Shown piece after piece: positions 1 through 64,000 of a stretch of DNA of 64,000 bases. The notes beneath the pieces are model-generated. The model saw only the letters and a program-made list of their open reading frames with translations, did no database searches and was not told the DNA's origin. The first letter of the stretch is position 1, and each line of letters starts with the position of its first letter. The stretch is from IMG/VR virus record IMGVR_UViG_3300031964_000018; one strand, written 5' to 3'. This stretch comes from a virus. Made by a program: the position numbers and the translations under genes.

Positions 1-126
1 CTGCACTCCCTGCACTCCCTGCACTCCCTGCACTCCCTGCACTCCCTGCACTCCCTGCACTCCCTGCACTCCCTGCACTCCCTGCACTCCCTGCACTCCC
101 TGCACTCCCTGCACTCCCTGCACTCC
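1..126. repeat. Perfect tandem array of the 9-bp unit CTGCACTCC, 14 copies, truncated by the window edge
   Basis: Read directly. The unit repeats without mismatch from nt 1 to 126 and is followed by CCTAATAG. It abuts the stop codon (128-130) of minus-strand ORF 128-427. All frames are open across the array. Confidence 0.95.
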
Positions 127-127
127 C

Positions 128-427
128 CTAATAGATCGGACGTATCACTCTGCGCTGGCGCGAGCCAATTTGCGCCGTACCATCCGCATCTAGCACTGGA
201 GTGAATTCTTTGCGATCGGCCATATCGTAATAAGCCTTATCGTCCGCAGCGAATTGAGCGCGCGCATTAGCCTCATACTCTTCCGGAGTCGCTAACCCTT
301 GCGCCTTCCGCTTGCGCGCCATCTCTCTTGAGATCTTTCGCGTGATCTTGCCACCCTTTGCCAGGTAAGAGCCAGTAAGGATACTCAACTCGGCGCGCAT
401 TTCGGCCTTGGTGATGGTGGGCTGCAT
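128..427 (-). CDS. Hypothetical protein (99 aa), first gene downstream of the promoter/terminator module at 454-590
   Basis: Internal ATG ([10 protein letters not shown]...) of track ORF 128-532. The longer form would be translated through the terminator hairpin at 454-486, so the shorter start is preferred. Confidence 0.55.
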
Positions 428-453
428 TGGGTGGACCTGTACTGTGGGACATG

Positions 454-486
454 AAAAAACCCGCCGCGGATTTGTCCGGGGCGGGT
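454..486 (-). terminator. Rho-independent terminator (minus strand) in the leader of ORF 128-427
   Basis: Minus-strand hairpin ACCCGCCCCGGA-CAAA-TCCGCGGCGGGT (11 bp, one mismatch, tetraloop) followed by TTTTTT. Confidence 0.8.
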
Positions 487-546
487 TCGAATTGGGTGAA
501 GAATCGCTGGTGCGTCTTGTTTTCTGACGCACTCCTCATCTCACGG

Positions 547-590
547 ATAATCTCACCTTCCATCCTTCGTGTCAATAGGTAGGTAGGTAA
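547..590 (-). promoter_or_regulatory. Sigma70-like promoter TTGACA-N17-GATTAT (minus strand) preceded by a (TACC)3 repeat
   Basis: The minus strand reads TTACCTACCTACCTA-TTGACA-CGAAGGATGGAAGGTGA-GATTAT. The -35 is at 570-575, the -10 at 547-552 and the TAGG/TACC repeat at 576-590. The same TTGACACGAAGG core recurs at 32675-32686. Confidence 0.6.
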
Positions 591-597
591 CCCTTAC

Positions 598-1161
598 CTA
601 CATGGCCAAACCATACACCTTGGCCAACGTCTCCAGGCACTCCCGGAACCGGCGACCGAAATACAATTCCCAGCTTTCGCCCTTCAGTCCACGCCTGCCT
701 GCCACCTGTGCCATGCTAAAACCGCCTACGAGGACGTCCTGGGCGATCCTGGCTCCCTCCTCACCCATCCTACGGTCTGCCTTCGTTAGCCTACCTACCG
801 CCTTCGCCTGGGCGTCTGTGATGCCTTCTGGCGCCAACCCTCCGGAAACGTATTCCTTTGCCGGGTCGATTGCCTTCGGACCACGCTCTGCCTTCTCCCA
901 ATCCCGCTGATAGGCCCGGCCGCCCTCGTATTGCGCGTCGTCGATGTATTTCCGCGCGTGCTGCTGCGCCAATGGGTCCGACCGAAGGCTGCGGACTACC
1001 CACACCTTGTCGCCGGGATTGACCGGCATCGGGTCGTCTATCTCGAACGTATCCACGATGGCATCCTTGGGCAGCTCGGTTGCCCTGCGATCGTGAGTCG
1101 CTGGTGCCATATCAGTTGCAGGGTTGAACGGTTTTCGAAGTTTCTTGTTTGCCTTAGCCAT
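598..1161 (-). CDS. Hypothetical protein (187 aa) with a C-terminal HTH-like segment; candidate late-gene regulator by position
   Basis: Track ORF. ATGA overlap with the upstream ORF at 1161. The C-terminal segment ARIAQDVLVGGFSMAQVAGRRG looks like a helix-turn-helix. The gene lies immediately upstream of the promoter/terminator module. Function is inference only. Confidence 0.6.
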   Translation of the reverse strand: MAKANKKLRKPFNPATDMAPATHDRRATELPKDAIVDTFEIDDPMPVNPGDKVWVVRSLRSDPLAQQHARKYIDDAQYEGGRAYQRDWEKAERGPKAIDPAKEYVSGGLAPEGITDAQAKAVGRLTKADRRMGEEGARIAQDVLVGGFSMAQVAGRRGLKGESWELYFGRRFRECLETLAKVYGLAM

Positions 1162-1676
1162 TAGGTCGATTCCCCTTCGTATTTCCTGATTATCTCTGCA
1201 CCTGGGAAGAGCTTCTTGATCTCGCCGATTCCCTTGATGGCTTCGACGCTACCGACCATCACCGCCACCTCGTCCGGCGTCATGCAGATGACGTCCTCGC
1301 CGTGCAGCTCCTGAACCCTACCGACTATCCCCTTGTGGTGGCCGATCGCTACCTTGCATCCGGTGACCGGGTCCGAACCTAACTGGTAGGCATCGTCCGG
1401 AACGGGTTGGTTATCCCCGCCGGTATCCATGACCCTGACGGCAGCCGCATATCCGCGGCACAAGCCGGCGCCCTGGGTGGCGATGTCCTCGACGGTCCCC
1501 TTGATGCATGCCCGGTCGAAGATCTCGACCTGTTCGTGGAGCATCCGAGCCAAGGCCGGGTCCACCCTTCTCAACGCCAGATCCGTCCATCGCCGTTCGA
1601 ACGTTAGGGCCGCATCGGCCACAACCGCAGTCCACCTGTTTAACTCTGTGGTTGCATCCTTTTGCGGGCCCCTCAT
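1161..1676 (-). CDS. Hypothetical protein (171 aa)
   Basis: Track ORF in the minus-strand operon. Start and stop overlap both neighbours. Confidence 0.7.
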   Translation of the reverse strand: MRGPQKDATTELNRWTAVVADAALTFERRWTDLALRRVDPALARMLHEQVEIFDRACIKGTVEDIATQGAGLCRGYAAAVRVMDTGGDNQPVPDDAYQLGSDPVTGCKVAIGHHKGIVGRVQELHGEDVICMTPDEVAVMVGSVEAIKGIGEIKKLFPGAEIIRKYEGEST

Positions 1677-1858
1677 GACAGGGTTCCGTGTTCGCCGACG
1701 CAGTGGTGCTGATGCCCCACCTGTGCGCGCGATGACAGTGCGCGCCCTATTACGCTATTACTCTCTCTATAAAGACCACTTTCTCTTACCATTTTACCTT
1801 CTTCTCTCTCTTTAGGGATTCTACGGCTAAATAAGGATTCAAGTGTCATGACAGTCAT
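1673..1858 (-). CDS. Small basic hypothetical protein (61 aa)
   Basis: Track ORF. Its ATG overlaps the primase stop (TGATG) and its stop overlaps the next ATG (ATGA). GC3 is low because it spans a polypurine tract. Confidence 0.4.
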   Translation of the reverse strand: MTVMTLESLFSRRIPKEREEGKMVRESGLYRESNSVIGRALSSRAQVGHQHHCVGEHGTLS

Positions 1859-4674
1859 CAGAAGACAGGAATGCTAAGGTCTTCAACGACTTGACTGACG
1901 ATGACACCTTCCGATGACACTTGTTTTGTAAGTGTCATTTGGGGGGGTAGTGTCATGCGCGGTGCGCGACGGTCCGCAGCGGTGCGCACGGCCTCCGAGA
2001 CCCCCCGCAACTGCCGATGTTGCATGCCTTTGATGACCCCTTTTTGGAGCCATTCCGTCGAGATCTGGGTGTTCACCTGTCCCTTCGGATCGGTTGTATT
2101 TGCCGTCTTGCCCTCGAGGATCCGGCTCTCATAGCCGGCCTTGTGATGGGCCAATCCGGTCTCGTTCAGCACGATCCCGCAGTAGTAGCGGCGCCGTGCA
2201 TCCCGCAGTTCCGTTGAGCTGACAGCGATCATCGGGTCCGCCATAGCGGTCAGACTCTTCCCGATCGAATCGTTGCTAGGCACGCCACGATTCTCGCCTT
2301 TGTTCTGCAGCCACCAATCTGCGAACGCCAAGCTGAAGTCTGGGCTCGAGATCTTTCGATCCATGTCATAGGTGATGCAATCCTCCATGAAGCCGGCGAC
2401 CAGGTTGGAATCCTTCCGGATCTCCTCAGTGGCCTCGATCATCTCGTCTGTCATGGCAATGAATCCCCTTTTCAATGCGCGCGCAGCCCCTTCTAGTGCC
2501 CATGTGAGCAGCCCTGGCATCTCATTCGCCAGAACCAGCGACGACGGCTTGCCTACGCCCAGACGGTCCGCCTCCTTCGCCGTCCCGACTAGCTCGTCGG
2601 GAAAGAATTCCCGCTTGCACAGGATCACGATCAGCCGATTGACAATGGCCTTCGTGGCTTCTTTGAACTGCGGCGGATGATTGGTGCCCCAGAAGATCGG
2701 CGACGTAATACGGACCGACAGCATGGGCCCGTTCTTGACGTTGACGCTGATCGGCTCACCGGTGACGATGGCCTTGACCGCCGAACTAAAGTGCCACTTC
2801 CGTTGGTCGAAGGCTTCATGCAAAACCCATGGCCGCCGCTTCAGGAATCCCATCATGCCGTGCGGGCCTTCGAGTGACTCGATCGGCGTGGCATTCTGTT
2901 CACTGCCAAAGAACCCGCCGAGCACCTCGAGCAGACCGGATTTACCGAAGTTGGAGCCGCCCTGGAAGATCAGAGCCTTGGACAACTCCCGCGGCTTATT
3001 GTCGACCAAGCCGGCGCCGAGCACCTCCTGGATAACGCCAATGATCTGAGCTCGCTCATCCGGATGACGATCCGAGAAGCAATCCTCCAGCATCTGCAGC
3101 CACCATGGGCACTTCGCTTCAGGGTCGTATTTGGTCTCGATCCGCCATGTGACATAGTGCTCCGGAACGATCTCCGTCACTTCCATGGTGCGCGGATCGA
3201 TCAGGCCGTTGCGGGTGGGGATGAGGCCATGGCTATCCCAGTCAACGCTCTCTCTACGCAAATGCTTCTGACGCAGGATCCAGTTGCGCGTTTCATTGAC
3301 CAGCTTCAGGTTGGCTGAAATACCAAACTGATCGGCCGCGGCTTGGACTTCCGTATTTATCCAGGCGCCGATGTCCTCCGCAATCGTCCAGATGCCGTCT
3401 GCGTACATCCAGTTTTGCTTCGGAAGAAACAGTAGTCTCCGACCACTCTCATGAAGGACTCCAAGAATGGCATCGCCGATCCGCTCGAACTGGGTTTTCT
3501 CTCCGTTTGTGTCCTTTGGTTTCTTTGGTTTCGGTTCGCCCTTGGCTGCGGCTTTGGCTTGCTCGACCGTTTCTACCCTACCTGGCGCTGCCGCGGTGGC
3601 CTTCTTCGTCGGCACCTCCGAAGCCTGTTCTTTCGCTCGAGTCTCCGCGATAGGCGTGTACTTCTTGAGCCATGTGTCGCACATGCCTCGGATCGTCTTC
3701 TCTTCCTTCTGCCAGTTCCATCGCTTGCCGTAATCGCCGGCCGCCGCCTTGGTAGCTGCCAAAACCAGGCTGACCGTTTCCTCTATGGTCCGCCCGGCAT
3801 TGAGCATGCTGCCGGTCACAGCCAATTGCGTGGTATGGACTGCAGCGTCGCCGCCCATCATGTAGCCCATGGCATCGAGCCGCTTCTCGACGTCGACCGA
3901 CGGCTTCCATCCGCCGCCGTTCGCGATGGCATAGTCCAGATACGGATTGCTCTCGCCGGACATCTCAGACACGGTCCGGCCGCGCTCGCGTTCCTTGCGC
4001 AAGATCACCGGGGAAGTTTCAGCTAACCATTCCTCGAGATCCTCGAGGTGGTAGAGTTTTAGTTGAGTTTTTCCGGTGATATCGAACAAATCTACTGGGT
4101 GGGAAACTATAACTTCCTTATTCTCACCGCGTTTCGTGTTGTGTGTGCCCGGCAACCTCAACAGCCTTGCAATCTCACAGACCGAATGATCGCCGCCGAC
4201 GAGATCCGCCAATAGCTTGAGATCCGCTTCGATACGGTCCATCTCGCCGAGCGCACCGGCCGGATTGGTGATGACCTCAGTCAGCATCCAGATGCCGTGA
4301 ACGCCGTTGCCACTCCTGACCATGATGGACGGCGGATACTTCAACGTCTTGAGCTTACGTTCTACATCCTCAAGACTATCCTCAATGTCCTTCAGGTCGA
4401 TGTCCGCGAATAGAAACGCGATCTCGTCGACCTGGATCTTGTTGCGTGCCTTTGATCCTGGCTTCAGCGTGCCGGCAGAATAAAACAGGCCGCGGTCGGG
4501 CCCGTCCCATTTCGCAATGAACGCCTCGATGTCCTTTACTTCGCGCGTGTCCAGCTTCCGGAACGGATGGACGCCATCGCGCTCGTTACCAAGACTGCAG
4601 AAGTGGACAGGGGAGGAAGTGCTCGGACCGAATACTGCCTTGATGAAGTCGATTGCTATTTTTGTCATGGGCAT
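1858..4674 (-). CDS. Bifunctional prim-pol primase / SF3 (P4-D5 type) helicase, 938 aa
   Basis: The N-terminal region has prim-pol-like motifs (FADIDLKD, RSGNGVHGIW). The C-terminal half has a Walker A motif GGSNFGKSG in a D5/P4 primase-helicase-like context. Confidence 0.85.
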   Translation of the reverse strand: MPMTKIAIDFIKAVFGPSTSSPVHFCSLGNERDGVHPFRKLDTREVKDIEAFIAKWDGPDRGLFYSAGTLKPGSKARNKIQVDEIAFLFADIDLKDIEDSLEDVERKLKTLKYPPSIMVRSGNGVHGIWMLTEVITNPAGALGEMDRIEADLKLLADLVGGDHSVCEIARLLRLPGTHNTKRGENKEVIVSHPVDLFDITGKTQLKLYHLEDLEEWLAETSPVILRKERERGRTVSEMSGESNPYLDYAIANGGGWKPSVDVEKRLDAMGYMMGGDAAVHTTQLAVTGSMLNAGRTIEETVSLVLAATKAAAGDYGKRWNWQKEEKTIRGMCDTWLKKYTPIAETRAKEQASEVPTKKATAAAPGRVETVEQAKAAAKGEPKPKKPKDTNGEKTQFERIGDAILGVLHESGRRLLFLPKQNWMYADGIWTIAEDIGAWINTEVQAAADQFGISANLKLVNETRNWILRQKHLRRESVDWDSHGLIPTRNGLIDPRTMEVTEIVPEHYVTWRIETKYDPEAKCPWWLQMLEDCFSDRHPDERAQIIGVIQEVLGAGLVDNKPRELSKALIFQGGSNFGKSGLLEVLGGFFGSEQNATPIESLEGPHGMMGFLKRRPWVLHEAFDQRKWHFSSAVKAIVTGEPISVNVKNGPMLSVRITSPIFWGTNHPPQFKEATKAIVNRLIVILCKREFFPDELVGTAKEADRLGVGKPSSLVLANEMPGLLTWALEGAARALKRGFIAMTDEMIEATEEIRKDSNLVAGFMEDCITYDMDRKISSPDFSLAFADWWLQNKGENRGVPSNDSIGKSLTAMADPMIAVSSTELRDARRRYYCGIVLNETGLAHHKAGYESRILEGKTANTTDPKGQVNTQISTEWLQKGVIKGMQHRQLRGVSEAVRTAADRRAPRMTLPPQMTLTKQVSSEGVIVSQVVEDLSIPVF

Positions 4675-4700
4675 CCGGGTGTGATGGGTGTATTCAGAAA

Positions 4701-4782
4701 GGGCCCGCCCAGGGCGTGATGGCCCCAGGCGGGTAGTTTGGTTTCAACAGTTAGCTCCTGCAAAGATCTCGACTGTTGAAAC
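4701..4782 (-). promoter_or_regulatory. Two strong hairpins between ORF 4803-5537 and the primase gene (possible attenuator or terminator)
   Basis: A perfect 11-bp inverted repeat GTTTCAACAGT/ACTGTTGAAAC lies at 4741-4751 and 4772-4782. On the minus strand a second hairpin CCCGCCTGGGGC-CATCAC-GCCCTGGGCGGG is followed by CCCTTTCT (about 4701-4735). Confidence 0.4.
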
Positions 4783-4802
4783 TGGAGGGTAGAGGACTGT
4801 TC

Positions 4803-5537
4803 TTAGAAGCGCGGTCGCTCGGTGGTGGAGGAAGCTTCGGCTCCTCCACCATTCTTCGCATCGGCCATGCCTTGGATCTGGCGGGCCGCTTCCTTGGTGG
4901 TGTCCGCGGACTCGCTGGGCTCGACACCATCGAACTCGGCTTGATCCACCCAGCCAATGATCTTGAACTCAGGCACCTTGATCTTGCCGTAGGCCGGATC
5001 CTTGTGCTTGTAGCTGTCGACCGCCAGCGTGATGATCGGAAGCTTGCCGGGATTCATCCGACGCTTCTGGCCGAACGAAGTGACAAGCTTGGTGATCGCA
5101 CCGCGACCGCCGGCCGAGTTGGTGACGAACGTGTAGAGTTCGTCATCCGTGGTGTCCTTCAGCACGAGGTATTGAGTCTCCTGCCAGACGTCCATCGGCT
5201 TGCCGTCCTTGTCGGTCGGCCATTCGGACTTGTCGTCGAAACCCAGCGTGTCGCGCTTCTGCGGACGATGGCCCTCAACAATGAGTCCCATGATGGTCTC
5301 GGCCGGCTTCTGATCTTCCCAGCGGATCCAGCCGACCAAGATGTTCGGCATGCTGGCAATGTATTTGCCGCCCGCCTCGATCTCATTGTCGCCGACCGAG
5401 TAGTCGCCCTTAGAGAACTTGAGCATCTTGCCAACGATGTTGGAAGAGTTCTCGCGCCCATAGGCCGAATACGGATCGTAGTTGTCGTCCTGAGTAGCCA
5501 CAGCTCCGCCGTGACCTGAAGTGGTCATATCGTTCAT
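4803..5537 (-). CDS. Hypothetical protein (244 aa); possible ssDNA-binding or recombination partner of the adjacent exonuclease (synteny only)
   Basis: Track ORF with an acidic C-terminal tail. It sits between the primase and the MazG / Cas4-like nuclease genes. No motif was recognised. Confidence 0.6.
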   Translation of the reverse strand: MNDMTTSGHGGAVATQDDNYDPYSAYGRENSSNIVGKMLKFSKGDYSVGDNEIEAGGKYIASMPNILVGWIRWEDQKPAETIMGLIVEGHRPQKRDTLGFDDKSEWPTDKDGKPMDVWQETQYLVLKDTTDDELYTFVTNSAGGRGAITKLVTSFGQKRRMNPGKLPIITLAVDSYKHKDPAYGKIKVPEFKIIGWVDQAEFDGVEPSESADTTKEAARQIQGMADAKNGGGAEASSTTERPRF

Positions 5538-5649
5538 TCTGCTATTTGCTTTCTTTTGTTTTCGCCGAGAGAAAAGCCTGTTCGGCGCGTATCCCAGCCG
5601 GGATGGCTGGAATTAGTTTTGCATAATGGCGGCTACCTTTTGCTGCCAG

Positions 5650-6027
5650 TCATGCAGTGTTCTTGCGAGAACGCGAGATACCATCCTGTGCGATTGCGTC
5701 GTGCTGGGTGAAACCGTTGGGATATCGCTTGCGAAGCTTGACGACGTTGGCCTCGATCACGTCTTCCAGGCCGACCTTCATCATGATCATCAGCATCATA
5801 AAGTAATGGAACGTATCGCCCATCTCCTCGATGACTTCGTCGCGGTTGATCTCGCGGCCATAGACCCAGTGCTTCTTCATGTGGTCGAGCACTTCGGCGC
5901 TTTCCCCAGCCAAACCGACGGCGGCATGAAGAAATCCGTCGGGACCTGAATTTTTTTCCTGAAACAGATGGTCGACGAAGGCTCTGAAGTCCACCAGCAT
6001 GGAATTCATCTCGTTCTCAATCGGCAT
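5650..6027 (-). CDS. mazG: MazG-like nucleotide pyrophosphohydrolase (125 aa)
   Basis: All-alpha NTP-PPase signature (GLAGESAEVLDHMKK...EEMGDTFHYFMML). The internal ATG at 6027 is preceded by AAAGGAGGT and overlaps the 3' end of the upstream gene by 11 nt. Confidence 0.8.
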   Translation of the reverse strand: MPIENEMNSMLVDFRAFVDHLFQEKNSGPDGFLHAAVGLAGESAEVLDHMKKHWVYGREINRDEVIEEMGDTFHYFMMLMIMMKVGLEDVIEANVVKLRKRYPNGFTQHDAIAQDGISRSRKNTA

Positions 6028-7093
6028 TCGCACCTCCTTTTGCTGTGGATACGGTGAAGCGATCAGTCTGATCTCCCACTTCGACAAATTGTTCGATATC
6101 GATTCCAGCCGCCTTGGCCGCGGCTTGGATTGCTTTGTTGTTGTATGTTTTTTTGCCCTTGACGCTCGACCACGACACCACGCCAGGAACTTTCCGGATG
6201 TTCTTTTCCCTCAATCGATCCTTGAGGGCCTGCTTGAGCGTGCGGAGTTTGGTTTCGTCCTTACCTACGGTCGCCTCTAACGCCGCGATCTCTCGCGCCA
6301 TATCGGCAAACTCTGCAGCTAACTGGGGATCGACGTCCTTCTCAGGGTGCGTCGGGACAGAAATCCGAACCACGCCGCACGCCCCGGTGAAGGGGCAATA
6401 CTCACAATCCTTGCCGCCAGAGAGATAGCCCTCGGGCTCCAGATCCTTGGCACTTGTTGCCGTCATGACCTGGGTGGCGCGAATTTTCGCAACCGCGTAA
6501 ATCGCAGGATCGAACTTGATGGGGAATTCGGTAATCTGATCCCAGAAGCTTGCGTCCGTGTAGGACAGCAGCGAGTAACCTGGTTTGTAAGGAGTCAGCT
6601 CGCGGACTATGCCCATCTGAACGTGAGTCTGAAAGATGTTTATTGGCTTTGCTTCAATTAAATTTGCCCTGGGGTCGATCGTCTTGGATTCTGCCATGAT
6701 GCAGTCGCCCTCGATGTCGGCAACTCCATTGTCCTTGAGGAAGTCCCGCGGCAAATCAATCAGCATGCCGTCCGGTGTTGCACTCAGGAAACCGGTCACA
6801 AACGACTGCTGATCTGGGCCAGACAGCAGCAGCTTGTCGCCGTACTTGGCCTTCATCGCTGGTGCCCAGAAGTGATTCTCCATCAGGGTGCCGCGCAGTT
6901 TGGCGCCCCAACCGTCCACGTAGTCGGAATCACGTACGACACCGAAACGAGGGTCGTTCTCGTTCTTGGTGTAATAGGTCTTCCGTATACAGCCGCCGAC
7001 CTCGGACGCCCCGACGGTCTGGGTGCGATCATGGGCCCACTCGCGATCGAGAGTAGCGGCGTAGGCGTTCATGGCATCCTTGACGACGCTCAT
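6017..7093 (-). CDS. PD-(D/E)XK exonuclease of the Cas4/AddB type with an Fe-S cysteine cluster (358 aa)
   Basis: One N-terminal Cys (GGCIRKTYY) plus C-terminal CEYCPFTGAC (C-x2-C-x5-C), with acidic/Lys nuclease motifs in between (MAESKTID). Confidence 0.75.
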   Translation of the reverse strand: MSVVKDAMNAYAATLDREWAHDRTQTVGASEVGGCIRKTYYTKNENDPRFGVVRDSDYVDGWGAKLRGTLMENHFWAPAMKAKYGDKLLLSGPDQQSFVTGFLSATPDGMLIDLPRDFLKDNGVADIEGDCIMAESKTIDPRANLIEAKPINIFQTHVQMGIVRELTPYKPGYSLLSYTDASFWDQITEFPIKFDPAIYAVAKIRATQVMTATSAKDLEPEGYLSGGKDCEYCPFTGACGVVRISVPTHPEKDVDPQLAAEFADMAREIAALEATVGKDETKLRTLKQALKDRLREKNIRKVPGVVSWSSVKGKKTYNNKAIQAAAKAAGIDIEQFVEVGDQTDRFTVSTAKGGANAD

Positions 7094-7296
7094 GACAAAG
7101 CCTTCGTGATTCTTGCGAGGAGATCCCGTGTGTTAGAACCATGCTGTCCAGAGTAGTCTTCCGCCACATACTCCAGTGCATCTATCACCTCTCGACGAGT
7201 CAAAGTCTCATCGAGCCGCTCTTCGTACGCGGCTGCGCGCCTGACTCGTTCATCAAAGTCCTGCTGTTCTGGTGTGCGTGTGTCTTTCTTGCTCAT
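7090..7296 (-). CDS. Hypothetical protein (68 aa)
   Basis: Track ORF with ATGA-type overlaps at both neighbours. Confidence 0.6.
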   Translation of the reverse strand: MSKKDTRTPEQQDFDERVRRAAAYEERLDETLTRREVIDALEYVAEDYSGQHGSNTRDLLARITKALS

Positions 7297-7619
7297 AGGT
7301 TTCCAACTCCTGTTAAAATCTTCCTGATCACCAGGTACGCATTAGGTGGTTCGCCCATCAGGGAGTCGTCGAACGGAGCCAGACCTGCCTCCTCCCGAAG
7401 TTTGATGATGGTGTTGTCAATCAATCGCAGCGCGTCGTTCTTGGCTCGCTGATCGGTCTCGGACAGCCACACGGAATCCTTGACGGCATCGATGAGGATG
7501 CCGGCATCGTTCAGTGTCATCTGGTCGAGGAACTTGCACAGCTTCTGGAAGTGCTCCGCGTGCGGGCCCTCCAACAGCTTCTTGCGTTCCAACACGAGCC
7601 CCTTCTGATAGAGGTTCAT
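7293..7619 (-). CDS. Hypothetical protein (108 aa from the ATG; the frame stays open and protein-like up to 7802, see findings)
   Basis: Track ORF. Sixty-one further in-frame sense codons upstream lack any ATG, GTG or TTG. Confidence 0.65.
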   Translation of the reverse strand: MNLYQKGLVLERKKLLEGPHAEHFQKLCKFLDQMTLNDAGILIDAVKDSVWLSETDQRAKNDALRLIDNTIIKLREEAGLAPFDDSLMGEPPNAYLVIRKILTGVGNL

Positions 7620-7798
7620 TTGGAGGTGCTTCTCGCGTTCGGCCCGCTCTTGAGGCGTACCGATATCAATGGTGTGCTCGGTCTTGGAACGCTCGATCAG
7701 TCTGGCTTCACGACGTGCAGCCGACTTCTCAATCGATTCGATCTGAGCCTTCGATGGTCCGTAGTCCAGGTAAGGATCTACGTCGCCTGTGGGCAGGC

Positions 7799-8272
7799 TC
7801 AGAAATGCGCTCCAGCCGGATGAGTGTTCGCATACACGCGATACTCATTCTCCTCATCGAGTTCCTGGCCTTCGTGGACCATGAACTCTTCTCTCAAGGC
7901 ATCCCATCCGGTGAGGATGATCAGTGCCTCTTTGACACTTTTGGCCATCGCCCAGAAATGATCCAAAGCCAGAACCTTGTCGCGGAATCGTTCCTGCTCC
8001 GGAAGTAATCGCCCCTTCGCATTCTTCATCTCGAGCCAGCCGATGCGGCCATGATCGAGTGTAACGAACAGATCCGGAGTGCCGGCCTTCACGCCTTCCG
8101 CCTTCAGCTTGATGGCCACGCTCTTCTTCCTCAGGCCACCATTCGGAATCGCCCGACATTCCAACTCGGGCCGCAGACCGTATTCGAGATAGTTCATCAG
8201 GTTGACTTGTATGGTGTGTTCGGACGGTCCCTTTTCTTTAGGGGCCGTCCGCCGTTTCTTGATCAACTTCAT
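7799..8272 (-). CDS. VRR-NUC domain nuclease (157 aa)
   Basis: Motifs IPNGG...GTPDLFV...WLEMKNAKGRL are typical of VRR-NUC PD-(D/E)XK nucleases. Confidence 0.8.
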   Translation of the reverse strand: MKLIKKRRTAPKEKGPSEHTIQVNLMNYLEYGLRPELECRAIPNGGLRKKSVAIKLKAEGVKAGTPDLFVTLDHGRIGWLEMKNAKGRLLPEQERFRDKVLALDHFWAMAKSVKEALIILTGWDALREEFMVHEGQELDEENEYRVYANTHPAGAHF

Positions 8273-8481
8273 CGAGTCACCTCAGGATGGCGGTAGTAAT
8301 ATCCAGCCGCCGCAGCGCCGGCTCGGATCAGCCACTCCTCGGCATTTGCGGCCCAGTTGCCGGCTTCGCCATAATCGTCAGCAGTCTGTATCTTGCTGAT
8401 CGCACGCCTAGCCGCCGCGGTCGCCATCAACGCATAGAGTGCGTTGATTCTTGACGATACAGCCTTGGATGTTGCCTTCAC
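8269..8481 (-). CDS. Hypothetical protein (70 aa)
   Basis: Track ORF, coupled to its neighbours. Confidence 0.55.
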   Translation of the reverse strand: MKATSKAVSSRINALYALMATAAARRAISKIQTADDYGEAGNWAANAEEWLIRAGAAAAGYYYRHPEVTR

Positions 8482-8711
8482 GATCCGAATCTCCGCTGAT
8501 ATTCGTCCATCAGATCTTCGACCTGACTAAATTCTTCGTTGACATCGTGAACGTTATCGTAGCGAACGCCCTGAAATTCAGGACGAGCACCGTGAGCACC
8601 GTGCTTCAGTACGGCCTTGATTACCTCAGAACATTCCTCTGCAATTTTCATGCAGAGGTCGCCTTCGGTCAGTAGGGTGATCTGGTTGCGGTTCAACATG
8701 GAATCCTCCAC
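8478..8711 (-). CDS. Small MazG-like all-alpha protein (77 aa), tentative
   Basis: The segment KIAEECSEVIKAVLKHG resembles the E-x-x-E helix of MazG-family proteins. The resemblance is weak. Confidence 0.45.
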   Translation of the reverse strand: MEDSMLNRNQITLLTEGDLCMKIAEECSEVIKAVLKHGAHGARPEFQGVRYDNVHDVNEEFSQVEDLMDEYQRRFGS

Positions 8712-8953
8712 TTGATCGCAGGACGACCGCTGTCTGTTACGCCTTGCTCTCCACTGTTTTCGACTTTACCTTTTTCAACAAGGTGCCGAAGATTGCCGGA
8801 GACCGCTTGATGCGATCTACCGATATCTTTTTCGATATCGTTGCAGGTCTTTGGAGCGACGCGGAGTGAAGCCACGATTAGCTCGTCAAGTGTGGGAGAA
8901 TGCTTTGCGAAGAACTCGTATGCATCCCGTGATGTCTCCTGGTAATTTTCCAT
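8693..8953 (-). CDS. Winged-helix (MarR/ArsR-like) DNA-binding protein (86 aa), downstream partner of ParA
   Basis: Internal ATG (MENYQETS...) overlaps the parA stop (ATGA). The segment CNDIEKDIGRSHQAVSGNLRHLVEKGKV looks like HTH plus wing. Confidence 0.6.
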   Translation of the reverse strand: MENYQETSRDAYEFFAKHSPTLDELIVASLRVAPKTCNDIEKDIGRSHQAVSGNLRHLVEKGKVENSGEQGVTDSGRPAIKWRIPC

Positions 8954-9711
8954 CACGGCTTCACCGTCGTCTTCTGAGCCACCCCAACCAACTCGGTCAG
9001 CTTGACCCGATCGAACTCGGCCCAAATGCTCGCCAGCCAGTGACGAACCTGGCCGCGTAACACGAAGGAAAAATTCGCCAGTTCGTCCTTTGCGTTCTTG
9101 TTGGCGACGAACTTCAGGAACGGGATCGACTCGACCTCGACCTTTTCGAACGCCATCTCGTCGAGTTTCGGGATGGTGAGTTCGACGGAATCCTTGATCT
9201 TGTTGAAGTAGGAAGCGAACGTCGCCTCATCCCATTCGAAAAAGGTGGTGTTGTTGACGTGGTTCTTGACCAAGAAATACTTGGCACCTTCCATGAAGGA
9301 AGCCGTGAGCGCGATCTCATCCAACGAAGCAATCGAGCTTCCCAGGATATGAAACACGGCCAAAGTGATCTGGCCAGACTTGGCCATATCCAAAAAGCCG
9401 ATGTCCCTCAACGACGCCAGCGACGGAGAGAGCAAGCCGGCTCGCACGTCGATGAGCGTTACCGAGGGGTTCTCGGCACTCAGGGTATCGAACACCCGCA
9501 TCTGACCCGGCGTCGTAGTGAGATCCACTATCTCGGTGATGTCGGAGTGAAAGCGTTTGAGCGTGCCGCGGGGGGATTCGGTATCGAACGCCCTCGTCGG
9601 GGCGTCGTTGGCTCTGAAGTAGTCTAGCAGGGCACGAGAGGTCGTGGTTTTACCCACGCCTCCCTTGTCCGCACCGACGACGATCACGACCGGTTTGGAT
9701 AGTGTGATCAT
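8953..9711 (-). CDS. parA: ParA/MinD-family P-loop ATPase (252 aa)
   Basis: Deviant Walker A motif VVGADKGGVGKTTTS near the N-terminus. Confidence 0.85.
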   Translation of the reverse strand: MITLSKPVVIVVGADKGGVGKTTTSRALLDYFRANDAPTRAFDTESPRGTLKRFHSDITEIVDLTTTPGQMRVFDTLSAENPSVTLIDVRAGLLSPSLASLRDIGFLDMAKSGQITLAVFHILGSSIASLDEIALTASFMEGAKYFLVKNHVNNTTFFEWDEATFASYFNKIKDSVELTIPKLDEMAFEKVEVESIPFLKFVANKNAKDELANFSFVLRGQVRHWLASIWAEFDRVKLTELVGVAQKTTVKP

Positions 9712-9917
9712 GATTTCATCCCTCCTGACAGCATGTATTTTTGAAGCATCTCCCCAAACCCCTCGTATATTTTGGGGGGATCGTCGTGTTGAAGCAACAC
9801 GTCACCGACAGAGATGGCGAGCGCCGTAAATACGAGCGCCCCCTCAACGTCATCGCAGGCGCTGCGGATAATGCGAACGAGGTGCTTGGTCGTCCTGGTG
9901 TCCTCTGCTGTTGCCAT
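9708..9917 (-). CDS. Hypothetical small acidic protein (69 aa)
   Basis: Track ORF with an ATGA overlap onto parA. Confidence 0.55.
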   Translation of the reverse strand: MATAEDTRTTKHLVRIIRSACDDVEGALVFTALAISVGDVLLQHDDPPKIYEGFGEMLQKYMLSGGMKS

Positions 9918-9918
9918 A

Positions 9919-10161
9919 TCACCAGCCCTCCAACTCCGCCGCGGCCTTGGTGAGGCGAGCGATCACGTCTAGATACGTGAAGACGGCAACGCCTGGCTGC
10001 ATCGTATTGAGAACCTCAACCAGGAACTCGGTGACGCCGCAGACGATCTCTGCGTTGCCATAGCCTTCGCAAGTATCCGAGATGTCGTCCTGGATACATG
10101 CGACCTCGTTCTGGAATTCTTCGAAGGTCTGGGTCGAGGCATTGGGAACGTGCATATTCAT
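9919..10161 (-). CDS. Hypothetical small acidic protein (80 aa)
   Basis: Track ORF. Confidence 0.55.
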   Translation of the reverse strand: MNMHVPNASTQTFEEFQNEVACIQDDISDTCEGYGNAEIVCGVTEFLVEVLNTMQPGVAVFTYLDVIARLTKAAAELEGW

Positions 10162-10182
10162 GTTGATCTTCCTGTTCTGTGT

Positions 10183-10389
10183 TTAAACGTTGTGTTTCAG
10201 TACCGCGCTCTTCAGATCCTGCACGACCCGAGAAAGCATCTCGGAGCGTGTATCAATTGGCCATTCCTTCAGACTGTGCGCGAGCATCGCCGTCAGAGCG
10301 ATCATGCAGGACCCTCGAGTCCGACCGTAAAGGCCCTGCAGGATGTAGTTGGTGAGGTCGACGGCGTCGGATTCTTCCTTAGTGCTCAT
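10183..10389 (-). CDS. Hypothetical protein (68 aa)
   Basis: Internal ATG (MSTKEES...) forms an ATGA overlap with the stop of ORF 10386-10955. Confidence 0.55.
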   Translation of the reverse strand: MSTKEESDAVDLTNYILQGLYGRTRGSCMIALTAMLAHSLKEWPIDTRSEMLSRVVQDLKSAVLKHNV

Positions 10390-10955
10390 CGTATCTCTTC
10401 TCCCCATGGCCCATCCGCCTCGGTGTATGGTTTTACGGGGTTGGGATATTTGAGGAGGAGCTTCACCACCTTCTCATTCAATTTCTCGAGCCAGCCTTTC
10501 GGAGGACGTGGCGGCCGATCGTCGACCCATGTGCCGTTGATCATGGCGTCACGCAGAACCACCAGACTGGCGATGGCCTTAGTAACGTGAGAGATATCGC
10601 TCTCCGGGTCGTCGTCTTCGCCTTCCCACCATGACGGCATGTGGCGAGCCATCACCGCGTCGTAGTAGACGGACGCTCTTACTCCGATGACGCGGTAGTT
10701 ATGCCGGCCGTACTTTAAGGCACCTTCCAACATCGCCACGCCAAGTTCTGCCAGGACCGGCGCCGAGATGGTACTGAACGGCACCTTCTTGATGCCGAGA
10801 GCGTCCTTGGGGTTGGAAGGCTTAGTGGCTGATGGCAGATATTCGATTCCTGCCAGTGGCGTGGGATCGAGCTGACCACAGAAATCCTGCCGGCAACTCG
10901 CGCATTCATCATTCATGGGAACGTCATGAATGCATGTGGCAAACACGCTGCTCAT
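10386..10955 (-). CDS. dATP/dGTP diphosphohydrolase-like (DUF5664-type, all-alpha NTP-PPase) protein (189 aa)
   Basis: Motifs NPKDALGIKK, GALKYGRHNYR and MARHMPSWWEGEDDDPESDISHV match my recollection of the phage dGTP/dATP diphosphohydrolase N-terminal domain. The start forms an ATGA overlap with the upstream gene. Confidence 0.65.
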   Translation of the reverse strand: MSSVFATCIHDVPMNDECASCRQDFCGQLDPTPLAGIEYLPSATKPSNPKDALGIKKVPFSTISAPVLAELGVAMLEGALKYGRHNYRVIGVRASVYYDAVMARHMPSWWEGEDDDPESDISHVTKAIASLVVLRDAMINGTWVDDRPPRPPKGWLEKLNEKVVKLLLKYPNPVKPYTEADGPWGEEIR

Positions 10956-11323
10956 AGGTAAATGAACTCGCGCTTCAGAAACTTCGCCAAGGCGAACTCC
11001 GGACCGCTGGCGCCGCTGCTGAACTCCCAACCAGGAAGAAAAGCGATCGTGGTGCAGCGACCATTCTCGTCGCCAAGCGCGATGAACTTGAGATCCTGAT
11101 AGATGGCCACTGCGAGATCGAACTGATGTTCGGCCACGGCCATGTCCACGTTACCGGTCGGGTTGTTCAGTGAGATATCCTTGCCGTGTCGACGAATGTC
11201 ATTCTCCGCCGGGCAGAACACGGCATGCCCTTCGGAGCGAAAACTCTCGCGCGCCTTGTGGAACGCCGGGAAGTTGAAGTAAGGAACCCCCCGCATCGGT
11301 CCTGCCAGATAGATATTCTTCAT
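10952..11323 (-). CDS. DUF4406 / nucleoside 2-deoxyribosyltransferase-like protein (123 aa)
   Basis: The N-terminus MKNIYLAGPMRGVPYFNFPAFHKA is characteristic of the DUF4406 fold family. Confidence 0.65.
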   Translation of the reverse strand: MKNIYLAGPMRGVPYFNFPAFHKARESFRSEGHAVFCPAENDIRRHGKDISLNNPTGNVDMAVAEHQFDLAVAIYQDLKFIALGDENGRCTTIAFLPGWEFSSGASGPEFALAKFLKREFIYL

Positions 11324-11325
11324 AG

Positions 11326-12033
11326 TTACGCCGCCTCTCTCTGTGATGTCGCTTCGGCGAGTCTCGCCTTTGCAACAGTGAAATAGTTCTGGTCGATCTC
11401 GATCCCGATGAAGTCGCGCCCGGTGTTTGCGCATGCGACTCCGGTCGTGCCGCTGCCCATGAACGGATCCAGCACGAGCCAGCCAGGCTCAGTCGAGTTG
11501 AGGACGTAGTGCTCCATCAGCTCGACAGGCTTTTCTGTCGGATGAGATTTGTTGCGAGGGTTGGTCGCCTCAAACGTTTGTTTGCTTCGAGGATCATTGA
11601 TGGCGCGCGCCGGCGGCTTATAGAGATAGACCACCAGTTCGGTGTTCTTCATGTACCAGCGGCTCGGAGTCCGCGTGTTTTTGATCCAGAACAGCAGGCC
11701 GTGGCGCTTGAACCCCGCTGCGTCGCCGGCTTCTAGAAGCGAGGCAAGCGTCAGGTTGTTCGTCATCACGTAGGCATCACGTCCAGGCTTCAGCACGCGG
11801 TAGAGTTCAGGCATGTATTCCGACGGAGTGATGTCGTTATGCTTGAAGAGCCTGCCGTCGTTTTTGGTGAGGATTCCTCGAGGCCTGCCTCTGGCGTTCC
11901 CCTTGAAGGGTGACTCATTCGATCCGCCCGCAATCACCCTGAACGGAGGATCCGTGAGAACCAGGTCGACGCTAGAGTCCTTCACGCCCTTGATGACGTC
12001 GAGGAAATCGCCATTGAGAAGGAGATTCTTCAT
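11326..12033 (-). CDS. Beta-class N6-adenine/N4-cytosine DNA methyltransferase (235 aa), CcrM-like motif order
   Basis: Motif IV (DLVLTDPPF) precedes motif I (VLDPFMGSGTTGVA). Target specificity cannot be read from the sequence. Confidence 0.85.
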   Translation of the reverse strand: MKNLLLNGDFLDVIKGVKDSSVDLVLTDPPFRVIAGGSNESPFKGNARGRPRGILTKNDGRLFKHNDITPSEYMPELYRVLKPGRDAYVMTNNLTLASLLEAGDAAGFKRHGLLFWIKNTRTPSRWYMKNTELVVYLYKPPARAINDPRSKQTFEATNPRNKSHPTEKPVELMEHYVLNSTEPGWLVLDPFMGSGTTGVACANTGRDFIGIEIDQNYFTVAKARLAEATSQREAA

Positions 12034-12188
12034 CCAAGCCTCCAGCCCTGGGAATTCCCAGGAAAGAGACCGTCCTCGAACGCAATCAGGTCGATGCGTG
12101 CGAGGATCTTCTTGGCGTCCGAGTCCGATAGCCGGCCACCAGGCACGATGAAGTATGAGGCGCCTTCCGGCGTCATCATCTTCATCAT
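12030..12188 (-). CDS. Small hypothetical protein (52 aa), below the ORF-track cutoff
   Basis: Read by eye: MMKMMTPEGASYFIVPGGRLSDSDAKKILARIDLIAFEDGLFPGNSQGWRLG. GC3 is high and the stop overlaps the methyltransferase ATG (ATGA). Confidence 0.5.
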   Translation of the reverse strand: MMKMMTPEGASYFIVPGGRLSDSDAKKILARIDLIAFEDGLFPGNSQGWRLG

Positions 12189-12253
12189 GCGGGTGTTGGG
12201 TTGACGGAGTAGATCCGAAGCCTTCCTCAGGCTAAGGCAACCTGCCGCCTTGG

Positions 12254-12850
12254 TCAGACAGAGACACCATCAACGATGGCCATAGCTTCTCGGGAGGCCG
12301 AGTGGTTACGGTCTCCACTCCCCCAAGCTATAGGCCCGACAGGGGGCTTGCCGATTCTACGATGCGTCAAGGCGTGATGCCCTGGGCAGTAGCTGCTGTC
12401 TTCTTGCTTCGGATTGTCGCAATAGACCATGTAAGACGTGTCTTCGCCGACCGGATAGGCGCAGCCGTGGAAGAAGTTCATCTTGTGGAATGGCGTGCTG
12501 CGAACTCGGACTGCAGCTTTCCGAGGTGTGAATGGCGCACTCGGAATCTCGCCATGTTGCTTTGGGGTGATTCCGGCCGCGGCTCGGACTCGTCTTTTGG
12601 AGTCTCTCTTGGCAATCCGCTTGGCCTCTTCCCTCTGTGCCAGGATCTCCGGCGTAATCTCAGGTCTAAATCCACGCGGGTTCTTGGCCAGGCCTGCTCG
12701 CTTGATTAATCCTCCGATGGCGCTCCGGGTGGCGCCGACAGCGTTGCCGGCCTCCTCATACGTGGCGCCAGCGGCTACCAGGCGAATAGCCTCGGCCCGA
12801 GTTTCTTCCGTCCACGGCGATGTGGTTGCATTACGATGTGTGGCTGACAT
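12254..12850 (-). CDS. gcrA: GcrA-like cell-cycle regulator homologue (198 aa)
   Basis: N-terminal W-T-E...A-G-x-T/S...R-S-A-I-G-G-L-I-K-R-A-G-L HTH, and a C-terminal C-x-Y-P-V-G...Y-C...Y-C-P-G-H-H segment. Both parallel Caulobacter GcrA. Confidence 0.75.
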   Translation of the reverse strand: MSATHRNATTSPWTEETRAEAIRLVAAGATYEEAGNAVGATRSAIGGLIKRAGLAKNPRGFRPEITPEILAQREEAKRIAKRDSKRRVRAAAGITPKQHGEIPSAPFTPRKAAVRVRSTPFHKMNFFHGCAYPVGEDTSYMVYCDNPKQEDSSYCPGHHALTHRRIGKPPVGPIAWGSGDRNHSASREAMAIVDGVSV

Positions 12851-12851
12851 G

Positions 12852-13082
12852 TTAGGCGACCACACTTAATGCGCGAGGATTATTGTCTGCAGTCGGGATC
12901 GTATCATCCGATCGAAGACTCGCGAGGAGCAAATCCACCTCTAGCTTGAGCTGTCGGATGGAGGCGATCTGAGAGTGGCCAGACTTGTCCAATCGAATCT
13001 TGGCGATCATGGTCCGCGCGCCGGCAATCTCTTTTCCGATCCGCACAGTGTAGTTGCCGCAAGTGTTGCAGTTAGTGATCAT
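12852..13082 (-). CDS. Hypothetical protein (76 aa)
   Basis: Track ORF. An N-terminal CNTC pair is present. Confidence 0.55.
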   Translation of the reverse strand: MITNCNTCGNYTVRIGKEIAGARTMIAKIRLDKSGHSQIASIRQLKLEVDLLLASLRSDDTIPTADNNPRALSVVA

Positions 13083-13089
13083 GTGTCCC

Positions 13090-13671
13090 CTATTTCCCCA
13101 GAACTCGTTGAACTGTGCTGACGCCCACCTTGAGCGTCTTGGCGATCTTGATCTTGCCGTATCCCTCGGCCCGTAAGCGCCTGATGTCGGCGTCGGTCGT
13201 CATGTCGGAAAACTTCCGACCGATATGCTTGCCATCTTTTTTTGCCCTAGCCTGCCCGGCCATGACCCGCTCGCGGATCATGCCGCGCTCGAACTCAGCG
13301 ATGACGCCGAGCATCTGAAACATCATCCGACCGGCGACTGTCGAGGTATCCAGGCCCTGCTGATGCAGAAAAAGATCCACACCTTTGTCATGCAATGCCT
13401 GAAGGATACCGAGAAGGTCGACCAACGATCTCCCCAGGCGATCGACTGACCACGTTGCCACCATGTCGAACTCTTTCGAGTTGACGGCCTTCAACAGCGC
13501 GTCCAAACCTGGGCGCTTGTCCCTGCCCTTCGATCCTGAGATCCCTTCGTCCTGGAAAATCTTGACGATCTTCCATCCCGAGCGAGCGGAGACCTCCGTC
13601 AGTGCGAGCATCTGGTTGTCGGTCGTCTGCTCGCCCGTCGATACGCGGAGATAGAGTGCGACCCGTTTCAT
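13090..13671 (-). CDS. Small serine recombinase (resolvase/invertase family, 193 aa)
   Basis: N-terminus MKRVALYLRVSTGEQ with the catalytic-Ser context, then VDRLGRS and a C-terminal HTH (KIAKTLKVGVSTVQRVL). Confidence 0.9.
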   Translation of the reverse strand: MKRVALYLRVSTGEQTTDNQMLALTEVSARSGWKIVKIFQDEGISGSKGRDKRPGLDALLKAVNSKEFDMVATWSVDRLGRSLVDLLGILQALHDKGVDLFLHQQGLDTSTVAGRMMFQMLGVIAEFERGMIRERVMAGQARAKKDGKHIGRKFSDMTTDADIRRLRAEGYGKIKIAKTLKVGVSTVQRVLGK

Positions 13672-13785
13672 GATGAAGCCCTCAAATTGAGGGACCGGGG
13701 TTTCTCTCGGGTTGCGTTCCAACGGATCGCGACGAATGCGACGTTCAGGAGAAGCCAACCTGTGATGATGTAGATGATTGTCATT

Positions 13786-13885
13786 GCCTACCTACCTACT
13801 GATTCGGCGTGTGGGCAAATAGGTAGGCGAATCGGTAGGCAGTGTCAAACCCTATTTGACTACCACCTACCTGCCTGCTATAAAT
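13786..13885. promoter_or_regulatory. Left immunity control region: TAGGTAGG-type half-sites, a GANTC-containing core and the repressor promoter TTGACT-N17-TATAAA
   Basis: Elements read in order: GCCTACCTACCTAC-TGATTCGGC-N8-AAATAGGTAGGC at 13786-13828, further GGTAGGC at 13834-13840, and a plus-strand -35 at 13856-13861 and -10 at 13879-13884 whose spacer contains CCTACCTGCC. Confidence 0.6.
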
Positions 13886-13928
13886 TTTTCCGTAAGGCAG
13901 GAATATTTTAAAAAAGGATGTTTGCGCA

Positions 13929-14798
13929 ATGAACGGCGACAAGATTTTTGATCGTTGTGATGAGCTGGGACTGTCTTGGAAGGCATTATCCCTGGCCCTC
14001 AAAGACGAGAACGGTGTCCCGAGGTCTCACAACTACATACAGAAGTTCTTCAGGGAGGGCGTCGGTGGCCATGAGGGGTTCGACGAACGTGACAGCAAGA
14101 CGCTGTCCCACATCCTTGGCCTACCTCTGTCGGTAGTGTCCGGTCCGGATACTAATCCACCGAATCGCAACAAGCTGCGTGACAGAGCCAAATTCAACAA
14201 AGGGCGAGAGCTTCACACATTCGATTCTTCGACGGGGACGTTTAAGCCTGTCAATCCAGTCAAGAAGTTGACTCAAATTAAATCGAAAACCAGCAAATCA
14301 TTAACCCAAAAAAATTTAGTCCTCATTCAAAACAAACCTTCGTCTGATCCTCGACATAATTCACTTGACGATGTCTACCTACCGGCCCAGATCTACGGCG
14401 CGGCTGATTTGCCGGTCTACGGGACCGAGCAGGACCGCAGTGGAGGCGCTCTGATCGTGAATAAGGCTGCAGTTAAAGCGGAACAAAGACCACCGCACTT
14501 AATGAATTCTCGCAATGGGTACGGAATAATTGTTAGGGGGAACGATTCTGCTCCGAGAATAGAAAACGGGGAGACGGTCTACTTCAATCCTGATAAAGCT
14601 CCAGCAGACGGAGATACTTGTATCTTCCACAGTGGGGTTGACTGCGACTCGCTCGCCGTTATACGCAAGCTTCAGCGTTTCAGCGAAGAGACGTGGTTTG
14701 TCAGCCGGTTCTTACCAGACAGCGAAGTCATTGAACTAAAGCGAGAGGAATGGCCCGTGTGCCACGTTTGGGCCGGGTCTGAGCCGGCTAGATACTAA
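13929..14798 (+). CDS. Phage repressor of the LexA/CI S24-peptidase type (289 aa)
   Basis: An N-terminal HTH-like domain is joined by a low-complexity linker to a C-terminal S24-like domain (VRGNDSAPRIENGETVYF...GDTCIF...AVIRKL) with Ser and Lys in the expected contexts. Confidence 0.75.
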   Translation: MNGDKIFDRCDELGLSWKALSLALKDENGVPRSHNYIQKFFREGVGGHEGFDERDSKTLSHILGLPLSVVSGPDTNPPNRNKLRDRAKFNKGRELHTFDSSTGTFKPVNPVKKLTQIKSKTSKSLTQKNLVLIQNKPSSDPRHNSLDDVYLPAQIYGAADLPVYGTEQDRSGGALIVNKAAVKAEQRPPHLMNSRNGYGIIVRGNDSAPRIENGETVYFNPDKAPADGDTCIFHSGVDCDSLAVIRKLQRFSEETWFVSRFLPDSEVIELKREEWPVCHVWAGSEPARY

Positions 14799-14823
14799 AC
14801 AACCGTTGGATTTTTTTCGACTG

Positions 14824-14864
14824 GGCCCCCGACCTGTTCACGCAGGCCGGGGGTTTCGTCGTTT
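14824..14864 (+). terminator. Rho-independent terminator after the repressor gene
   Basis: CCCCCGACCTG-TTCACG-CAGGCCGGGGG (10 of 11 bp paired) followed by TTTCGTCGTTTC. Confidence 0.7.
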
Positions 14865-15027
14865 CGGCACCATGCTACGGGCACAGTCCTGCCACGAACT
14901 ACGGTTCAACCGTCTAAAGGTTTCCTCCGCAGCGCAATATTCCTAAAGCAAACAAGATCGTGATCAACAGTCATGTTCGTCGCATACCGTAGTTTTACGG
15001 TGATTCCAACTTTCCCAAATTATTTTT

Positions 15028-15077
15028 GCCTGCCTACCTATTTGGTGTTGCCGAATCAAAAGTAGGTAGGTAGGTAT
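15028..15077. promoter_or_regulatory. Right immunity control region, an inverted copy of the 13786-13830 element
   Basis: GCCTGCCTACCTATTTGG-TGTT-GCCGAATCA-AAAGTAGGTAGGTAGGTA. Its reverse complement aligns with CCTACCTACCTAC-TGATTCGGC-...-AAATAGGTAGGC on the left side. Confidence 0.6.
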
Positions 15078-15118
15078 CTCTTCGTCGGGAAGAACTCGAC
15101 GAGGGGAAACAGCATCAC

Positions 15119-15322
15119 ATGGCTAAAGACCAACAGAGCATTCACCCGCGCGTCGTTGCCGGGAAGACGGTCCAACCAATCATCAATACCTGTGCGAACT
15201 CTTCGCTCCAGCGGCGAATGACTAAGCAGCTCGCCGGAATCGAGAAGCATCTCGAGAGCAATCCGCGAGATGGTTTGAGCCAGACTCGCGTCTCCACCAT
15301 CCGCTCGATTTTGAAGGGTTGA
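15119..15322 (+). CDS. Hypothetical protein (67 aa), first gene of the rightward operon
   Basis: Track ORF with about 70% GC3, preferred over the antisense ORF 15056-15403. Confidence 0.55.
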   Translation: MAKDQQSIHPRVVAGKTVQPIINTCANSSLQRRMTKQLAGIEKHLESNPRDGLSQTRVSTIRSILKG

Positions 15323-15328
15323 TGGGTG

Positions 15329-15469
15329 ATGGAGCAGTCTCACCCTCAATACGGCGCCGGCTACTGCTGGGCCAACTTCTGCAAGATGGTCTTCTACGGC
15401 CACGCCTCTTGGCCTTCCTACTCCTACTGGATTGTGCCCGGCACGATCACCAATGAGGAGAATTTCTGA
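15329..15469 (+). CDS. Small Cys/Trp-rich hypothetical protein (46 aa)
   Basis: Read by eye: MEQSHPQYGAGYCWANFCKMVFYGHASWPSYSYWIVPGTITNEENF. GC3 is high and the stop overlaps the next ATG (TGATG). Confidence 0.45.
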   Translation: MEQSHPQYGAGYCWANFCKMVFYGHASWPSYSYWIVPGTITNEENF

Positions 15470-16035
15470 TGCACGGGATCATCTCACCTAACGAACAACT
15501 TCTCACAGTTGCAGCGAATTTCATTTTAGCGGGCGGTCAGCGCGCTCAATGGGTTGGCGCGTTTGATCGCGCCGTAGAAATGTCGGGGAAGGGCCAAGAC
15601 ATCGATGCCGACTGCGGCCAGGTTGAATCTGCCCAACCCCGACACACAAATGAAGGTGAGGAGGCCAAGTTTAAGGTGCCGCAAGGCCAATCGATAGGTG
15701 CCTCCTCACCTTCACACCGTCTTGTCACCTTCATCGCTCGCGAACCGACTGCACAGCAACGATCAATCGGCGCCGATAATGCGAAGAAGATCGCTCTCAC
15801 CGTCATGGACACCATGAAAATCGACGGTCTGTCTATTGGCGACTGGACGATCACTAATGCCCTTCGTGCCGGCAAGAATATGACTCACGAAGGTCTCGTG
15901 CTGCTCGGGGCAGCACGTAGGGCAAAGCTGAAATACGCCAACCTGCCAGGCAACACGCTACTTCGTCACGCTCTCAAACCGGCCGACATGCAGAATATTG
16001 TTCGTCGCGCCATGGAGAAGACCAATGTCTTCTGA
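15469..16035 (+). CDS. Hypothetical protein (188 aa)
   Basis: Track ORF. Confidence 0.65.
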   Translation: MHGIISPNEQLLTVAANFILAGGQRAQWVGAFDRAVEMSGKGQDIDADCGQVESAQPRHTNEGEEAKFKVPQGQSIGASSPSHRLVTFIAREPTAQQRSIGADNAKKIALTVMDTMKIDGLSIGDWTITNALRAGKNMTHEGLVLLGAARRAKLKYANLPGNTLLRHALKPADMQNIVRRAMEKTNVF

Positions 16036-24106: not shown

Positions 24107-24720
24107 TGTCGATGTATTACGATGCAGCGACGAGAGGTCCTCGACTCTACTGCGAAGTCTGCGAGGGCCGCGGAGAAATTGCCGTGAGGGTGCATGAACG
24201 TGGCGATAGAATGACCTTGGGCTTCGGTCCAACCTTCGTAGTGCCGTCGATGGTGCGGGAATCATCCCGCTCATACCCGTGTCCGGAGTGCAGGCCAGGT
24301 CACAGCCGGCTTGAGGTCGTGCGGAATCAGAGCGTAATGGACATAAGCTACGCCAAGGATCCTCGTTACGTTGAAGGCATTCAGAATCATCTGGTGATGA
24401 ACCTTGCCAATGCCATGAAGAACTCTGGTCAGATCCAGTTCGATTCAAGGCCGGGGCCGCACGGACTCGGTCAAGCTATGATTGCCACTGTCGGCATCGT
24501 CCCGAAGAAGGCCGTCGAACCGGTAGCCAAAATGCTAGAGCAGATGGAAGCAAAGATGACTTGCATGTGCGGGGATTATGTCAATCACCACTCGATGGGA
24601 TCCGGCCACAGTCCGGTGTCGATGTATGATCATGCGTTGTCAGAAACAGAGATGAGGCTGAGCGAGGCCAAGGTCCGCATCGCCCAGCTCGAGTCCAGAT
24701 TGGAGCAGGTGTTTCCATGA
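24106..24720 (+). CDS. Hypothetical protein (204 aa) with CxxC pairs (CEVCEGRG, CPEC)
   Basis: Track ORF. Confidence 0.6.
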   Translation: MSMYYDAATRGPRLYCEVCEGRGEIAVRVHERGDRMTLGFGPTFVVPSMVRESSRSYPCPECRPGHSRLEVVRNQSVMDISYAKDPRYVEGIQNHLVMNLANAMKNSGQIQFDSRPGPHGLGQAMIATVGIVPKKAVEPVAKMLEQMEAKMTCMCGDYVNHHSMGSGHSPVSMYDHALSETEMRLSEAKVRIAQLESRLEQVFP

Positions 24721-24956
24721 ACACCTCATTCGACAACGCCAAACTCAACGCCAAGCCGGACTGCCCGAAGTGTCACGGCACAGGATCATTCATGTACGAC
24801 CACGACCACAGCACCATCTGCAATCTCTGCTGCACGCACAACATGGGATGGTGGAAGCTGGAGAAGCACTACGGATCCAACAACGGCAAGTGGTGTTGTC
24901 TTGCGGGCTGCGGTGCTGTGTCGGTGAAGCGCTCGGAGGTTGATCATGAAGTCTGA
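24717..24956 (+). CDS. Cys-rich protein (79 aa) with a DnaJ-like CPKCHGTG zinc-finger motif
   Basis: Track ORF. Confidence 0.6.
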   Translation: MNTSFDNAKLNAKPDCPKCHGTGSFMYDHDHSTICNLCCTHNMGWWKLEKHYGSNNGKWCCLAGCGAVSVKRSEVDHEV

Positions 24957-25296
24957 TGGGTTTCCCTACGTGGACGTGGACGTCACGCGACAATTCGTGC
25001 CGCCGGCAATGACCAGTAACGCCACTCTGAAGTTCGATGGTCTGCCCTATCAACTCGAGAACAAGCTTCGCGAACACAACGGTACCGGCCAGACGATAGA
25101 TATCCTTGGCACCAAGTTCATGATCGTTGCCACCAACGTGGACTACGGACGCCACAACTTCGACAGGCCGTCGGTCGAAGTCCGGCTGGCGGAGGTCTTC
25201 GCTTCGCCAGAGCCTGCCTTCATGTGCGAGAGCGAAGACTTCGGTTGTGGCAAGTGCCGATCCCAGTGCGAGCCGTGTCGGAGGGCGCGGTCATGA
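24946..25296 (+). CDS. Hypothetical protein (116 aa)
   Basis: The ATG is preceded by GGAGGT at a 5-nt spacing. The track ORF starts 6 nt earlier at a TTG. Confidence 0.6.
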   Translation: MKSDGFPYVDVDVTRQFVPPAMTSNATLKFDGLPYQLENKLREHNGTGQTIDILGTKFMIVATNVDYGRHNFDRPSVEVRLAEVFASPEPAFMCESEDFGCGKCRSQCEPCRRARS

Positions 25297-25991
25297 CGGA
25301 GGCTCAGTTTTATCCTGGAAGCGCCAGGCCCCTCGCGCTCGACTTGTTTTGTTGCGCAGGCGGCGTCGCCGAAGGCCTGTCTCGCGCTGGCTATCAGGTG
25401 GTTGGCGTGGATATCAAAAACCAGCCCCGCTACCCTTTTCCCTTCATCCAGGCAGATGCGACTTCGCTTGAGTTTGCCCGGTTTGATCTGGTCTGGGCGA
25501 GTCCTCCCTGTCAGCGCTTTTCAGACCTCGCCAAGCGAAACGGGAATGCCGAGGACTGGCCGGACCTAATCGAGCCCATGCGGGCCAAGCTGATCGCGTC
25601 TGGCTGCCTCTATACGATCGAAAACGTCGAGGGCGCTCCGCTCAAGCCGACTGTGGTCTTGTGCGGAACGATGTTCCCCGGCTTGCGCGTCCTGCGGCAT
25701 CGGATGTTCGAGGCCAATTTCCCGATCGAGCAGCCGCCGCACGGCAAACACCCGAAGGTCCACACCTTTGACAAGCGCAAATCTCATTTCGGCAAGACGG
25801 ACGAGAACGTTGATTTTGTCCAGGTGACGGGCGGCGGCAACTGCACCTTGGCCGCGGCAAGCAGCGCCATGGGTATCGACTGGATGTCCAAGGCTGAGAT
25901 CAACGAAGCGATTCCGCCAGCTTATTCCGAATACATTGGGCGCGCTGCCTTGACCGTGTCTCGCATCCAACTTCGCGAGGCAGCAGAATGA
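25293..25991 (+). CDS. Compact DNA (cytosine-5) methyltransferase, copy 2 (232 aa), paralogue of 22801-23496
   Basis: Motifs LDLFCCAGG, ASPPCQRF, TIENV and AIPPAYSEYIG. The internal ATG forms an ATGA overlap with the previous stop. Confidence 0.8.
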   Translation: MTEAQFYPGSARPLALDLFCCAGGVAEGLSRAGYQVVGVDIKNQPRYPFPFIQADATSLEFARFDLVWASPPCQRFSDLAKRNGNAEDWPDLIEPMRAKLIASGCLYTIENVEGAPLKPTVVLCGTMFPGLRVLRHRMFEANFPIEQPPHGKHPKVHTFDKRKSHFGKTDENVDFVQVTGGGNCTLAAASSAMGIDWMSKAEINEAIPPAYSEYIGRAALTVSRIQLREAAE

Positions 25992-26332
25992 CGTGCGAAC
26001 GCCAAGGGAGCGATAAAGGTGAATGGCTTTGCCACCGATGCGAAAGCATGTGGTACGGCGAATTGGCAAAAACCGACTGGTTACCAAGCACCTGCCCGAA
26101 TTACAAAGGGTGTAGCGATCCTGCCCAACAAACGCCGGAGCCATTGCGCGAAGCGCTTGAGTTCTACGCCGACCCTACGCGGTATTCGGGACCGAACCAA
26201 CGTTTTGAGGGAGACCCAGACAAGTATCAGCCGGAAGGGCTTTACTACCGCCTTGATGCAACCCGCGACGGCGGGAGCATAGCTCGCAGGGCACTGGCGC
26301 TCTCATCGGCTCACTGCGGGAGCGGCAAATGA
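25988..26332 (+). CDS. Hypothetical protein (114 aa)
   Basis: Track ORF. Confidence 0.6.
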   Translation: MTCERQGSDKGEWLCHRCESMWYGELAKTDWLPSTCPNYKGCSDPAQQTPEPLREALEFYADPTRYSGPNQRFEGDPDKYQPEGLYYRLDATRDGGSIARRALALSSAHCGSGK

Positions 26333-26727
26333 AGGTTCGGGAAAGGAACGAAACTCACATCACCTTCGATGCGGAGGAAGGCGACCAGCTTGTCGTATCC
26401 TATGACAATCGAGGCGAGCCATACCGCGAAGGGATCTCGCTGGCCCTACACGAGCCGGATAAGCCTTGGCGGTCGTGCGTGTTTCTGAGCAAGCACGAGG
26501 CGCAGGGCTTGGCGACGATGATCGACAAGCTTTTTCCTCGCAAGTCATCCCCGATTTCCTCCACACCTCGCCAGACCGATCCCGACTGGAAGCAGGATCA
26601 GGCTGAGACATCACGGCTGCCTCCGGCAGGTCGCGGATGCATTTGCCAGGAGCAGCACCGACGCGGGTATTGCACGGAGCCGGGTTGCCCATACTCGATT
26701 TCCTCCACACACCCGTCGACCTCATGA
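26329..26727 (+). CDS. Hypothetical protein (132 aa)
   Basis: Track ORF. Confidence 0.6.
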   Translation: MKVRERNETHITFDAEEGDQLVVSYDNRGEPYREGISLALHEPDKPWRSCVFLSKHEAQGLATMIDKLFPRKSSPISSTPRQTDPDWKQDQAETSRLPPAGRGCICQEQHRRGYCTEPGCPYSISSTHPSTS

Positions 26728-26912
26728 CCCGCCCAGCAACATTCACCCAGGCCCAGGTCCGGAAGGCTATCAAGGGGGCCGAGAGCGCCGGGCTGCGCGT
26801 CGGATCCATCACAGTCAAGCCGGACGGTTCTATAGTTATTGAGAATGGGGATGTTGATAGTCGTCCGACAAAGCGGCACAGTAAAGCCTTGGCGGGGTGG
26901 GAGGATGTCTGA
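26724..26912 (+). CDS. Small protein (62 aa) immediately upstream of the integrase; possible recombination directionality factor by position only
   Basis: Internal ATG (MTRPATFTQAQVRKAIKG...) with an ATGA overlap upstream and a TGATG overlap with int. Confidence 0.5.
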   Translation: MTRPATFTQAQVRKAIKGAESAGLRVGSITVKPDGSIVIENGDVDSRPTKRHSKALAGWEDV

Positions 26913-27952
26913 TGGCCCAGATCAAGTTGAAATACATCAACGAGTATCGCGACCGGCACGGAAATCTCCATCGCTACTTCCGGCGCAAGGGCGGCAAAAA
27001 CCTGCCACTGTCTGGGAAGCCCGGCTCCACTGAGTTCATGGAGCAGTACAATGCATATCTATCCGATCAGCCGGCTCCGATAAAGCAACAGGTCAACGGA
27101 TCGTTCGCCAAACTGGTGGACGATTTCTATGCCTCGCCCTGGTTCACCAAGAACATCAAGGCGTCGTCCCAGCGCACCTACCGAACGGTTCTCAACAAGT
27201 TGTCCTCGGACCACGGACACCGCGGTGTCGACATGATGACGCCGGAAGCCGTCCAGAGAATCATCGAGAAAATAGCCGGAGAGCATCCAGCTATGGCGAA
27301 CCTGACGAAGGCGGTGCTGCGTCGGCTGATGACGTTCGCCGTCAAGCATCGGGTGGTCGCTTCAAACCCGGCGTCGAGGATGGAATCGTTTGAGATGGGG
27401 GAGCATCATTGCTGGACCGAGAAGGAGCTTGCCCAGTTCGAGCAGAAATGGCCGCTGGGGACACGTCAGCGCCTAGCCTACGAAGCCCTGCTCTGCACCG
27501 TCCAACGCATCGGTGACGTCGCCGCCATGAGCAGGACCGACATTACAGACGGTACGATCCGCGTCGTCCAGGAGAAGACCGGGACCGAGCTCCATATCCC
27601 GATCCTGCCGCAGCTCGAGGCCGCCATGAAGGCGTACCCGGCCAGGGGTCTGGCCATCGTCGGCGCCGAGCGTACCGGATCCCCGATGACGGTCGGATCC
27701 CTGTCTCTGGTCATGAGCGAGGCGATCGAGGCGGCCGGCCTACCAGACCGCTGTGTGTCCCATGGGTTGAGGAAAGCTTCGATGCGGCGGATGGCCGAGT
27801 TGGGATTTTCAACGCACCAGATCGCGTCCTGGTCGGGCCACAAGACCCTGCGCGAGATCGAGCACTATACCAAGGCCGCCGAGCAGAAGAAGATGGCCTT
27901 GGGCGGGGTGGCCGGTAGGTCGAAAAAGAGAACAGAAGTTCCTAACCTTTGA
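26912..27952 (+). CDS. int: Tyrosine recombinase / phage integrase (346 aa)
   Basis: The C-terminal catalytic region reads HGLRKASMRRMAELGFS...WSGHKTLREIEHYT (the R..H-x-x-R..Y pattern). Confidence 0.9.
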   Translation: MAQIKLKYINEYRDRHGNLHRYFRRKGGKNLPLSGKPGSTEFMEQYNAYLSDQPAPIKQQVNGSFAKLVDDFYASPWFTKNIKASSQRTYRTVLNKLSSDHGHRGVDMMTPEAVQRIIEKIAGEHPAMANLTKAVLRRLMTFAVKHRVVASNPASRMESFEMGEHHCWTEKELAQFEQKWPLGTRQRLAYEALLCTVQRIGDVAAMSRTDITDGTIRVVQEKTGTELHIPILPQLEAAMKAYPARGLAIVGAERTGSPMTVGSLSLVMSEAIEAAGLPDRCVSHGLRKASMRRMAELGFSTHQIASWSGHKTLREIEHYTKAAEQKKMALGGVAGRSKKRTEVPNL

Positions 27953-28128
27953 AAGGTTAGGAACTTTCGTCTCTAAAATCACAGCAAAATCAATTACTTA
28001 AAATCTCGTTAGTTAATTTAACGTTACCTTATAACGTTGATATCATTGATCTTTTTGTTCCTAACCTGACCCAAAAGACCCAAAACGCCCACTGAAATCA
28101 CTTGGCTATTTCGAATAGTTCCTAACCT
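27937..28128. other. attP-like region: AT-rich DNA with four copies of GTTCCTAACCT (candidate integrase arm-type sites)
   Basis: A perfect 14-bp inverted repeat AGTTCCTAACCTTT-G-AAAGGTTAGGAACT lies at 27937-27965 and spans the int stop codon. Further direct copies lie at about 28057-28067 and 28118-28128. The surrounding 200 bp is markedly AT-rich. Confidence 0.5.
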
Positions 28129-28428
28129 AAAAGAGGTCTGCCTGACGGGTCATTGCTACGATACTATTTTGCTGATAAAAAATTCCAACCGCCTAGCTGG
28201 GTTGTGGCAAAAAACTCTCAGCAGTCAGAGGGAGGCTCTTACCTCAGCAGCCACCGATGGGTAATACCTCTTTGTGGATGTCCGATCGTCCGGGTAGCAT
28301 CTGTGGAGACGGTTTATGAACGGCCTACGTCTTGTCCTGATCTGACCGAGCCCCCTGCGATAGTGTGGGGATTTTCTCTCAAGCCATCAGGAACAACCCG
28401 ACGTTGCCCATCGAGTAGCCGGAAGTGT

Positions 28429-28674
28429 CTAACCAGAAATTGGGGCAGCCTTAGTCCCGATCCACGTCCCGCAGAACGCCCCCGCCATCGCCGGGATGAT
28501 CATCCAGTGATTGTCGACGTAGTTGATCGTGGAGAATGATCCGAGCGCGATGATTGCGGCTGCTAACCCGCCGGCACGCCACCGATGCCCGCCGTTGAGA
28601 TATAGGGTGTACCGCGCCCAGACGACGTCTAGGGCGAACAGGGTGAAGAAGACGATCGCGGCTTGGAGGATCAT
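28429..28674 (-). CDS. Membrane protein (81 aa, about 3 hydrophobic helices)
   Basis: Track ORF. It is the last gene of the minus-strand block before the att region. Confidence 0.65.
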   Translation of the reverse strand: MILQAAIVFFTLFALDVVWARYTLYLNGGHRWRAGGLAAAIIALGSFSTINYVDNHWMIIPAMAGAFCGTWIGTKAAPISG

Positions 28675-28734
28675 GACCTCTCCCTCATGATCTGCTTGAT
28701 CCGATCCATCGAGACCGGCGCATAGTGATGTCTC

Positions 28735-29013
28735 TCATTTCTTCCCCCTCTTCGTCGACAGCGTCAGCTCCCGCCGCGAAACGATCATGCCAACAGGAAT
28801 CGTCATTGTATTGCCGACGACCTCTTCATGGAGATCCTCGTTCGATACGGACGCCGCGACCGACACAGCCTTGTCCGTTTCCTTCACCAGCCAGCCGCGG
28901 GTGATCACCTGTTCCGGCGCGGCGATGTCCTTGATCGAGGTCCAGCTCTCGCTGTTGGATGATGCGTCGTCCCACACGATCTCGACGAACGGGTATGGAG
29001 GTTTGTAGGTCAT
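28735..29013 (-). CDS. Hypothetical protein (92 aa)
   Basis: Track ORF. Confidence 0.6.
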   Translation of the reverse strand: MTYKPPYPFVEIVWDDASSNSESWTSIKDIAAPEQVITRGWLVKETDKAVSVAASVSNEDLHEEVVGNTMTIPVGMIVSRRELTLSTKRGKK

Positions 29014-29171
29014 GACGGCTCCGGAATGGTGAAGGTTAACGTGTACTCGGTCGGCGGCTGGAAGATCAGGTTGAGGTAGACCGTCTTGGTTACCGGATCG
29101 ACGAAGTGAGTCTCTACGCCAACGAACTCGTACCCCTCATCGATCAAGCCGTAGATTTCCTCGTCGGTCAC
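29010..29171 (-). CDS. Hypothetical protein (53 aa), GTG start
   Basis: In-frame GTG preceded by GGAGGT (CTGGAGGTCGCTGTGACC). The long N-terminal extension in the track ORF is Arg-rich and unlikely to be translated. Confidence 0.45.
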   Translation of the reverse strand: MTDEEIYGLIDEGYEFVGVETHFVDPVTKTVYLNLIFQPPTEYTLTFTIPEPS

Positions 29172-29236
29172 AGCGACCTCCAGTTGGCTATTGCATAGAT
29201 CCCGATGACGACCAGGCAGAAGATGAGGGCGCTCAT
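29168..29236 (-). CDS. Micro-ORF encoding a 22-aa hydrophobic peptide (MSALIFCLVVIGIYAIANWRSL)
   Basis: Read by eye. ATGA overlap upstream and GTGA overlap downstream. Confidence 0.35.
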   Translation of the reverse strand: MSALIFCLVVIGIYAIANWRSL

Positions 29237-29517
29237 GCTGCCATCGCTTCCATCTCGATCGTGCCAGTGCCGGCCTGACCACCAGGGATCATGTTCGGAT
29301 CCGTGGCCGAGTTCAGGATCCGGATGCCGTTCGACCAGAGCCCCTGAAGGTCTGACAAGCTTTCGCCGTCGGGGTGCGCCTTGAACAGATGGATGGCCTT
29401 GGTGATCTGGTCAGCCGCAGCAAGCATCCGACCCTTCACCTTGGTGTCCCGCTCGATCATCGCAGCGTTGCGAAGCTGTAGCGTCAGGCTCTTGCCCGTA
29501 TCGTAATCCATCTTCAT
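29233..29517 (-). CDS. Hypothetical protein (94 aa)
   Basis: Internal ATG (MKMDYDTGKS...) forms an ATGA overlap with the HNH gene stop. Confidence 0.55.
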   Translation of the reverse strand: MKMDYDTGKSLTLQLRNAAMIERDTKVKGRMLAAADQITKAIHLFKAHPDGESLSDLQGLWSNGIRILNSATDPNMIPGGQAGTGTIEMEAMAA

Positions 29518-29930
29518 GCTCTTAGCTCCCTGTGGTGGCGCCATCTGTCTAGGTTGTTCTGTGATCGTGTGCCCCAATAGAGGTGATTGGGATTGACACA
29601 CGCCTCGTGACCATTGCCGCAACTGTGACAACCCTCATGCGACAGCGAGGGCTTTTTTCCTTTGACGCACTGAAGGATGAAGACGTGAACATCCATCGGT
29701 TCGCTATCGATGTTGATGCGTCCGTAACCGTGTGCCTTCCCGTATGGGAACGTTAGGCATTCGTTGCCGTCATAAGGTATCGCCACTTCATCGACCCAGC
29801 GACGAGCCTCGCCCTTGTCGATACCACCGGCAGAGGCGTCACCGTGCCTCCACCATCTCTTGTAGTGTGGATTGCAGTATCCTCGCGCGTAATGCTTGCG
29901 CTCGCATCCATCTATGGCGCAGATTTTCAT
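29514..29930 (-). CDS. HNH endonuclease (138 aa)
   Basis: N-terminal Cys/His zinc motif (CAIDGCERKHYARGYCNPHY) and CHSCGNGHEACVNPNHLYWGT...N. Confidence 0.8.
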   Translation of the reverse strand: MKICAIDGCERKHYARGYCNPHYKRWWRHGDASAGGIDKGEARRWVDEVAIPYDGNECLTFPYGKAHGYGRINIDSEPMDVHVFILQCVKGKKPSLSHEGCHSCGNGHEACVNPNHLYWGTRSQNNLDRWRHHRELRA

Positions 29931-31165
29931 TGATCCGACCCCATAATCATCTCAGGCGTCATGGTGTTGCGGAACACTTCACCGAAGTGCCTCGAATAGG
30001 TGATGACCTTCGCTGAGCGACCGGTTGGCCATCCGCCGTTGGACTCGTGCGCATCCGGTGCCGCCAGCGTCTCGTGCTGCTCGACCTTCATCAGGTTCTT
30101 GGTCAGTAACGCATCCGAGTGACGATGACCGAGATGGGCATACGAGAACTTCGTTCGCCCGTAGATTTCACGGAACCGGCTGGCGAACACGTCATCGACT
30201 TGTCCTGGTCCGCGCTTGTGTCCGTGATGATAGAACAACGATGTCAAGCCGAACTCGTAGGCGTAGTAGGAGCTGGGCGAGCGATCGACCGTGAGCCGCG
30301 GCTCGTTGTCAAAGAACGCGGCAAACATTTCTCTGAGCCATGCCTCGCCCGACGGATCGTGATTGGCGTCAGCCATGATCCAGTGGACGCGCTCATACTT
30401 GTCGAGCATCATCTTGCCCATCCGGCGCAAGACCCGAATGATGACGCGGATCATCTTCTGGAGTCGGCTGTCGGAGTCGAGGACGTGCGCGTGCGTCGGG
30501 GTGACGCTGATCTGTGCGTCGTAATGCAGGAGGTCACCTAGTTGGGCCAGGATGCCCGTCGAGGCGTCCGGAGACAGTCTGATGGCCATTGAGAACCAGT
30601 CGAGATACATCTGCTCGGCGATCTTCAGATCATAGTCCGATCCCGTCTCCTCGCCCCACGACAGCTTGCCGAAGTGCGCGTCGGTCATGGTGTACTGGTT
30701 TGCAAGATCCTCACGACGATGCATCTCGATTAGAGGAGAAGGTTCCATCCTTGGAATCTCTTCCTTGAGCGCATCGACAACGGCCCGCATCGCCAGATGT
30801 CTGGCCTTCGCCTCTGGGGTCTCGATCGTCCACTGCAGCTTGATGTTATTGTCGCCGTCGGCAAGCGTGGACCGTCGGGCAATATCGAAGCCCGGCATCA
30901 GCTCGAGCTGGGGCCCGACCTCAGGCACCTGACGGACGGAAGTTCGAACAACGTCGCCGTTCTTGTCGGTGGTCGTGTTGGTGGACGCGATCTGGAATCC
31001 AGGAAGGACATAGTCCGTTCCCATCAAACCGGCGAGTGCTGCCTTCTTGAGTTGGTACTGAATGCCGCCACGGGAAAGGCCGAGGTGTGCTGCCGCCATG
31101 GTCTGGTCTTCGTCACAGGCATAGTAGGCATCGACGGCCCGTTGAAGTGTCTCGATCGCAATCAT
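29927..31165 (-). CDS. Metallophosphoesterase (calcineurin-like) with an N-terminal HTH domain (412 aa)
   Basis: Ordered motifs TDAHFG (DxH), LGDLLHYD (GD), ADANHD (GNHD-like), YHHGH and LGHRHSD (GHxH). The N-terminal segment AAHLGLSRGGIQYQLKKA is HTH-like. Confidence 0.7.
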   Translation of the reverse strand: MIAIETLQRAVDAYYACDEDQTMAAAHLGLSRGGIQYQLKKAALAGLMGTDYVLPGFQIASTNTTTDKNGDVVRTSVRQVPEVGPQLELMPGFDIARRSTLADGDNNIKLQWTIETPEAKARHLAMRAVVDALKEEIPRMEPSPLIEMHRREDLANQYTMTDAHFGKLSWGEETGSDYDLKIAEQMYLDWFSMAIRLSPDASTGILAQLGDLLHYDAQISVTPTHAHVLDSDSRLQKMIRVIIRVLRRMGKMMLDKYERVHWIMADANHDPSGEAWLREMFAAFFDNEPRLTVDRSPSSYYAYEFGLTSLFYHHGHKRGPGQVDDVFASRFREIYGRTKFSYAHLGHRHSDALLTKNLMKVEQHETLAAPDAHESNGGWPTGRSAKVITYSRHFGEVFRNTMTPEMIMGSDQ

Positions 31166-31338
31166 CGTGTAATGCTCCTGGTATCGCTCAGCTTCAGACC
31201 AGCATTGGCCCGCTCATAGTCCGGTTCGAATTCGGTGATGGTCTTCATCTTCACCGCTATCCACCACTCATGGCAGACCGCACACTCGACGCGGTAGCCA
31301 CCCTGGTGGAAGCGGAGGACTTCGTGGACGCAACTCAA
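31162..31338 (-). CDS. Small Cys/His-containing protein (58 aa), TTG start
   Basis: In-frame TTG overlaps the stop of ORF 31335-31544. The upstream part of the track ORF is Arg/Ser-rich. Confidence 0.4.
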   Translation of the reverse strand: MSCVHEVLRFHQGGYRVECAVCHEWWIAVKMKTITEFEPDYERANAGLKLSDTRSITR

Positions 31339-31544
31339 ACCGGCACCTCTTCGATCACCAGCCGACGAGAGCTGTGAACGTAGGTGTCTGGCAGATGCTG
31401 GCCCTGGACGAGAATAGTGCGGCTGGCTTCTTTCCATTCGTCTGTCATCTTCTTGGCGACGGGGTCCCAGGCGAGATCCTCAACGATTACGACGATGGGC
31501 CAGTGCGAATTCTCTTGGCATTGAACGTGAACTTTGGTGGTCAT
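31335..31544 (-). CDS. Hypothetical protein (69 aa)
   Basis: Internal ATG (MTTKVHVQCQ...) forms an ATGA overlap with the micro-ORF upstream. Confidence 0.5.
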   Translation of the reverse strand: MTTKVHVQCQENSHWPIVVIVEDLAWDPVAKKMTDEWKEASRTILVQGQHLPDTYVHSSRRLVIEEVPV

Positions 31545-31618
31545 GATTTGGGTCCTGTGGAGATGTAGAAAATGAAGAAGAGGAACATGAGGAAGATGAC
31601 GTCGTTGGAATCCATCAT
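31541..31618 (-). CDS. Micro-ORF encoding a 25-aa hydrophobic peptide (MMDSNDVIFLMFLFFIFYISTGPKS)
   Basis: Read by eye. ATGA overlaps at both ends. Confidence 0.35.
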   Translation of the reverse strand: MMDSNDVIFLMFLFFIFYISTGPKS

Positions 31619-31875
31619 GCTGCAGCACCTTTGCCGGCCGTGTAGAGACGGACCGGAACTTGCCAACCGATCACAGACAGCATTACGAACCCTCCGTTGT
31701 TCAGGATGTACAAGTCCTGCGCTGTCGGCTTCCATGCGCTGACGCATTCATTGTTGCCGTAAGAATCTTTGCGGTAGATGATCGGTAACGTGCCGCACGA
31801 ACCATTCTCTTCGGTCCATCCAAGCGGCGCGCCAGGATTGTGGGTCGCGCCTTTAATAGTTGCTACGTCCATCAC
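31615..31875 (-). CDS. Hypothetical protein (86 aa)
   Basis: Track ORF. Confidence 0.55.
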   Translation of the reverse strand: MMDVATIKGATHNPGAPLGWTEENGSCGTLPIIYRKDSYGNNECVSAWKPTAQDLYILNNGGFVMLSVIGWQVPVRLYTAGKGAAA

Positions 31876-32120
31876 TTCACCCCATGCTTCTTGAAGCAGG
31901 CTTCCGCTTGCTTGATCATGTCTTCGGTTGCACCCTGGGAACGTGCCCAGGCCTTGATGTCGTCGGTGGTCATGCCCTGCTGACGAGCTGTCGCAACCGC
32001 TGCACGAATGTCCGCGCAGTAGTCTGAGACTTCGGCGGCGTGAGCGAAGAGCGTAGCCATCATGAGGATGACGAAGGCGAAGAAGGCGCCGACGAGAGCG
32101 ACGTGGAAGTGCTTGATCAT
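31872..32120 (-). CDS. Small exported or membrane-anchored protein (82 aa)
   Basis: Internal ATG ([30 protein letters not shown]) gives a signal-peptide-like N-terminus. Confidence 0.55.
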   Translation of the reverse strand: MIKHFHVALVGAFFAFVILMMATLFAHAAEVSDYCADIRAAVATARQQGMTTDDIKAWARSQGATEDMIKQAEACFKKHGVK

Positions 32121-32206
32121 GGCGTCAACACGGCCCCAAGGAAGATGATGATCGGGCCGATGATGATGAAGCCGATGACGAAGCCGGCGATGAGGTACTT
32201 CATCAT
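32117..32206 (-). CDS. Micro-ORF encoding a 29-aa hydrophobic peptide ([29 protein letters not shown])
   Basis: Read by eye. ATGA overlaps at both ends. Confidence 0.4.
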
Positions 32207-32559
32207 CGGACCTCCACCGGCGCCGTGCCGCCCATTCCGATCGCGTTGGCTGCAGCGCGCGACAGATCGATGCAACGTCCACGATGGAACGGACCGCGGT
32301 CGTTGATGCGGACGACGACGCTCTTGCCGTTGTTCAGGTTGGTGACCGTTAGGTGGGCACCGAATGGATGATGCTTGTGGGCGGCGGTCAGCGCCCTCGG
32401 GTTCATGATCTCGCCGGAGGCTGTGCGCTTGCCGCCATAGCCATCGCCGGTCCCGTACTGGGATGCCTCACATCGCTCGGTAGCGAAGACCGGCTCGGAC
32501 GCGGCAGAGCACGACGCCAAGGCAATAAAGCCCAGCGCCGCAATGAGATTGCGGGACAT
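32203..32559 (-). CDS. RlpA-like (double-psi beta-barrel) lytic transglycosylase lipoprotein (118 aa)
   Basis: Lipobox LASC after [13 protein letters not shown]. The DPBB-like core reads TASGE...[27 protein letters not shown]. The ATG at 32559 is preceded by AGGTGA. Confidence 0.75.
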
Positions 32560-32600
32560 TGGTTCACCTGTTTGTTTATGGAAGGGTTGGAATCTGGACA

Positions 32601-32622
32601 AAGAAAAACCCGCCAGCGGGTT
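32601..32622 (-). terminator. Short intrinsic terminator in the leader of the RlpA-like gene
   Basis: The minus strand reads AACCCGC-TGGC-GGGTT followed by TTTTCTTTG. Confidence 0.55.
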
Positions 32623-32657
32623 CATCCGGTGGCGGGGCGTGGTAATCGACTGTGTCG

Positions 32658-32710
32658 TTAGTAGGGTAGTTGACCCTTCGTGTCAAGTAGGTAGGTAGGT
32701 AGGTAGGTAT
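32658..32710 (-). promoter_or_regulatory. Sigma70-like promoter TTGACA-N17-TACTAA (minus strand) preceded by a (TACC)5 repeat; second copy of the 547-590 module
   Basis: The minus strand reads ATACCTACCTACCTACCTACCTAC-TTGACA-CGAAGGGTCAACTACCC-TACTAA. The core TTGACACGAAGG is identical to site 1. Confidence 0.6.
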
Positions 32711-32723
32711 CAAATCGGTCCTA

Positions 32724-32831
32724 TTATCTCATCAGGACCGCAAAGGCATGATCGCATGCCATGAAGGTGATCGGGGCGACCGTGAGGAACACAGTCGTCC
32801 AGATCGCCAGGATACTGAGACCTTTTCTCAT
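32724..32831 (-). CDS. Micro-ORF encoding a 35-aa membrane peptide (MRKGLSILAIWTTVFLTVAPITFMACDHAFAVLMR)
   Basis: Internal ATG of the track ORF, forming an ATGA overlap with the stop of 32828-33025. Confidence 0.4.
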   Translation of the reverse strand: MRKGLSILAIWTTVFLTVAPITFMACDHAFAVLMR

Positions 32832-33025
32832 TTGACCACTCCCGTTAGGAGGAACGACTTGATGGCGGCAGCCGCGGCAGCCAATGCGCCGGCAACCATC
32901 ACGGCCTTCACTGCTGCCCCAAGCAACCAATGTCCTCGGTCGTATTCCGACAGCATCCGCCTGATCCTACGACGCTCCAACTGATCGAGGTCTTCGTCAC
33001 TGAACTCTTCAAGGTTCGTCGTCAT
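32828..33025 (-). CDS. Tail-anchored membrane protein (65 aa)
   Basis: Track ORF with an acidic N-terminus and a C-terminal hydrophobic helix (LLGAAVKAVMVAGALAAAAAAI). Confidence 0.55.
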   Translation of the reverse strand: MTTNLEEFSDEDLDQLERRRIRRMLSEYDRGHWLLGAAVKAVMVAGALAAAAAAIKSFLLTGVVK

Positions 33026-33040
33026 ATGTATTTTCCCATA

Positions 33041-33071
33041 AAAAAATGGCCGCGCCGGTTAAGGCGCGACC
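33041..33071 (-). terminator. Rho-independent terminator (minus strand)
   Basis: The minus strand reads GGTCGCGCC-TTAACC-GGCGCGGCC (9 bp) followed by ATTTTTTT. Confidence 0.75.
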
Positions 33072-33089
33072 AGTTTGAAGTGACGTTTC

Positions 33090-33503
33090 TTATGCGGCAG
33101 CAGCAACCGGAGCGGCGGTCGGAGCCGAAGCAGCCGCAGCCGCGGCACTGGCCGCAGCAGACTGAGCAGTCTTGACGGCGACGTAGCCCGACACGACCGA
33201 AGCCGCGGTGGACTTGCCGGCGTTCGAAGCGGCAGCGAAGGCGTTCAGCGCAGTCACCGCCGTGTTCGCAGCCGTGATGGCGATAGCCACGTCCGGATTG
33301 GACGCAACGCCGACGGCCTCGACGATGCCCAGGACCGCCTGGAGATCGGCAACGATCGTGGGAGTCTCAGAGGCGACCCACTTGGCGACGGCATTGATGT
33401 CGGCCTCCAGGACGGCGATGCCGGCCTTGAACTTGACGACGATCGCCTGGACATCGGCTTCAGTGGTCGTCCAAACGTTTTCGAGAGTGGTCAGCAAAGT
33501 CAT
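33090..33503 (-). CDS. Ala-rich hypothetical protein (137 aa)
   Basis: Track ORF with a low-complexity Ala-rich C-terminus. Confidence 0.6.
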   Translation of the reverse strand: MTLLTTLENVWTTTEADVQAIVVKFKAGIAVLEADINAVAKWVASETPTIVADLQAVLGIVEAVGVASNPDVAIAITAANTAVTALNAFAAASNAGKSTAASVVSGYVAVKTAQSAAASAAAAAASAPTAAPVAAAA

Positions 33504-33517
33504 GGTTCTTCTTTCTT

Positions 33518-33769
33518 TCAGAGTGAAGCTAGGAGTTCGGTGATGTTCTTGAGTTGGGCCGGATCTTCGACCAGCGTGTTCGCCACGTTTAGAACACGAG
33601 TCGCCGACTGGATGACCGTCTTCAGGTCGATCGTGTGATAATCCAGCTTGCCGGTCTTGGAGGATGCATACAGGTGATAGAGCGTCTCCACGTCGCTCAG
33701 AAGCTGGGCCGGATTCTCCGAGTGAACGGCAGCTCCGGCCAGGCTAAAGCCTGCCAGGATGTCGATCAT
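33518..33769 (-). CDS. Hypothetical protein (83 aa)
   Basis: Track ORF. Confidence 0.55.
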   Translation of the reverse strand: MIDILAGFSLAGAAVHSENPAQLLSDVETLYHLYASSKTGKLDYHTIDLKTVIQSATRVLNVANTLVEDPAQLKNITELLASL

Positions 33770-33957
33770 GAAGTTTTCTTCACACCGGCAAGCAGACCGG
33801 CCACCAGCGTGCCGACATTGCCGATGACCACGAGGACGGCCTGGGAGGTCGTCGGGTCATCGAAGAAATGGGCCAGCGCCGGCTTACCGAACACGCCAGA
33901 CAGAACAGCCGCGATCGAGAGAACGGCAGTCACCGTTCCGGGGGTAACGTATTTCAT
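33766..33957 (-). CDS. Two-helix membrane protein (63 aa), holin candidate
   Basis: Two hydrophobic segments and a basic C-terminus (VKKTS). It lies in the lysis neighbourhood. Confidence 0.45.
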   Translation of the reverse strand: MKYVTPGTVTAVLSIAAVLSGVFGKPALAHFFDDPTTSQAVLVVIGNVGTLVAGLLAGVKKTS

Positions 33958-33975
33958 TGTAGATCTCCTGTGGGG

Positions 33976-34506
33976 TTATCGAAAATTGATTTTGGATTCG
34001 GTGTTGAAGACACGATCCCACAGCGAAGTCGTCACGCCGAAGTTGACGTCGCGCCTGTGATGCAACATGTGTCGAAGCTTGAGCGGGTAGAGGAAATGCC
34101 CAGGCTCGATCTTTGCGTAGTGGAATGCCGTGTGAGCGATGGAGTAGATGACGTAGCCGACCGAGAACCCGACCGACATGGCGCCGGATGCGAACCCGAA
34201 CAGCAGCCAGAAGAATCCGTAGATCGACAACACCACCAATGGATGCAGAGCGATGTGGTCGTTCTGCTTGTCGTGATGCAGTGCGTGGGCCTCCCTGAAC
34301 AAAGGAACGTTGTGCGCGATCACCCGATGCGAGAAGTATTCGTAAAAGGTCCAGAGCAGAATTCCGATCGCGAAGAACGCCGGCCACAGGATGGTGGCGT
34401 GCATCAACGAGATGACCAGCAGTGCTAGCGTGATCGGCGGAGTGATGAAGAAGTCGGCGTAATACTCTCGTGGTGTACGCCGGAAGAGATCGAGCCAAGC
34501 TTCCAT
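33976..34506 (-). CDS. Fatty-acid hydroxylase / sterol-desaturase superfamily membrane di-iron enzyme (176 aa)
   Basis: All three His boxes are present: HRVIAH (H-x4-H), HALHH (H-x2-HH) and HMLHH (H-x2-HH). The helices between them are hydrophobic. Confidence 0.7.
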   Translation of the reverse strand: MEAWLDLFRRTPREYYADFFITPPITLALLVISLMHATILWPAFFAIGILLWTFYEYFSHRVIAHNVPLFREAHALHHDKQNDHIALHPLVVLSIYGFFWLLFGFASGAMSVGFSVGYVIYSIAHTAFHYAKIEPGHFLYPLKLRHMLHHRRDVNFGVTTSLWDRVFNTESKINFR

Positions 34507-35012
34507 CAGTGCAGCCTCGCCGCTTGCACATGCATCGCGTCGATCGACCCAGACGACCAGTCGCCGCCCCAGATCCAGCCCTCTGCTTTGAACTTGGTCA
34601 CCAACATGGATGCGTCGGTGAACAGATGCTTCATCGCATGCTGCTCATTCTCTTCAGCGTCCCAGTCAATCGCGGCGCCGAAGCCGTGCATCGATCGGTT
34701 CGACATCCCTCGCATTGAGCGCTGGTTGTAGGAGCCAGAGTAGTGGTCGTAATGCAGCGCGGTGATCTCGGCCTGACTCTTGCCGACCGCATCCCAGACC
34801 TGTCCCAGGACAGCGGACAGGCTGTCGGCGCACTTCTTGTGGATCCGGATCGCGGCCACGGGCTGCTTGAGCTTGCCGTCGATAAAGAACAGTGGCCAGG
34901 GACACGGCACATTGACCAGGTTCGCTTTCTCCCAGGCTGCCCATTGCGCCGGGCTATCCCCAGGGTTGCCATAGAATGCATTGCAGTCCCTCTGGAGTGG
35001 CCAGATAGGCAT
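34506..35012 (-). CDS. Peptidase M15 (VanY / L-Ala-D-Glu peptidase-like) endolysin (168 aa)
   Basis: Motifs SMHGFGAAIDW and GWIWGGDWSSGSIDAMHVQ. Uses the internal ATG (MPIWPLQRDC...). Confidence 0.7.
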   Translation of the reverse strand: MPIWPLQRDCNAFYGNPGDSPAQWAAWEKANLVNVPCPWPLFFIDGKLKQPVAAIRIHKKCADSLSAVLGQVWDAVGKSQAEITALHYDHYSGSYNQRSMRGMSNRSMHGFGAAIDWDAEENEQHAMKHLFTDASMLVTKFKAEGWIWGGDWSSGSIDAMHVQAARLH

Positions 35013-35189
35013 GATGTTTCCTTTTGATGTAAGAGCACTGATAACTTGTAAGAACACTGATAAGTTGTAAGTGCTCTGATATGTTTCGGATAAGTCGACG
35101 GGCCGCATCGCCAGGGTCATCCGACCGAAGCCAGCGCCCTACAGGGAGACCTCGTAGGAGGATCTCCCCGGCGAGCGGCACCGTCATTC

Positions 35190-35468
35190 CTATGAGAAGA
35201 GCCCCAGTCTGTCGCGCAACCGGCCGAACAAGGTCGGAGGCTTGACAGGCTTGACAGGATCTGGCGCCGGCTTGATAGGGCCGAACTCGCCAGAGATGGC
35301 GCGGCAGTAAAGCTCGCGGCTATGATCTTCCGCGTCGCTTATCGATGCTGTGAACGGGATGGGACCGAGATGCTGAAGCTCCTTGAACACGACCGTCATG
35401 TTCACGCAGGAGTAATCCTTGTGCAGGGGGTAGTAGAGATCCTGCACAAGGAGGACTGTTCGCTTCAT
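35190..35468 (-). CDS. Putative tail-fibre assembly protein (92 aa), by position
   Basis: The internal ATG overlaps the tail-fibre stop (TAATG). Confidence 0.45.
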   Translation of the reverse strand: MKRTVLLVQDLYYPLHKDYSCVNMTVVFKELQHLGPIPFTASISDAEDHSRELYCRAISGEFGPIKPAPDPVKPVKPPTLFGRLRDRLGLFS

Positions 35469-37111
35469 TAGGCGATCCGCTGCATGAGAAGAACGTTGCC
35501 GGCTCCGGGGTTTACCGCCGCGAATGCCGTGGAATTGATCGCCGCTCCCGACGCAACGACGTTCGACATGATCTGCCAGGTGCCGGGCCATACGTTGGCA
35601 CCGCTGATGCTCAAGGCGTTACTGGCCGGGCCGTGGTATCCGGAAGTTCCTCCGCCAGTGACCAAGAATATCGAGGGAGGAAAGGAGTCGGCGACTGCGA
35701 TCGCGTAGGAGCCGATTGCTCCTGGCGTGTTGGAAGGAGAACCTGCCGGACCTTGAATACCCTGCGGTCCCGGTACACCTTGCACGCCCTGTGGGCCTTG
35801 CGGTCCAGTGGCACCGCCCCCGCCGCCCCCGCCGCCGAGGCTCGCGATGATCTGATATTCCGTGCCGTCATAGACCAGAAGCAGGATCTCGCCGGCCACG
35901 AAACCGTTCGTCGAACTCAGAGCGCTAAGGTTTCCGAGCGTGACGTTCTTAGCACCGAGACCATTGACGTTGATCGTGGTAGCGGCGCTGATGTTATTCG
36001 CCAGCTTCACCGAGATGAAGAGACCGGCTACTTGCTGACCACTGGTGATCGCTGGCGAGTAGACTGCCGTGATCGCATTGGCGACGCCCGAGGTATCCGC
36101 AATGTACGGAATGCTCAACGTAGAGAAGTTGTTCGTCGTCGAGCCGGCGCTGATGCCGACGTAGTTCACCATCTGGAAGTTGGCGCCGTCGTAGACGACC
36201 TCGAGCACCTGGCCGGAGACGATGTCGCCAGAGTTCAGCGCAGCTCCGCCAGCTCGCTTCAGACCAACGGTGCCGAGACCATTGACGTTGATGGTTGACC
36301 CAGAGCTGCCCGAGTTGGCATTGACCGCCTTGAACTTGACCGCCATGCCGGCCTGATAGGCCACGAGCGGCTGAATGAACGGAGGAACCGTGACGACGTA
36401 GGCATTGGCAGCACCCGTGTCGGTGCCCCAAACCCAGTCACCCTTTTGCACATGGCTCGGCACCGACGGCAGCGTCGGGAAGAACGGCGCCGTGGAGACC
36501 TGAACGATTCCACCTGACGTGATCTGGGTCTGACCGTTTACGACGGTGATCGTGTAGAGCGGCGTGAACCCAGGGTCCGCCGACGGCGTGATCTGCGTTC
36601 CGGACGACGCGGGCGTGCCGGCCTTGAGTGCGATGACGCACTGGCAAGATCGAACAGTGAAGTTTGAAGTGCCAGCATTTGCCGGGCCAGAGAACGGTGC
36701 GGAAGGATTGGCCGAGTTGTAATAACTCAGGACCAATGACCCCGTGTCGATATCGTCAAGGATCGCCTCGACCAGGTAGACCTGGCTGAATCCTGACGTC
36801 GTCGGCGGCGTGATCGTCAACGACACCGGGCTCTGCAACAGGCCCTGCTTCATGATGTTGTTGGCGTCGGTTCCGAGATCTCCGTACGCAACCTGATCTG
36901 TCGGATCCATCTCGAAGATGGACCCGACGTTCACGATCACCTGAAGCGATGCCGTGGGCGACGTTGGGATGCAACCGAGTCCGGCGACGAGCGTGCCGCT
37001 ACCGAGTACGGCAAGGTTATGATATGCCTCCCCGACCATGTTGAACTTGTTGGTCGACAGGACGTCTGTGTCTTGCGGTAGCGCGCCGGGATAGACGATA
37101 ACTCGATCCAT
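35468..37111 (-). CDS. Tail fibre protein with a collagen-like Gly-X-Y segment (547 aa)
   Basis: The segment GGGGGGGGATGPQGPQGVQGVPGPQGIQGPAGSP is encoded at about 35735-35836. The gene follows the baseplate genes. Confidence 0.75.
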   Translation of the reverse strand: MDRVIVYPGALPQDTDVLSTNKFNMVGEAYHNLAVLGSGTLVAGLGCIPTSPTASLQVIVNVGSIFEMDPTDQVAYGDLGTDANNIMKQGLLQSPVSLTITPPTTSGFSQVYLVEAILDDIDTGSLVLSYYNSANPSAPFSGPANAGTSNFTVRSCQCVIALKAGTPASSGTQITPSADPGFTPLYTITVVNGQTQITSGGIVQVSTAPFFPTLPSVPSHVQKGDWVWGTDTGAANAYVVTVPPFIQPLVAYQAGMAVKFKAVNANSGSSGSTINVNGLGTVGLKRAGGAALNSGDIVSGQVLEVVYDGANFQMVNYVGISAGSTTNNFSTLSIPYIADTSGVANAITAVYSPAITSGQQVAGLFISVKLANNISAATTINVNGLGAKNVTLGNLSALSSTNGFVAGEILLLVYDGTEYQIIASLGGGGGGGGATGPQGPQGVQGVPGPQGIQGPAGSPSNTPGAIGSYAIAVADSFPPSIFLVTGGGTSGYHGPASNALSISGANVWPGTWQIMSNVVASGAAINSTAFAAVNPGAGNVLLMQRIA

Positions 37112-37192
37112 CGTTGAACCTTTTTTTTGGCAAAGAAAAACCCCGCATCGACGAGCGTCGGCGGGGTGAAGAAGACTGGGAGTGTTGAGTTC

Positions 37193-37882
37193 TTAGTTGA
37201 TTGCGACCCAAGCAGTTACGCCGGTCGGCTTCGTCTTATTGATCATGTCGTAGATCACTGGATCGGTGACGCCCGTCAGCGTGGTGTAGGATCCCGCATA
37301 TTCGATCGTGCCGACGCCGTATCCGGCAGCGTCACCGTCATAGCCATCAACGTTAGGAACACCGCTACTCGTTCGACGGGTGACTTGTATGAAGACCTGA
37401 CCCGGTAGCCCCATGTTGCCATAGCCGCCACGTCCGACGCCGTATCCCATCGAACCGTAGTTCGGGCTGTTGGCGACCTGGGCCGGCCCGCTATACGCCC
37501 CGGTGTCGTAGGTGTTCCATGGTTCGAATACCGCTGGCGCCGTACCCGTCAGCGTGGTGACGGCATTGATCATGCCTGCGCGCGTCACACGCTCTTGAAG
37601 AATGGTCGCACGGATAACAGCCCTGAATGCAGAGTCGGGTGCAGCGCCACGCTTGATGAAGTTGCCGAGATAGTCGTACGCAAAGATGTCTAGCCAGATG
37701 CCGTAGGCGGTGGATAGACGACCCTGCGCTCGAGTGTAACCGATGAGGTTGTAGATCCATGATCCACCATCAGAGATACCGCCCATGATGGCGTCTCTGA
37801 ATGTCGCGGCGAACATGAACCATCCGCGTGGGATTAGTTTGCGGACGCGAGATAGGATATCCCCAGAGCTTCCGGTCGTCAT
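37193..37882 (-). CDS. Baseplate/tail protein in the P2 gpI / Mu gp48 position (229 aa)
   Basis: It lies immediately downstream of, and overlapping, the Baseplate_J-like gene. Confidence 0.5.
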   Translation of the reverse strand: MTTGSSGDILSRVRKLIPRGWFMFAATFRDAIMGGISDGGSWIYNLIGYTRAQGRLSTAYGIWLDIFAYDYLGNFIKRGAAPDSAFRAVIRATILQERVTRAGMINAVTTLTGTAPAVFEPWNTYDTGAYSGPAQVANSPNYGSMGYGVGRGGYGNMGLPGQVFIQVTRRTSSGVPNVDGYDGDAAGYGVGTIEYAGSYTTLTGVTDPVIYDMINKTKPTGVTAWVAIN

Positions 37883-39093
37883 GAGATGGTCATCACTCCG
37901 GCCTTGATGGTGAATGCCTTGATCTGTGCGTTACCGTCCGTCGTCAATCTGAAGGCGTTGATCGACGCTGGATCGCCAGTTGCTCCGTTGAGGAAGACGG
38001 CAGCGACATCTGTCACACCTGGGATCGCATAGGCCCATGGTAAGAGCTGAGACCACGGCAGTGACACGCCGAGGCCAAGGCTGTTGATATTGGTGGCTAC
38101 GGCAGCGGCGACCTGGGCGACGACGGTTGGATGATCATACCCTGTTGCCGTGGTGATCTGCATCGATACGTTTGCGGTAATGATGGACGGAAGGAACACA
38201 CCGCACATGATGCTAAGTGGGCGCACTGCCTGCGCGGCATTCGTAACCGTCAGCATGAAATCTGGCGACGGGTTGCCGGATCCATCGTCTGCGACAACGA
38301 AGAAATATCCGGGATGATACGAGCCGTCGTAGTTATATCCCTCGGTCAGCGTCCACTGGACGTTGACTTCGACACCGGTGATCGAGGAATTCAAACCATA
38401 GTAATCTCCACGGGAGAGCCCGAGGATATAGGATGCGAAGCGTGACTTGAGAGCGGAGTCCTGCTCGAAGTTCGTACCATTCGTGAACGCGGCCACGTTG
38501 CTGACTGTATCAATACCAGTGATGGGCGAAGTCATCGTGGCAATGGCGCCAGAAGCAACGTTGCCGGCAGCTCCGGCGACGGCGGCCTGGACCGGCACGA
38601 CAATGGACGCCACCGACGAAGGTAGCGTGTAGCCGGGTCCAACAGCCGTTACCGAGTAGGTCGCGAATGTGGTGTTCGCGATCACAGCAAAATTTTGCGC
38701 GCCGTCACCGGTCTGGATCGTGGCGCCGACGGGGATGAAGCAAGAGGTCGGGCCGGCAGTGAATCGGGAGAAGGTCACCTGGCCGGTTGCGAACTCTGCT
38801 CCGAGTCTCGGACTTCCACCTGGTAAAACGGCCGTCTGACTGCCGGGGATGATCGGCATGAAATCAGCGGTGAAGGTATCGACGTCGGTGCCGCTCGAGG
38901 TAGACAGGCGCGTAGCCTTCAAGACCTGCAACAGCATTGCCTGGAACCACAGGAAGAGTCCCGCGAACCCTTCCACGATTGCGCGCAGCGTCGAGCCTTG
39001 GGAGAAATTGATGAGCTTGCTGGCTCGTCCTTGAATGCCCGATATCGTGTTAGAGACGATCGTGTCGAAGCTTTGGGTAGGTAGCGTGGCCAT
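37879..39093 (-). CDS. Baseplate J-like protein (404 aa)
   Basis: The N-terminal segment FDTIVSN...SQGSTLRAIVEGFAG is typical of gpJ/gp47. Gene order is W-J-I. Confidence 0.7.
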   Translation of the reverse strand: MATLPTQSFDTIVSNTISGIQGRASKLINFSQGSTLRAIVEGFAGLFLWFQAMLLQVLKATRLSTSSGTDVDTFTADFMPIIPGSQTAVLPGGSPRLGAEFATGQVTFSRFTAGPTSCFIPVGATIQTGDGAQNFAVIANTTFATYSVTAVGPGYTLPSSVASIVVPVQAAVAGAAGNVASGAIATMTSPITGIDTVSNVAAFTNGTNFEQDSALKSRFASYILGLSRGDYYGLNSSITGVEVNVQWTLTEGYNYDGSYHPGYFFVVADDGSGNPSPDFMLTVTNAAQAVRPLSIMCGVFLPSIITANVSMQITTATGYDHPTVVAQVAAAVATNINSLGLGVSLPWSQLLPWAYAIPGVTDVAAVFLNGATGDPASINAFRLTTDGNAQIKAFTIKAGVMTIS

Positions 39094-39107
39094 TTATTCC
39101 CCGCCCT

Positions 39108-39476
39108 TTAAGACGTGATAGTGAAACTGACGGAGACGCCTGTAGCGGCATCCCAGTATTGGATGCTGATGGTGACCAGGTCTGGCTGATTGGGTGATGC
39201 TGCGACGCTGATCTGAGCCGGCGGCGACGGAGCAACTGATGCTTCGAGCGCGAGCTGAGAAGAACAGACGGCCAGGATATCGGAGACCGACAAGACCGAT
39301 CCGATCTTCTGCGGCAGGCCGGCGCCGTAATCCGGATGCCAGACGTAACCGTTCACCGCGGTGAACAGTCGGCGCTCGAGGCGTTGACGAACTTCGTCAT
39401 CCCCATCGACAACCAATAGGTCTCCCGTGGCGTCGACTTCGAAGTCGGCACCCCATTCCAAAGAAACGTCAGCCAT
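39108..39476 (-). CDS. Baseplate wedge protein, gpW/gp25-like (122 aa)
   Basis: Size, position and the segment RQRLERRLFT..GYVWHPDYGAGL. Confidence 0.65.
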   Translation of the reverse strand: MADVSLEWGADFEVDATGDLLVVDGDDEVRQRLERRLFTAVNGYVWHPDYGAGLPQKIGSVLSVSDILAVCSSQLALEASVAPSPPAQISVAASPNQPDLVTISIQYWDAATGVSVSFTITS

Positions 39477-39477
39477 G

Positions 39478-40446
39478 TCACCAACCGGTTGTTGCGTCGT
39501 AGGCGATGACCGACGAGATTGTTGTGAGAGCGTTGACCGCTGCGGTCTTGACGCCGAGCGCCAGCGTGGTTGCGTTGATCTGCTCCTGCGCAGCCAAGAG
39601 CACCGCGAACAGGTCAGCCACCGTGAATGCCTGGAAGCTCGTGGCTCCGATCGGACTCAAGGTCACGCCGCTCAAGGCGGTTGGACCTGTGTACGACGCT
39701 GCTACACCAGAGATGCCAGCGATGCCTCCGACGCCGCCCCCGAAACCCGCACCCGCTACTGTGGTGTACGGACTCGTCAGGCCCTCGCCAAGAGCGTCTT
39801 CACCTGCTTGAACGATCGTGTTACCGGCCGCGGCGTTCGCGTTGATTATGCCGGCCAGAGCGTTGACGTCGCCAGCCGCTACGTTCAACTCGTTGTTGAC
39901 ACCAGCTACGACATTGTTGTTGACACCAGCTACGACATTGCCGTTGACCCCACCGACGACGTTGCTGTTGATGGAGCTGACCAAGGCAGCAATGGCAGCC
40001 GCCACGTCGGCGTTCACGGCTGCCAGCGCCGACATCACGTTGTTGTTGTTCTGGACGCTGGCAGGATCGGTCGGATTGACGTTGAAGATAAATGTTCCGA
40101 GAGATGTGGCTACCGATACGGGGGCCTCGCTCTGGATCAGGAAGATGCTCTTGAGCAGGCTAAGTTTGACGGCCTGTGCTTGCGCGAGCGTAAGAGGCAA
40201 CGCCTCCGCGGATGCTCCTGTCATCCACTGATTGATGTAAGTCTGGTATGGCGACGGGTCGGCGAACTCCTCCGGCAAGGGGATACGATCATTAAAGATG
40301 ATCTTTCCGATCCCCGTGCCGCCGTCCCACTCCACGAAATTGACGTTGGATGCGAGCGAGTTTGCTGTAATGGGTTGGGTCAAACCGAACAGACGGACTG
40401 TCGATTTGACCCTATCGAGTTGAAACGCGAGAGGGGTAGTGGTCAT
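39478..40446 (-). CDS. Repeat-containing tail protein (322 aa) inserted between the gpV-like and gpW-like genes
   Basis: Track ORF. It contains NVV(A/G)GVN peptide repeats encoded by 24-bp tandem repeats at 39892-39963. Confidence 0.6.
   Translation of the reverse strand: MTTTPLAFQLDRVKSTVRLFGLTQPITANSLASNVNFVEWDGGTGIGKIIFNDRIPLPEEFADPSPYQTYINQWMTGASAEALPLTLAQAQAVKLSLLKSIFLIQSEAPVSVATSLGTFIFNVNPTDPASVQNNNNVMSALAAVNADVAAAIAALVSSINSNVVGGVNGNVVAGVNNNVVAGVNNELNVAAGDVNALAGIINANAAAGNTIVQAGEDALGEGLTSPYTTVAGAGFGGGVGGIAGISGVAASYTGPTALSGVTLSPIGATSFQAFTVADLFAVLLAAQEQINATTLALGVKTAAVNALTTISSVIAYDATTGW
39892..39963. repeat. 24-bp tandem repeat GTTGTTGACACCAGCTACGACATT (two perfect copies plus one degenerate)
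   Basis: Read directly. It is in frame within ORF 39478-40446. Confidence 0.9.
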
Positions 40447-41195
40447 GCTGGCACCGAGAAGGGTGGGATTGCTGGAGGTGCAGACGGCGGGCTGACCGAG
40501 TCGTCAGATACGCTGCCGCCACCCTGCGCAGCTACAAGCGAGCCGGCATCGACACCGAGGATGTTGCCCGCGGCAAATTCAGCATTTCCGCCGGCACTGA
40601 TGCCAGCGTCCTTGCCTGCGACGACGGTGAAGTTGCCGCCAGCCGTGAAGTGAATGTCCTTGGACGCCTTGACCGCAAAGCTGTTGCAAACCAACGTCGC
40701 ATTGCCGGCGCCATCGAAGGTGATTGTCGCGCCGTTGCCGTCGGTCCACATGATGGAGCCGTCGTTCTTCAGGTAGATCTGCTGGCCGGTACCACCCTGC
40801 CCACCAGACGCGGACTCTGGGCCGCCGCCAGACTTCTGGAATGAAGTCCAGATGACCGTCTCACCTGACTGAACCTCGGGAGGTTTCTGATCATCGGAGT
40901 GAACGCGCTGAACGATCTTGCCGGACTCGAAGTCACCTTCTTGGAAGCGGACAACGACCTGGTCGCCGGTCGCCTTGCCATCGCCTGGTGTCAGTCCGGT
41001 AGCGATACCAAAACCGTTACCGATGTGCCCCGTCTCGATCGGAAGCCAACCCGACTCCTGGCCTTCTGGTTGGAGCGTGACCTTGGCGAGATGCAGCTTC
41101 GGATCGTAGCTCGTGACCATGGCGTGGCGTTCAGAGTATCGCGACGCCCACCAGCGTTCGATCACGCCAAGGATCTTGTTGTCGTAATCGCTCAT
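40443..41195 (-). CDS. Baseplate spike/hub protein, gpV / Mu gp45-like (250 aa)
   Basis: The N-terminal segment VTSYDPKLHLAKVTLQPEGQESGWLPI is typical of baseplate assembly protein V. Confidence 0.65.
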   Translation of the reverse strand: MSDYDNKILGVIERWWASRYSERHAMVTSYDPKLHLAKVTLQPEGQESGWLPIETGHIGNGFGIATGLTPGDGKATGDQVVVRFQEGDFESGKIVQRVHSDDQKPPEVQSGETVIWTSFQKSGGGPESASGGQGGTGQQIYLKNDGSIMWTDGNGATITFDGAGNATLVCNSFAVKASKDIHFTAGGNFTVVAGKDAGISAGGNAEFAAGNILGVDAGSLVAAQGGGSVSDDSVSPPSAPPAIPPFSVPA

Positions 41196-42217
41196 GATGC
41201 CGTTCTGCCGGTCTTTGCCGAGCGCGCCGTGATGTGTGTAAGATGACCCGACATCCCGAAGTCGTGCTGCACTGTGTCGATCTCGAAGCTCTGATCGAAG
41301 AAGTCAGTTCCGGATAGCGAAAGGCTCATACCAGCTTGCACTGTCGGGTCGCCTACGACGGTTGCCGTCACAGTGAATTCATGTCGAGCCAGCTCATTCG
41401 CTCGCGACTTGGCGTGCTGCGTGACGTGATCCATCTCGCTGTTCGGGATGTTGTAGGTGTATGGCTTCGGTCCACCTGGACCAGGAACGTTGGTCGTGTA
41501 CGAGAACACTTCCTTCTTCTTCGGGTGCCAAGACTTCACGGTCGCCGTGATTCCCTTGCCAGCCTGGATGTTTCTCCGAACGACTAACTGCACGCAGTCA
41601 GATGAGATCGGCTGCACATCCTGATTGACCATGATCGAATAGGAACCGACCGACGTGCCGATCGGCGCATAGTTGAAGTTACCATTCGGATCGACCCACC
41701 ACTTGTTGCCGTCGAACTGCGCAAGCTTGTGGATGGCATAGGCGAGAGTCACGTTGTCAGTTAGGTGAACGTAGTCTTGCTGCAATTGCTTGCCGGCCAT
41801 CAACGAGGAGGCCGTTACGTTGCCGCTCAACCCGACGCGCCCCGCGAGGGTAGTCACGATGTCGCTTGGCTTTTGGTTGAGAAACTTCTCTGACGTCTTA
41901 GTGTCGTGAAGCTTGGCCGACTTGTCTCGACCTGAGAATTGAATGATGCGTTGGATGAAGTCGTAGCTTACGGAGTCGAGTTCTCCGGTGACTAGGGTTG
42001 CGGTCTGACCGCGCGTCGTGCAGGAGATGCTCGCCTGGTTGTCTCCGAGATTGGAGAGCGCTTCGGATGCACCAGGATACGACATCGGGATCGCGCCAGA
42101 GAACGACGAGCTGTGGCGCTTGGCTTGTTGTGAAACAGATCCGTGCTCGATCGGGAGCGACGACCCATTGACTATCAGCTCCGCGTGATGCGGACCCCAT
42201 CCAGATGTGATAGCCAT
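41192..42217 (-). CDS. Late control gene D / Mu gp44-like baseplate hub protein (341 aa)
   Basis: Size and position (U-X-D-V order). Confidence 0.6.
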   Translation of the reverse strand: MAITSGWGPHHAELIVNGSSLPIEHGSVSQQAKRHSSSFSGAIPMSYPGASEALSNLGDNQASISCTTRGQTATLVTGELDSVSYDFIQRIIQFSGRDKSAKLHDTKTSEKFLNQKPSDIVTTLAGRVGLSGNVTASSLMAGKQLQQDYVHLTDNVTLAYAIHKLAQFDGNKWWVDPNGNFNYAPIGTSVGSYSIMVNQDVQPISSDCVQLVVRRNIQAGKGITATVKSWHPKKKEVFSYTTNVPGPGGPKPYTYNIPNSEMDHVTQHAKSRANELARHEFTVTATVVGDPTVQAGMSLSLSGTDFFDQSFEIDTVQHDFGMSGHLTHITARSAKTGRTAS

Positions 42218-42218
42218 C

Positions 42219-42440
42219 TTAGAAGCCGAGTATCCCGGTCTGAACTCCGCTCGGAAGAATGGGGGGGATCAGGATCGTTTCCTGGGCAATGATCCACGGA
42301 TCGGTCATGCCATTGAGCTGCGCGATAGCAACCCACTGCAGAGGATCGCCCGTCTCCATCATCGCGATACGAAACAGATTCGTAGATGAGACTCGCAACA
42401 CCTTCGCTGGGATCGTGGCGGCAATGAATTCTGCTGCCAT
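42219..42440 (-). CDS. Tail protein X-like (LysM-like) protein (73 aa)
   Basis: Internal ATG. The segment GDPLQWVAIAQLNGMTDPW...ILIP resembles gpX/LysM. Confidence 0.55.
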   Translation of the reverse strand: MAAEFIAATIPAKVLRVSSTNLFRIAMMETGDPLQWVAIAQLNGMTDPWIIAQETILIPPILPSGVQTGILGF

Positions 42441-42751
42441 TATAGTTGATCCAGGTTGGATGCGACTCGGCCGACGACGCCGCGCGAGAACGACAGGTTG
42501 TTTTGATCTACGGCAGCGCAGACGACGGCATCGAAACCGGAGACAATGCTTTTGGGATCCACAGGAGCTACCCACGTATCGAGTGTGTTGGTGGCTGTCA
42601 GGGCAGTCTGAATGTCGTTGACGAGGTTGCCGGCGTTGAGCTGCATCGCCTTAATTGTTGCGAATGGAGCGTTGTTGATAGGTGTCGCGGCAGCCACCTG
42701 GGCCTGAAGGAACGCCAGCTCTGACGTGATGTTGGATGGAATTGTCATCAT
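42440..42751 (-). CDS. Hypothetical tail-module protein (103 aa)
   Basis: The internal ATG overlaps the upstream stop (TAATG). Confidence 0.5.
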   Translation of the reverse strand: MMTIPSNITSELAFLQAQVAAATPINNAPFATIKAMQLNAGNLVNDIQTALTATNTLDTWVAPVDPKSIVSGFDAVVCAAVDQNNLSFSRGVVGRVASNLDQL

Positions 42752-43191
42752 TAACCCAGTGAGCTGACGGCGGAAGAGAGATCGGATGCGATCATCGAGT
42801 CGATTGACGATGCGATGCCGCCAAGGATACCGAGAGCGGGGTTCTGATAGACGGTGCAGGAGATCGAATACTCCACCCATACAGGCATGCGTCTTACGTG
42901 ATAGATGAAGTTGTCGATGATCACGGATCGAAATTGTCCGCCCCATGTCAACGGAATTACCTGGCCCGCGGCACGCATGCCGTCGAGCGCCAATGCGTTT
43001 GAATAGGAATTGTTGCCAAAGAACTCTCCCGACCAAACCACGTTGGCTTCGTCTGGGCCCAGCGTATCGATGACGCGGCTGCCACCAGGAAGTTTGTGGA
43101 CGACCATCGCCTGGTTTCCGCCGCCCATCATCTTGTTTGGTGTGGAGAATCCGTCGAAGGAAATCCCGCCGAGCGTTAGAATGTCGGCCAT
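42751..43191 (-). CDS. Tail protein gpU-like (146 aa)
   Basis: It follows the tape-measure gene. The N-terminus (LTLGGISFDGFSTP...) and the size resemble P2 gpU. Confidence 0.55.
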   Translation of the reverse strand: MADILTLGGISFDGFSTPNKMMGGGNQAMVVHKLPGGSRVIDTLGPDEANVVWSGEFFGNNSYSNALALDGMRAAGQVIPLTWGGQFRSVIIDNFIYHVRRMPVWVEYSISCTVYQNPALGILGGIASSIDSMIASDLSSAVSSLG

Positions 43192-43291
43192 TGCAATCCT
43201 AACCTAGTGACAGTATGTTGTTGATGGTTTGGGGACAGGTCCATTACTTATCTGCCAGAAATGGCCAAACATTCGGTGCCCTGTCCCCAAA

Positions 43292-45208
43292 CTACTTGTC
43301 TGAGTGCTGGGCGACACCACCCTGATGCTCGCTGAGTCCATCGAAGGCTGGTGCTTGACCGTCGAAGGAGTTTGCGCCGATGTTCATTAGGACTCGTCCA
43401 AGGACTGAGCCATCGATCGCAAAACTGATTGCAAGAGGAGTTGGCGGCGGTGGTGCTCTCCTGGATGGGTCGTTCTTGTCTCCAGGCTCTGGCGCACGCT
43501 TCAGGAGGTTGCGTAGTTCTTCAGCTACCTCAGGAGTGTGTTTGGAAGACAGGTTGCCATTCATGTATTGCTCGGCTACGCCGCCGACGCCGCCTATGAC
43601 TCCGCCAGCTACAGCACCTGCCAGCGTGCCTACACCTGGGATGACAGATCCACCGAGCGCTCCGATACCAGCGCCCTCTAAAACTCTCGCACCAATCGTG
43701 GCGCCGACGGGCCCTTTACCTTCAGCCCCCGGAACAAGATTGCGTAGTCCTTCGATGACGCTCTTAAAATTACCCAGAGCTATATTGACTGCCGGGAGTG
43801 TCGACTTGGCCAAGTCCATCATAGTGATGTTGAAGTCGGCGATGGCCGTTCTGGCATCCTGAACCGTAGATCCCTCGAGATACTTCTGGGAGAATGTGGA
43901 GTATCTGTTGGCGAACTCCGGAGAGTCCTTTTCACGCTTGAGATTTTGTACCTGTTCGCGCACAGCCGGATCCGCCAGCATAGCAAAGCCGCCACCCCCC
44001 TGTGCGCCGAACAACGCACGCTCATAGGCCGCACGCTTCTCGACAGGGATGGACGCGGCTTTCCCGCCAGCGATGTCCAACATCTTGAACAGGTCAGGCT
44101 TATTGTCTGTGAACCAGGTCGGTTTGTGTTGTTTGTCTACAAGACCGAACGCCTTCAGCGCCTCTTCGTGCTTCTTGAATGCGATCTTCGACATCATCGA
44201 AGTACCCGGCATAGAACGGATCGCCATCTCGCGGAGCCACGTACCGGACTTGGTATTCGTTGCGCCGGCGCGCGTCAGTGCTGTGCCGAGCAGCAGGGTA
44301 TCCATCGGGTCGATTTCAAGACCAGACTGTAGGAGTGGTACTGCGTACGATGCAGCTCGCTCCATCGATCCGAGAGAAGACGGGTTAGCTGTCGACAGGA
44401 AGGCGAACGCCGGAGCCAGCTTCTTGATAGCTTCCGGAGAATACTGCTTGGTCATATGCGCTAGACCGATCAGAGCCCGCATCGACTCTTCTGGACTCTC
44501 TCCCTTCAGTCGCGACTCTATCGTTGCCGCGCGCAGCATCTCCGGCAGCACGTCAAGACCGCCGCCAGGAGTACCCTGAAACATCCTGATTTCTTGCTTG
44601 GCTGACTCCGAAATGTCTTTCAGGCCGTATCCGGACTCGAGCATGGAGTCCTGAAGTATCTTGCGGAATTTACCGCGGTTCTCTTCGTTCTGCTCTTTGC
44701 CGGAATGATAGATGAGCTGGAAGACGGCGTCCTCCATCTCTGCTGCTTCATAGATGCCGTAGCCCAAGGCACCAGCTCCAGCCATAGCCGCTCCGCCGGT
44801 ACGGATGTGCCCGCCACCAGGGATCGGAGCGCCTGGACCAGAGATATGAGAACCACCACCGAGCCAACCTGGACGACCGCGGCGACCGCGGGCAGCAGCG
44901 CCACCGGCCCCGACCGCACCAGCTCCACCTCCACCGGCAGCCGAAGCCCTAGTAGCTCCTCCGATAGCCGTGCGTGCAAGTCTGGCATTGGTGGCCACGT
45001 CACCCCAAGCCTTCGCTAATGCTCCTGTCTCTGCCGTGGCGCTACCGAGGCTAACCGCAGAGAACGACTTGCCAATGAGGGCAAGACTTTCGCTCGCCTT
45101 AGCTACTGCTCTGTTGAGCGCACGTACCTGCTTCAGGATCTCAGCGAGAGCCGGCGAGGCTTCGTTGATGATCTTGAATACGGCTCCGACTTCGAATGTG
45201 GTGATCAT
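43292..45208 (-). CDS. Tail tape-measure protein (638 aa)
   Basis: Long and helical with Gly/Ala-rich segments. It lies downstream of the frameshifted chaperone pair. Confidence 0.8.
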   Translation of the reverse strand: MITTFEVGAVFKIINEASPALAEILKQVRALNRAVAKASESLALIGKSFSAVSLGSATAETGALAKAWGDVATNARLARTAIGGATRASAAGGGGAGAVGAGGAAARGRRGRPGWLGGGSHISGPGAPIPGGGHIRTGGAAMAGAGALGYGIYEAAEMEDAVFQLIYHSGKEQNEENRGKFRKILQDSMLESGYGLKDISESAKQEIRMFQGTPGGGLDVLPEMLRAATIESRLKGESPEESMRALIGLAHMTKQYSPEAIKKLAPAFAFLSTANPSSLGSMERAASYAVPLLQSGLEIDPMDTLLLGTALTRAGATNTKSGTWLREMAIRSMPGTSMMSKIAFKKHEEALKAFGLVDKQHKPTWFTDNKPDLFKMLDIAGGKAASIPVEKRAAYERALFGAQGGGGFAMLADPAVREQVQNLKREKDSPEFANRYSTFSQKYLEGSTVQDARTAIADFNITMMDLAKSTLPAVNIALGNFKSVIEGLRNLVPGAEGKGPVGATIGARVLEGAGIGALGGSVIPGVGTLAGAVAGGVIGGVGGVAEQYMNGNLSSKHTPEVAEELRNLLKRAPEPGDKNDPSRRAPPPPTPLAISFAIDGSVLGRVLMNIGANSFDGQAPAFDGLSEHQGGVAQHSDK

Positions 45209-45648
45209 GGCTTGCCCATCAGTAGCGACACAGCCAGTTCACCGAACATCTTCTCGGCGTAAGGAAGTGCCTCTGTCATTGCGATTTCGCACACTGGTCG
45301 CGGTGGAATGCTGTGCGTTCCATTAACGGTGCCGACCTCTTGCCAGAGTGCTTTTAGCTCCGGAGATCCGACGATGAGCGAGAGTGCTGGGACATCGACT
45401 TCCTTCTTGTAGGAGTCCGCCATCTCTCCGGTCCGCTTCAGCGGCGACGGCACGGGAAAGCCCTTACTTGTCTTGTCGTCGATTGTAGCTTCGGCGAGTT
45501 GTTCCCATCCTGTCTGGTAATGGCCGGGTATCTCGTGCGCCCTGATCTCGGTGATGGTGCCTACTTTTTCCAATCCCATCCCAAGCCTCGGCACCACCGT
45601 CTTCAGTGATGCCGCCAAGGTGGCTTCGAGTTGAGCTAGAGACATCAT
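45205..45648 (-). CDS. Hypothetical protein (147 aa) between the chaperone and tape-measure genes
   Basis: The ATG at 45648 forms an ATGA overlap with the stop of the -1 frameshift extension. The track ORF starts at the GTG at 45663. Confidence 0.55.
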   Translation of the reverse strand: MMSLAQLEATLAASLKTVVPRLGMGLEKVGTITEIRAHEIPGHYQTGWEQLAEATIDDKTSKGFPVPSPLKRTGEMADSYKKEVDVPALSLIVGSPELKALWQEVGTVNGTHSIPPRPVCEIAMTEALPYAEKMFGELAVSLLMGKP

Positions 45649-46171
45649 CTTCTTGGGAACCACTTCATGTTGCCCCAGTCGTACTCACCGCCGTTATTTT
45701 CTCCGTCCGCTATTATCCAAGCGAGAACGAAGTCATCATCGGCGGCGAAGGCAGCATCGAAGGGAATGTTTCCGCTACAGGCAGCGACCCGCAATTTGAA
45801 CGCGGGCCGCTTACTTAGTTTTTTGATGCGTCGACCGAGCTGTCTTGTTCGCCTAGTTTCTTGAGTGCTTCACCGACGGCAGCGATGCCATCGAAGTCTA
45901 GTTGCTGGATCAGAAATTCGATCTCGGCCTCAGATGAAGGAGGGGCAACGTGGGTCGCGTCGATCTTCTTGACCGACGAAACGAGGACGGCGAGATCCAT
46001 ACTGGCCGGGTTGCTCGAGTTCACACCCATAGCTTTGGTCAAGCGATAAAACTGCAAAGCGTTGAGCCTGTTAACCGTAATCAACCGCCCTCGAGAATCA
46101 GTGGCTGATGCCGTGTCAAGCATTTTTGTTAGCGTTTCGGTTGCAGTCTCGGTAGAATTCGCTTTGGTCAT
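45645..46171 (-). CDS. Tail assembly chaperone -1 frameshift fusion product (gpE+E' / gpGT-like)
   Basis: The slippery heptamer A_AAA_AAC is at 45818-45824. The -1 frame then stays open for 57 codons (KKLSKRPAFKLRVAACSGNIPFDAAFAADDDFVLAWIIADGENNGGEYDWGNMKWFPRR) to the TGA at 45645-45647. Confidence 0.7.
45815..46171 (-). CDS. Tail assembly chaperone, gpE/gpG-like (118 aa)
   Basis: The position fits, and the gene ends ...GAC GCA TCA AAA AAC TAA with a slippery heptamer before the stop. Confidence 0.7.
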   Translation of the reverse strand: MTKANSTETATETLTKMLDTASATDSRGRLITVNRLNALQFYRLTKAMGVNSSNPASMDLAVLVSSVKKIDATHVAPPSSEAEIEFLIQQLDFDGIAAVGEALKKLGEQDSSVDASKN

Positions 46172-46215
46172 GACGGTCCTATGCTGTACGGGTGAGTGAA
46201 CGGAGGAACTGAAAA

Positions 46216-46533
46216 ATGGCAGTAACGGTGAGCACCCCGGCTGGAGACGGAAGCTTCGTCACGCGGAAGTTGAAGTTGTGGGAGCGCATATCCTCGGCGG
46301 GGCGCGTCGTGTGCGTTGCCACTGCCGTTGTTTTCTGGTGCGTCTGGATGTATTTTGTTGAGCAGCCGTGGTGGAATTGGAGCGAGCGATGGCTCGAATT
46401 CCTGCTCGGCTTCTTCGTCTATTGGCTGGTGATGAGGACAGTTCTGCTCGGGTTATTCCCGCGCAAATTCCCTACGGCGCCATCGTCGCCGGATCAAACG
46501 CCGTTGCCGCCGTCGGGCTCGCATTATCTCTAG
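46216..46533 (+). CDS. Plus-strand moron: membrane protein (105 aa, 2 predicted helices) embedded in the minus-strand tail module
   Basis: A GGAGGA Shine-Dalgarno sequence lies 8 nt upstream of the ATG. GC3 is high and there are two hydrophobic segments. Its 3' end overlaps the 3' end of ORF 46472-47272 convergently by 62 nt. Confidence 0.6.
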   Translation: MAVTVSTPAGDGSFVTRKLKLWERISSAGRVVCVATAVVFWCVWMYFVEQPWWNWSERWLEFLLGFFVYWLVMRTVLLGLFPRKFPTAPSSPDQTPLPPSGSHYL

Positions 46534-47272
46534 CCGCGAAGCCAGCCTTGCGCCGCGCAAGCTCTCTGCCCCAACCCGCCTCAAAGCTCTCATGCGTCTG
46601 TTGACCGTGCATCCCAGGATACGGATTGCCTGAGATATTCGTCATGGCGTGATTGGTATAGAAACCCAGACCCTGCTGGTGCATCATGTACAGTTCGGTG
46701 TCGGTCGGATCTCTACCGAAATGAGATTTGAACTGCGCGCGGTTAGCATCGAACATCCGAGCAGCACCCATCGCGTTGTCGTGCGCCGAGTAGATGTTAC
46801 CGCCATCTCCGAACCGATCCCATTCATTGTGACCGACCTGGTAGAGACCCTTGTACTGGGTCGAGCGATTGGCGTTGCTCGACGGGTTCATCGAACTCTC
46901 GATCGAGGCAATCCCGCGCATGGTGTTGACGTCAAGGTTGTGAGCCTTGGAAGCATCAACGATCGCCTGGTCGGTCTCTGCAGTCCCTTGACGGAACGTA
47001 GAGCTTGGACCGCTCGACGGTGCGTACTCTTTGCCGGGCGCGTGATGATGACCGTATCGAATGCTGTTGTGCTTGTGATCTTCCGGAGTTGGATCCGGAT
47101 GATGAACTCCACCACCGTGATGACCACCGAGGTGACTGCTCTCGCCCTGCCCTGCTCTACCTTCCGGCGTGTAGCCATCGAGATCTGGAGTGAACTGGTC
47201 GACGTCGTCACCGCGATCCATGGTAATGACGCCGACCTTCATTCCGCTACAGGTGATGACTCCGATTTGCAT
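46472..47272 (-). CDS. Virion-associated lytic transglycosylase-like protein with a His-rich N-terminal region (266 aa)
   Basis: SLT-like segment MRGIASIESSMNP...YKGLYQ. The ATG overlaps the tail-tube stop (TAATG). Confidence 0.6.
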   Translation of the reverse strand: MQIGVITCSGMKVGVITMDRGDDVDQFTPDLDGYTPEGRAGQGESSHLGGHHGGGVHHPDPTPEDHKHNSIRYGHHHAPGKEYAPSSGPSSTFRQGTAETDQAIVDASKAHNLDVNTMRGIASIESSMNPSSNANRSTQYKGLYQVGHNEWDRFGDGGNIYSAHDNAMGAARMFDANRAQFKSHFGRDPTDTELYMMHQQGLGFYTNHAMTNISGNPYPGMHGQQTHESFEAGWGRELARRKAGFAARDNASPTAATAFDPATMAP

Positions 47273-47709
47273 TACGCAATCGTTACCTTATCCGACGCCA
47301 TAGCCTCGAGCGAGAGGCTGACAACCTTGTCGCGGCTGATGTCGCCGTGGCTGTTCAGAAACACCACGAGGTTGGTGTACTGATATCGGCTGACGGTGCC
47401 GTCGGGGTTGTTGATCGTTTCGTTCAGGTAGCCAGGCGCCATGACGTTGCCGGCGTTGAAGTTCGTACTGAACGTCACCATCAGATCTTCGAGCACAGAT
47501 CCGTTGCGCGTGATGGTGAAGTCGATCTTGTAGCCGTCGGGAACGTAGCCGAACCGAGGCAACTGATTGTACGGCGAAGATTTGATGTCGTGCTTGAGCG
47601 CGGTGATCTTGACGTCTTGAACGTCACCGAGAGTAATCAGACTCCCCGAGTTCGAGTCGTAGTAGGTGATCGAATAATCGACGCCTACGTTCATTCCATT
47701 GACGGGCAT
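47272..47709 (-). CDS. Tail tube protein (145 aa)
   Basis: It lies immediately downstream of the sheath gene, and size and composition are typical. Confidence 0.7.
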   Translation of the reverse strand: MPVNGMNVGVDYSITYYDSNSGSLITLGDVQDVKITALKHDIKSSPYNQLPRFGYVPDGYKIDFTITRNGSVLEDLMVTFSTNFNAGNVMAPGYLNETINNPDGTVSRYQYTNLVVFLNSHGDISRDKVVSLSLEAMASDKVTIA

Positions 47710-47721
47710 TTAGGCATCTCC

Positions 47722-47752
47722 AAAGAAAAAGCCCGCCGTGTTAGGGCGGGCT
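47722..47752 (-). terminator. Intrinsic terminator/attenuator between the sheath and tube genes
   Basis: The minus strand reads AGCCCGCC-CTAACAC-GGCGGGCT followed by TTTTCTTTGG. Confidence 0.7.
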
Positions 47753-47777
47753 CTGAAAGGCTGATTGGGGTGAAGGA

Positions 47778-50072
47778 TTACGAGGTTGCGGTAGCCGTGT
47801 TCGCCGTGGCCGCGAACTGCGACGGCGTCGGCTGCGTGCTCTGAACGGTTACGGTGACATTGCCGCCGCCCTGGAATTTCACCACGAAGTATCGGATGAC
47901 GTTCAGGTAGCGAACCTGCCAATAGAGGAACAGGTAACCGAGAGCCTGCAGGCTCGGCGGGTTGTTATTGAGATCGCACTGGACCACCCACGGCTTGTCG
48001 ATGATGCCTTGGCCGTTGATGCCGATACCAACCTGCGAAGATGCAAGCTGTGCCGACAGCCCGTCGAACAGGGACTTGGCATTGGAGCGAGTCTGATCGT
48101 TCGGCTGGATCGACTGCAACTGACCGACGAATGACCCTGCCGCCTTCGACTGAGAAGTACGGATCAGGAAGTTCGTCATGCGGGTGTACTCGATACCGTT
48201 CGCCGCGGTGTTCGAGCTGGCGTTGCGGCCGGTAGCGAACGAGTAGTAATAGCCACCGGGTGAAGAGTTCGGCGACAGGATCGTATCGATGCCGCCTGTG
48301 TTGATCAGAGACAGCTCAGTGTCGCTGTAAGTCTGACCAAGCGTCGCACGCTGCGTCGAGGAGATGCCCTGCAGCGGCTTGTTCAGCGGGGACTCCTGCG
48401 GGGACAGATTACCGATGATCCCGAGACCAATGGCCGAGGAATTGATCAGTCGCGTCTGACCGTTGTAGCTGTCGTACCACGACGGATAGTCGCCGAGGAT
48501 GAACCAGAACCACGGGCTGTCGACGCCGGCATTGATGCGGGTATTGAGACAGTTCTGGATCGTGTCACCTGACGGCGAAGCGAACACCGGAAGCATCGTC
48601 TCGCTCAAGCCGAAGGATACGATCGCCGCATAGTCCGCGATGGTCGAGAGATCGCAGAGAGTGAAGCCGTCGCAGTTCGAATTGCGGAGAGCATACATGC
48701 CCTTGCGAGGCACGATGTCCTGACCCATCAAGGTGGCATCGGTGACGCCGGCAGCGCCATCCGTACCTCCAGAGAGAACCAGCGGAGACGACAGCGTCGG
48801 GATTGCGACACCGGTTCCTACCGATGCGATCACATAGGCGGACGGACCGTGATACGGCGTGCCGTTGTTGATCGCGTTGGTCAGGTTGGTCCAGAAGGTG
48901 TTGCCAGTGCCGACGCCGCCCGTGAAGGCTGCACCGGAAATCACCAAGGTCGTCGATGACTTGGCGAGGGTCAGCGAGTTGCCGGCCGCGCCAACCACCT
49001 GGTTGATGTTGGCGGTCAACGTAACGATGCTTCCCTGCACCGACTGGTTGACCTTGATCAGGTTGGAGTCGGTCGAAGCCGACAAGAACGAGATCAGGTT
49101 AGCGATCGTGATTGCCTGGGTCGCACCGATCTGCACCTGATTGCCCGTCGGAGTCGCGGTCACGAAGGTGACGACGGTGCCGGCGATCGTCACGGTGTCG
49201 GAGTTCGCCGGGTTCCCGGTGAAGGAGACGGTGGCGGTCGCGGGAGTTGCGGCTGCAATGTTGTTGAACTGCTCCGGAACCATGCCGGGGAATACGACGA
49301 CAGCCATATAGGTGTTGGCCATCGTGCCGTTCTGGATCGAGAACTGGATCTTGTTGCCGAGGACGCCGCTGTACTTGCCAGAGATCGTCATACAAGCAGC
49401 GCCGCCAGCGGAGCCGCCGGTCAGCGTGGCGCCAGACAGCGTGATCGAGGTCGAAGACTTGGCGAGCGTCAGTGCGTTGCCGGCGGTGCCCGAGGTCACG
49501 GCCACCAGGTTCAGTACGAAGCCCTGCAGCGCGTAGGCGAACTTCACCAACTGGCTGTCGGCAGATGCCTGCAGCATCGTGATCAGGTTCTGAAGGGTCA
49601 AGGCAAGGTTGTTGCCGATGTTGACCTGGAGAGCCGACGCACCGGAAGCAACGAACGTGACAATGCTTCCGTTGATCGTCAGGGTGTCGTTGACGGATGG
49701 ATTGGTCGTGAAGGCCGCAGAACCAACCGCGAAGGCAGCGCCGGACTGGATCTGCGAGAACGCAGCGGTATCCGTGCCGTCCGAGACGCGAACGCCCAGG
49801 AAGCCGATCGCCCCGCCGACCTGGCTGGCTGCCGACAAATAGGACGAGATGTCGTACGGACGGATGACGGGCGGCCCGATGTTCAGCGCAGCATCCTGCG
49901 GCTTACTCATCGGGATCAGAGCATTCAGCGGGCCCCAGCTACCGACGCCGACCAGACCTTCGATATTCGTGGGCTGGCCGAGCAGCAACGGAGTCGGAAG
50001 TATAATGTCTCCGTAAACGCCGGGGACGGTTAGGGCCGCAAGATTTTGCTGGCCGTCGAGAAATACAGGCAT
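47778..50072 (-). CDS. Tail sheath protein, enlarged (764 aa) by two copies of an approximately 105-aa insertion domain
   Basis: Conserved sheath-like N- and C-terminal regions. The internal repeats are aa 117-220 (about 49413-49724) and aa 279-387 (about 48912-49238). Confidence 0.8.
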   Translation of the reverse strand: MPVFLDGQQNLAALTVPGVYGDIILPTPLLLGQPTNIEGLVGVGSWGPLNALIPMSKPQDAALNIGPPVIRPYDISSYLSAASQVGGAIGFLGVRVSDGTDTAAFSQIQSGAAFAVGSAAFTTNPSVNDTLTINGSIVTFVASGASALQVNIGNNLALTLQNLITMLQASADSQLVKFAYALQGFVLNLVAVTSGTAGNALTLAKSSTSITLSGATLTGGSAGGAACMTISGKYSGVLGNKIQFSIQNGTMANTYMAVVVFPGMVPEQFNNIAAATPATATVSFTGNPANSDTVTIAGTVVTFVTATPTGNQVQIGATQAITIANLISFLSASTDSNLIKVNQSVQGSIVTLTANINQVVGAAGNSLTLAKSSTTLVISGAAFTGGVGTGNTFWTNLTNAINNGTPYHGPSAYVIASVGTGVAIPTLSSPLVLSGGTDGAAGVTDATLMGQDIVPRKGMYALRNSNCDGFTLCDLSTIADYAAIVSFGLSETMLPVFASPSGDTIQNCLNTRINAGVDSPWFWFILGDYPSWYDSYNGQTRLINSSAIGLGIIGNLSPQESPLNKPLQGISSTQRATLGQTYSDTELSLINTGGIDTILSPNSSPGGYYYSFATGRNASSNTAANGIEYTRMTNFLIRTSQSKAAGSFVGQLQSIQPNDQTRSNAKSLFDGLSAQLASSQVGIGINGQGIIDKPWVVQCDLNNNPPSLQALGYLFLYWQVRYLNVIRYFVVKFQGGGNVTVTVQSTQPTPSQFAATANTATATS

Positions 50073-50083
50073 TTACGTCTCCA

Positions 50084-50111
50084 ATAAAAAAACCCGCCTC
50101 GAAGGGCGGGT
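50084..50111 (-). terminator. Intrinsic terminator upstream of the sheath gene
   Basis: The minus strand reads ACCCGCCC-TTCGA-GGCGGGT followed by TTTTTTTATTGG. Confidence 0.75.
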
Positions 50112-50139
50112 CTGGAAAGGGTTGATTAGTGGAACTGGA

Positions 50140-50271
50140 TTAGAAGGAGGTGATCCGAACGAAGTGATGCTCGCGATCGAGCAGAAGCGTCGCCACTTCA
50201 GCAGCGTCGGTGATCATCGTGCCCTTCTCGTACTTTCCGAAAGGATGAACGCAAATGAGGAAGTAGTTCAT
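50140..50271 (-). CDS. Small hypothetical protein (43 aa)
   Basis: Read by eye: MNYFLICVHPFGKYEKGTMITDAAEVATLLLDREHHFVRITSF. GC3 is about 70%. Preferred over the plus-strand track ORF 50122-50328. Confidence 0.45.
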   Translation of the reverse strand: MNYFLICVHPFGKYEKGTMITDAAEVATLLLDREHHFVRITSF

Positions 50272-50281
50272 GTGATGTGCC

Positions 50282-51160
50282 TTATGTTAAAGCTGTGGCT
50301 ATCGCGCTGCCGATGCCCTGCGCGGTGATTGGGTTATTAACGGTCGTGATGACGGCGCCGGGGAATGTTTCGACGGTGGCATATTCGACCATGTAGATCA
50401 GGTCGCGCCGGTAGACAGTCGCAGACGATTGGTCATCAGAAATGTTGGTGCGGCTGTAGATAACGAGAGCCTGAGATCCATCAGGCATCGTGACTTTGTT
50501 ACTGTTCTTGATGGCGACATCGATCGCCTTTGATAGAGTCGAGCGCACCGCTTGCGTTGGCGCCCATACACTCACCATCACGGGATGACGTTGGCGATGA
50601 GTCACTTTGCCAAGAACGCCGTATCCGCCTTGGCGCACGATGAATGCGTGCGTGGTTGGAATGGTGATGGTGTTAGAAGTTGAAGATGCACTCGGATAGT
50701 TTGCTTGCGCTGCGCTGGCGAGAGTCGCCAAGATTGCTGCGGTGCTCGCTCCATTAGCCGAATAGGCGAATTGATCATCACAGACCAACGTCAGGTATTC
50801 TTGCGCGTTAGGCTGTCCAGTTACGGTAAGAGTGTTGCCGTTGGTGGATAGACTCATTCCGTAGTTCACCGGAGTGACCACGTATGTCTCGTCGAGGATT
50901 TGGTAGACGGCGATGCCAGTGCCCATCATTGGGAAGATGGACACGTTGGCTACGGGACCGCCTGGACGAGTGCCCGGAAGACCAGTTGACAAGGACAACA
51001 TCTTCCCGGCGAGATCGAGATCGAGCTGCGCCGCGTCAGGCCATCCTTCGTAGATCCTGCAGTCCATAGCCGCGACGGATGGAACAGATATCCCATCTGG
51101 ATAGACTGCGGCAGTTGCCGTGGCTTGGAGATACGCAGTGACGTCCGAAATGTCCGCCAC
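50282..51160 (-). CDS. Hypothetical virion-module protein (292 aa)
   Basis: Track ORF. Confidence 0.65.
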   Translation of the reverse strand: MADISDVTAYLQATATAAVYPDGISVPSVAAMDCRIYEGWPDAAQLDLDLAGKMLSLSTGLPGTRPGGPVANVSIFPMMGTGIAVYQILDETYVVTPVNYGMSLSTNGNTLTVTGQPNAQEYLTLVCDDQFAYSANGASTAAILATLASAAQANYPSASSTSNTITIPTTHAFIVRQGGYGVLGKVTHRQRHPVMVSVWAPTQAVRSTLSKAIDVAIKNSNKVTMPDGSQALVIYSRTNISDDQSSATVYRRDLIYMVEYATVETFPGAVITTVNNPITAQGIGSAIATALT

Positions 51161-51161
51161 G

Positions 51162-51551
51162 TTATGCCTCCAACCGGATGCAGCTCAGCTTGTAGCCGGC
51201 CATGCTCCAATAGTTTTGCCCGACCTCATATCGATATCCCTCTTCATCCAAGATGATGTCTCGATCCTTGATCGAGTATTGTGCGATCTCGGTAGGAGGA
51301 ATGAAGATGTACCAGGTCGGCGCGTAGAAGACGTCGGAAGGAAGGGCTTTGCCTTTCTTACGTCCGGTGTCGCCTGACTGAATTGACGCAGCGATCCCCG
51401 TGAATAGGACTATTTCGCCCTGGGCATCGCTGGGGTTGGTTGATTGCTCTGCACCGGAATATCCGAGACCACCGATAGCAGTGTCTGCAGGTCCGGCCAC
51501 TGATCTGAAACGGTGAACCTCCACCGTCCGAGGATAAAGAAGGTTCACCAT
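51162..51551 (-). CDS. Hypothetical virion-module protein (129 aa)
   Basis: Internal ATG (MVNLLYPRTV...) overlaps the upstream stop (TAATG). Confidence 0.55.
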   Translation of the reverse strand: MVNLLYPRTVEVHRFRSVAGPADTAIGGLGYSGAEQSTNPSDAQGEIVLFTGIAASIQSGDTGRKKGKALPSDVFYAPTWYIFIPPTEIAQYSIKDRDIILDEEGYRYEVGQNYWSMAGYKLSCIRLEA

Positions 51552-51829
51552 TACTTGGCCTGCAGAAGGATCTGCACGCTTTCGATCATGGTGTCGCCGG
51601 CCGCCGTGGTGATCTCGTTGGAAAGCGTATAGACCTGACCAAGAAGTCCGGCGGTTAGCCATACCTTGGTGATAGACGCGATGAACGAGTTGGAAACGAT
51701 GGACAGATTTGAGCCGGTTGGGATGGTCCAAGCGGATGACACGATGGTGTCGCCAGCGAGACGCGCGGTCCAATCGAGATCATAGTCCAGCGTCTCCGCC
51801 GGATCTTTAGGCGGCCACAGCAACGACAT
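51551..51829 (-). CDS. Hypothetical virion-module protein (92 aa)
   Basis: Track ORF. Confidence 0.6.
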   Translation of the reverse strand: MSLLWPPKDPAETLDYDLDWTARLAGDTIVSSAWTIPTGSNLSIVSNSFIASITKVWLTAGLLGQVYTLSNEITTAAGDTMIESVQILLQAK

Positions 51830-51837
51830 AGATCATC

Positions 51838-53028
51838 CTAATTGTTTGGGGGAGCTACTGCAGTCCTGTTCTCTGCCGCGACTGATGCGCTCCTGAAATC
51901 GAGGAGAGCTGCGGCGATACGGGACGATCGTGCGAACACCTGGAGGGCTGCGCTCGACATGAACCCGAAGCTCGTCGACCCCGTCAGTGCGACGACGAAG
52001 ACGACTCTGCCGATCAGTCCCTGCCCCGACGTGACGACTCGAGACACGCCGCTGAGCGCGACGTTGGCTGTTACCGAAGAGACAGATCGAACTGCGATCG
52101 TGGAGGATCCGAACAGACCAGCTATCCGAGACATGCTCGAAGAGCTTATGGTTCTGATCTTCGTTGCACCTGATAGGTGTACCGAAGAAATAATACCGGC
52201 GCCCGAGGCCAGGGCCACCTTCATGGCTCCGGAGAGCTTCTGAGTGAAGGATGGATTGGATTTGGCCTGCACTGACAACGTCAGCGTCCCCTGGAGCGGA
52301 ACGGTAGCCTTGGGTAATGCTCGAGCCATAACCGCAACGAATGCGCGACCGATTAGCGCAACAGCACCTGGTGGAACGATCCGAGCCATGATGGCTGCCC
52401 GGCTCGCGCCAGATAGTCCGACGTGAGCAGACATAGCCGACAGCGTCTTGATGACCGAGGTCGTAGACCCGCTGAGACCAGTCTTGAGCGACGCGGATGA
52501 TTTTCCTGTGCTGGCAACCTTTGAGTATCCAGCGAGAGAAGTTTTTGATACAGGCGAAGCGGATGCACGAATCTTGATGCCCATCGCGCCGAGAAGGGCA
52601 ATGACAGACGGTCCGCCATAGTTTGCGGTAGAATGTATCGCAGAAGAGATGCGACCAGCCAGCGACACGACACCATGAGATAGGGCTATGCCCTTGACCG
52701 CTACAGCCGTGCGCGCCGCCATCAACACCTTAGCGGTTAGGACGGCACTGCCTTTGACTTTCGCCTTGGTAGCACCGGACAGGCTGGTCAGTCCCGCGAT
52801 CTGCGCTTTGCCGATCAGCATCAGTAAGGATCGGCCGGCGAGCGCTACCGTTCCACCACTGACGACCGTCTCTGTCTCAGTAAGAACTGACCATCCGGAG
52901 GCATAGGTGCGCGAGCCTGTCTCCGTCACGATCCGCGGCGTCGCGCCGCGAATGACGTAGCTGCGCGTGGTCGCCGACGCTACAGTGGCGGCGGGGAGTT
53001 CTGCGGGTAAACCATAATACTGATGCAC
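51838..53028 (-). CDS. Repetitive structural protein (396 aa) built of approximately 20-residue L-(S/T/A)-G-x repeats
   Basis: Track ORF. Repeats such as LSGATKAKVKG..., LSGSTTSVIKT..., LSGASRAAIMA..., LSGAMKVALAS..., LSGATKIRTIS... and LSGVSRVVTSG... recur through the protein. Confidence 0.6.
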   Translation of the reverse strand: MHQYYGLPAELPAATVASATTRSYVIRGATPRIVTETGSRTYASGWSVLTETETVVSGGTVALAGRSLLMLIGKAQIAGLTSLSGATKAKVKGSAVLTAKVLMAARTAVAVKGIALSHGVVSLAGRISSAIHSTANYGGPSVIALLGAMGIKIRASASPVSKTSLAGYSKVASTGKSSASLKTGLSGSTTSVIKTLSAMSAHVGLSGASRAAIMARIVPPGAVALIGRAFVAVMARALPKATVPLQGTLTLSVQAKSNPSFTQKLSGAMKVALASGAGIISSVHLSGATKIRTISSSSMSRIAGLFGSSTIAVRSVSSVTANVALSGVSRVVTSGQGLIGRVVFVVALTGSTSFGFMSSAALQVFARSSRIAAALLDFRSASVAAENRTAVAPPNN

Positions 53029-53029
53029 A

Positions 53030-53359
53030 TTAAATTCTCAGCATCTTCCAAGCGAAGGTTCGGCCGGTACCTGCCACCTGCTTCAATGTGCATTTGATGC
53101 TCTGGTCGCTGGCGACCGGAGGCGCGATCTTGTGGTTGTTGATCTGGGCGTGCTGGTAAGTACCCTTCCACGCCTGGGTTAAGGTGCCGCCGCTCAATGC
53201 GATGGTGTAGACACGGACTTCGAGCAGGTCGCCAAGCGCGAGATTGCTGGTATCAACCTCAAGCACGAAGGTGCCGTTGTTAGTGTCAGTGGCCAGCGCC
53301 GTCTCGGTGCCGACCGTCAAGGCCGACGTCGTACCTGAATCACTGAGTGTCCATGTCAT
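53030..53359 (-). CDS. Hypothetical virion-module protein (109 aa)
   Basis: Track ORF. Confidence 0.6.
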   Translation of the reverse strand: MTWTLSDSGTTSALTVGTETALATDTNNGTFVLEVDTSNLALGDLLEVRVYTIALSGGTLTQAWKGTYQHAQINNHKIAPPVASDQSIKCTLKQVAGTGRTFAWKMLRI

Positions 53360-54189
53360 AGGTAGACTCCATACAGTGTCAGATCGATTGGTCGCTGGTT
53401 GCCCGATCCGCTAGTTGCGTTTGTCTGGCAGCGCGCCGCGATGCGCGTTCCGGCAGGGATCTGGATGGGATGAAACGGAAACTGGAACATCCAGTTGTTG
53501 CTATCGCTGTTATAGTTGAACAATTTAGGGATAATGATTTGCTCGCTGCCGGACGCACCGATGGCCACATCGACCAAGTAGGACTGAACCTTGCTGTTGC
53601 CCTGCTGGGAATCAAAAGCCCCGAAGATACCAACGTAATCCCGCGTGGTGGCAGCGATCAGTTGCGAGTATGCGCCCATCGTGTCGACGGTCGTGCTCGG
53701 GGTGAGTGAAGTTCCTTCAGTGCTGGTAGCAGTGAAGCCGATTGCATCGACGCCAGAATATCCGTCTGGCATGGTGAACCCAGCATCGAACAGGTTAAGG
53801 GAGACAGTGGCGGTCTGTGAACCGCTGCTGTCCTGCATGCGAGCGGCGATGCGCGTGCCTGCCGGAATTGAAATTGGAAACGCCCAGACTACCAAGTTGT
53901 AACCAGCAAAGATCGTTTGCGTTACAAGATTGGGAACTAAAACTACTTCCGACCCCGACGCACCGACGGCGATGTCGATCGCAAAGTTTGGGCTGTTAGA
54001 GTTCTGGACGTAAATCCTGACCTCCATGAAAGCGGCGTCAGATGCTGTCGCCGCAATCAATTGCGTGTAGGCGCCCTTGGTGTTGGCGGTGGCGCTGGAG
54101 GTAACCACGGTACCGAACGACGTGGTCAGAACAGAGCCGACGTTCTGGCCGTTGCAAATGTCGTTATGGAGAGAAAAACCGCCCGGCAT
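53356..54189 (-). CDS. Hypothetical structural protein (277 aa) with an internal domain duplication
   Basis: Internal ATG (MPGGFSLHND...). Two halves share GAY(T/S)QLIAAT...DIAVGASGSE...IPAGTRIAAR. Confidence 0.6.
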   Translation of the reverse strand: MPGGFSLHNDICNGQNVGSVLTTSFGTVVTSSATANTKGAYTQLIAATASDAAFMEVRIYVQNSNSPNFAIDIAVGASGSEVVLVPNLVTQTIFAGYNLVVWAFPISIPAGTRIAARMQDSSGSQTATVSLNLFDAGFTMPDGYSGVDAIGFTATSTEGTSLTPSTTVDTMGAYSQLIAATTRDYVGIFGAFDSQQGNSKVQSYLVDVAIGASGSEQIIIPKLFNYNSDSNNWMFQFPFHPIQIPAGTRIAARCQTNATSGSGNQRPIDLTLYGVYL

Positions 54190-54191
54190 TT

Positions 54192-54629
54192 TTATGGTCC
54201 ATCGATGCTGGCGGGAACGGCCATGATTGCGGTGAGTCGAGCTGACTGGATCAAATTGATCGAGGCGATATAGTTGGCGCCATCGATCATCTGTGCATTC
54301 GTCAAGTCGACCTGTTGAGTGTGGTTCAGCGCGTACATGAACTGCTGCACCGTCGGGTCGGTCGACGCATTGATGGCCTGAAACTCCGCCGCAGTGAACC
54401 GCATGATCCACATGCTCGTCAGGATCGGCTGCGGAGCAATAGGTGCCGTCACTGTTGCCGTGGTCTTGGTCGCGGCATTCCACCCAACGGTGGGTCCGAG
54501 TGCCGGCAACCCAGAAACCGACACGAGCCCGTTGGCGGCCAGAACATCGCTGGACGCCACCGGGTCGGTATCGTCAGGGCACCACGAAGAAAGAGCGCCC
54601 GTGGTGCTGTTGTAGACGTAGATCGCCAT
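54192..54629 (-). CDS. Hypothetical virion-module protein (145 aa)
   Basis: Track ORF. Confidence 0.6.
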   Translation of the reverse strand: MAIYVYNSTTGALSSWCPDDTDPVASSDVLAANGLVSVSGLPALGPTVGWNAATKTTATVTAPIAPQPILTSMWIMRFTAAEFQAINASTDPTVQQFMYALNHTQQVDLTNAQMIDGANYIASINLIQSARLTAIMAVPASIDGP

Positions 54630-54636
54630 CGCGGGC

Positions 54637-56406
54637 CTAACTTAGTGTGGGTGAAGGATCAAAGAGCGTCGTCACGGAGGTTGACCCGGTCTGCACGAAG
54701 GGTTGCACTTCGACTGGACCGGCAAGCGCCTGTTGCGGCGATGTCAGTGACGCCGTAATCTTGAAGCGCCACATCGCCTGGAATACTGCCGTTCCATCCG
54801 TTACCGAGCCGCCGTCGACGGCACTGGCATAACCACCAGGAACCGAAGATGCAGTGGTGCCGGCAGTCGTACAGATGAAAAGTCGGCCGGAGTTGGTCGA
54901 CACTGCCATGACCTGGCCGAGGGTGACGGCCGTCGAGTTGGCGCGCTGCGGCGCTTTGCTATCCCATGCGCTGGTGTCGGCCGTGAGCGCCGTACCCGTC
55001 GTCGCGGAGATCGCAGTGCGCGTGGACATGACACTGCCAAGGGGTGCCGCAGACGATCCTGGATAGGTGACGTTCATCCACACGGAAGCGTTCGTCGGCA
55101 TCGCCGAGGCGCCAGAGACGCCATACAACGTCACGTTCAGCGCCGAGGTGGTCTTGTTGTTCCACGACGCAAGAGGAAAGCACTCGAACGGAAAATAGAA
55201 TGACGTGACCTGGCTGTTGTTCGGGTTGGCGAACGTATTGACGGTGTGTCCAAAGGCACCAGTGTCATCAGCGGCACCGCCGGTGCGAACTAGTGTGCGG
55301 GAGGACAGCAGGTTGCCCGCGGCGCGGGTGACGCCGTGCACGTTGTCATCGTTGGCCGACGAGCACCGAATGAGATAGGACGAGACCAGCGGGCCCTGCT
55401 TGCCGTCATCACCCGCCACACTGAAGGGAATGGCGTTCGAGGCCAGCTTGCAATTCTCTAGGTACTGCGATCCGGCTCCGCCCGACTGGTTGATGATGTA
55501 GTTCGAGCCCCAGCCCGAGAGGTCCGAGTCGATCAGGTGAAACTCACCCGCTGCCGGGTTGTTCCAGAACCGGCTCGGGAACGACGTGCCCGACGCCATC
55601 TGCGCATTGATGACTCTGCCGATGCCTCCGCCAAAGCTGTTGTGGCAGGTGGTGTCGCCGAAGCTGAACGTGCAGTTATTCCAGGTGTGGGAATACGAGA
55701 ATGGACCGCCCATCTTGTTGGCATCGGAACCGGCCAGCATCCCGAAATAACAGTTGTCGTACAGCTCCATGCCGTTGGAGCTGGACTGCATCTGGTGGGC
55801 CGAGATGAACGAGATCCCCCACCAGTACATCTGGACGTTGTTGCTGGGGTCGTTGAACGCGATGGCATTGTTGCCGGACGCAGTCATTGTGACCGAGGCG
55901 CCGAGGTTGGTGTTCTGCGTGCCCGGCTGGGGAAACCAGTCTTTCGCGAGCGGCGGCACATCGCCAGTGCCTGTGTTGTCGACGCAGATGACCTGGTTCA
56001 GCAACCAATTGCTGCCGGACATCTGGAACTTGATCTGGTTGGCTGACGACTCCGCGTGGTTCTTGGCGACGTAAATCGTGTCGCCCTCGGCAGCCCATCC
56101 GGACTGCATCGCGTTGTTGATCAGCTTGTGAGGAGCTGCCCACGCGCCGGGGGACTGAAAGGTCTGTTGACCGGTCACCTCGGTGAAAGTGGCGCCGCCA
56201 GACGTGGTCGTGCTGCCCGCGGTTAGATTCCACGTCGGTTCAGTACCTGCAGACGTACCCGCCGTCGTGCAACGAAAGACTCGCTCGTTGCCGACAGTGG
56301 GGGTGGCCAACTGGCGAATAAGATTGCCGACCGTGTAGGCGTGCGAAACTGTGAACGCCGCAACGTTGCCGTAGTCGACGGACCCTACGTACCAGTTGTT
56401 GGCCAT
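54637..56406 (-). CDS. Large structural protein (589 aa), possibly a beta-helix fibre or spike
   Basis: Track ORF rich in Thr/Ser/Gly/Asn. No catalytic motif was recognised. Confidence 0.55.
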   Translation of the reverse strand: MANNWYVGSVDYGNVAAFTVSHAYTVGNLIRQLATPTVGNERVFRCTTAGTSAGTEPTWNLTAGSTTTSGGATFTEVTGQQTFQSPGAWAAPHKLINNAMQSGWAAEGDTIYVAKNHAESSANQIKFQMSGSNWLLNQVICVDNTGTGDVPPLAKDWFPQPGTQNTNLGASVTMTASGNNAIAFNDPSNNVQMYWWGISFISAHQMQSSSNGMELYDNCYFGMLAGSDANKMGGPFSYSHTWNNCTFSFGDTTCHNSFGGGIGRVINAQMASGTSFPSRFWNNPAAGEFHLIDSDLSGWGSNYIINQSGGAGSQYLENCKLASNAIPFSVAGDDGKQGPLVSSYLIRCSSANDDNVHGVTRAAGNLLSSRTLVRTGGAADDTGAFGHTVNTFANPNNSQVTSFYFPFECFPLASWNNKTTSALNVTLYGVSGASAMPTNASVWMNVTYPGSSAAPLGSVMSTRTAISATTGTALTADTSAWDSKAPQRANSTAVTLGQVMAVSTNSGRLFICTTAGTTASSVPGGYASAVDGGSVTDGTAVFQAMWRFKITASLTSPQQALAGPVEVQPFVQTGSTSVTTLFDPSPTLS

Positions 56407-56412
56407 CCGCTA

Positions 56413-57300
56413 TTACGCTGCGCTGATGACGATAGTGCCGGACGCGAACGACGGCGTTACGCCAGCCGGGATCGACTGCTGCACGATCTTTCGCAGCATG
56501 CCAGAGCCGGAGCTGGTTGTGACGCAAGCGGTCGCCGGGCCCGTAGTGGTGTCGACGTTGATGGCGTCGGTCGCGGGCGTGGCAACGAAGTTCACGGTGT
56601 AGCCCGTCCAGGTGCCCGTGGAGAGCGTCGGAAGAGTCCCGCCGTACTCCGCTGTGAACACGATCGGATCGTTGCTGGCAAACCCGTTGGCCTTGACGGA
56701 CACTAGGTTGCTCGCGGTCGGAACCTCGAACGGCAACCAGGGGAAGTTGCCCAGGAAATCCCAAGCCAGAAGATCGCCCGCGGTCAGAGCGTCGTAGAGA
56801 CCCCAAGCGATGACCGTACCGAAGCCGGCGCCCGTGGCAGCCGCGTACGCTACAGCAGCGCCATTGGTCGTGGACGACGGTGCAGTGCCGCTGGCATTCG
56901 GGAACGCCGAGAACGTCAAGCTGTCGGTCGAGCCGGAAGACGCATGCAGAGCGTTGGCCGTGAGGACCAGCGCGGTTCCGACGTACGTCGAGACAGTGCC
57001 GATCGCCTGCGAGTTGGTCGTATCGTAGACGGTCATGCCAGGCACAACCCAGCCAGGGTTGGTCGTCATGGTGACGTTCGCCGAGCCGGTCGTGAACGAC
57101 GCAGTAGCCGCAACGGAGCCGGCAACCTGCGTACGAGCATACGCGGTACCGGACGTCGAGACTTCGGTGAAGCCGGTGCCGGCGTCAGTACCGACCGCCG
57201 TGAACAGCGCCATGAACACAGACGGCGTGACCGGCTGCGCAATCTGTCCCGTGATGTTGTTCAGCAGATTGTCTGCCGAATAGTTCGTGAGGCCGGTCAT
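56413..57300 (-). CDS. Hypothetical structural protein (295 aa)
   Basis: Track ORF. Confidence 0.6.
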   Translation of the reverse strand: MTGLTNYSADNLLNNITGQIAQPVTPSVFMALFTAVGTDAGTGFTEVSTSGTAYARTQVAGSVAATASFTTGSANVTMTTNPGWVVPGMTVYDTTNSQAIGTVSTYVGTALVLTANALHASSGSTDSLTFSAFPNASGTAPSSTTNGAAVAYAAATGAGFGTVIAWGLYDALTAGDLLAWDFLGNFPWLPFEVPTASNLVSVKANGFASNDPIVFTAEYGGTLPTLSTGTWTGYTVNFVATPATDAINVDTTTGPATACVTTSSGSGMLRKIVQQSIPAGVTPSFASGTIVISAA

Positions 57301-57309
57301 TTCGATTCC

Positions 57310-57534
57310 TTACGACAGCGCGGAGATGGCGGTGTTGACCGTGGTGATGTTCGAAGACTCGGTGCCCGACGGCGTCAGCACATCGTTGACAAGATAGGTG
57401 AGCTTGGTGATGCACTCAGCAATCGCGAGTTCGACCTCGAGCATGATGCCAGGGAGATCGCACGCAGCGATTTCAGCCTGGTTCTTGCCGCCAGTCGTGA
57501 AGGTGATAGCAGTGAGGTTTGCCTTGACGCCCAT
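57310..57534 (-). CDS. Hypothetical protein (74 aa)
   Basis: Track ORF. Confidence 0.55.
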   Translation of the reverse strand: MGVKANLTAITFTTGGKNQAEIAACDLPGIMLEVELAIAECITKLTYLVNDVLTPSGTESSNITTVNTAISALS

Positions 57535-57564
57535 GAGAGAAATTCCTTGATGTTGGGGATTGGA

Positions 57565-58470
57565 TTAGAATGTGGTCCGCGCGCGGAACGGGTCCAGCAA
57601 CTTCTTGACGTCGTTGTCGAGAGTCGTTGCCGCGAACCGCATCATCGTGGTGTCGCCGGCTGTGATCCTCTGAAGACCGCCGCTTAGATTTGATGTCTGG
57701 ATTAGACCTGATGCTATCTGTGCGGCTGCGCGTGCCACCGGATCAGGTACGGTCGGATATCCTGCGACGTACTTGATGCGAACGTCGGAGTAATAGGAGA
57801 GCAGTTCACCAGCCGGCACCCAGATCTCACCGGTCGCATCCGACCAGGATGACGGCGGGATCGCGATCGGTATCCACGGCGGCGGACCGCCGAAGGACTG
57901 GATCGACGCCAACAGGTTCATGTCCTGATAGAGACCGCCGACCTGATCAGACCGGCGCCCGTAGGAGTACCGGCCAAGCATCGAGACGACGCTTACGAGC
58001 GGAAACTTGGCCACGCGAACGATTGAACGCTTACTTGGCGTGGTGCGATCTTCGCTGATGACACGACCGACGTCGGCCAGGGCGCCACTGGCGTGGCTGA
58101 ACTGAACATTGCCGAGCGTGATCTGATTGGTTCCGTTGACAGCTACGATGACGCAAGCTTCTACGGCGGCCGGGTTAGCGAAGTCGAGGACAAGGACTTC
58201 ACCGATGCTGTCGGCTCTGATATTTGCCGGAGTCACTGTCACGACGACATTGGTGCCAGGTGTGATGGCTGATCCAAGCTTGTATGTGAAGCTCGGCGTC
58301 ATGGATGCCATGGCGCAAGGATTGCCGTTGCCGTCCTTGGTATAGATCAGACCTTCCGGTCGCTTGATCTCGGCATCGATTAGGGTCGATGCGAGTTGAG
58401 CGACTCCGGCCGGCAGAGTGGCAGGAAGGCCGAAGCCGTCGTTGACACCCTGTAGATAATTCGATCCCAT
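57565..58470 (-). CDS. Hypothetical head/neck-module protein (301 aa)
   Basis: Track ORF. Confidence 0.6.
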   Translation of the reverse strand: MGSNYLQGVNDGFGLPATLPAGVAQLASTLIDAEIKRPEGLIYTKDGNGNPCAMASMTPSFTYKLGSAITPGTNVVVTVTPANIRADSIGEVLVLDFANPAAVEACVIVAVNGTNQITLGNVQFSHASGALADVGRVISEDRTTPSKRSIVRVAKFPLVSVVSMLGRYSYGRRSDQVGGLYQDMNLLASIQSFGGPPPWIPIAIPPSSWSDATGEIWVPAGELLSYYSDVRIKYVAGYPTVPDPVARAAAQIASGLIQTSNLSGGLQRITAGDTTMMRFAATTLDNDVKKLLDPFRARTTF

Positions 58471-58471
58471 A

Positions 58472-58876
58472 TCACGCCGCGTTCAGAAGAAGCGCAAATC
58501 CAGAGATGGTTGCAGTGGACCCGCCGGTGTTGGTGATGGTGACCTTGAACGACTGGAACGGGAGTCCATCGTTTGAGTTCACAACGTTCGCGGTGGCGGC
58601 GACGAGCGTGGAAGAGATGGGCGCGCCCTGGGGAAGCGTACCAACCTTATCGACGTAACGCTGGATCGAAACTGCACCGGCCTGCGATGACAGAACAGCA
58701 CAAGAGAGTGCCTTGAAGCCGTCACTCGCGATAACGTTCGACACGTAGCTACCGGCAGCAGCGATCGTCGTGGGCGGCGGAGTAGTTGCCGAGACACTCA
58801 GATCGCACTGCGCTACCGGGCCTGTGGCGACCGGCTCCCAGTATTGATCATTTATTTCGGATGAGACCTGAGGCAT
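58472..58876 (-). CDS. Hypothetical head-module protein (134 aa)
   Basis: Track ORF. Confidence 0.6.
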   Translation of the reverse strand: MPQVSSEINDQYWEPVATGPVAQCDLSVSATTPPPTTIAAAGSYVSNVIASDGFKALSCAVLSSQAGAVSIQRYVDKVGTLPQGAPISSTLVAATANVVNSNDGLPFQSFKVTITNTGGSTATISGFALLLNAA

Positions 58877-58885
58877 GTGGATTCC

Positions 58886-59140
58886 TTATGCGGTCAGAAG
58901 CTCGGGCAAGATCAGCCGGGACTTCTTCGCCAACTGATGTTTCACGAGATACTTCCCGATGGAGTCGGGGACATCCGCTTTGCCGAAGACGAACTCGACG
59001 TTGAATTCCAGGGGCGCGTTCTTATCGTCCACCCAATCGGATGGCATCTCACCCTGGCCCTCGAGGTGCTTGGCCGGACAGATGCTCATGATGAATGATT
59101 TTTGCTTCACGGCTTTGGCGCCGGTGGCGTAGACGTGCAT
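58886..59140 (-). CDS. Hypothetical head-module protein (84 aa)
   Basis: Track ORF. Confidence 0.55.
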   Translation of the reverse strand: MHVYATGAKAVKQKSFIMSICPAKHLEGQGEMPSDWVDDKNAPLEFNVEFVFGKADVPDSIGKYLVKHQLAKKSRLILPELLTA

Positions 59141-59165
59141 GGAAACTCCTGTTTAAAGACGGGTA

Positions 59166-59198
59166 ATAAAAAACCCCCGGTGATTTCTCACCGAGGGT
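59166..59198 (-). terminator. Intrinsic terminator after the major capsid gene
   Basis: The minus strand reads CCCTCGGTGA-GAAA-TCACCGGGGG followed by TTTTTTATTA. Confidence 0.8.
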
Positions 59199-59263
59199 GT
59201 GTTTAGACTCTGGAAGAGGCTTGTGAGGCTAATGTCCCCGAAGCGACAACTCTTCCCGAGTTA

Positions 59264-60274
59264 TTACGGACGCAGAACCTGGACCAGGCGGTGCGCGTAA
59301 GTCGCGCCCTTCACGATCAGGTTGTCGAACACGATGCCGACGTACTGGCCCTGCAACCCGGACAGCAGACCGAGCTGGAACAGACGCGGGCTCATATTGC
59401 CGTCTCCGCCAGAGATGACGGCCATCTCGATGTCGGCCTCTGTCACGATGACAGCGTAGTAGCCCTTCAGCGCGGTCGGGACCGCCGAGAAGCCATACGC
59501 CGAGACGCCCGCCGCAGAGATCGCCGCGGACAGGAACGGATCCACAACCAAGGGGATCGGGCCGGCCTGCGTCTGGATCGCGCGAACCATCACGCCGGCA
59601 GTCACTTCGACCTTGTCGAAGGTGATCTGCGACGCCTTGGCTTCACGATCGAGATAGTCACCGAGGATCGGATCGATGTAGATCGCGGTCGGTCGGATTA
59701 CGTAGGTGGTATTCGCAACCATCTGGGCGACCTGGCTCTTGATGCCGTCGATGATGGAGGCGCCGTTCACGACCTGACCCGTGGTGGTGATCTGGGTCAG
59801 AGCCGAGACGTACTGGGTCGTGGTGGGGATCGTCAGCGACGTATCGGTGCCGGTCCAAACGCCGGAAGCCGACGCCACGATGACGGAGTTCAGGATGTCC
59901 TGAATGTCCTTGGCTTCGACTGCAGCGAACTGGCCCTGCTGACGGGTAACTTCGACGTCGAACAGCGACAGGTTCGTCTGGTTGACGATCGCCTTAACGT
60001 AGGCCGAACGCTCAACACGCGCCGGACCAGTTGCGGTCGGGGTGATGTTGCGCGGATCGGTGAACGCTGCGGTCGCAATCGCGGTCTGCTCGAAGTAACG
60101 ATGGGGATGACCCGTCGCAAGCTTGCGGCTGACGCGCTGAAGGAAGATCGAGTTCCGACGAATGATGTCGTAGATCTCGGATTCGTACTTGTTGATTTCG
60201 ATGGCGCCGTTGCCGAGGAAATCGGCGGCGGCAGTGATCTGGTCAACGAACTTGGCGGGCTGAATGAAAGACAT
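59264..60274 (-). CDS. Major capsid protein (336 aa)
   Basis: It follows the protease/scaffold gene and is followed by a strong terminator. The size is typical of HK97-fold capsid proteins. Confidence 0.7.
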   Translation of the reverse strand: MSFIQPAKFVDQITAAADFLGNGAIEINKYESEIYDIIRRNSIFLQRVSRKLATGHPHRYFEQTAIATAAFTDPRNITPTATGPARVERSAYVKAIVNQTNLSLFDVEVTRQQGQFAAVEAKDIQDILNSVIVASASGVWTGTDTSLTIPTTTQYVSALTQITTTGQVVNGASIIDGIKSQVAQMVANTTYVIRPTAIYIDPILGDYLDREAKASQITFDKVEVTAGVMVRAIQTQAGPIPLVVDPFLSAAISAAGVSAYGFSAVPTALKGYYAVIVTEADIEMAVISGGDGNMSPRLFQLGLLSGLQGQYVGIVFDNLIVKGATYAHRLVQVLRP

Positions 60275-60299
60275 TGTTCTTATTCCTTTTTCGCGCTTC

Positions 60300-61535
60300 T
60301 TACAGAGCGCCCAAACGCGACAGCTCTTGCTTGAGCGTCATGCGTTGATCCATGTTGAGACCAGCCGCCTTGAGTGAGACGTCGAGTTCGGAGACCTTGA
60401 GCTTCGCGTCGCCCTCGGGCAGCGTGATAGACGCCCTGGCAAGCAAGCTGGTGATCATCGGGCTGACGGTTTTGCGATCGGGAGCGGCGGCAGCGGCGAT
60501 AGCCTTCGCTTCAGCATCCTTGGCCTTCGTCTCCGCAGCGGCGAGCTGATCGACGAGCGGCTTGGTGGCGGCTTCGACGGCAGTCTTGACGGCTGTCTCG
60601 ATCGCAAGGGTCTGCGCGGCAGCGATGCGCTGCACTTCAGCGGCCTGATCGAGTGCTTCCTTGACGGCAGCCTTGACGTCGACCACGGCGGGCGCAACGA
60701 CAGTGGCTGCACCGGCTTCGATCTTGGTGAGGCGATCGCCGAAAGGCTTGAGCGCGCCGTCCAGGATTACCTTCAGTTCTTCGGGGGTCATTTTTATTTC
60801 TCCTGCTTCGGCGGATGCCGCAAGCGATGTGGTTGTGTAGGCAGCCTTGTCCTTGCGGAGAATCGCTGCGCCGGTGAAAGACAGATCGGTGATCGTGAGA
60901 ATGTCGGCGCTCGGGTCTTCGATCGTCAGACGTTGCGCTTCAAAGCTGAAGCCCAGGACTTTCTTGAGATCTTTGATGAGTGCCGCCGTCTCTGGAAAAT
61001 CGGCTGCGTAGATGAAGCCCTCGATCGCGATCGCGTTGCCAACGATGTTGGCTGACGTGATGATGCCAATCTTTTCCTGGGCATCGTGACCGTCGAACGA
61101 AGGAGTGAAGTTGACCGCCATACCCATCAGAGAGGAAAGTGCCCTCTCCGCTGCTCCGGCAGTGACGATGATCCGACGCCCGTGCGCGCCACCAGGGGCG
61201 CCGTCGGACGGCTGATCAAGTCGCGTCAGGATGCCAGAGAACGGCATCTTGTTCGGGTGATCTGAATTGGAGATGTTGAGCGCCATTGCCTCAAGGCTGA
61301 TGGCTTTCAACTTATGCCAGTCGCTGGTGTCGACATCTAGTTCGACAGCACGAGCGATGATTAGGTGACGAGCTTCGCGCTTCTCGTCGATTGAAAGCCC
61401 TTGCGTGTTCTCGACGTTGTACCAAGAGAGCTTGGTATTGTGAGCGTCGTTGATACGAAGCTTGCGCTTGCCAGGAACTGCGAACTGATCGTCTGCGAGG
61501 GCTGCGATGCCCTTCTTGTCTAGTTTTACGTTCAT
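60300..61535 (-). CDS. Prohead protease (HK97/S78-like) fused to a coiled-coil scaffold region (411 aa)
   Basis: The segment FDGHDAQEKIGIITSANIVGNAIAIEGFI resembles the S78 protease core. The C-terminal half is Ala/Lys/Glu-rich coiled coil. Confidence 0.6.
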   Translation of the reverse strand: MNVKLDKKGIAALADDQFAVPGKRKLRINDAHNTKLSWYNVENTQGLSIDEKREARHLIIARAVELDVDTSDWHKLKAISLEAMALNISNSDHPNKMPFSGILTRLDQPSDGAPGGAHGRRIIVTAGAAERALSSLMGMAVNFTPSFDGHDAQEKIGIITSANIVGNAIAIEGFIYAADFPETAALIKDLKKVLGFSFEAQRLTIEDPSADILTITDLSFTGAAILRKDKAAYTTTSLAASAEAGEIKMTPEELKVILDGALKPFGDRLTKIEAGAATVVAPAVVDVKAAVKEALDQAAEVQRIAAAQTLAIETAVKTAVEAATKPLVDQLAAAETKAKDAEAKAIAAAAAPDRKTVSPMITSLLARASITLPEGDAKLKVSELDVSLKAAGLNMDQRMTLKQELSRLGAL

Positions 61536-61550
61536 GGTGGGCGAAGCCCC

Positions 61551-61868
61551 TTAGAGGTGGTAGGAAAGACCGATCAGGAATTCCTTGGTGTCGCCGTTTG
61601 ACTTATCGATCGCGACTTTAAGGAACGGCTTGATCTCAGCCAGGCGCTGATGGATCGCGTGACGTTCGTCAGTGAAGCCATCGAGTTCAACAAGTGCGCC
61701 TGCCCATGCTTTGCGCTCGGGCTCATCCTCGTAGACGAATGGGTTCTCAAGGGACTCTGGGACCGCCAGCTTCTCAGCATCCCGACTGACGTTCTCTGCG
61801 TCAGCTTCCTTGCGAAGCTCTTCGGCTTCCAGCTCGGCCATCAATTCCTCTTCTGTCTGATCGGCCAT
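61551..61868 (-). CDS. Hypothetical acidic protein (105 aa)
   Basis: Track ORF. Confidence 0.6.
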   Translation of the reverse strand: MADQTEEELMAELEAEELRKEADAENVSRDAEKLAVPESLENPFVYEDEPERKAWAGALVELDGFTDERHAIHQRLAEIKPFLKVAIDKSNGDTKEFLIGLSYHL

Positions 61869-62089
61869 TATGCAAGCTCCGCAAGCACGGAGACGAGAGC
61901 AGCATGATTAGCTGAGTCACCACCGCTCGACGGGTACACAGAGATGATCTGAGACATAACTACCTTGAGTTCGGCGACGTGCTGCTTTGCCAGAGACACC
62001 AGCGCGTTGACATCGATTGCCAGTGCCGACATCGCGGTCTTGGACGACGCGGTCGTTACGATCGCGTTGAGGTCCGTCATTACAGTCAT
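61868..62089 (-). CDS. Hypothetical protein (73 aa)
   Basis: Internal ATG (MTVMTDLNAI...). The upstream part of the track ORF is Arg-rich. Confidence 0.5.
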   Translation of the reverse strand: MTVMTDLNAIVTTASSKTAMSALAIDVNALVSLAKQHVAELKVVMSQIISVYPSSGGDSANHAALVSVLAELA

Positions 62090-62100
62090 ATTGTGATTCC

Positions 62101-62415
62101 TTACGCGGCGACGACGAGAACGTCGAAGGTGCCGGCGGGCAGCGTGGTCGCGGCGAGCAGCGGCGCCAGGTTGACCGTGAAGCCGAAGGTCGTCTTCGCG
62201 GAGATCCAGGCGATGCACGCCTGATAGTTCGTCACGATGACTTGGAACGTGGGCGGTAGCGCTTCGGCGAAGGTCACGACAGTCGAGACCGTCTGGCCGG
62301 CGCCGCCGCCAATCAGGTTTGCAACTGCGAGCTGCTGGCCGAAGACCATTCGATCGGTAAAGTCCGGGGTGCTGGAACCGTCGATAACAGCAGTGACCCG
62401 CTTATTGATAGCCAT
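62101..62415 (-). CDS. Hypothetical protein (104 aa)
   Basis: Track ORF. Confidence 0.6.
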   Translation of the reverse strand: MAINKRVTAVIDGSSTPDFTDRMVFGQQLAVANLIGGGAGQTVSTVVTFAEALPPTFQVIVTNYQACIAWISAKTTFGFTVNLAPLLAATTLPAGTFDVLVVAA

Positions 62416-62420
62416 GTGGC

Positions 62421-63776
62421 TTAATCCTTCTTGGATGTTTTGGGTTTGGTCTTAGTGGTCTTGCTGCCACTAGACAGATTCTTGTCGTCGACCTGTGCGG
62501 CGCCGCGCGCAGCCTGTATTGCGATGTCGACATCGGCCTTGAGCATGTCCGAGAATGGATTGGTGCTCGGCGGCTGGCCGCGCTTCTCTCGGTACTGGTT
62601 CGGTGTGATAGCGTTGTTCTCGTATTCTATGCCGAACACTTCAGCGAGGTTTAGCTCGTCGTCGGACTCGATGCCCTTGAAGCGAAACTCAAGCTGAGAG
62701 AAGCCGAGCTTGGCGTGAAGAGCTTCGCGAGTGATGTGCGAAGCCATCAAATGCGCGACGGGCTTAATAGCCTGCCGACGATCGCGATCCTCGGACGTCT
62801 CGGAAGTGTTGCGATTGACGTCGCGCTCGAGGCCGAGGTTCTGCGGACTGATATCGAAAGCCGTTGCCAGCTCGCGGATCAGGAATTCCTGGTACTGGAG
62901 ATAGAGCCCGTCGTCGCCTTCGGGGAACAGCTTCATCACCGACGGGCCGCGGGCCTTCTCGGCGCCGGCCATGCCTGTGATCGGCATAACACCCTGGCCT
63001 TCGACCTCGTTGCGCCAGTAGCTGCGGAACGCCCCAAGCGTTTCGGCCGTAGCGCCCTCGCCGAGATCGAGCAGGATAGACGGTCGAGAGTTGGTGGCGA
63101 CGTTGCCGGCGAACTCGCCGACGCCCAGGATCCTCGAAATCGTATTGAACGCGATCTCGAGCGGGCCATGACCGAACGGCGTCGCGGTCGACGGGTTCGG
63201 CCGGATGTACATCAGCTCGTCGTTGCGCAGCGGGATCATTTCTGAGTTGGACCCCGTGAAGGATCCGTAGCCGACGACTTGGACGTAACGGGCTTCGTTT
63301 AGCCCTCCGGACCAACCGGGATAGATTTGAATAGTGAGGCCGTCGACCGGCCACATCCAGAGCGGACGCAGAGGGTTTCCGCTGTCCTGCATCTCGATTG
63401 CGCCGGCGCCGAGGAGAATGTCTTCGGCTACCTGTTCGAATAGCGTTCGCGCACTATCATCACCGTTCGGATGATCGATGCAGTATGAAGCGACTTCGAT
63501 CTGACGCTGCAGTTCACTGTTGGGATGCAGACCATCCGACGGTACGATCTCCCATTCCAGCATCGCGATCGGGTTCTTGATCGAATTGATGGCGCGACGC
63601 GCGTACGGATTGAGAGAGAACCACCGAAGATTCCGCGGCGTCGGTTTGTAGGCAAGCTTCTTGGCGCTTCCGATGTTGTTCTGTGGAATTAGATTCGGGA
63701 ACGCTATGGTGTCGCGGTGCGGCTCCTGCTTACGCCGCCCTGGGCGACCGCCCTTGAAGATATCGAGCAGCGCCAT
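62421..63776 (-). CDS. Portal protein (451 aa)
   Basis: It lies immediately downstream of the large terminase. Size and position are typical. Confidence 0.75.
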   Translation of the reverse strand: MALLDIFKGGRPGRRKQEPHRDTIAFPNLIPQNNIGSAKKLAYKPTPRNLRWFSLNPYARRAINSIKNPIAMLEWEIVPSDGLHPNSELQRQIEVASYCIDHPNGDDSARTLFEQVAEDILLGAGAIEMQDSGNPLRPLWMWPVDGLTIQIYPGWSGGLNEARYVQVVGYGSFTGSNSEMIPLRNDELMYIRPNPSTATPFGHGPLEIAFNTISRILGVGEFAGNVATNSRPSILLDLGEGATAETLGAFRSYWRNEVEGQGVMPITGMAGAEKARGPSVMKLFPEGDDGLYLQYQEFLIRELATAFDISPQNLGLERDVNRNTSETSEDRDRRQAIKPVAHLMASHITREALHAKLGFSQLEFRFKGIESDDELNLAEVFGIEYENNAITPNQYREKRGQPPSTNPFSDMLKADVDIAIQAARGAAQVDDKNLSSGSKTTKTKPKTSKKD

Positions 63777-63782
63777 GGTGCC

Positions 63783-64000
63783 TCATGCGAAAAAGAATGT
63801 TGAGGCGGAATCGCTGAGCATCAGCTCAGTGAGCGCCCAGACCATCGCGTCCAATCGGTCAGGCGAGTAGCCTGCCGTCGAGCGGTCAAAATCCTGAGTG
63901 AAGGCGCACATCTGATCTTCGAGCTGAGAGAACCCCCCAACGTGATGGACGCGGCCCTGTTCATAGAGTGCGCTGATTGGTTCGGCCCGAATGGCCTTGC
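63783..64000 (-). CDS. Terminase large subunit, C-terminal end (partial; continues beyond the window)
   Basis: Read by eye on the minus strand: KAIRAEPISALYEQGRVHHVGGFSQLEDQMCAFTQDFDRSTAGYSPDRLDAMVWALTELMLSDSASTFFFA*. This is the conserved terminase nuclease-domain C-terminus. It is absent from the ORF track because the start lies outside the window. Confidence 0.8.
   Translation of the reverse strand, partial: KAIRAEPISALYEQGRVHHVGGFSQLEDQMCAFTQDFDRSTAGYSPDRLDAMVWALTELMLSDSASTFFFA

Follow-up and report, generated by a model that had tools for sequence, protein, structure and literature searches.

The stretch of viral DNA analysed here, referred to throughout as the window (64,000 nucleotides; IMG/VR record IMGVR_UViG_3300031964_000018), carries on its minus strand a gene of 187 codons (ORF 598-1161) that closes a primase/replication operon. 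Reading on from the stop codon of this gene (TAG, 600-598), we found a compact series of regulatory elements on the same strand, hereafter module 1. A (TACC)3 array (589-578) and the TA that follows it (577-576) adjoin, as one block at 576-589, the -35 hexamer TTGACA (575-570). A 17-nt spacer then leads to an extended -10, TG-a-GATTAT (547-555, with TG at 555-554 and GATTAT at 552-547), which was located by a consensus scan. Stop codon and -35 are at most 37 nt apart. A perfect 8-bp palindrome, GTAGGTAA-ggg-TTACCTAC (583-601; inverted repeat I3, 100% complementary), covers the stop codon together with the first TACC unit, which constitutes its right arm. The -35 hexamer and the first six nucleotides of the spacer make up a 12-mer, TTGACACGAAGG (564-575), that is found in identical form in a second module of the same genome (see below).

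The promoter (575-547) scores 10/12 against the sigma-70 consensus, with a 17-nt spacer and the TG of the extended -10 present. It is the sole site to reach at least 10/12 in scans of the whole 64-kb window, where promoter-like sites are overall fewer than in shuffled sequence. The predicted start region (around 540) contains a second copy of GTGAGAT (538-544), 12 nt past the copy that overlaps the -10, which we read as a degenerate -10-like element. Downstream of the start lies a 7-bp leader hairpin, GTGCGTC/GACGCAC (532-526 / 516-510), extendable to 498-538. Next comes an intrinsic terminator, a GC-rich hairpin with a T6 run (454-487), picked up alike by a terminator scan, by folding and by an inverted-repeat search. 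Its arms (487-475 / 470-458) are 13 nt long and 92% complementary, and the T6 occupies 459-454. No ORF is enclosed between the promoter and the terminator. The RNA running from about 540 to the T-run would measure about 87 nt and folds into two hairpins at -36.7 kcal/mol (z = -4.9 versus shuffles). Rfam 15 returned no match at gathering score across the window, and none at E values up to 1 within 1-1300. Classical attenuation by alternative pairing between leader and terminator was considered and dropped, as the folds show no complementary segment.

The first gene past module 1 is ORF 128-427 (minus strand, ATG at 427-425), a near-orphan of 99 aa with one homologue (53% identity), which is also predicted as a gene on metagenome contigs. 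A weak match of this ORF to the SutA RNA-polymerase-binding domain was not reproduced in the homologue or in positional equivalents, and was discarded. Directly after ORF 128-427 is a perfect 9-bp tandem array, (CTGCACTCC)14 (1-127), whose copy number varies between contigs and within which the 72-kb contigs terminate. The succession of ORF 598-1161 stop, (TACC)3TA, TTGACA-17-GATTAT, hairpin, terminator and ORF 128-427 ATG had been put forward in an initial annotation of this DNA, and the coordinates bear it out at every step, including the 7-bp leader hairpin at 510-532. The short transcript of about 85 nt envisaged there agrees with the roughly 87 nt obtained from a start near 540. The terminator had been described as an 11-bp GC hairpin followed by T6; hairpin and T6 are both present, but the stem is not a clean 11 bp, and consists of 9 pairs with one mismatch or, if flanking A-U pairs are counted, of 13 nt.

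Judged from its sequence, the product of ORF 598-1161 is a member of the DUF6456/GafZ family, and we propose that it acts as an antiterminator. Its own match to the Pfam model of DUF6456 (PF20057; 20.8 bits, E = 4.5e-4, residues 66-159) lies below the gathering cut-off of 26.3, whereas the relationship is clear in its relatives: about half of its 197 homologues are already annotated with PF20057, homologues of 50-60% identity over 88-100% of the length carry this annotation precomputed, and all 25 of the 25 aligned relatives match DUF6456, with a best E of 1.3e-7. A profile search with the family retrieved 1608 clusters at 50% identity. The guess of the initial annotation that this is a GafZ/DUF6456 protein has therefore held, whereas for the Q family, which it had named alongside, we obtained no sequence match to any Q protein in Pfam, PHROG or PDB. 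PDB sequence searches with ORF 598-1161, ORF 128-427 and the neighbouring ORF 1161-1676 yielded nothing meaningful. In the AlphaFold2 (AF2) model of ORF 598-1161 (pLDDT 74), the best Foldseek matches are to sigma region 4 and to the KorA helix-turn-helix, all weak with E of at least 0.25. In this structure search, likeness to the Q-protein fold is not significant, with Q21 (6p1b_B) at rank 49 and E = 2.6.

DUF6456 is the annotation carried by homologues of GafA, originally proposed as a sigma-like or transcription factor (PMC9638019). GafZ of Caulobacter corresponds to the C-terminal, GafA-like half (PMC9632790). It is an experimentally supported antiterminator that is recruited by a palindrome between the -35 and the -10 and that lets RNA polymerase past a terminator after the first gene (PMC11150451). 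Both GafA and GafZ are reported to be sigma-region-4-like, a fold that Q21 has too (bioRxiv 10.1101/2024.11.20.624540), and GafA homologues on phages had been noted earlier, in roseophages (PMC6363796). A Pfam search revealed no recognisable partner of the GafY type (DnaA domain IV) for the protein described here. ORF 1161-1676 was considered for this role and rejected, having no notable Pfam or NCBIfam match and a homologue in one viral locus only.

Two near-identical metagenome contigs (L002 and L008) bridge the start of the window and show what lies beyond module 1. ORF 128-427 and the 9-bp array are followed by about 3.6 kb of genes on the opposite strand (DUF2958, DUF7227 and small ORFs) and by a 0.77-kb intergenic region that carries a TACC/GGTA inverted repeat. 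Six small genes, a tRNA-Met, a cold-shock-domain gene, the small and large terminase genes and the portal gene then follow. The same layout between module and terminase operon is seen in the two closest syntenic phages (L172 and L173). The initial annotation had placed the head, tail and lysis genes downstream of module 1 on a circular map, and had suggested a master late promoter. On the bridging contigs module 1 does not run straight into these genes, and a promoter followed by one small ORF, the 9-bp array and a 3.6-kb opposite-strand block before the terminase operon does not fit that role. Neither a module nor a consensus promoter was detected ahead of the terminase operon with the covariance model described below and promoter scans. 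A conserved block resembling a 5'-UTR precedes the cold-shock-domain gene, with nothing further module-like there.

A second module, which the initial annotation had overlooked, is located at 32604-32709 on the minus strand and was recognised by the same (TACC)n-TA-TTGACACGAAGG core, by the covariance model and by its fold. It consists of (TACC)5 (32709-32690), TAC, TTGACACGAAGG (32686-32675) and, 11 nt further on, a weak -10, TACTAA (32663-32658). CGA and the hexamer CACAGT (32654-32649), of the form NANNNT, come next, and a short leader leads to the terminator CCCGCCACCGG...CTGGCGGG-T5 (32636-32604). Both modules carry a TACC array and the 12-mer TTGACACGAAGG, and their terminators are similar, whereas their -10 sequences, their leaders and what remains of the spacer bear no relation to each other. 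That the core has been kept while its surroundings differ points to selection on this core, and its identity in two otherwise diverged modules makes TTGACACGAAGG a candidate core for binding of the regulator. Module 2 lies in a lysis-type region, with small membrane-protein ORFs upstream. The first gene past it (32203-32559, minus strand) encodes an RlpA-family lytic transglycosylase lipoprotein (TIGR00413 rlpA, 2.8e-31, score above the cut-off) with a lipoprotein-type signal sequence, so that module 2 is followed by a lysis gene on its own strand, as expected of a late promoter. Searching metagenome contigs for the exact pattern TACCTA(N)TTGACACGAAGG recovered just copies from the same phage and chance matches.

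The tetranucleotide motif itself is more widespread, as TACCTACC occurs 12 times in the window against 0.31 expected. It also appears as inverted repeats (CCTACCTAC ... TAGGTAGG) in three other regulatory regions. Operator-like TACC/GGTA inverted repeats lie at 13787-13872, between a resolvase gene and an S24-type repressor-like gene (13929-14798), a second such operator-like repeat lies at 15030-15076, and a further TACC/GGTA repeat is the one in the 0.77-kb intergenic region, at the head of the convergent block. The implication is that another protein may bind the array; the copies beside the -35 may be an operator of a phage repressor, instead of or besides being a loading site for the GafZ-like protein.

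We examined related loci with a covariance model (R1) built from 15 clear cases, which replaced a regular-expression screen for promoter plus terminator that had been too strict (9 of 80 loci). R1 detects the module in 48 of 80 IMG/VR viral loci, in every case on the same strand as the GafZ-like gene and downstream of it. In 27 viral loci the module begins no more than 60 nt past the stop codon, and in 29 a homologue of PBSX-type TerL is encoded 0.3-2.3 kb downstream of it. In the window, R1 matches module 2 over its full length (32598-32708, E = 1.2e-3) and the terminator half of module 1 (449-493, E = 4e-4). The terminator stem covaries among 59 distinct sequences, with double changes in 8 of 9 pairs and 92% of cells paired compared with 39-59% in slid controls. 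The TTGAC of the -35 is strongly retained in the aligned modules (C in 100%, G and A in 94%).

Conservation extends to a second -10-like hexamer, NANNNT, placed 1-3 nt past the first one, which has the 17-nt spacing. Of 51 distinct modules, 49 retain A2 and T6 in this second hexamer, compared with 20 in the first. The sequence at this position is CACAGT in module 2 and CATAAT in L173. Module 1 lacks a clean NANNNT and has just the degenerate GTGAGAT repeat where relatives have the clean form. In Q-type circuits, which need such an element, a -10-like element pauses the polymerase for loading (bioRxiv 10.1101/2024.11.20.624540), and by its position the second hexamer would be a pause-like, Q-like hallmark. 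The spacers of relatives open with short palindromes (for example CTGGTCCAG, GGACCGGTCC and CCCCGGGG), an echo of the palindrome bound by GafZ in Caulobacter, and in some relatives a palindrome lies over a poor -35 hexamer.

The two closest syntenic phages, L172 (whose regulator protein is 59% identical) and L173, have the same order of elements in a different sequence. Their promoters, TTGACC/17/GATAAT and TTGACA/17/TATAAT, respectively, come after the stop codon, and the leader behind each of them runs into a strong terminator and then a small acidic ORF. The leader of L172 contains a hairpin (GTGGGAA/TTCCCAC) at the same place as that of the window, with different sequence. The single cultured relative found by tblastn, Bradyrhizobium phage ppBeUSDA76-2, shows the same arrangement with two small ORFs ahead of the terminase gene; a megablast search of positions 1-5000 against phage genomes gave no match. 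The order of regulator, promoter, leader, terminator and next gene, first described for this one genome, is thus conserved in relatives (48 of 80 loci, L172 and L173), and the late-switch logic in the manner of Q that had been suggested for it is well supported, with relatives placing the cassette just upstream of the terminase gene. The best 80 homologues on genome contigs belong to Bradyrhizobium chromosomes (51-55% identity); their host neighbours are conserved, and downstream of them no module was found. These chromosomal GafZ-like genes are informative on the spread of the family, not on the module.

The combination of regulator, promoter, leader and terminator is most likely a late switch in the style of lambda Q that recurs in dozens of related phages. 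For the window in particular, we favour, with a probability of roughly 65%, the reading that ORF 598-1161 and its adjoining DNA form a Q-like antitermination cassette of the GafZ family that has two targets in the genome. From the anatomy of the sequence, its conservation and the family relationship we infer the following course of events. The near-consensus sigma-70 promoter (575-547) would fire unaided and, as long as the protein is missing, polymerase would halt at the terminator (454-487) and release a transcript of about 87 nt; the early (primase) operon would end at this terminator too. Once accumulated, the GafZ-like protein would bind at the promoter, the likely site being the (TACC)n-TA-TTGACACGAAGG common to both modules, and would join the polymerase and render it terminator-resistant. 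Read-through would carry polymerase from module 1 into ORF 128-427, and from module 2 into the RlpA-type lysis gene and beyond.

How far the effect of module 1 might extend is a separate matter. The structural operon contains strong intrinsic terminators on the minus strand, co-oriented with its genes, at 59173-59198 (11 pairs plus a T-run, intergenic), 50090-50113 and 47728-47754, and a further minus-strand terminator (33047-33072) lies where the tail module ends, ahead of module 2. Strong co-oriented terminators inside this operon imply that some read-through mechanism is needed. Polymerase loaded at module 1 might conceivably cross the 9-bp array, run antisense through the 3.6-kb block and enter the operon of cold-shock, terminase, head and tail genes about 6.4 kb away, continuing past the terminators at 59.2, 50.1, 47.7 and 33.1 kb, but we consider this rather unlikely. 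Were it so, one switch would activate every late gene and, through transcriptional interference, shut down the convergent genes, and module 2 would serve as a booster for lysis.

The same elements can be read in other ways. The protein might be a promoter activator or a sigma-region-4-like factor that acts at or near the -35, the terminator merely insulating or attenuating; in distant relatives the true -10 would then be the better-conserved second hexamer. The retention of A2 and T6 in 49 of 51 second hexamers versus 20 of 51 at 17-nt spacing agrees with this, as do the poor -35 hexamers under a palindrome in some relatives, the weak -10 of module 2, the resemblance of the C-terminal helices to the -35-binding domain of sigma region 4 (weak Foldseek matches, E of at least 0.25) and the initial proposal for GafA as a sigma-like or transcription factor (PMC9638019). 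We nevertheless think activation on its own distinctly unlikely. The promoters of the window and its two closest relatives are near-consensus with an extended -10, which should make an activator unnecessary, and the correctly spaced TTGAC is strongly maintained (C 100%, G and A 94%). With a strong terminator 25-90 nt further on, even an activated promoter would still demand read-through, and GafZ itself has both effects (PMC11150451).

That both modules enclose no ORF between promoter and terminator, fold stably and better than shuffles, and show strong sequence conservation of leader and terminator loop (GGAGAAATCC) across relatives would also suit free-standing small-RNA genes, whose terminated products (about 87 and 50 nt) would act on host or phage mRNAs. 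This we hold to be quite improbable, since the position is fixed, after a GafZ-like gene and ahead of late genes on the same strand, whereas sequence and length of the leader differ among the window, L172, L173 and module 2. A loop of the GAGAAAT type is also present in the unrelated late-operon terminator at 59173-59198 and is thus not specific to the modules; there is no Rfam match; and the short PR' transcript of lambda is a by-product. It is still harder to believe that there is no dedicated switch at all, with a terminator that ends the early operon, a promoter that leaks low constitutive expression of ORF 128-427 and an incidental likeness to Q. The terminator is indeed well placed to end the operon from primase to ORF 598-1161, and module 1 drives one small gene before the convergent block. 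On such an account, however, the promoter-then-terminator order would have arisen in 48 viral loci and in this genome a second time, regulator and module would be co-inherited in the viral loci, with the -35 overlapping the stop codon, to no purpose, and the conserved NANNNT hexamer would be left without a role.

Regulators of the GafZ/GafA type are known from gene transfer agents, which are domesticated elements, and we found no description of a compact GafZ-type cassette in the literature searched. Our analysis shows that GafZ-family genes also occur in true phages of Bradyrhizobium-type hosts, joined to a compact target in which promoter, conserved -10-like hexamer and terminator fit into about 110 nt. 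Such a cassette is probably the ancestral form of the gene-transfer-agent switch. It could serve cryo-EM and antitermination assays in vitro as a minimal natural substrate, and dozens of natural variants of the promoter-embedded element should make its recognition code readable. It would also supply a rule by which late-gene control could be annotated in many prophages of Alphaproteobacteria, where these genes are currently labelled hypothetical.

Among known systems, the lambdoid Q/PR'/tR' circuits (Q-lambda, Q21 and Q82) correspond to the cassette in most of their layout. In these circuits, as here, the target promoter comes straight after the regulator gene, a constitutive sigma-70 promoter has a specific DNA element adjoining it (in our case a candidate element), a -10-like hexamer is found just past the promoter (here in the relatives and in module 2), and an intrinsic terminator is placed a short way downstream, where transcripts would end as a short RNA. 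Beyond it come late genes for packaging or lysis, for which the counterparts are TerL in 29 relatives and the lysis gene after module 2, though not the gene after module 1. ORF 598-1161 differs in having neither sequence similarity nor significant structural similarity to Q proteins. Further differences are that there are two target modules in one genome, that module 1 is not contiguous with the structural genes, and that a tetranucleotide array ahead of the -35 is part of the candidate binding element.

AlpA of Pseudomonas aeruginosa, as mentioned in the GafZ study (PMC11150451), is a small DNA-binding antiterminator that uses a promoter-embedded element to turn on a lysis programme; it belongs to a protein family other than that of ORF 598-1161. 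BrrG of the Bartonella gene transfer agent BaGTA is a Q-like processive antiterminator of phage origin in Alphaproteobacteria, and relies on a promoter, on a -10-like element and on a terminator further down (bioRxiv 10.1101/2024.11.20.624540), for which there are comparable parts here. In contrast to our protein, BrrG came to light through its structural likeness to Q21, and it acts on a remote locus that has a leader of 864 bp.

GafZ of the Caulobacter crescentus gene transfer agent, which works with GafY, and GafA of Rhodobacter capsulatus belong to the same DUF6456 family as ORF 598-1161. Their C-terminal sigma-like helix-turn-helix may be shared, to judge by a weak match of the predicted structure. 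Their circuit is topped by a LexA/cI-like repressor (PMC9632790), and the window likewise contains an S24-type repressor-like gene. Unlike the Caulobacter system, the phage has no recognisable GafY (DnaA domain IV) partner. Its promoter is near-consensus, whereas that of GafZ depends on GafY and IHF, and a simple hairpin 60-90 nt past the start stands in place of three 150-bp repeats after the first gene. The gene described here resides not in a domesticated element but in a real phage of about 72 kb, where target promoter and terminator are attached directly to it.

Directly beyond ORF 128-427, the first gene after the promoter-leader-terminator module, lies a perfect 9-bp tandem array, (CTGCACTCC)14, which occupies positions 1-127 of the window and 11035-11165 of L002, one of two near-identical metagenome contigs that bridge the window start. 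Its copy number varies among contigs, and the 72-kb contigs terminate within it. The two closest syntenic phages, L172 and L173, carry repeat arrays of unrelated sequence at the equivalent map position (CCTATTCACGAAT... x4 at L172 7125-7410; GACCCGGATTTTTTGAG x about 6 at L173 7540-7800). The 9-bp array may be iteron-like and serve as an origin, in packaging or partition, or as a roadblock to transcription; the Caulobacter gene-transfer-agent (GTA) terminator, which consists of three direct repeats, is offered as a comparison. For the product of ORF 128-427, the RNA-polymerase-binding domain of SutA is a weak hit (E 4e-4), reproduced neither in its only homologue nor in its positional equivalents; the latter are likewise small acidic proteins.

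TACC/GGTA inverted repeats (CCTACCTAC..GATTCGGC..TAGGTAGGC) occur in divergent control regions at 13787-13872 and 15030-15076 of the window and at 3905-3960 of L008, the second bridging contig. One of these sites adjoins an S24-peptidase repressor-like gene (13929-14798), and the repeats resemble operators of the phage immunity system. An operator-type half-site, GGTAGGTAGGC, is also found on the minus strand at 789-799, within the coding sequence of ORF 598-1161. The (TACC)3 array follows ~200 nt downstream, and the half-site, inverted relative to it, is a possible looping partner.

On the circular map, beyond position 64000 of the window, a tRNA-Met and a cold-shock-domain gene (L008 6096-6771) immediately precede the terminase genes. 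The latter gene has a conserved 5'-UTR-like block with a weak match to the cspA thermoregulator (E 0.025). Csp proteins can have antitermination activity. Just 5' of the first rightward small gene beyond the convergent block, phased A-tracts (AAAAATTCC AAAAAAAATTCC AAAAAATTTC AAAAACA) span L008 4590-4660, with two ATTGATATC(A/G)TTG palindromes close by; this stretch may represent bent DNA or an origin-like region.

Elsewhere in the window, tandem repeats are present at 16977-17133 (78 bp x2, with a transposase-like ORF nearby), 35028-35081 (19 bp x2.8, tail region) and 39894-39971 (24 bp x3.2). Where the plus-strand and minus-strand gene blocks meet, there is a hairpin with a 14-bp perfect stem (AAGTTCCTAACCTTT/AAAGGTTAGGAACTT, 27936-27966), around which CCTAACCT motifs recur (27941, 28060 and 28121).

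The phage also carries a GcrA-like gene (12254-12865). At chromosomal Bradyrhizobium loci (L056 4454-6564), a GafZ-like gene is directly preceded by a GcrA-like gene, with a LexA-like S24 repressor gene running divergently from the pair, a layout that resembles the RogA-GafYZ circuit.

Follow-up and report, generated by a model that had tools for sequence, protein, structure and literature searches.

A putative second, trans-controlled GafZ/Q-type antitermination cassette ahead of an att-proximal accessory operon in a temperate phage

The DNA considered here is a stretch of 64,000 nucleotides from the IMG/VR virus record IMGVR_UViG_3300031964_000018. It is called the window below, and all coordinates refer to its full length. 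It covers the initial 64 kb of a ~72.4-kb phage genome, which has been assembled repeatedly from metagenomes (JGI, ENA, Logan); every long contig breaks in a (GGGAGTGCA)n array that occupies window positions 1-126. Roughly in the middle of the window a short regulatory region, here called module 2, precedes an operon on the minus strand:

28429..32559, minus strand, operon of ~12 genes, putatively controlled by module 2
32559-32203, minus strand, gene of an RlpA-like DPBB lipoprotein (DPBB_1, 9.4e-22; phrog_7930)
31165-29927, minus strand, gene of a 412-aa protein, PHROG-704 'DNA repair exonuclease'
29930-29514, minus strand, HNH endonuclease gene

The operon also contains several small ORFs. 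It stops ~470 bp short of the gene of a tyrosine integrase, which is convergent with it, and is thus att-proximal. A megablast search of the 28-40 kb region against phages yielded no match, and the 412-aa protein found none in viral and genome contigs.

Module 2 itself is read on the minus strand, from 32724 down to the start codon at 32559. Its elements are:

32709-32690, minus strand, (TACC)5 array, seen in the sequence
32689-32687, minus strand, TAC after the array; (TACC)5TAC as a whole (32687..32709) abuts the -35
32675..32686, minus strand, the 12-mer TTGACACGAAGG, i.e., the -35 plus the first 6 nt of the spacer; an exact copy of module 1 575-564
32686-32681, minus strand, TTGACA, a perfect consensus -35
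32680-32675, minus strand, CGAAGG, start of the 17-nt spacer
32663-32658, minus strand, candidate -10 TACTAA, 3/6 consensus match, 17 nt past the -35
near 32651, minus strand, predicted transcription start site
32650-32643, minus strand, GTCGATTA box, about +2 to +9, candidate pause/loading element
32636-32609, minus strand, terminator hairpin CCCGCCA.CGG/CCG.UGGCGGG, 7+3 bp, -19.4 kcal/mol, z = -3.1 against shuffles
32608-32600, minus strand, U-tract U5CU3, directly 3' of the hairpin
32569-32564, minus strand, Shine-Dalgarno AGGTGA, preceding the ATG at 32559

All sequence features of module 2 that a preliminary description had mentioned are present, and its 12-mer is indeed copied exactly at module 1. 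A hairpin with a T-run had been recognised too, but the extent given to it (32601-22) is too small, as the list reveals. The order of the elements, a sigma-70-type putative promoter followed by an intrinsic terminator and co-oriented genes, is the cis layout of a Q/GafZ-type cassette. The hairpin dominates the leader ensemble with a frequency of 0.82; the terminator was recovered by a purpose-made terminator scan as well as by a consensus scanner, and is separated from the ATG by 41 nt. The promoter was not called by the consensus promoter scanner, because its -10 matches the consensus in just 3/6 positions. The region of TTGACACGAAGG forms an inverted repeat, TTGAC-N7-GTCAA, in module 2 and none in module 1. 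The concept of a pause/loading element is taken from 10.1101/651190 and 10.1101/2024.11.20.624540. Its candidate here, the GTCGATTA box, is embedded in a context, CACAGTCGATTA, that is identical in an orthologous cassette (L099, see below). CACAGT, which overlaps the box (about +1 to +9), fits NANNNT, a highly degenerate pattern; a clear equivalent of GTCGATTA/CACAGT is absent near the start of module 1.

Only ~15 nt precede the hairpin. They leave no room for an RNA sensor, and the switch must therefore be mediated by a protein. A riboswitch or RNA attenuator was dismissed for this reason and because neither an alternative, competing fold nor an Rfam family was found for the leader.

Module 1, which shares the 12-mer, lies near the beginning of the window:

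451..600, minus strand, module 1, identical in the window and 10 further assemblies
600-576, minus strand, palindrome GTAGGTAA-GGG-TTACCTAC, a compact dyad that includes (TACC)3TA, the array being its right arm
589-578, minus strand, (TACC)3, then TA
575-570, minus strand, TTGACA
569-564, minus strand, CGAAGG
552-547, minus strand, -10 GATTAT
488-457, minus strand, terminator hairpin and U-tract, -22.3 kcal/mol

Upstream of its terminator, module 1 also holds a leader hairpin and CAGCGATT. It does not run into structural genes. Read on beyond the window in contig L012, it heads a two-gene operon, a 99-aa gene and a short repeat-containing ORF, which is followed by convergent small genes, a 770-bp intergenic region past that block and then the packaging/head/tail/lysis operon on the minus strand. 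The putative leader of the late operon is devoid of the 12-mer and shares with module 2 a -10-like hexamer, N7 and GTCGATTA. Five strong intrinsic terminators lie within the late operon (59173, 50092, 47730, 37140 and 33046), and module 2 is separated from the one at 33046 by two small ORFs (33025-32724). The five internal terminators and the two small ORFs between terminators imply that processive read-through occurs in this phage.

How related are the two modules? The exact 12-mer TTGACACGAAGG occurs at two sites only in the window, i.e., in modules 1 and 2. By our own estimate, ~240 chance pairs of 12-mers are to be expected in 64 kb, so that a shared 12-mer alone is unremarkable. The block common to both modules is, however, longer: it comprises 25/26 nt with one indel (module 1 589-564), for which we estimate a chance probability of ~1e-5. 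Moreover, the pattern CCCGCC(N)CCGGA..CCGC(N)GGCGGG, with T5-6 behind it, describes both hairpins; the two terminators are strong and homologous to each other, and the leaders share a CAG(T)CGATT box. The rest of the leader, once described as unrelated, is thus related after all. Outside the 25-nt block the modules are ~57% identical. An identical block amid leaders of such divergence is better explained by a shared trans factor that exerts selection on it than by recent duplication. To judge by the sequence, the duplication behind modules 1 and 2 is an old one, and a short block has since been held constant in the manner of a constrained binding site. The shared block is a candidate factor-binding element. 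The 25/26 nt, the homologous terminators and the like genomic context rule out a chance origin and bear out the earlier view that two unlinked operons have a conserved cis block and a promoter-then-terminator layout in common.

Some other identities of the block were considered and abandoned. A promoter of a T7-like single-subunit RNA polymerase was dropped, since the block holds a consensus sigma-70 -35 and exists in two copies only. GGTAGGTAGGCTAACGAAGG at 780-800 is no more than a lead towards another copy: with 29 occurrences of ACGAAGG in 72 kb, the adjacency to a TACC element has a p of ~0.1. Crossover sites of the serine recombinase (13090-13758) are disfavoured by the arrangement of modules 1 and 2 as direct repeats 32 kb apart and, further, by the spacing of 16-20 bp between the arms of the operator-like sites O1-O3 described below, which is not that of hix/gix or res subsites.

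A candidate for the trans factor is encoded next to module 1:

598..1161, minus strand, 187-aa candidate of the DUF6456 (GafA C-terminal/GafZ) family with a predicted sigma-region-4-like C-terminal helical domain

Its match to PF20057 is weak (E = 4.5e-4; 20.8 bits, under the cut-off of 26.3). Homologues at 50-60% identity are found, many of them in Bradyrhizobium prophages, and many carry a precomputed PF20057 match. Between the stop of this gene and the TACC array of module 1 there are 8 nt. Module 1 is thus adjacent to the putative antiterminator gene; module 2 is not, being located 32 kb away and after two small ORFs. DUF6456 is the annotation of GafA homologues (PMC9638019). GafZ of C. 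crescentus is the counterpart of the GafA C-terminal domain and a proven antiterminator; its binding element lies between -35 and -10, it has a single target and it requires GafY and IHF (PMC11150451). The AlphaFold model of the 187-aa protein (pLDDT 73) has its best local matches in sigma region 4, i.e., -35-binding, domains, with probabilities of 0.84-0.92 and E > 0.3; no neighbour at E < 0.001 was found in the PDB. These matches of a predicted structure are in line with what has been published on GafZ, and also with Q21, for which a sigma-R4-like motif has been reported (10.1101/651190). A GafY-like DnaA-type domain was not detected in the gene upstream of the GafZ-like gene. The 171-aa product of that upstream gene was also considered as a GafY-like binder of TACC; it has no DnaA-like or other Pfam match, and it is an unlikely TACC binder because it is 73% identical to its homologue in phage L016, though the motifs of the two phages differ.

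Relatives of the 598-1161 protein are encoded at 80 IMG/VR loci. At many of these, TTGAC plus a phage-specific palindrome in the spacer is found directly 3' of the gene, and 15 of the 80 have the conserved hairpin CCGCCCGGAGAAATCCG(N1-3)GGCGGG and a T-run as well. The family hairpin occurs once per locus or genome in the relatives and twice in this window. Similarly, the promoter core is single-copy in 9 complete relatives of 40-58 kb, and the upstream element is single-copy in 7/7 of those examined. An RlpA-like gene is absent from 37 related IMG/VR records. A counterpart of module 2 is found, however, ahead of the most similar RlpA-like genes from other phages. At L099 the RlpA-like protein is 75% identical and the cassette lies directly upstream of its gene; it reads TTGACGCGTC..-TATAAC-N7-GTCGATTA, then a hairpin (-20.6 kcal/mol) and T6. 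L099 and module 2 are 79% identical over the stretch between -10 and ATG, whereas the promoter-proximal elements differ: ahead of TATAAC there is TTGACGCGTCGGGCGGATACCCG, and no TACC array. At L097 and L098, with RlpA-like proteins of 82% identity, promoter and hairpin are kept and the T-run is lost, so that the terminator must be dispensable in some relatives. The preliminary description had made its proposal depend on homologous positions in related phages; there the cassette is present, in L099 and in L097/L098. The orthologous cassettes in front of RlpA-like genes indicate that the cassette is ancestral to the RlpA operon. By sequence comparison, its promoter-proximal part is swapped between phages and matches, in the present case, module 1 of the same genome. 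Both cassettes are never seen on one relative contig, and the within-genome match of the promoter-proximal block is known from this phage only. A search for the exact motif in viral contigs gave no match; a metagenome scan recovered just distant bacterial RlpA genes without cassettes, and a 16-mer of the L099 promoter had chance coding matches only.

The TACC array opens another perspective. In the window, 15 TACC-type 12-mers are found versus 0.95 expected, and 0/100 shuffles reach 15. The motif of the array also builds palindromic, operator-like sites at early promoter regions:

13786..13875, O1, palindromic TACC/GGTA sites; they overlap the promoters of the serine recombinase and S24 repressor genes, which diverge here
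13929..14798, plus strand, S24-peptidase-type (CI/LexA-like) repressor candidate, 289 aa (Peptidase_S24 E = 7.6e-4, below cut-off; phrog_4 transcriptional repressor 1.2e-6)
15028..15077, O2, O1 element in inverted orientation, after the repressor gene and ahead of the rightward early operon
L012 3905-3960, outside the window, O3, at the head of another small-gene operon

On sequence criteria, O1, O2 and O3 are candidate operators: inverted-repeat sites at early promoter regions around a repressor gene. Their dyad architecture is not shared by module 2, which has the direct repeats (TACC)5 only. Phage L016, whose GafZ-like protein is 59% identical, has AATAGGAC-T-ATCCTATT abutting the -35, and this half-site also forms that phage's equivalent of the O3 palindrome. 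In two proviruses, the 20-mer of the L097 cassette promoter recurs without a mismatch as an early promoter/operator adjoining CI-like S24 genes. For the binder upstream of the -35, the TACC motifs at O1-O3, the half-site of L016 and the 20-mer of L097 all suggest the immunity repressor or a Cro-like partner. Many distant relatives, on the other hand, have a cassette-specific palindrome at this position, which would fit the GafZ-like protein itself as the binder. Of the candidates for the TACC-binding protein, the repressor comes first, with a chance just short of even; the GafZ-like protein is a tentative choice, and any other protein an unlikely one that should still be kept in mind. The dedicated trans-acting factor originally postulated for the shared element retains its appeal, given the constancy of the 25-nt block amid ~57% identical leaders and the presence of a DUF6456/GafZ-family gene beside module 1; the single-factor view, however, is incomplete. 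The block probably holds two elements for two factors, to judge from its composition: an operator-like TACC part and TTGAC plus ACGAAGG at the position of the GafZ element.

A bolder version would make the shared 26-bp block a composite AND gate, in which the TACC array is a direct-repeat loading site for the GafZ-family protein, comparable to the pair of 8-bp direct subsites in the Q21 binding element (QBE). The immunity operators would have taken over the motif, so that repressor and antiterminator compete for TACC DNA at five promoter regions. This proposal appears rather unlikely. If it were true, GafZ-type antiterminators would run multi-promoter regulons in temperate phages, beyond single GTA clusters, and the repeat number would set the loading stoichiometry per target.

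Taking anatomy, homology, conservation and distribution together, we consider it somewhat better than an even bet that module 2 is a second, trans-controlled antitermination cassette of the GafZ/Q type in front of the att-proximal accessory operon. We infer that it would work as follows, promoter activity, termination, the identity of the factor and the order of events all being predicted. The sigma-70 RNA polymerase of the host would initiate near 32651, from a perfect -35 and a weak -10. Without a phage factor, an RNA of roughly 45-50 nt would be made and halted at the terminator 32636-32609 with its U-tract. The DUF6456/GafZ-family protein (598-1161), presumably produced at the end of the early-left operon, would recognise the promoter-proximal block common to modules 1 and 2, load onto the polymerase and render it terminator-resistant. 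The RlpA-like/exonuclease/HNH operon would then be turned on along with the module 1 genes. The (TACC)n array probably adds a second, repressive input, by the prophage repressor or its Cro-like partner beside the -35.

Of course, simpler explanations have to be weighed against the antitermination cassette. The site could be a plain repressor-controlled promoter, with (TACC)n and TTGACACGAAGG as an S24-bound promoter/operator and the hairpin as the terminator or insulator that closes the lysis/late transcript from upstream, or else as a leaky attenuator; the RlpA operon would then be switched on by derepression and partial read-through. In its favour, none of the early promoter regions is without TACC motifs, and TTGACAC stands at the start of the leftward early promoter too, with CCTACC in the spacer; the promoter 20-mer of L097, with its counterparts near CI-like S24 genes of two proviruses, and the loss of the T-run in L097 speak for it as well. 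The position of the hairpin is less accommodating: the module 2 terminator lies downstream of the promoter and, in consequence, stops that promoter's own transcripts, while the upstream genes are already ended by the separate strong terminator at 33046. The sequence of the hairpin, too, is that of a family-specific cassette terminator, and the promoter-then-terminator order is found again in module 1 and L099 as well as in many cassettes beside GafZ-like genes. We therefore regard a plain repressor-controlled promoter as unlikely. If the antitermination reading should nevertheless be wrong, what is left is an operator-bearing promoter with a leader terminator.

A promoter with a terminator 50-90 nt further on is also the anatomy of a small-RNA gene. 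Modules 1 and 2 might accordingly encode small RNAs (~50 and ~90 nt) that act in trans or are bound by a phage protein, the downstream genes being transcribed from elsewhere. The hairpin loop GGAGAAAUCC has stayed conserved between phages with GafZ-like proteins of just 40-60% identity, which could be taken as a sign of an RNA function. Yet there is no Rfam match, no 8-nt complement of the single-stranded 5' part was found in the phage, the downstream genes are co-oriented and begin 40-50 nt past the terminator without another promoter, and in the relatives a GafZ-family gene invariably accompanies the cassette. Such small RNAs appear quite improbable as the whole explanation; they are, for that matter, compatible with antitermination and do not exclude it, the lambda 6S RNA being the example. 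The least probable proposal concerns the repeat number. Tetranucleotide tracts are classic substrates of slippage, and the copy number differs between module 1 (three) and module 2 (five), which had suggested a slippage-prone contingency locus with phase variation or tuning of the promoter by repeat number. The assemblies lend no support to this suggestion: module 2 is identical, with (TACC)5, in 6/6 assemblies from different samples, and (TACC)3 is found in the window and 10 module 1 assemblies, with no variation in any, although a single strain essentially underlies all of them (99.99-100% identity) and minority variants stay hidden in consensus contigs. Since the tract is upstream of the -35, a change in its length leaves the -35/-10 spacing unaltered, and elsewhere the TACC motif appears in fixed palindromic arrangements. 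A contingency locus is thus very improbable.

If module 2 is an antitermination cassette, its closest known counterpart is the GafZ system, that is, GafZ of CcGTA (PMC11150451) and the C-terminal domain of R. capsulatus GafA (PMC9638019). Common to both are a factor of the DUF6456 family with a predicted sigma-R4-like HTH (a candidate here), a candidate element at or just past the -35 of a sigma-70-type promoter, downstream terminators that need to be bypassed, and an alphaproteobacterial lineage, the homologues of the present protein residing in Bradyrhizobium prophages. The differences are equally clear. CcGTA has one target and a terminator after the first gene, whereas we here deal with two candidate targets and a terminator in the leader, 15 nt past the start; neither a GafY-like partner nor an IHF site was identified here; the element is no clear palindrome (TTGAC-N7-GTCAA in module 2, none in module 1), and the carrier is a temperate phage, not a GTA.

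The lambdoid Q/PR'/SDPE/tR' systems (Q-lambda, Q21, Q82; 10.1101/651190, PMC6606751, PMC9388147) resemble the present one in the succession of antiterminator gene, strong promoter, short leader and intrinsic terminator and in a factor that binds promoter DNA, which is putative here. The target of Q21 is a directly repeated pair of 8-bp subsites, which sets a precedent for (TACC)n as a loading site, and the terminated leader RNA would correspond to the 6S RNA of lambda. In contrast to the lambdoid systems, the candidate factor resembles none of the Q families in sequence, nor significantly in structure; module 2 lies apart from the gene of the factor, its operon is accessory instead of encoding head, tail or lysis functions, and the sigma-dependent pause element is a candidate only. 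Trans control of a target promoter from a separate antiterminator locus is known from BrrG, a Q21-like protein acting on bgtA-K of the Bartonella BaGTA (10.1101/2024.11.20.624540). That system also shares the promoter type (TTGACA-N17-TATCAT), a -10-like element just downstream and a leader that attenuates expression; it differs by its protein family (Q21-like fold), a long leader and a single target. AlpA of Pseudomonas aeruginosa (PMC7969949) is likewise derived from a phage and acts as a processive antiterminator, loading at an element of the promoter; it belongs to an unrelated protein family and to a chromosomal programmed-cell-death system.

The phage is temperate, and the putative switch is a modest extension of known late-gene control. 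Experiments on GafZ-type antitermination have so far been confined to the Caulobacter GTA with its one target. Here, one GafZ-family protein has two natural candidate target promoters, which have only 25 nt and a family-typical terminator in common. Together with the swapped promoter-proximal elements of the relatives, the two modules provide a ready mutational map of GafZ recognition and loading. For annotation, a promoter followed by a CCGCC..GGCGG hairpin may serve to mark GafZ-dependent units in phages and prophages of alphaproteobacteria. The locus also suggests that accessory att-proximal operons can be wired into a GafZ-type switch.

The terminator of the promoter-then-terminator cassettes is kept, loop included, as CCGCCCGGAGAAATCCG(N1-3)GGCGGG, both in the window (457-488 and 32609-32636) and in the related loci L021-L087. 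It is kept across phages despite GafZ-like proteins, the candidate antiterminators, that are only 40-60% identical, and despite differing promoter spacers. Judged from the sequences, its conservation exceeds what a generic terminator would need.

The late genes also contain terminators:

59173, 50092, 47730, 37140 and 33046, minus strand: strong intrinsic terminators, five in all, within or ending the head-tail-lysis operon

Between terminators lie two small ORFs (33025-32724) that lack a promoter of their own. Together with the five terminators, they imply processive read-through of late transcription. The putative leader of the late operon lies outside the window and was seen in L012, a longer assembly of the same phage:

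~68,000 in extended coordinates (L012 4415-4460): perfect dyad GTAAGGAATACCTTAC at the expected -35 place

The dyad, situated in the long intergenic region before the packaging/late operon, is followed by TATAGG, then 7 nt, then GTCGATTAG. This -10/N7/GTCGATTA layout is that of module 2, the cassette in front of the RlpA-like operon, and of L099, a contig with a cassette before an RlpA-like gene. The leader has neither a terminator nor the 12-mer. The dyad region may be an activator-dependent late promoter.

Palindromic TACC/GGTA elements of the type GCCTACCTACCTAC-N16-20-(A)TAGGTAGGC occur at three places:

13786-13875: on one side of the S24 repressor gene
15028-15077: on its other side
L012 3905-3960, outside the window: in a third early promoter region

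From their sequence, we read these palindromes as operators. Those around the repressor gene are in inverted orientation and are adjoined by a serine recombinase gene (13090-13758); conceivably, the repressor gene and its inverted flanks form an invertible immunity cassette.

Two further observations concern other operator-type sites:

32720-32727, minus strand: operator half-site as seen in the relative L016, AATAGGAC, just upstream of the module 2 TACC array
L227 7520-7620, and L228: early promoter dense in CCTAT/ATAGG sites, in 53-kb IMG/VR proviruses

The position of the half-site, immediately upstream, suggests that the TACC array replaced, or grew out of, an older CCTA-type site. The proviral promoter adjoins two S24-type repressor-like genes and has an exact 20-mer in common with the RlpA-operon promoter of the phage contig L097, a case in which a promoter/operator module has passed from phage to phage.

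One further TACC element is found within the GafZ-like gene, ~210 bp upstream of module 1:

780-800, minus strand: GGTAGGTAGGCTAACGAAGG, an inverted TACC element beside ACGAAGG

The association is only weakly significant (p ~0.1), because ACGAAGG is present 29 times in the genome.

Downstream of module 1, its first gene is directly followed by a repeat array:

128-427, minus strand: 99-aa product with a weak, sub-threshold match to the RNAP-binding domain of SutA (E = 4.3e-4)
1-126, running on past the window start (L012 1-150): tandem array (GGGAGTGCA)n, at least 14 copies

Every long assembly of the phage breaks inside this array, and at the equivalent place L016 has four repeats resembling iterons, TTCCTATTCACGAAT, at spacings of 69-105 bp. 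The array may act as an origin or as a site for partition or packaging. If the SutA match of the neighbouring gene is real, a small RNAP-binding late regulator may be under the control of the switch.
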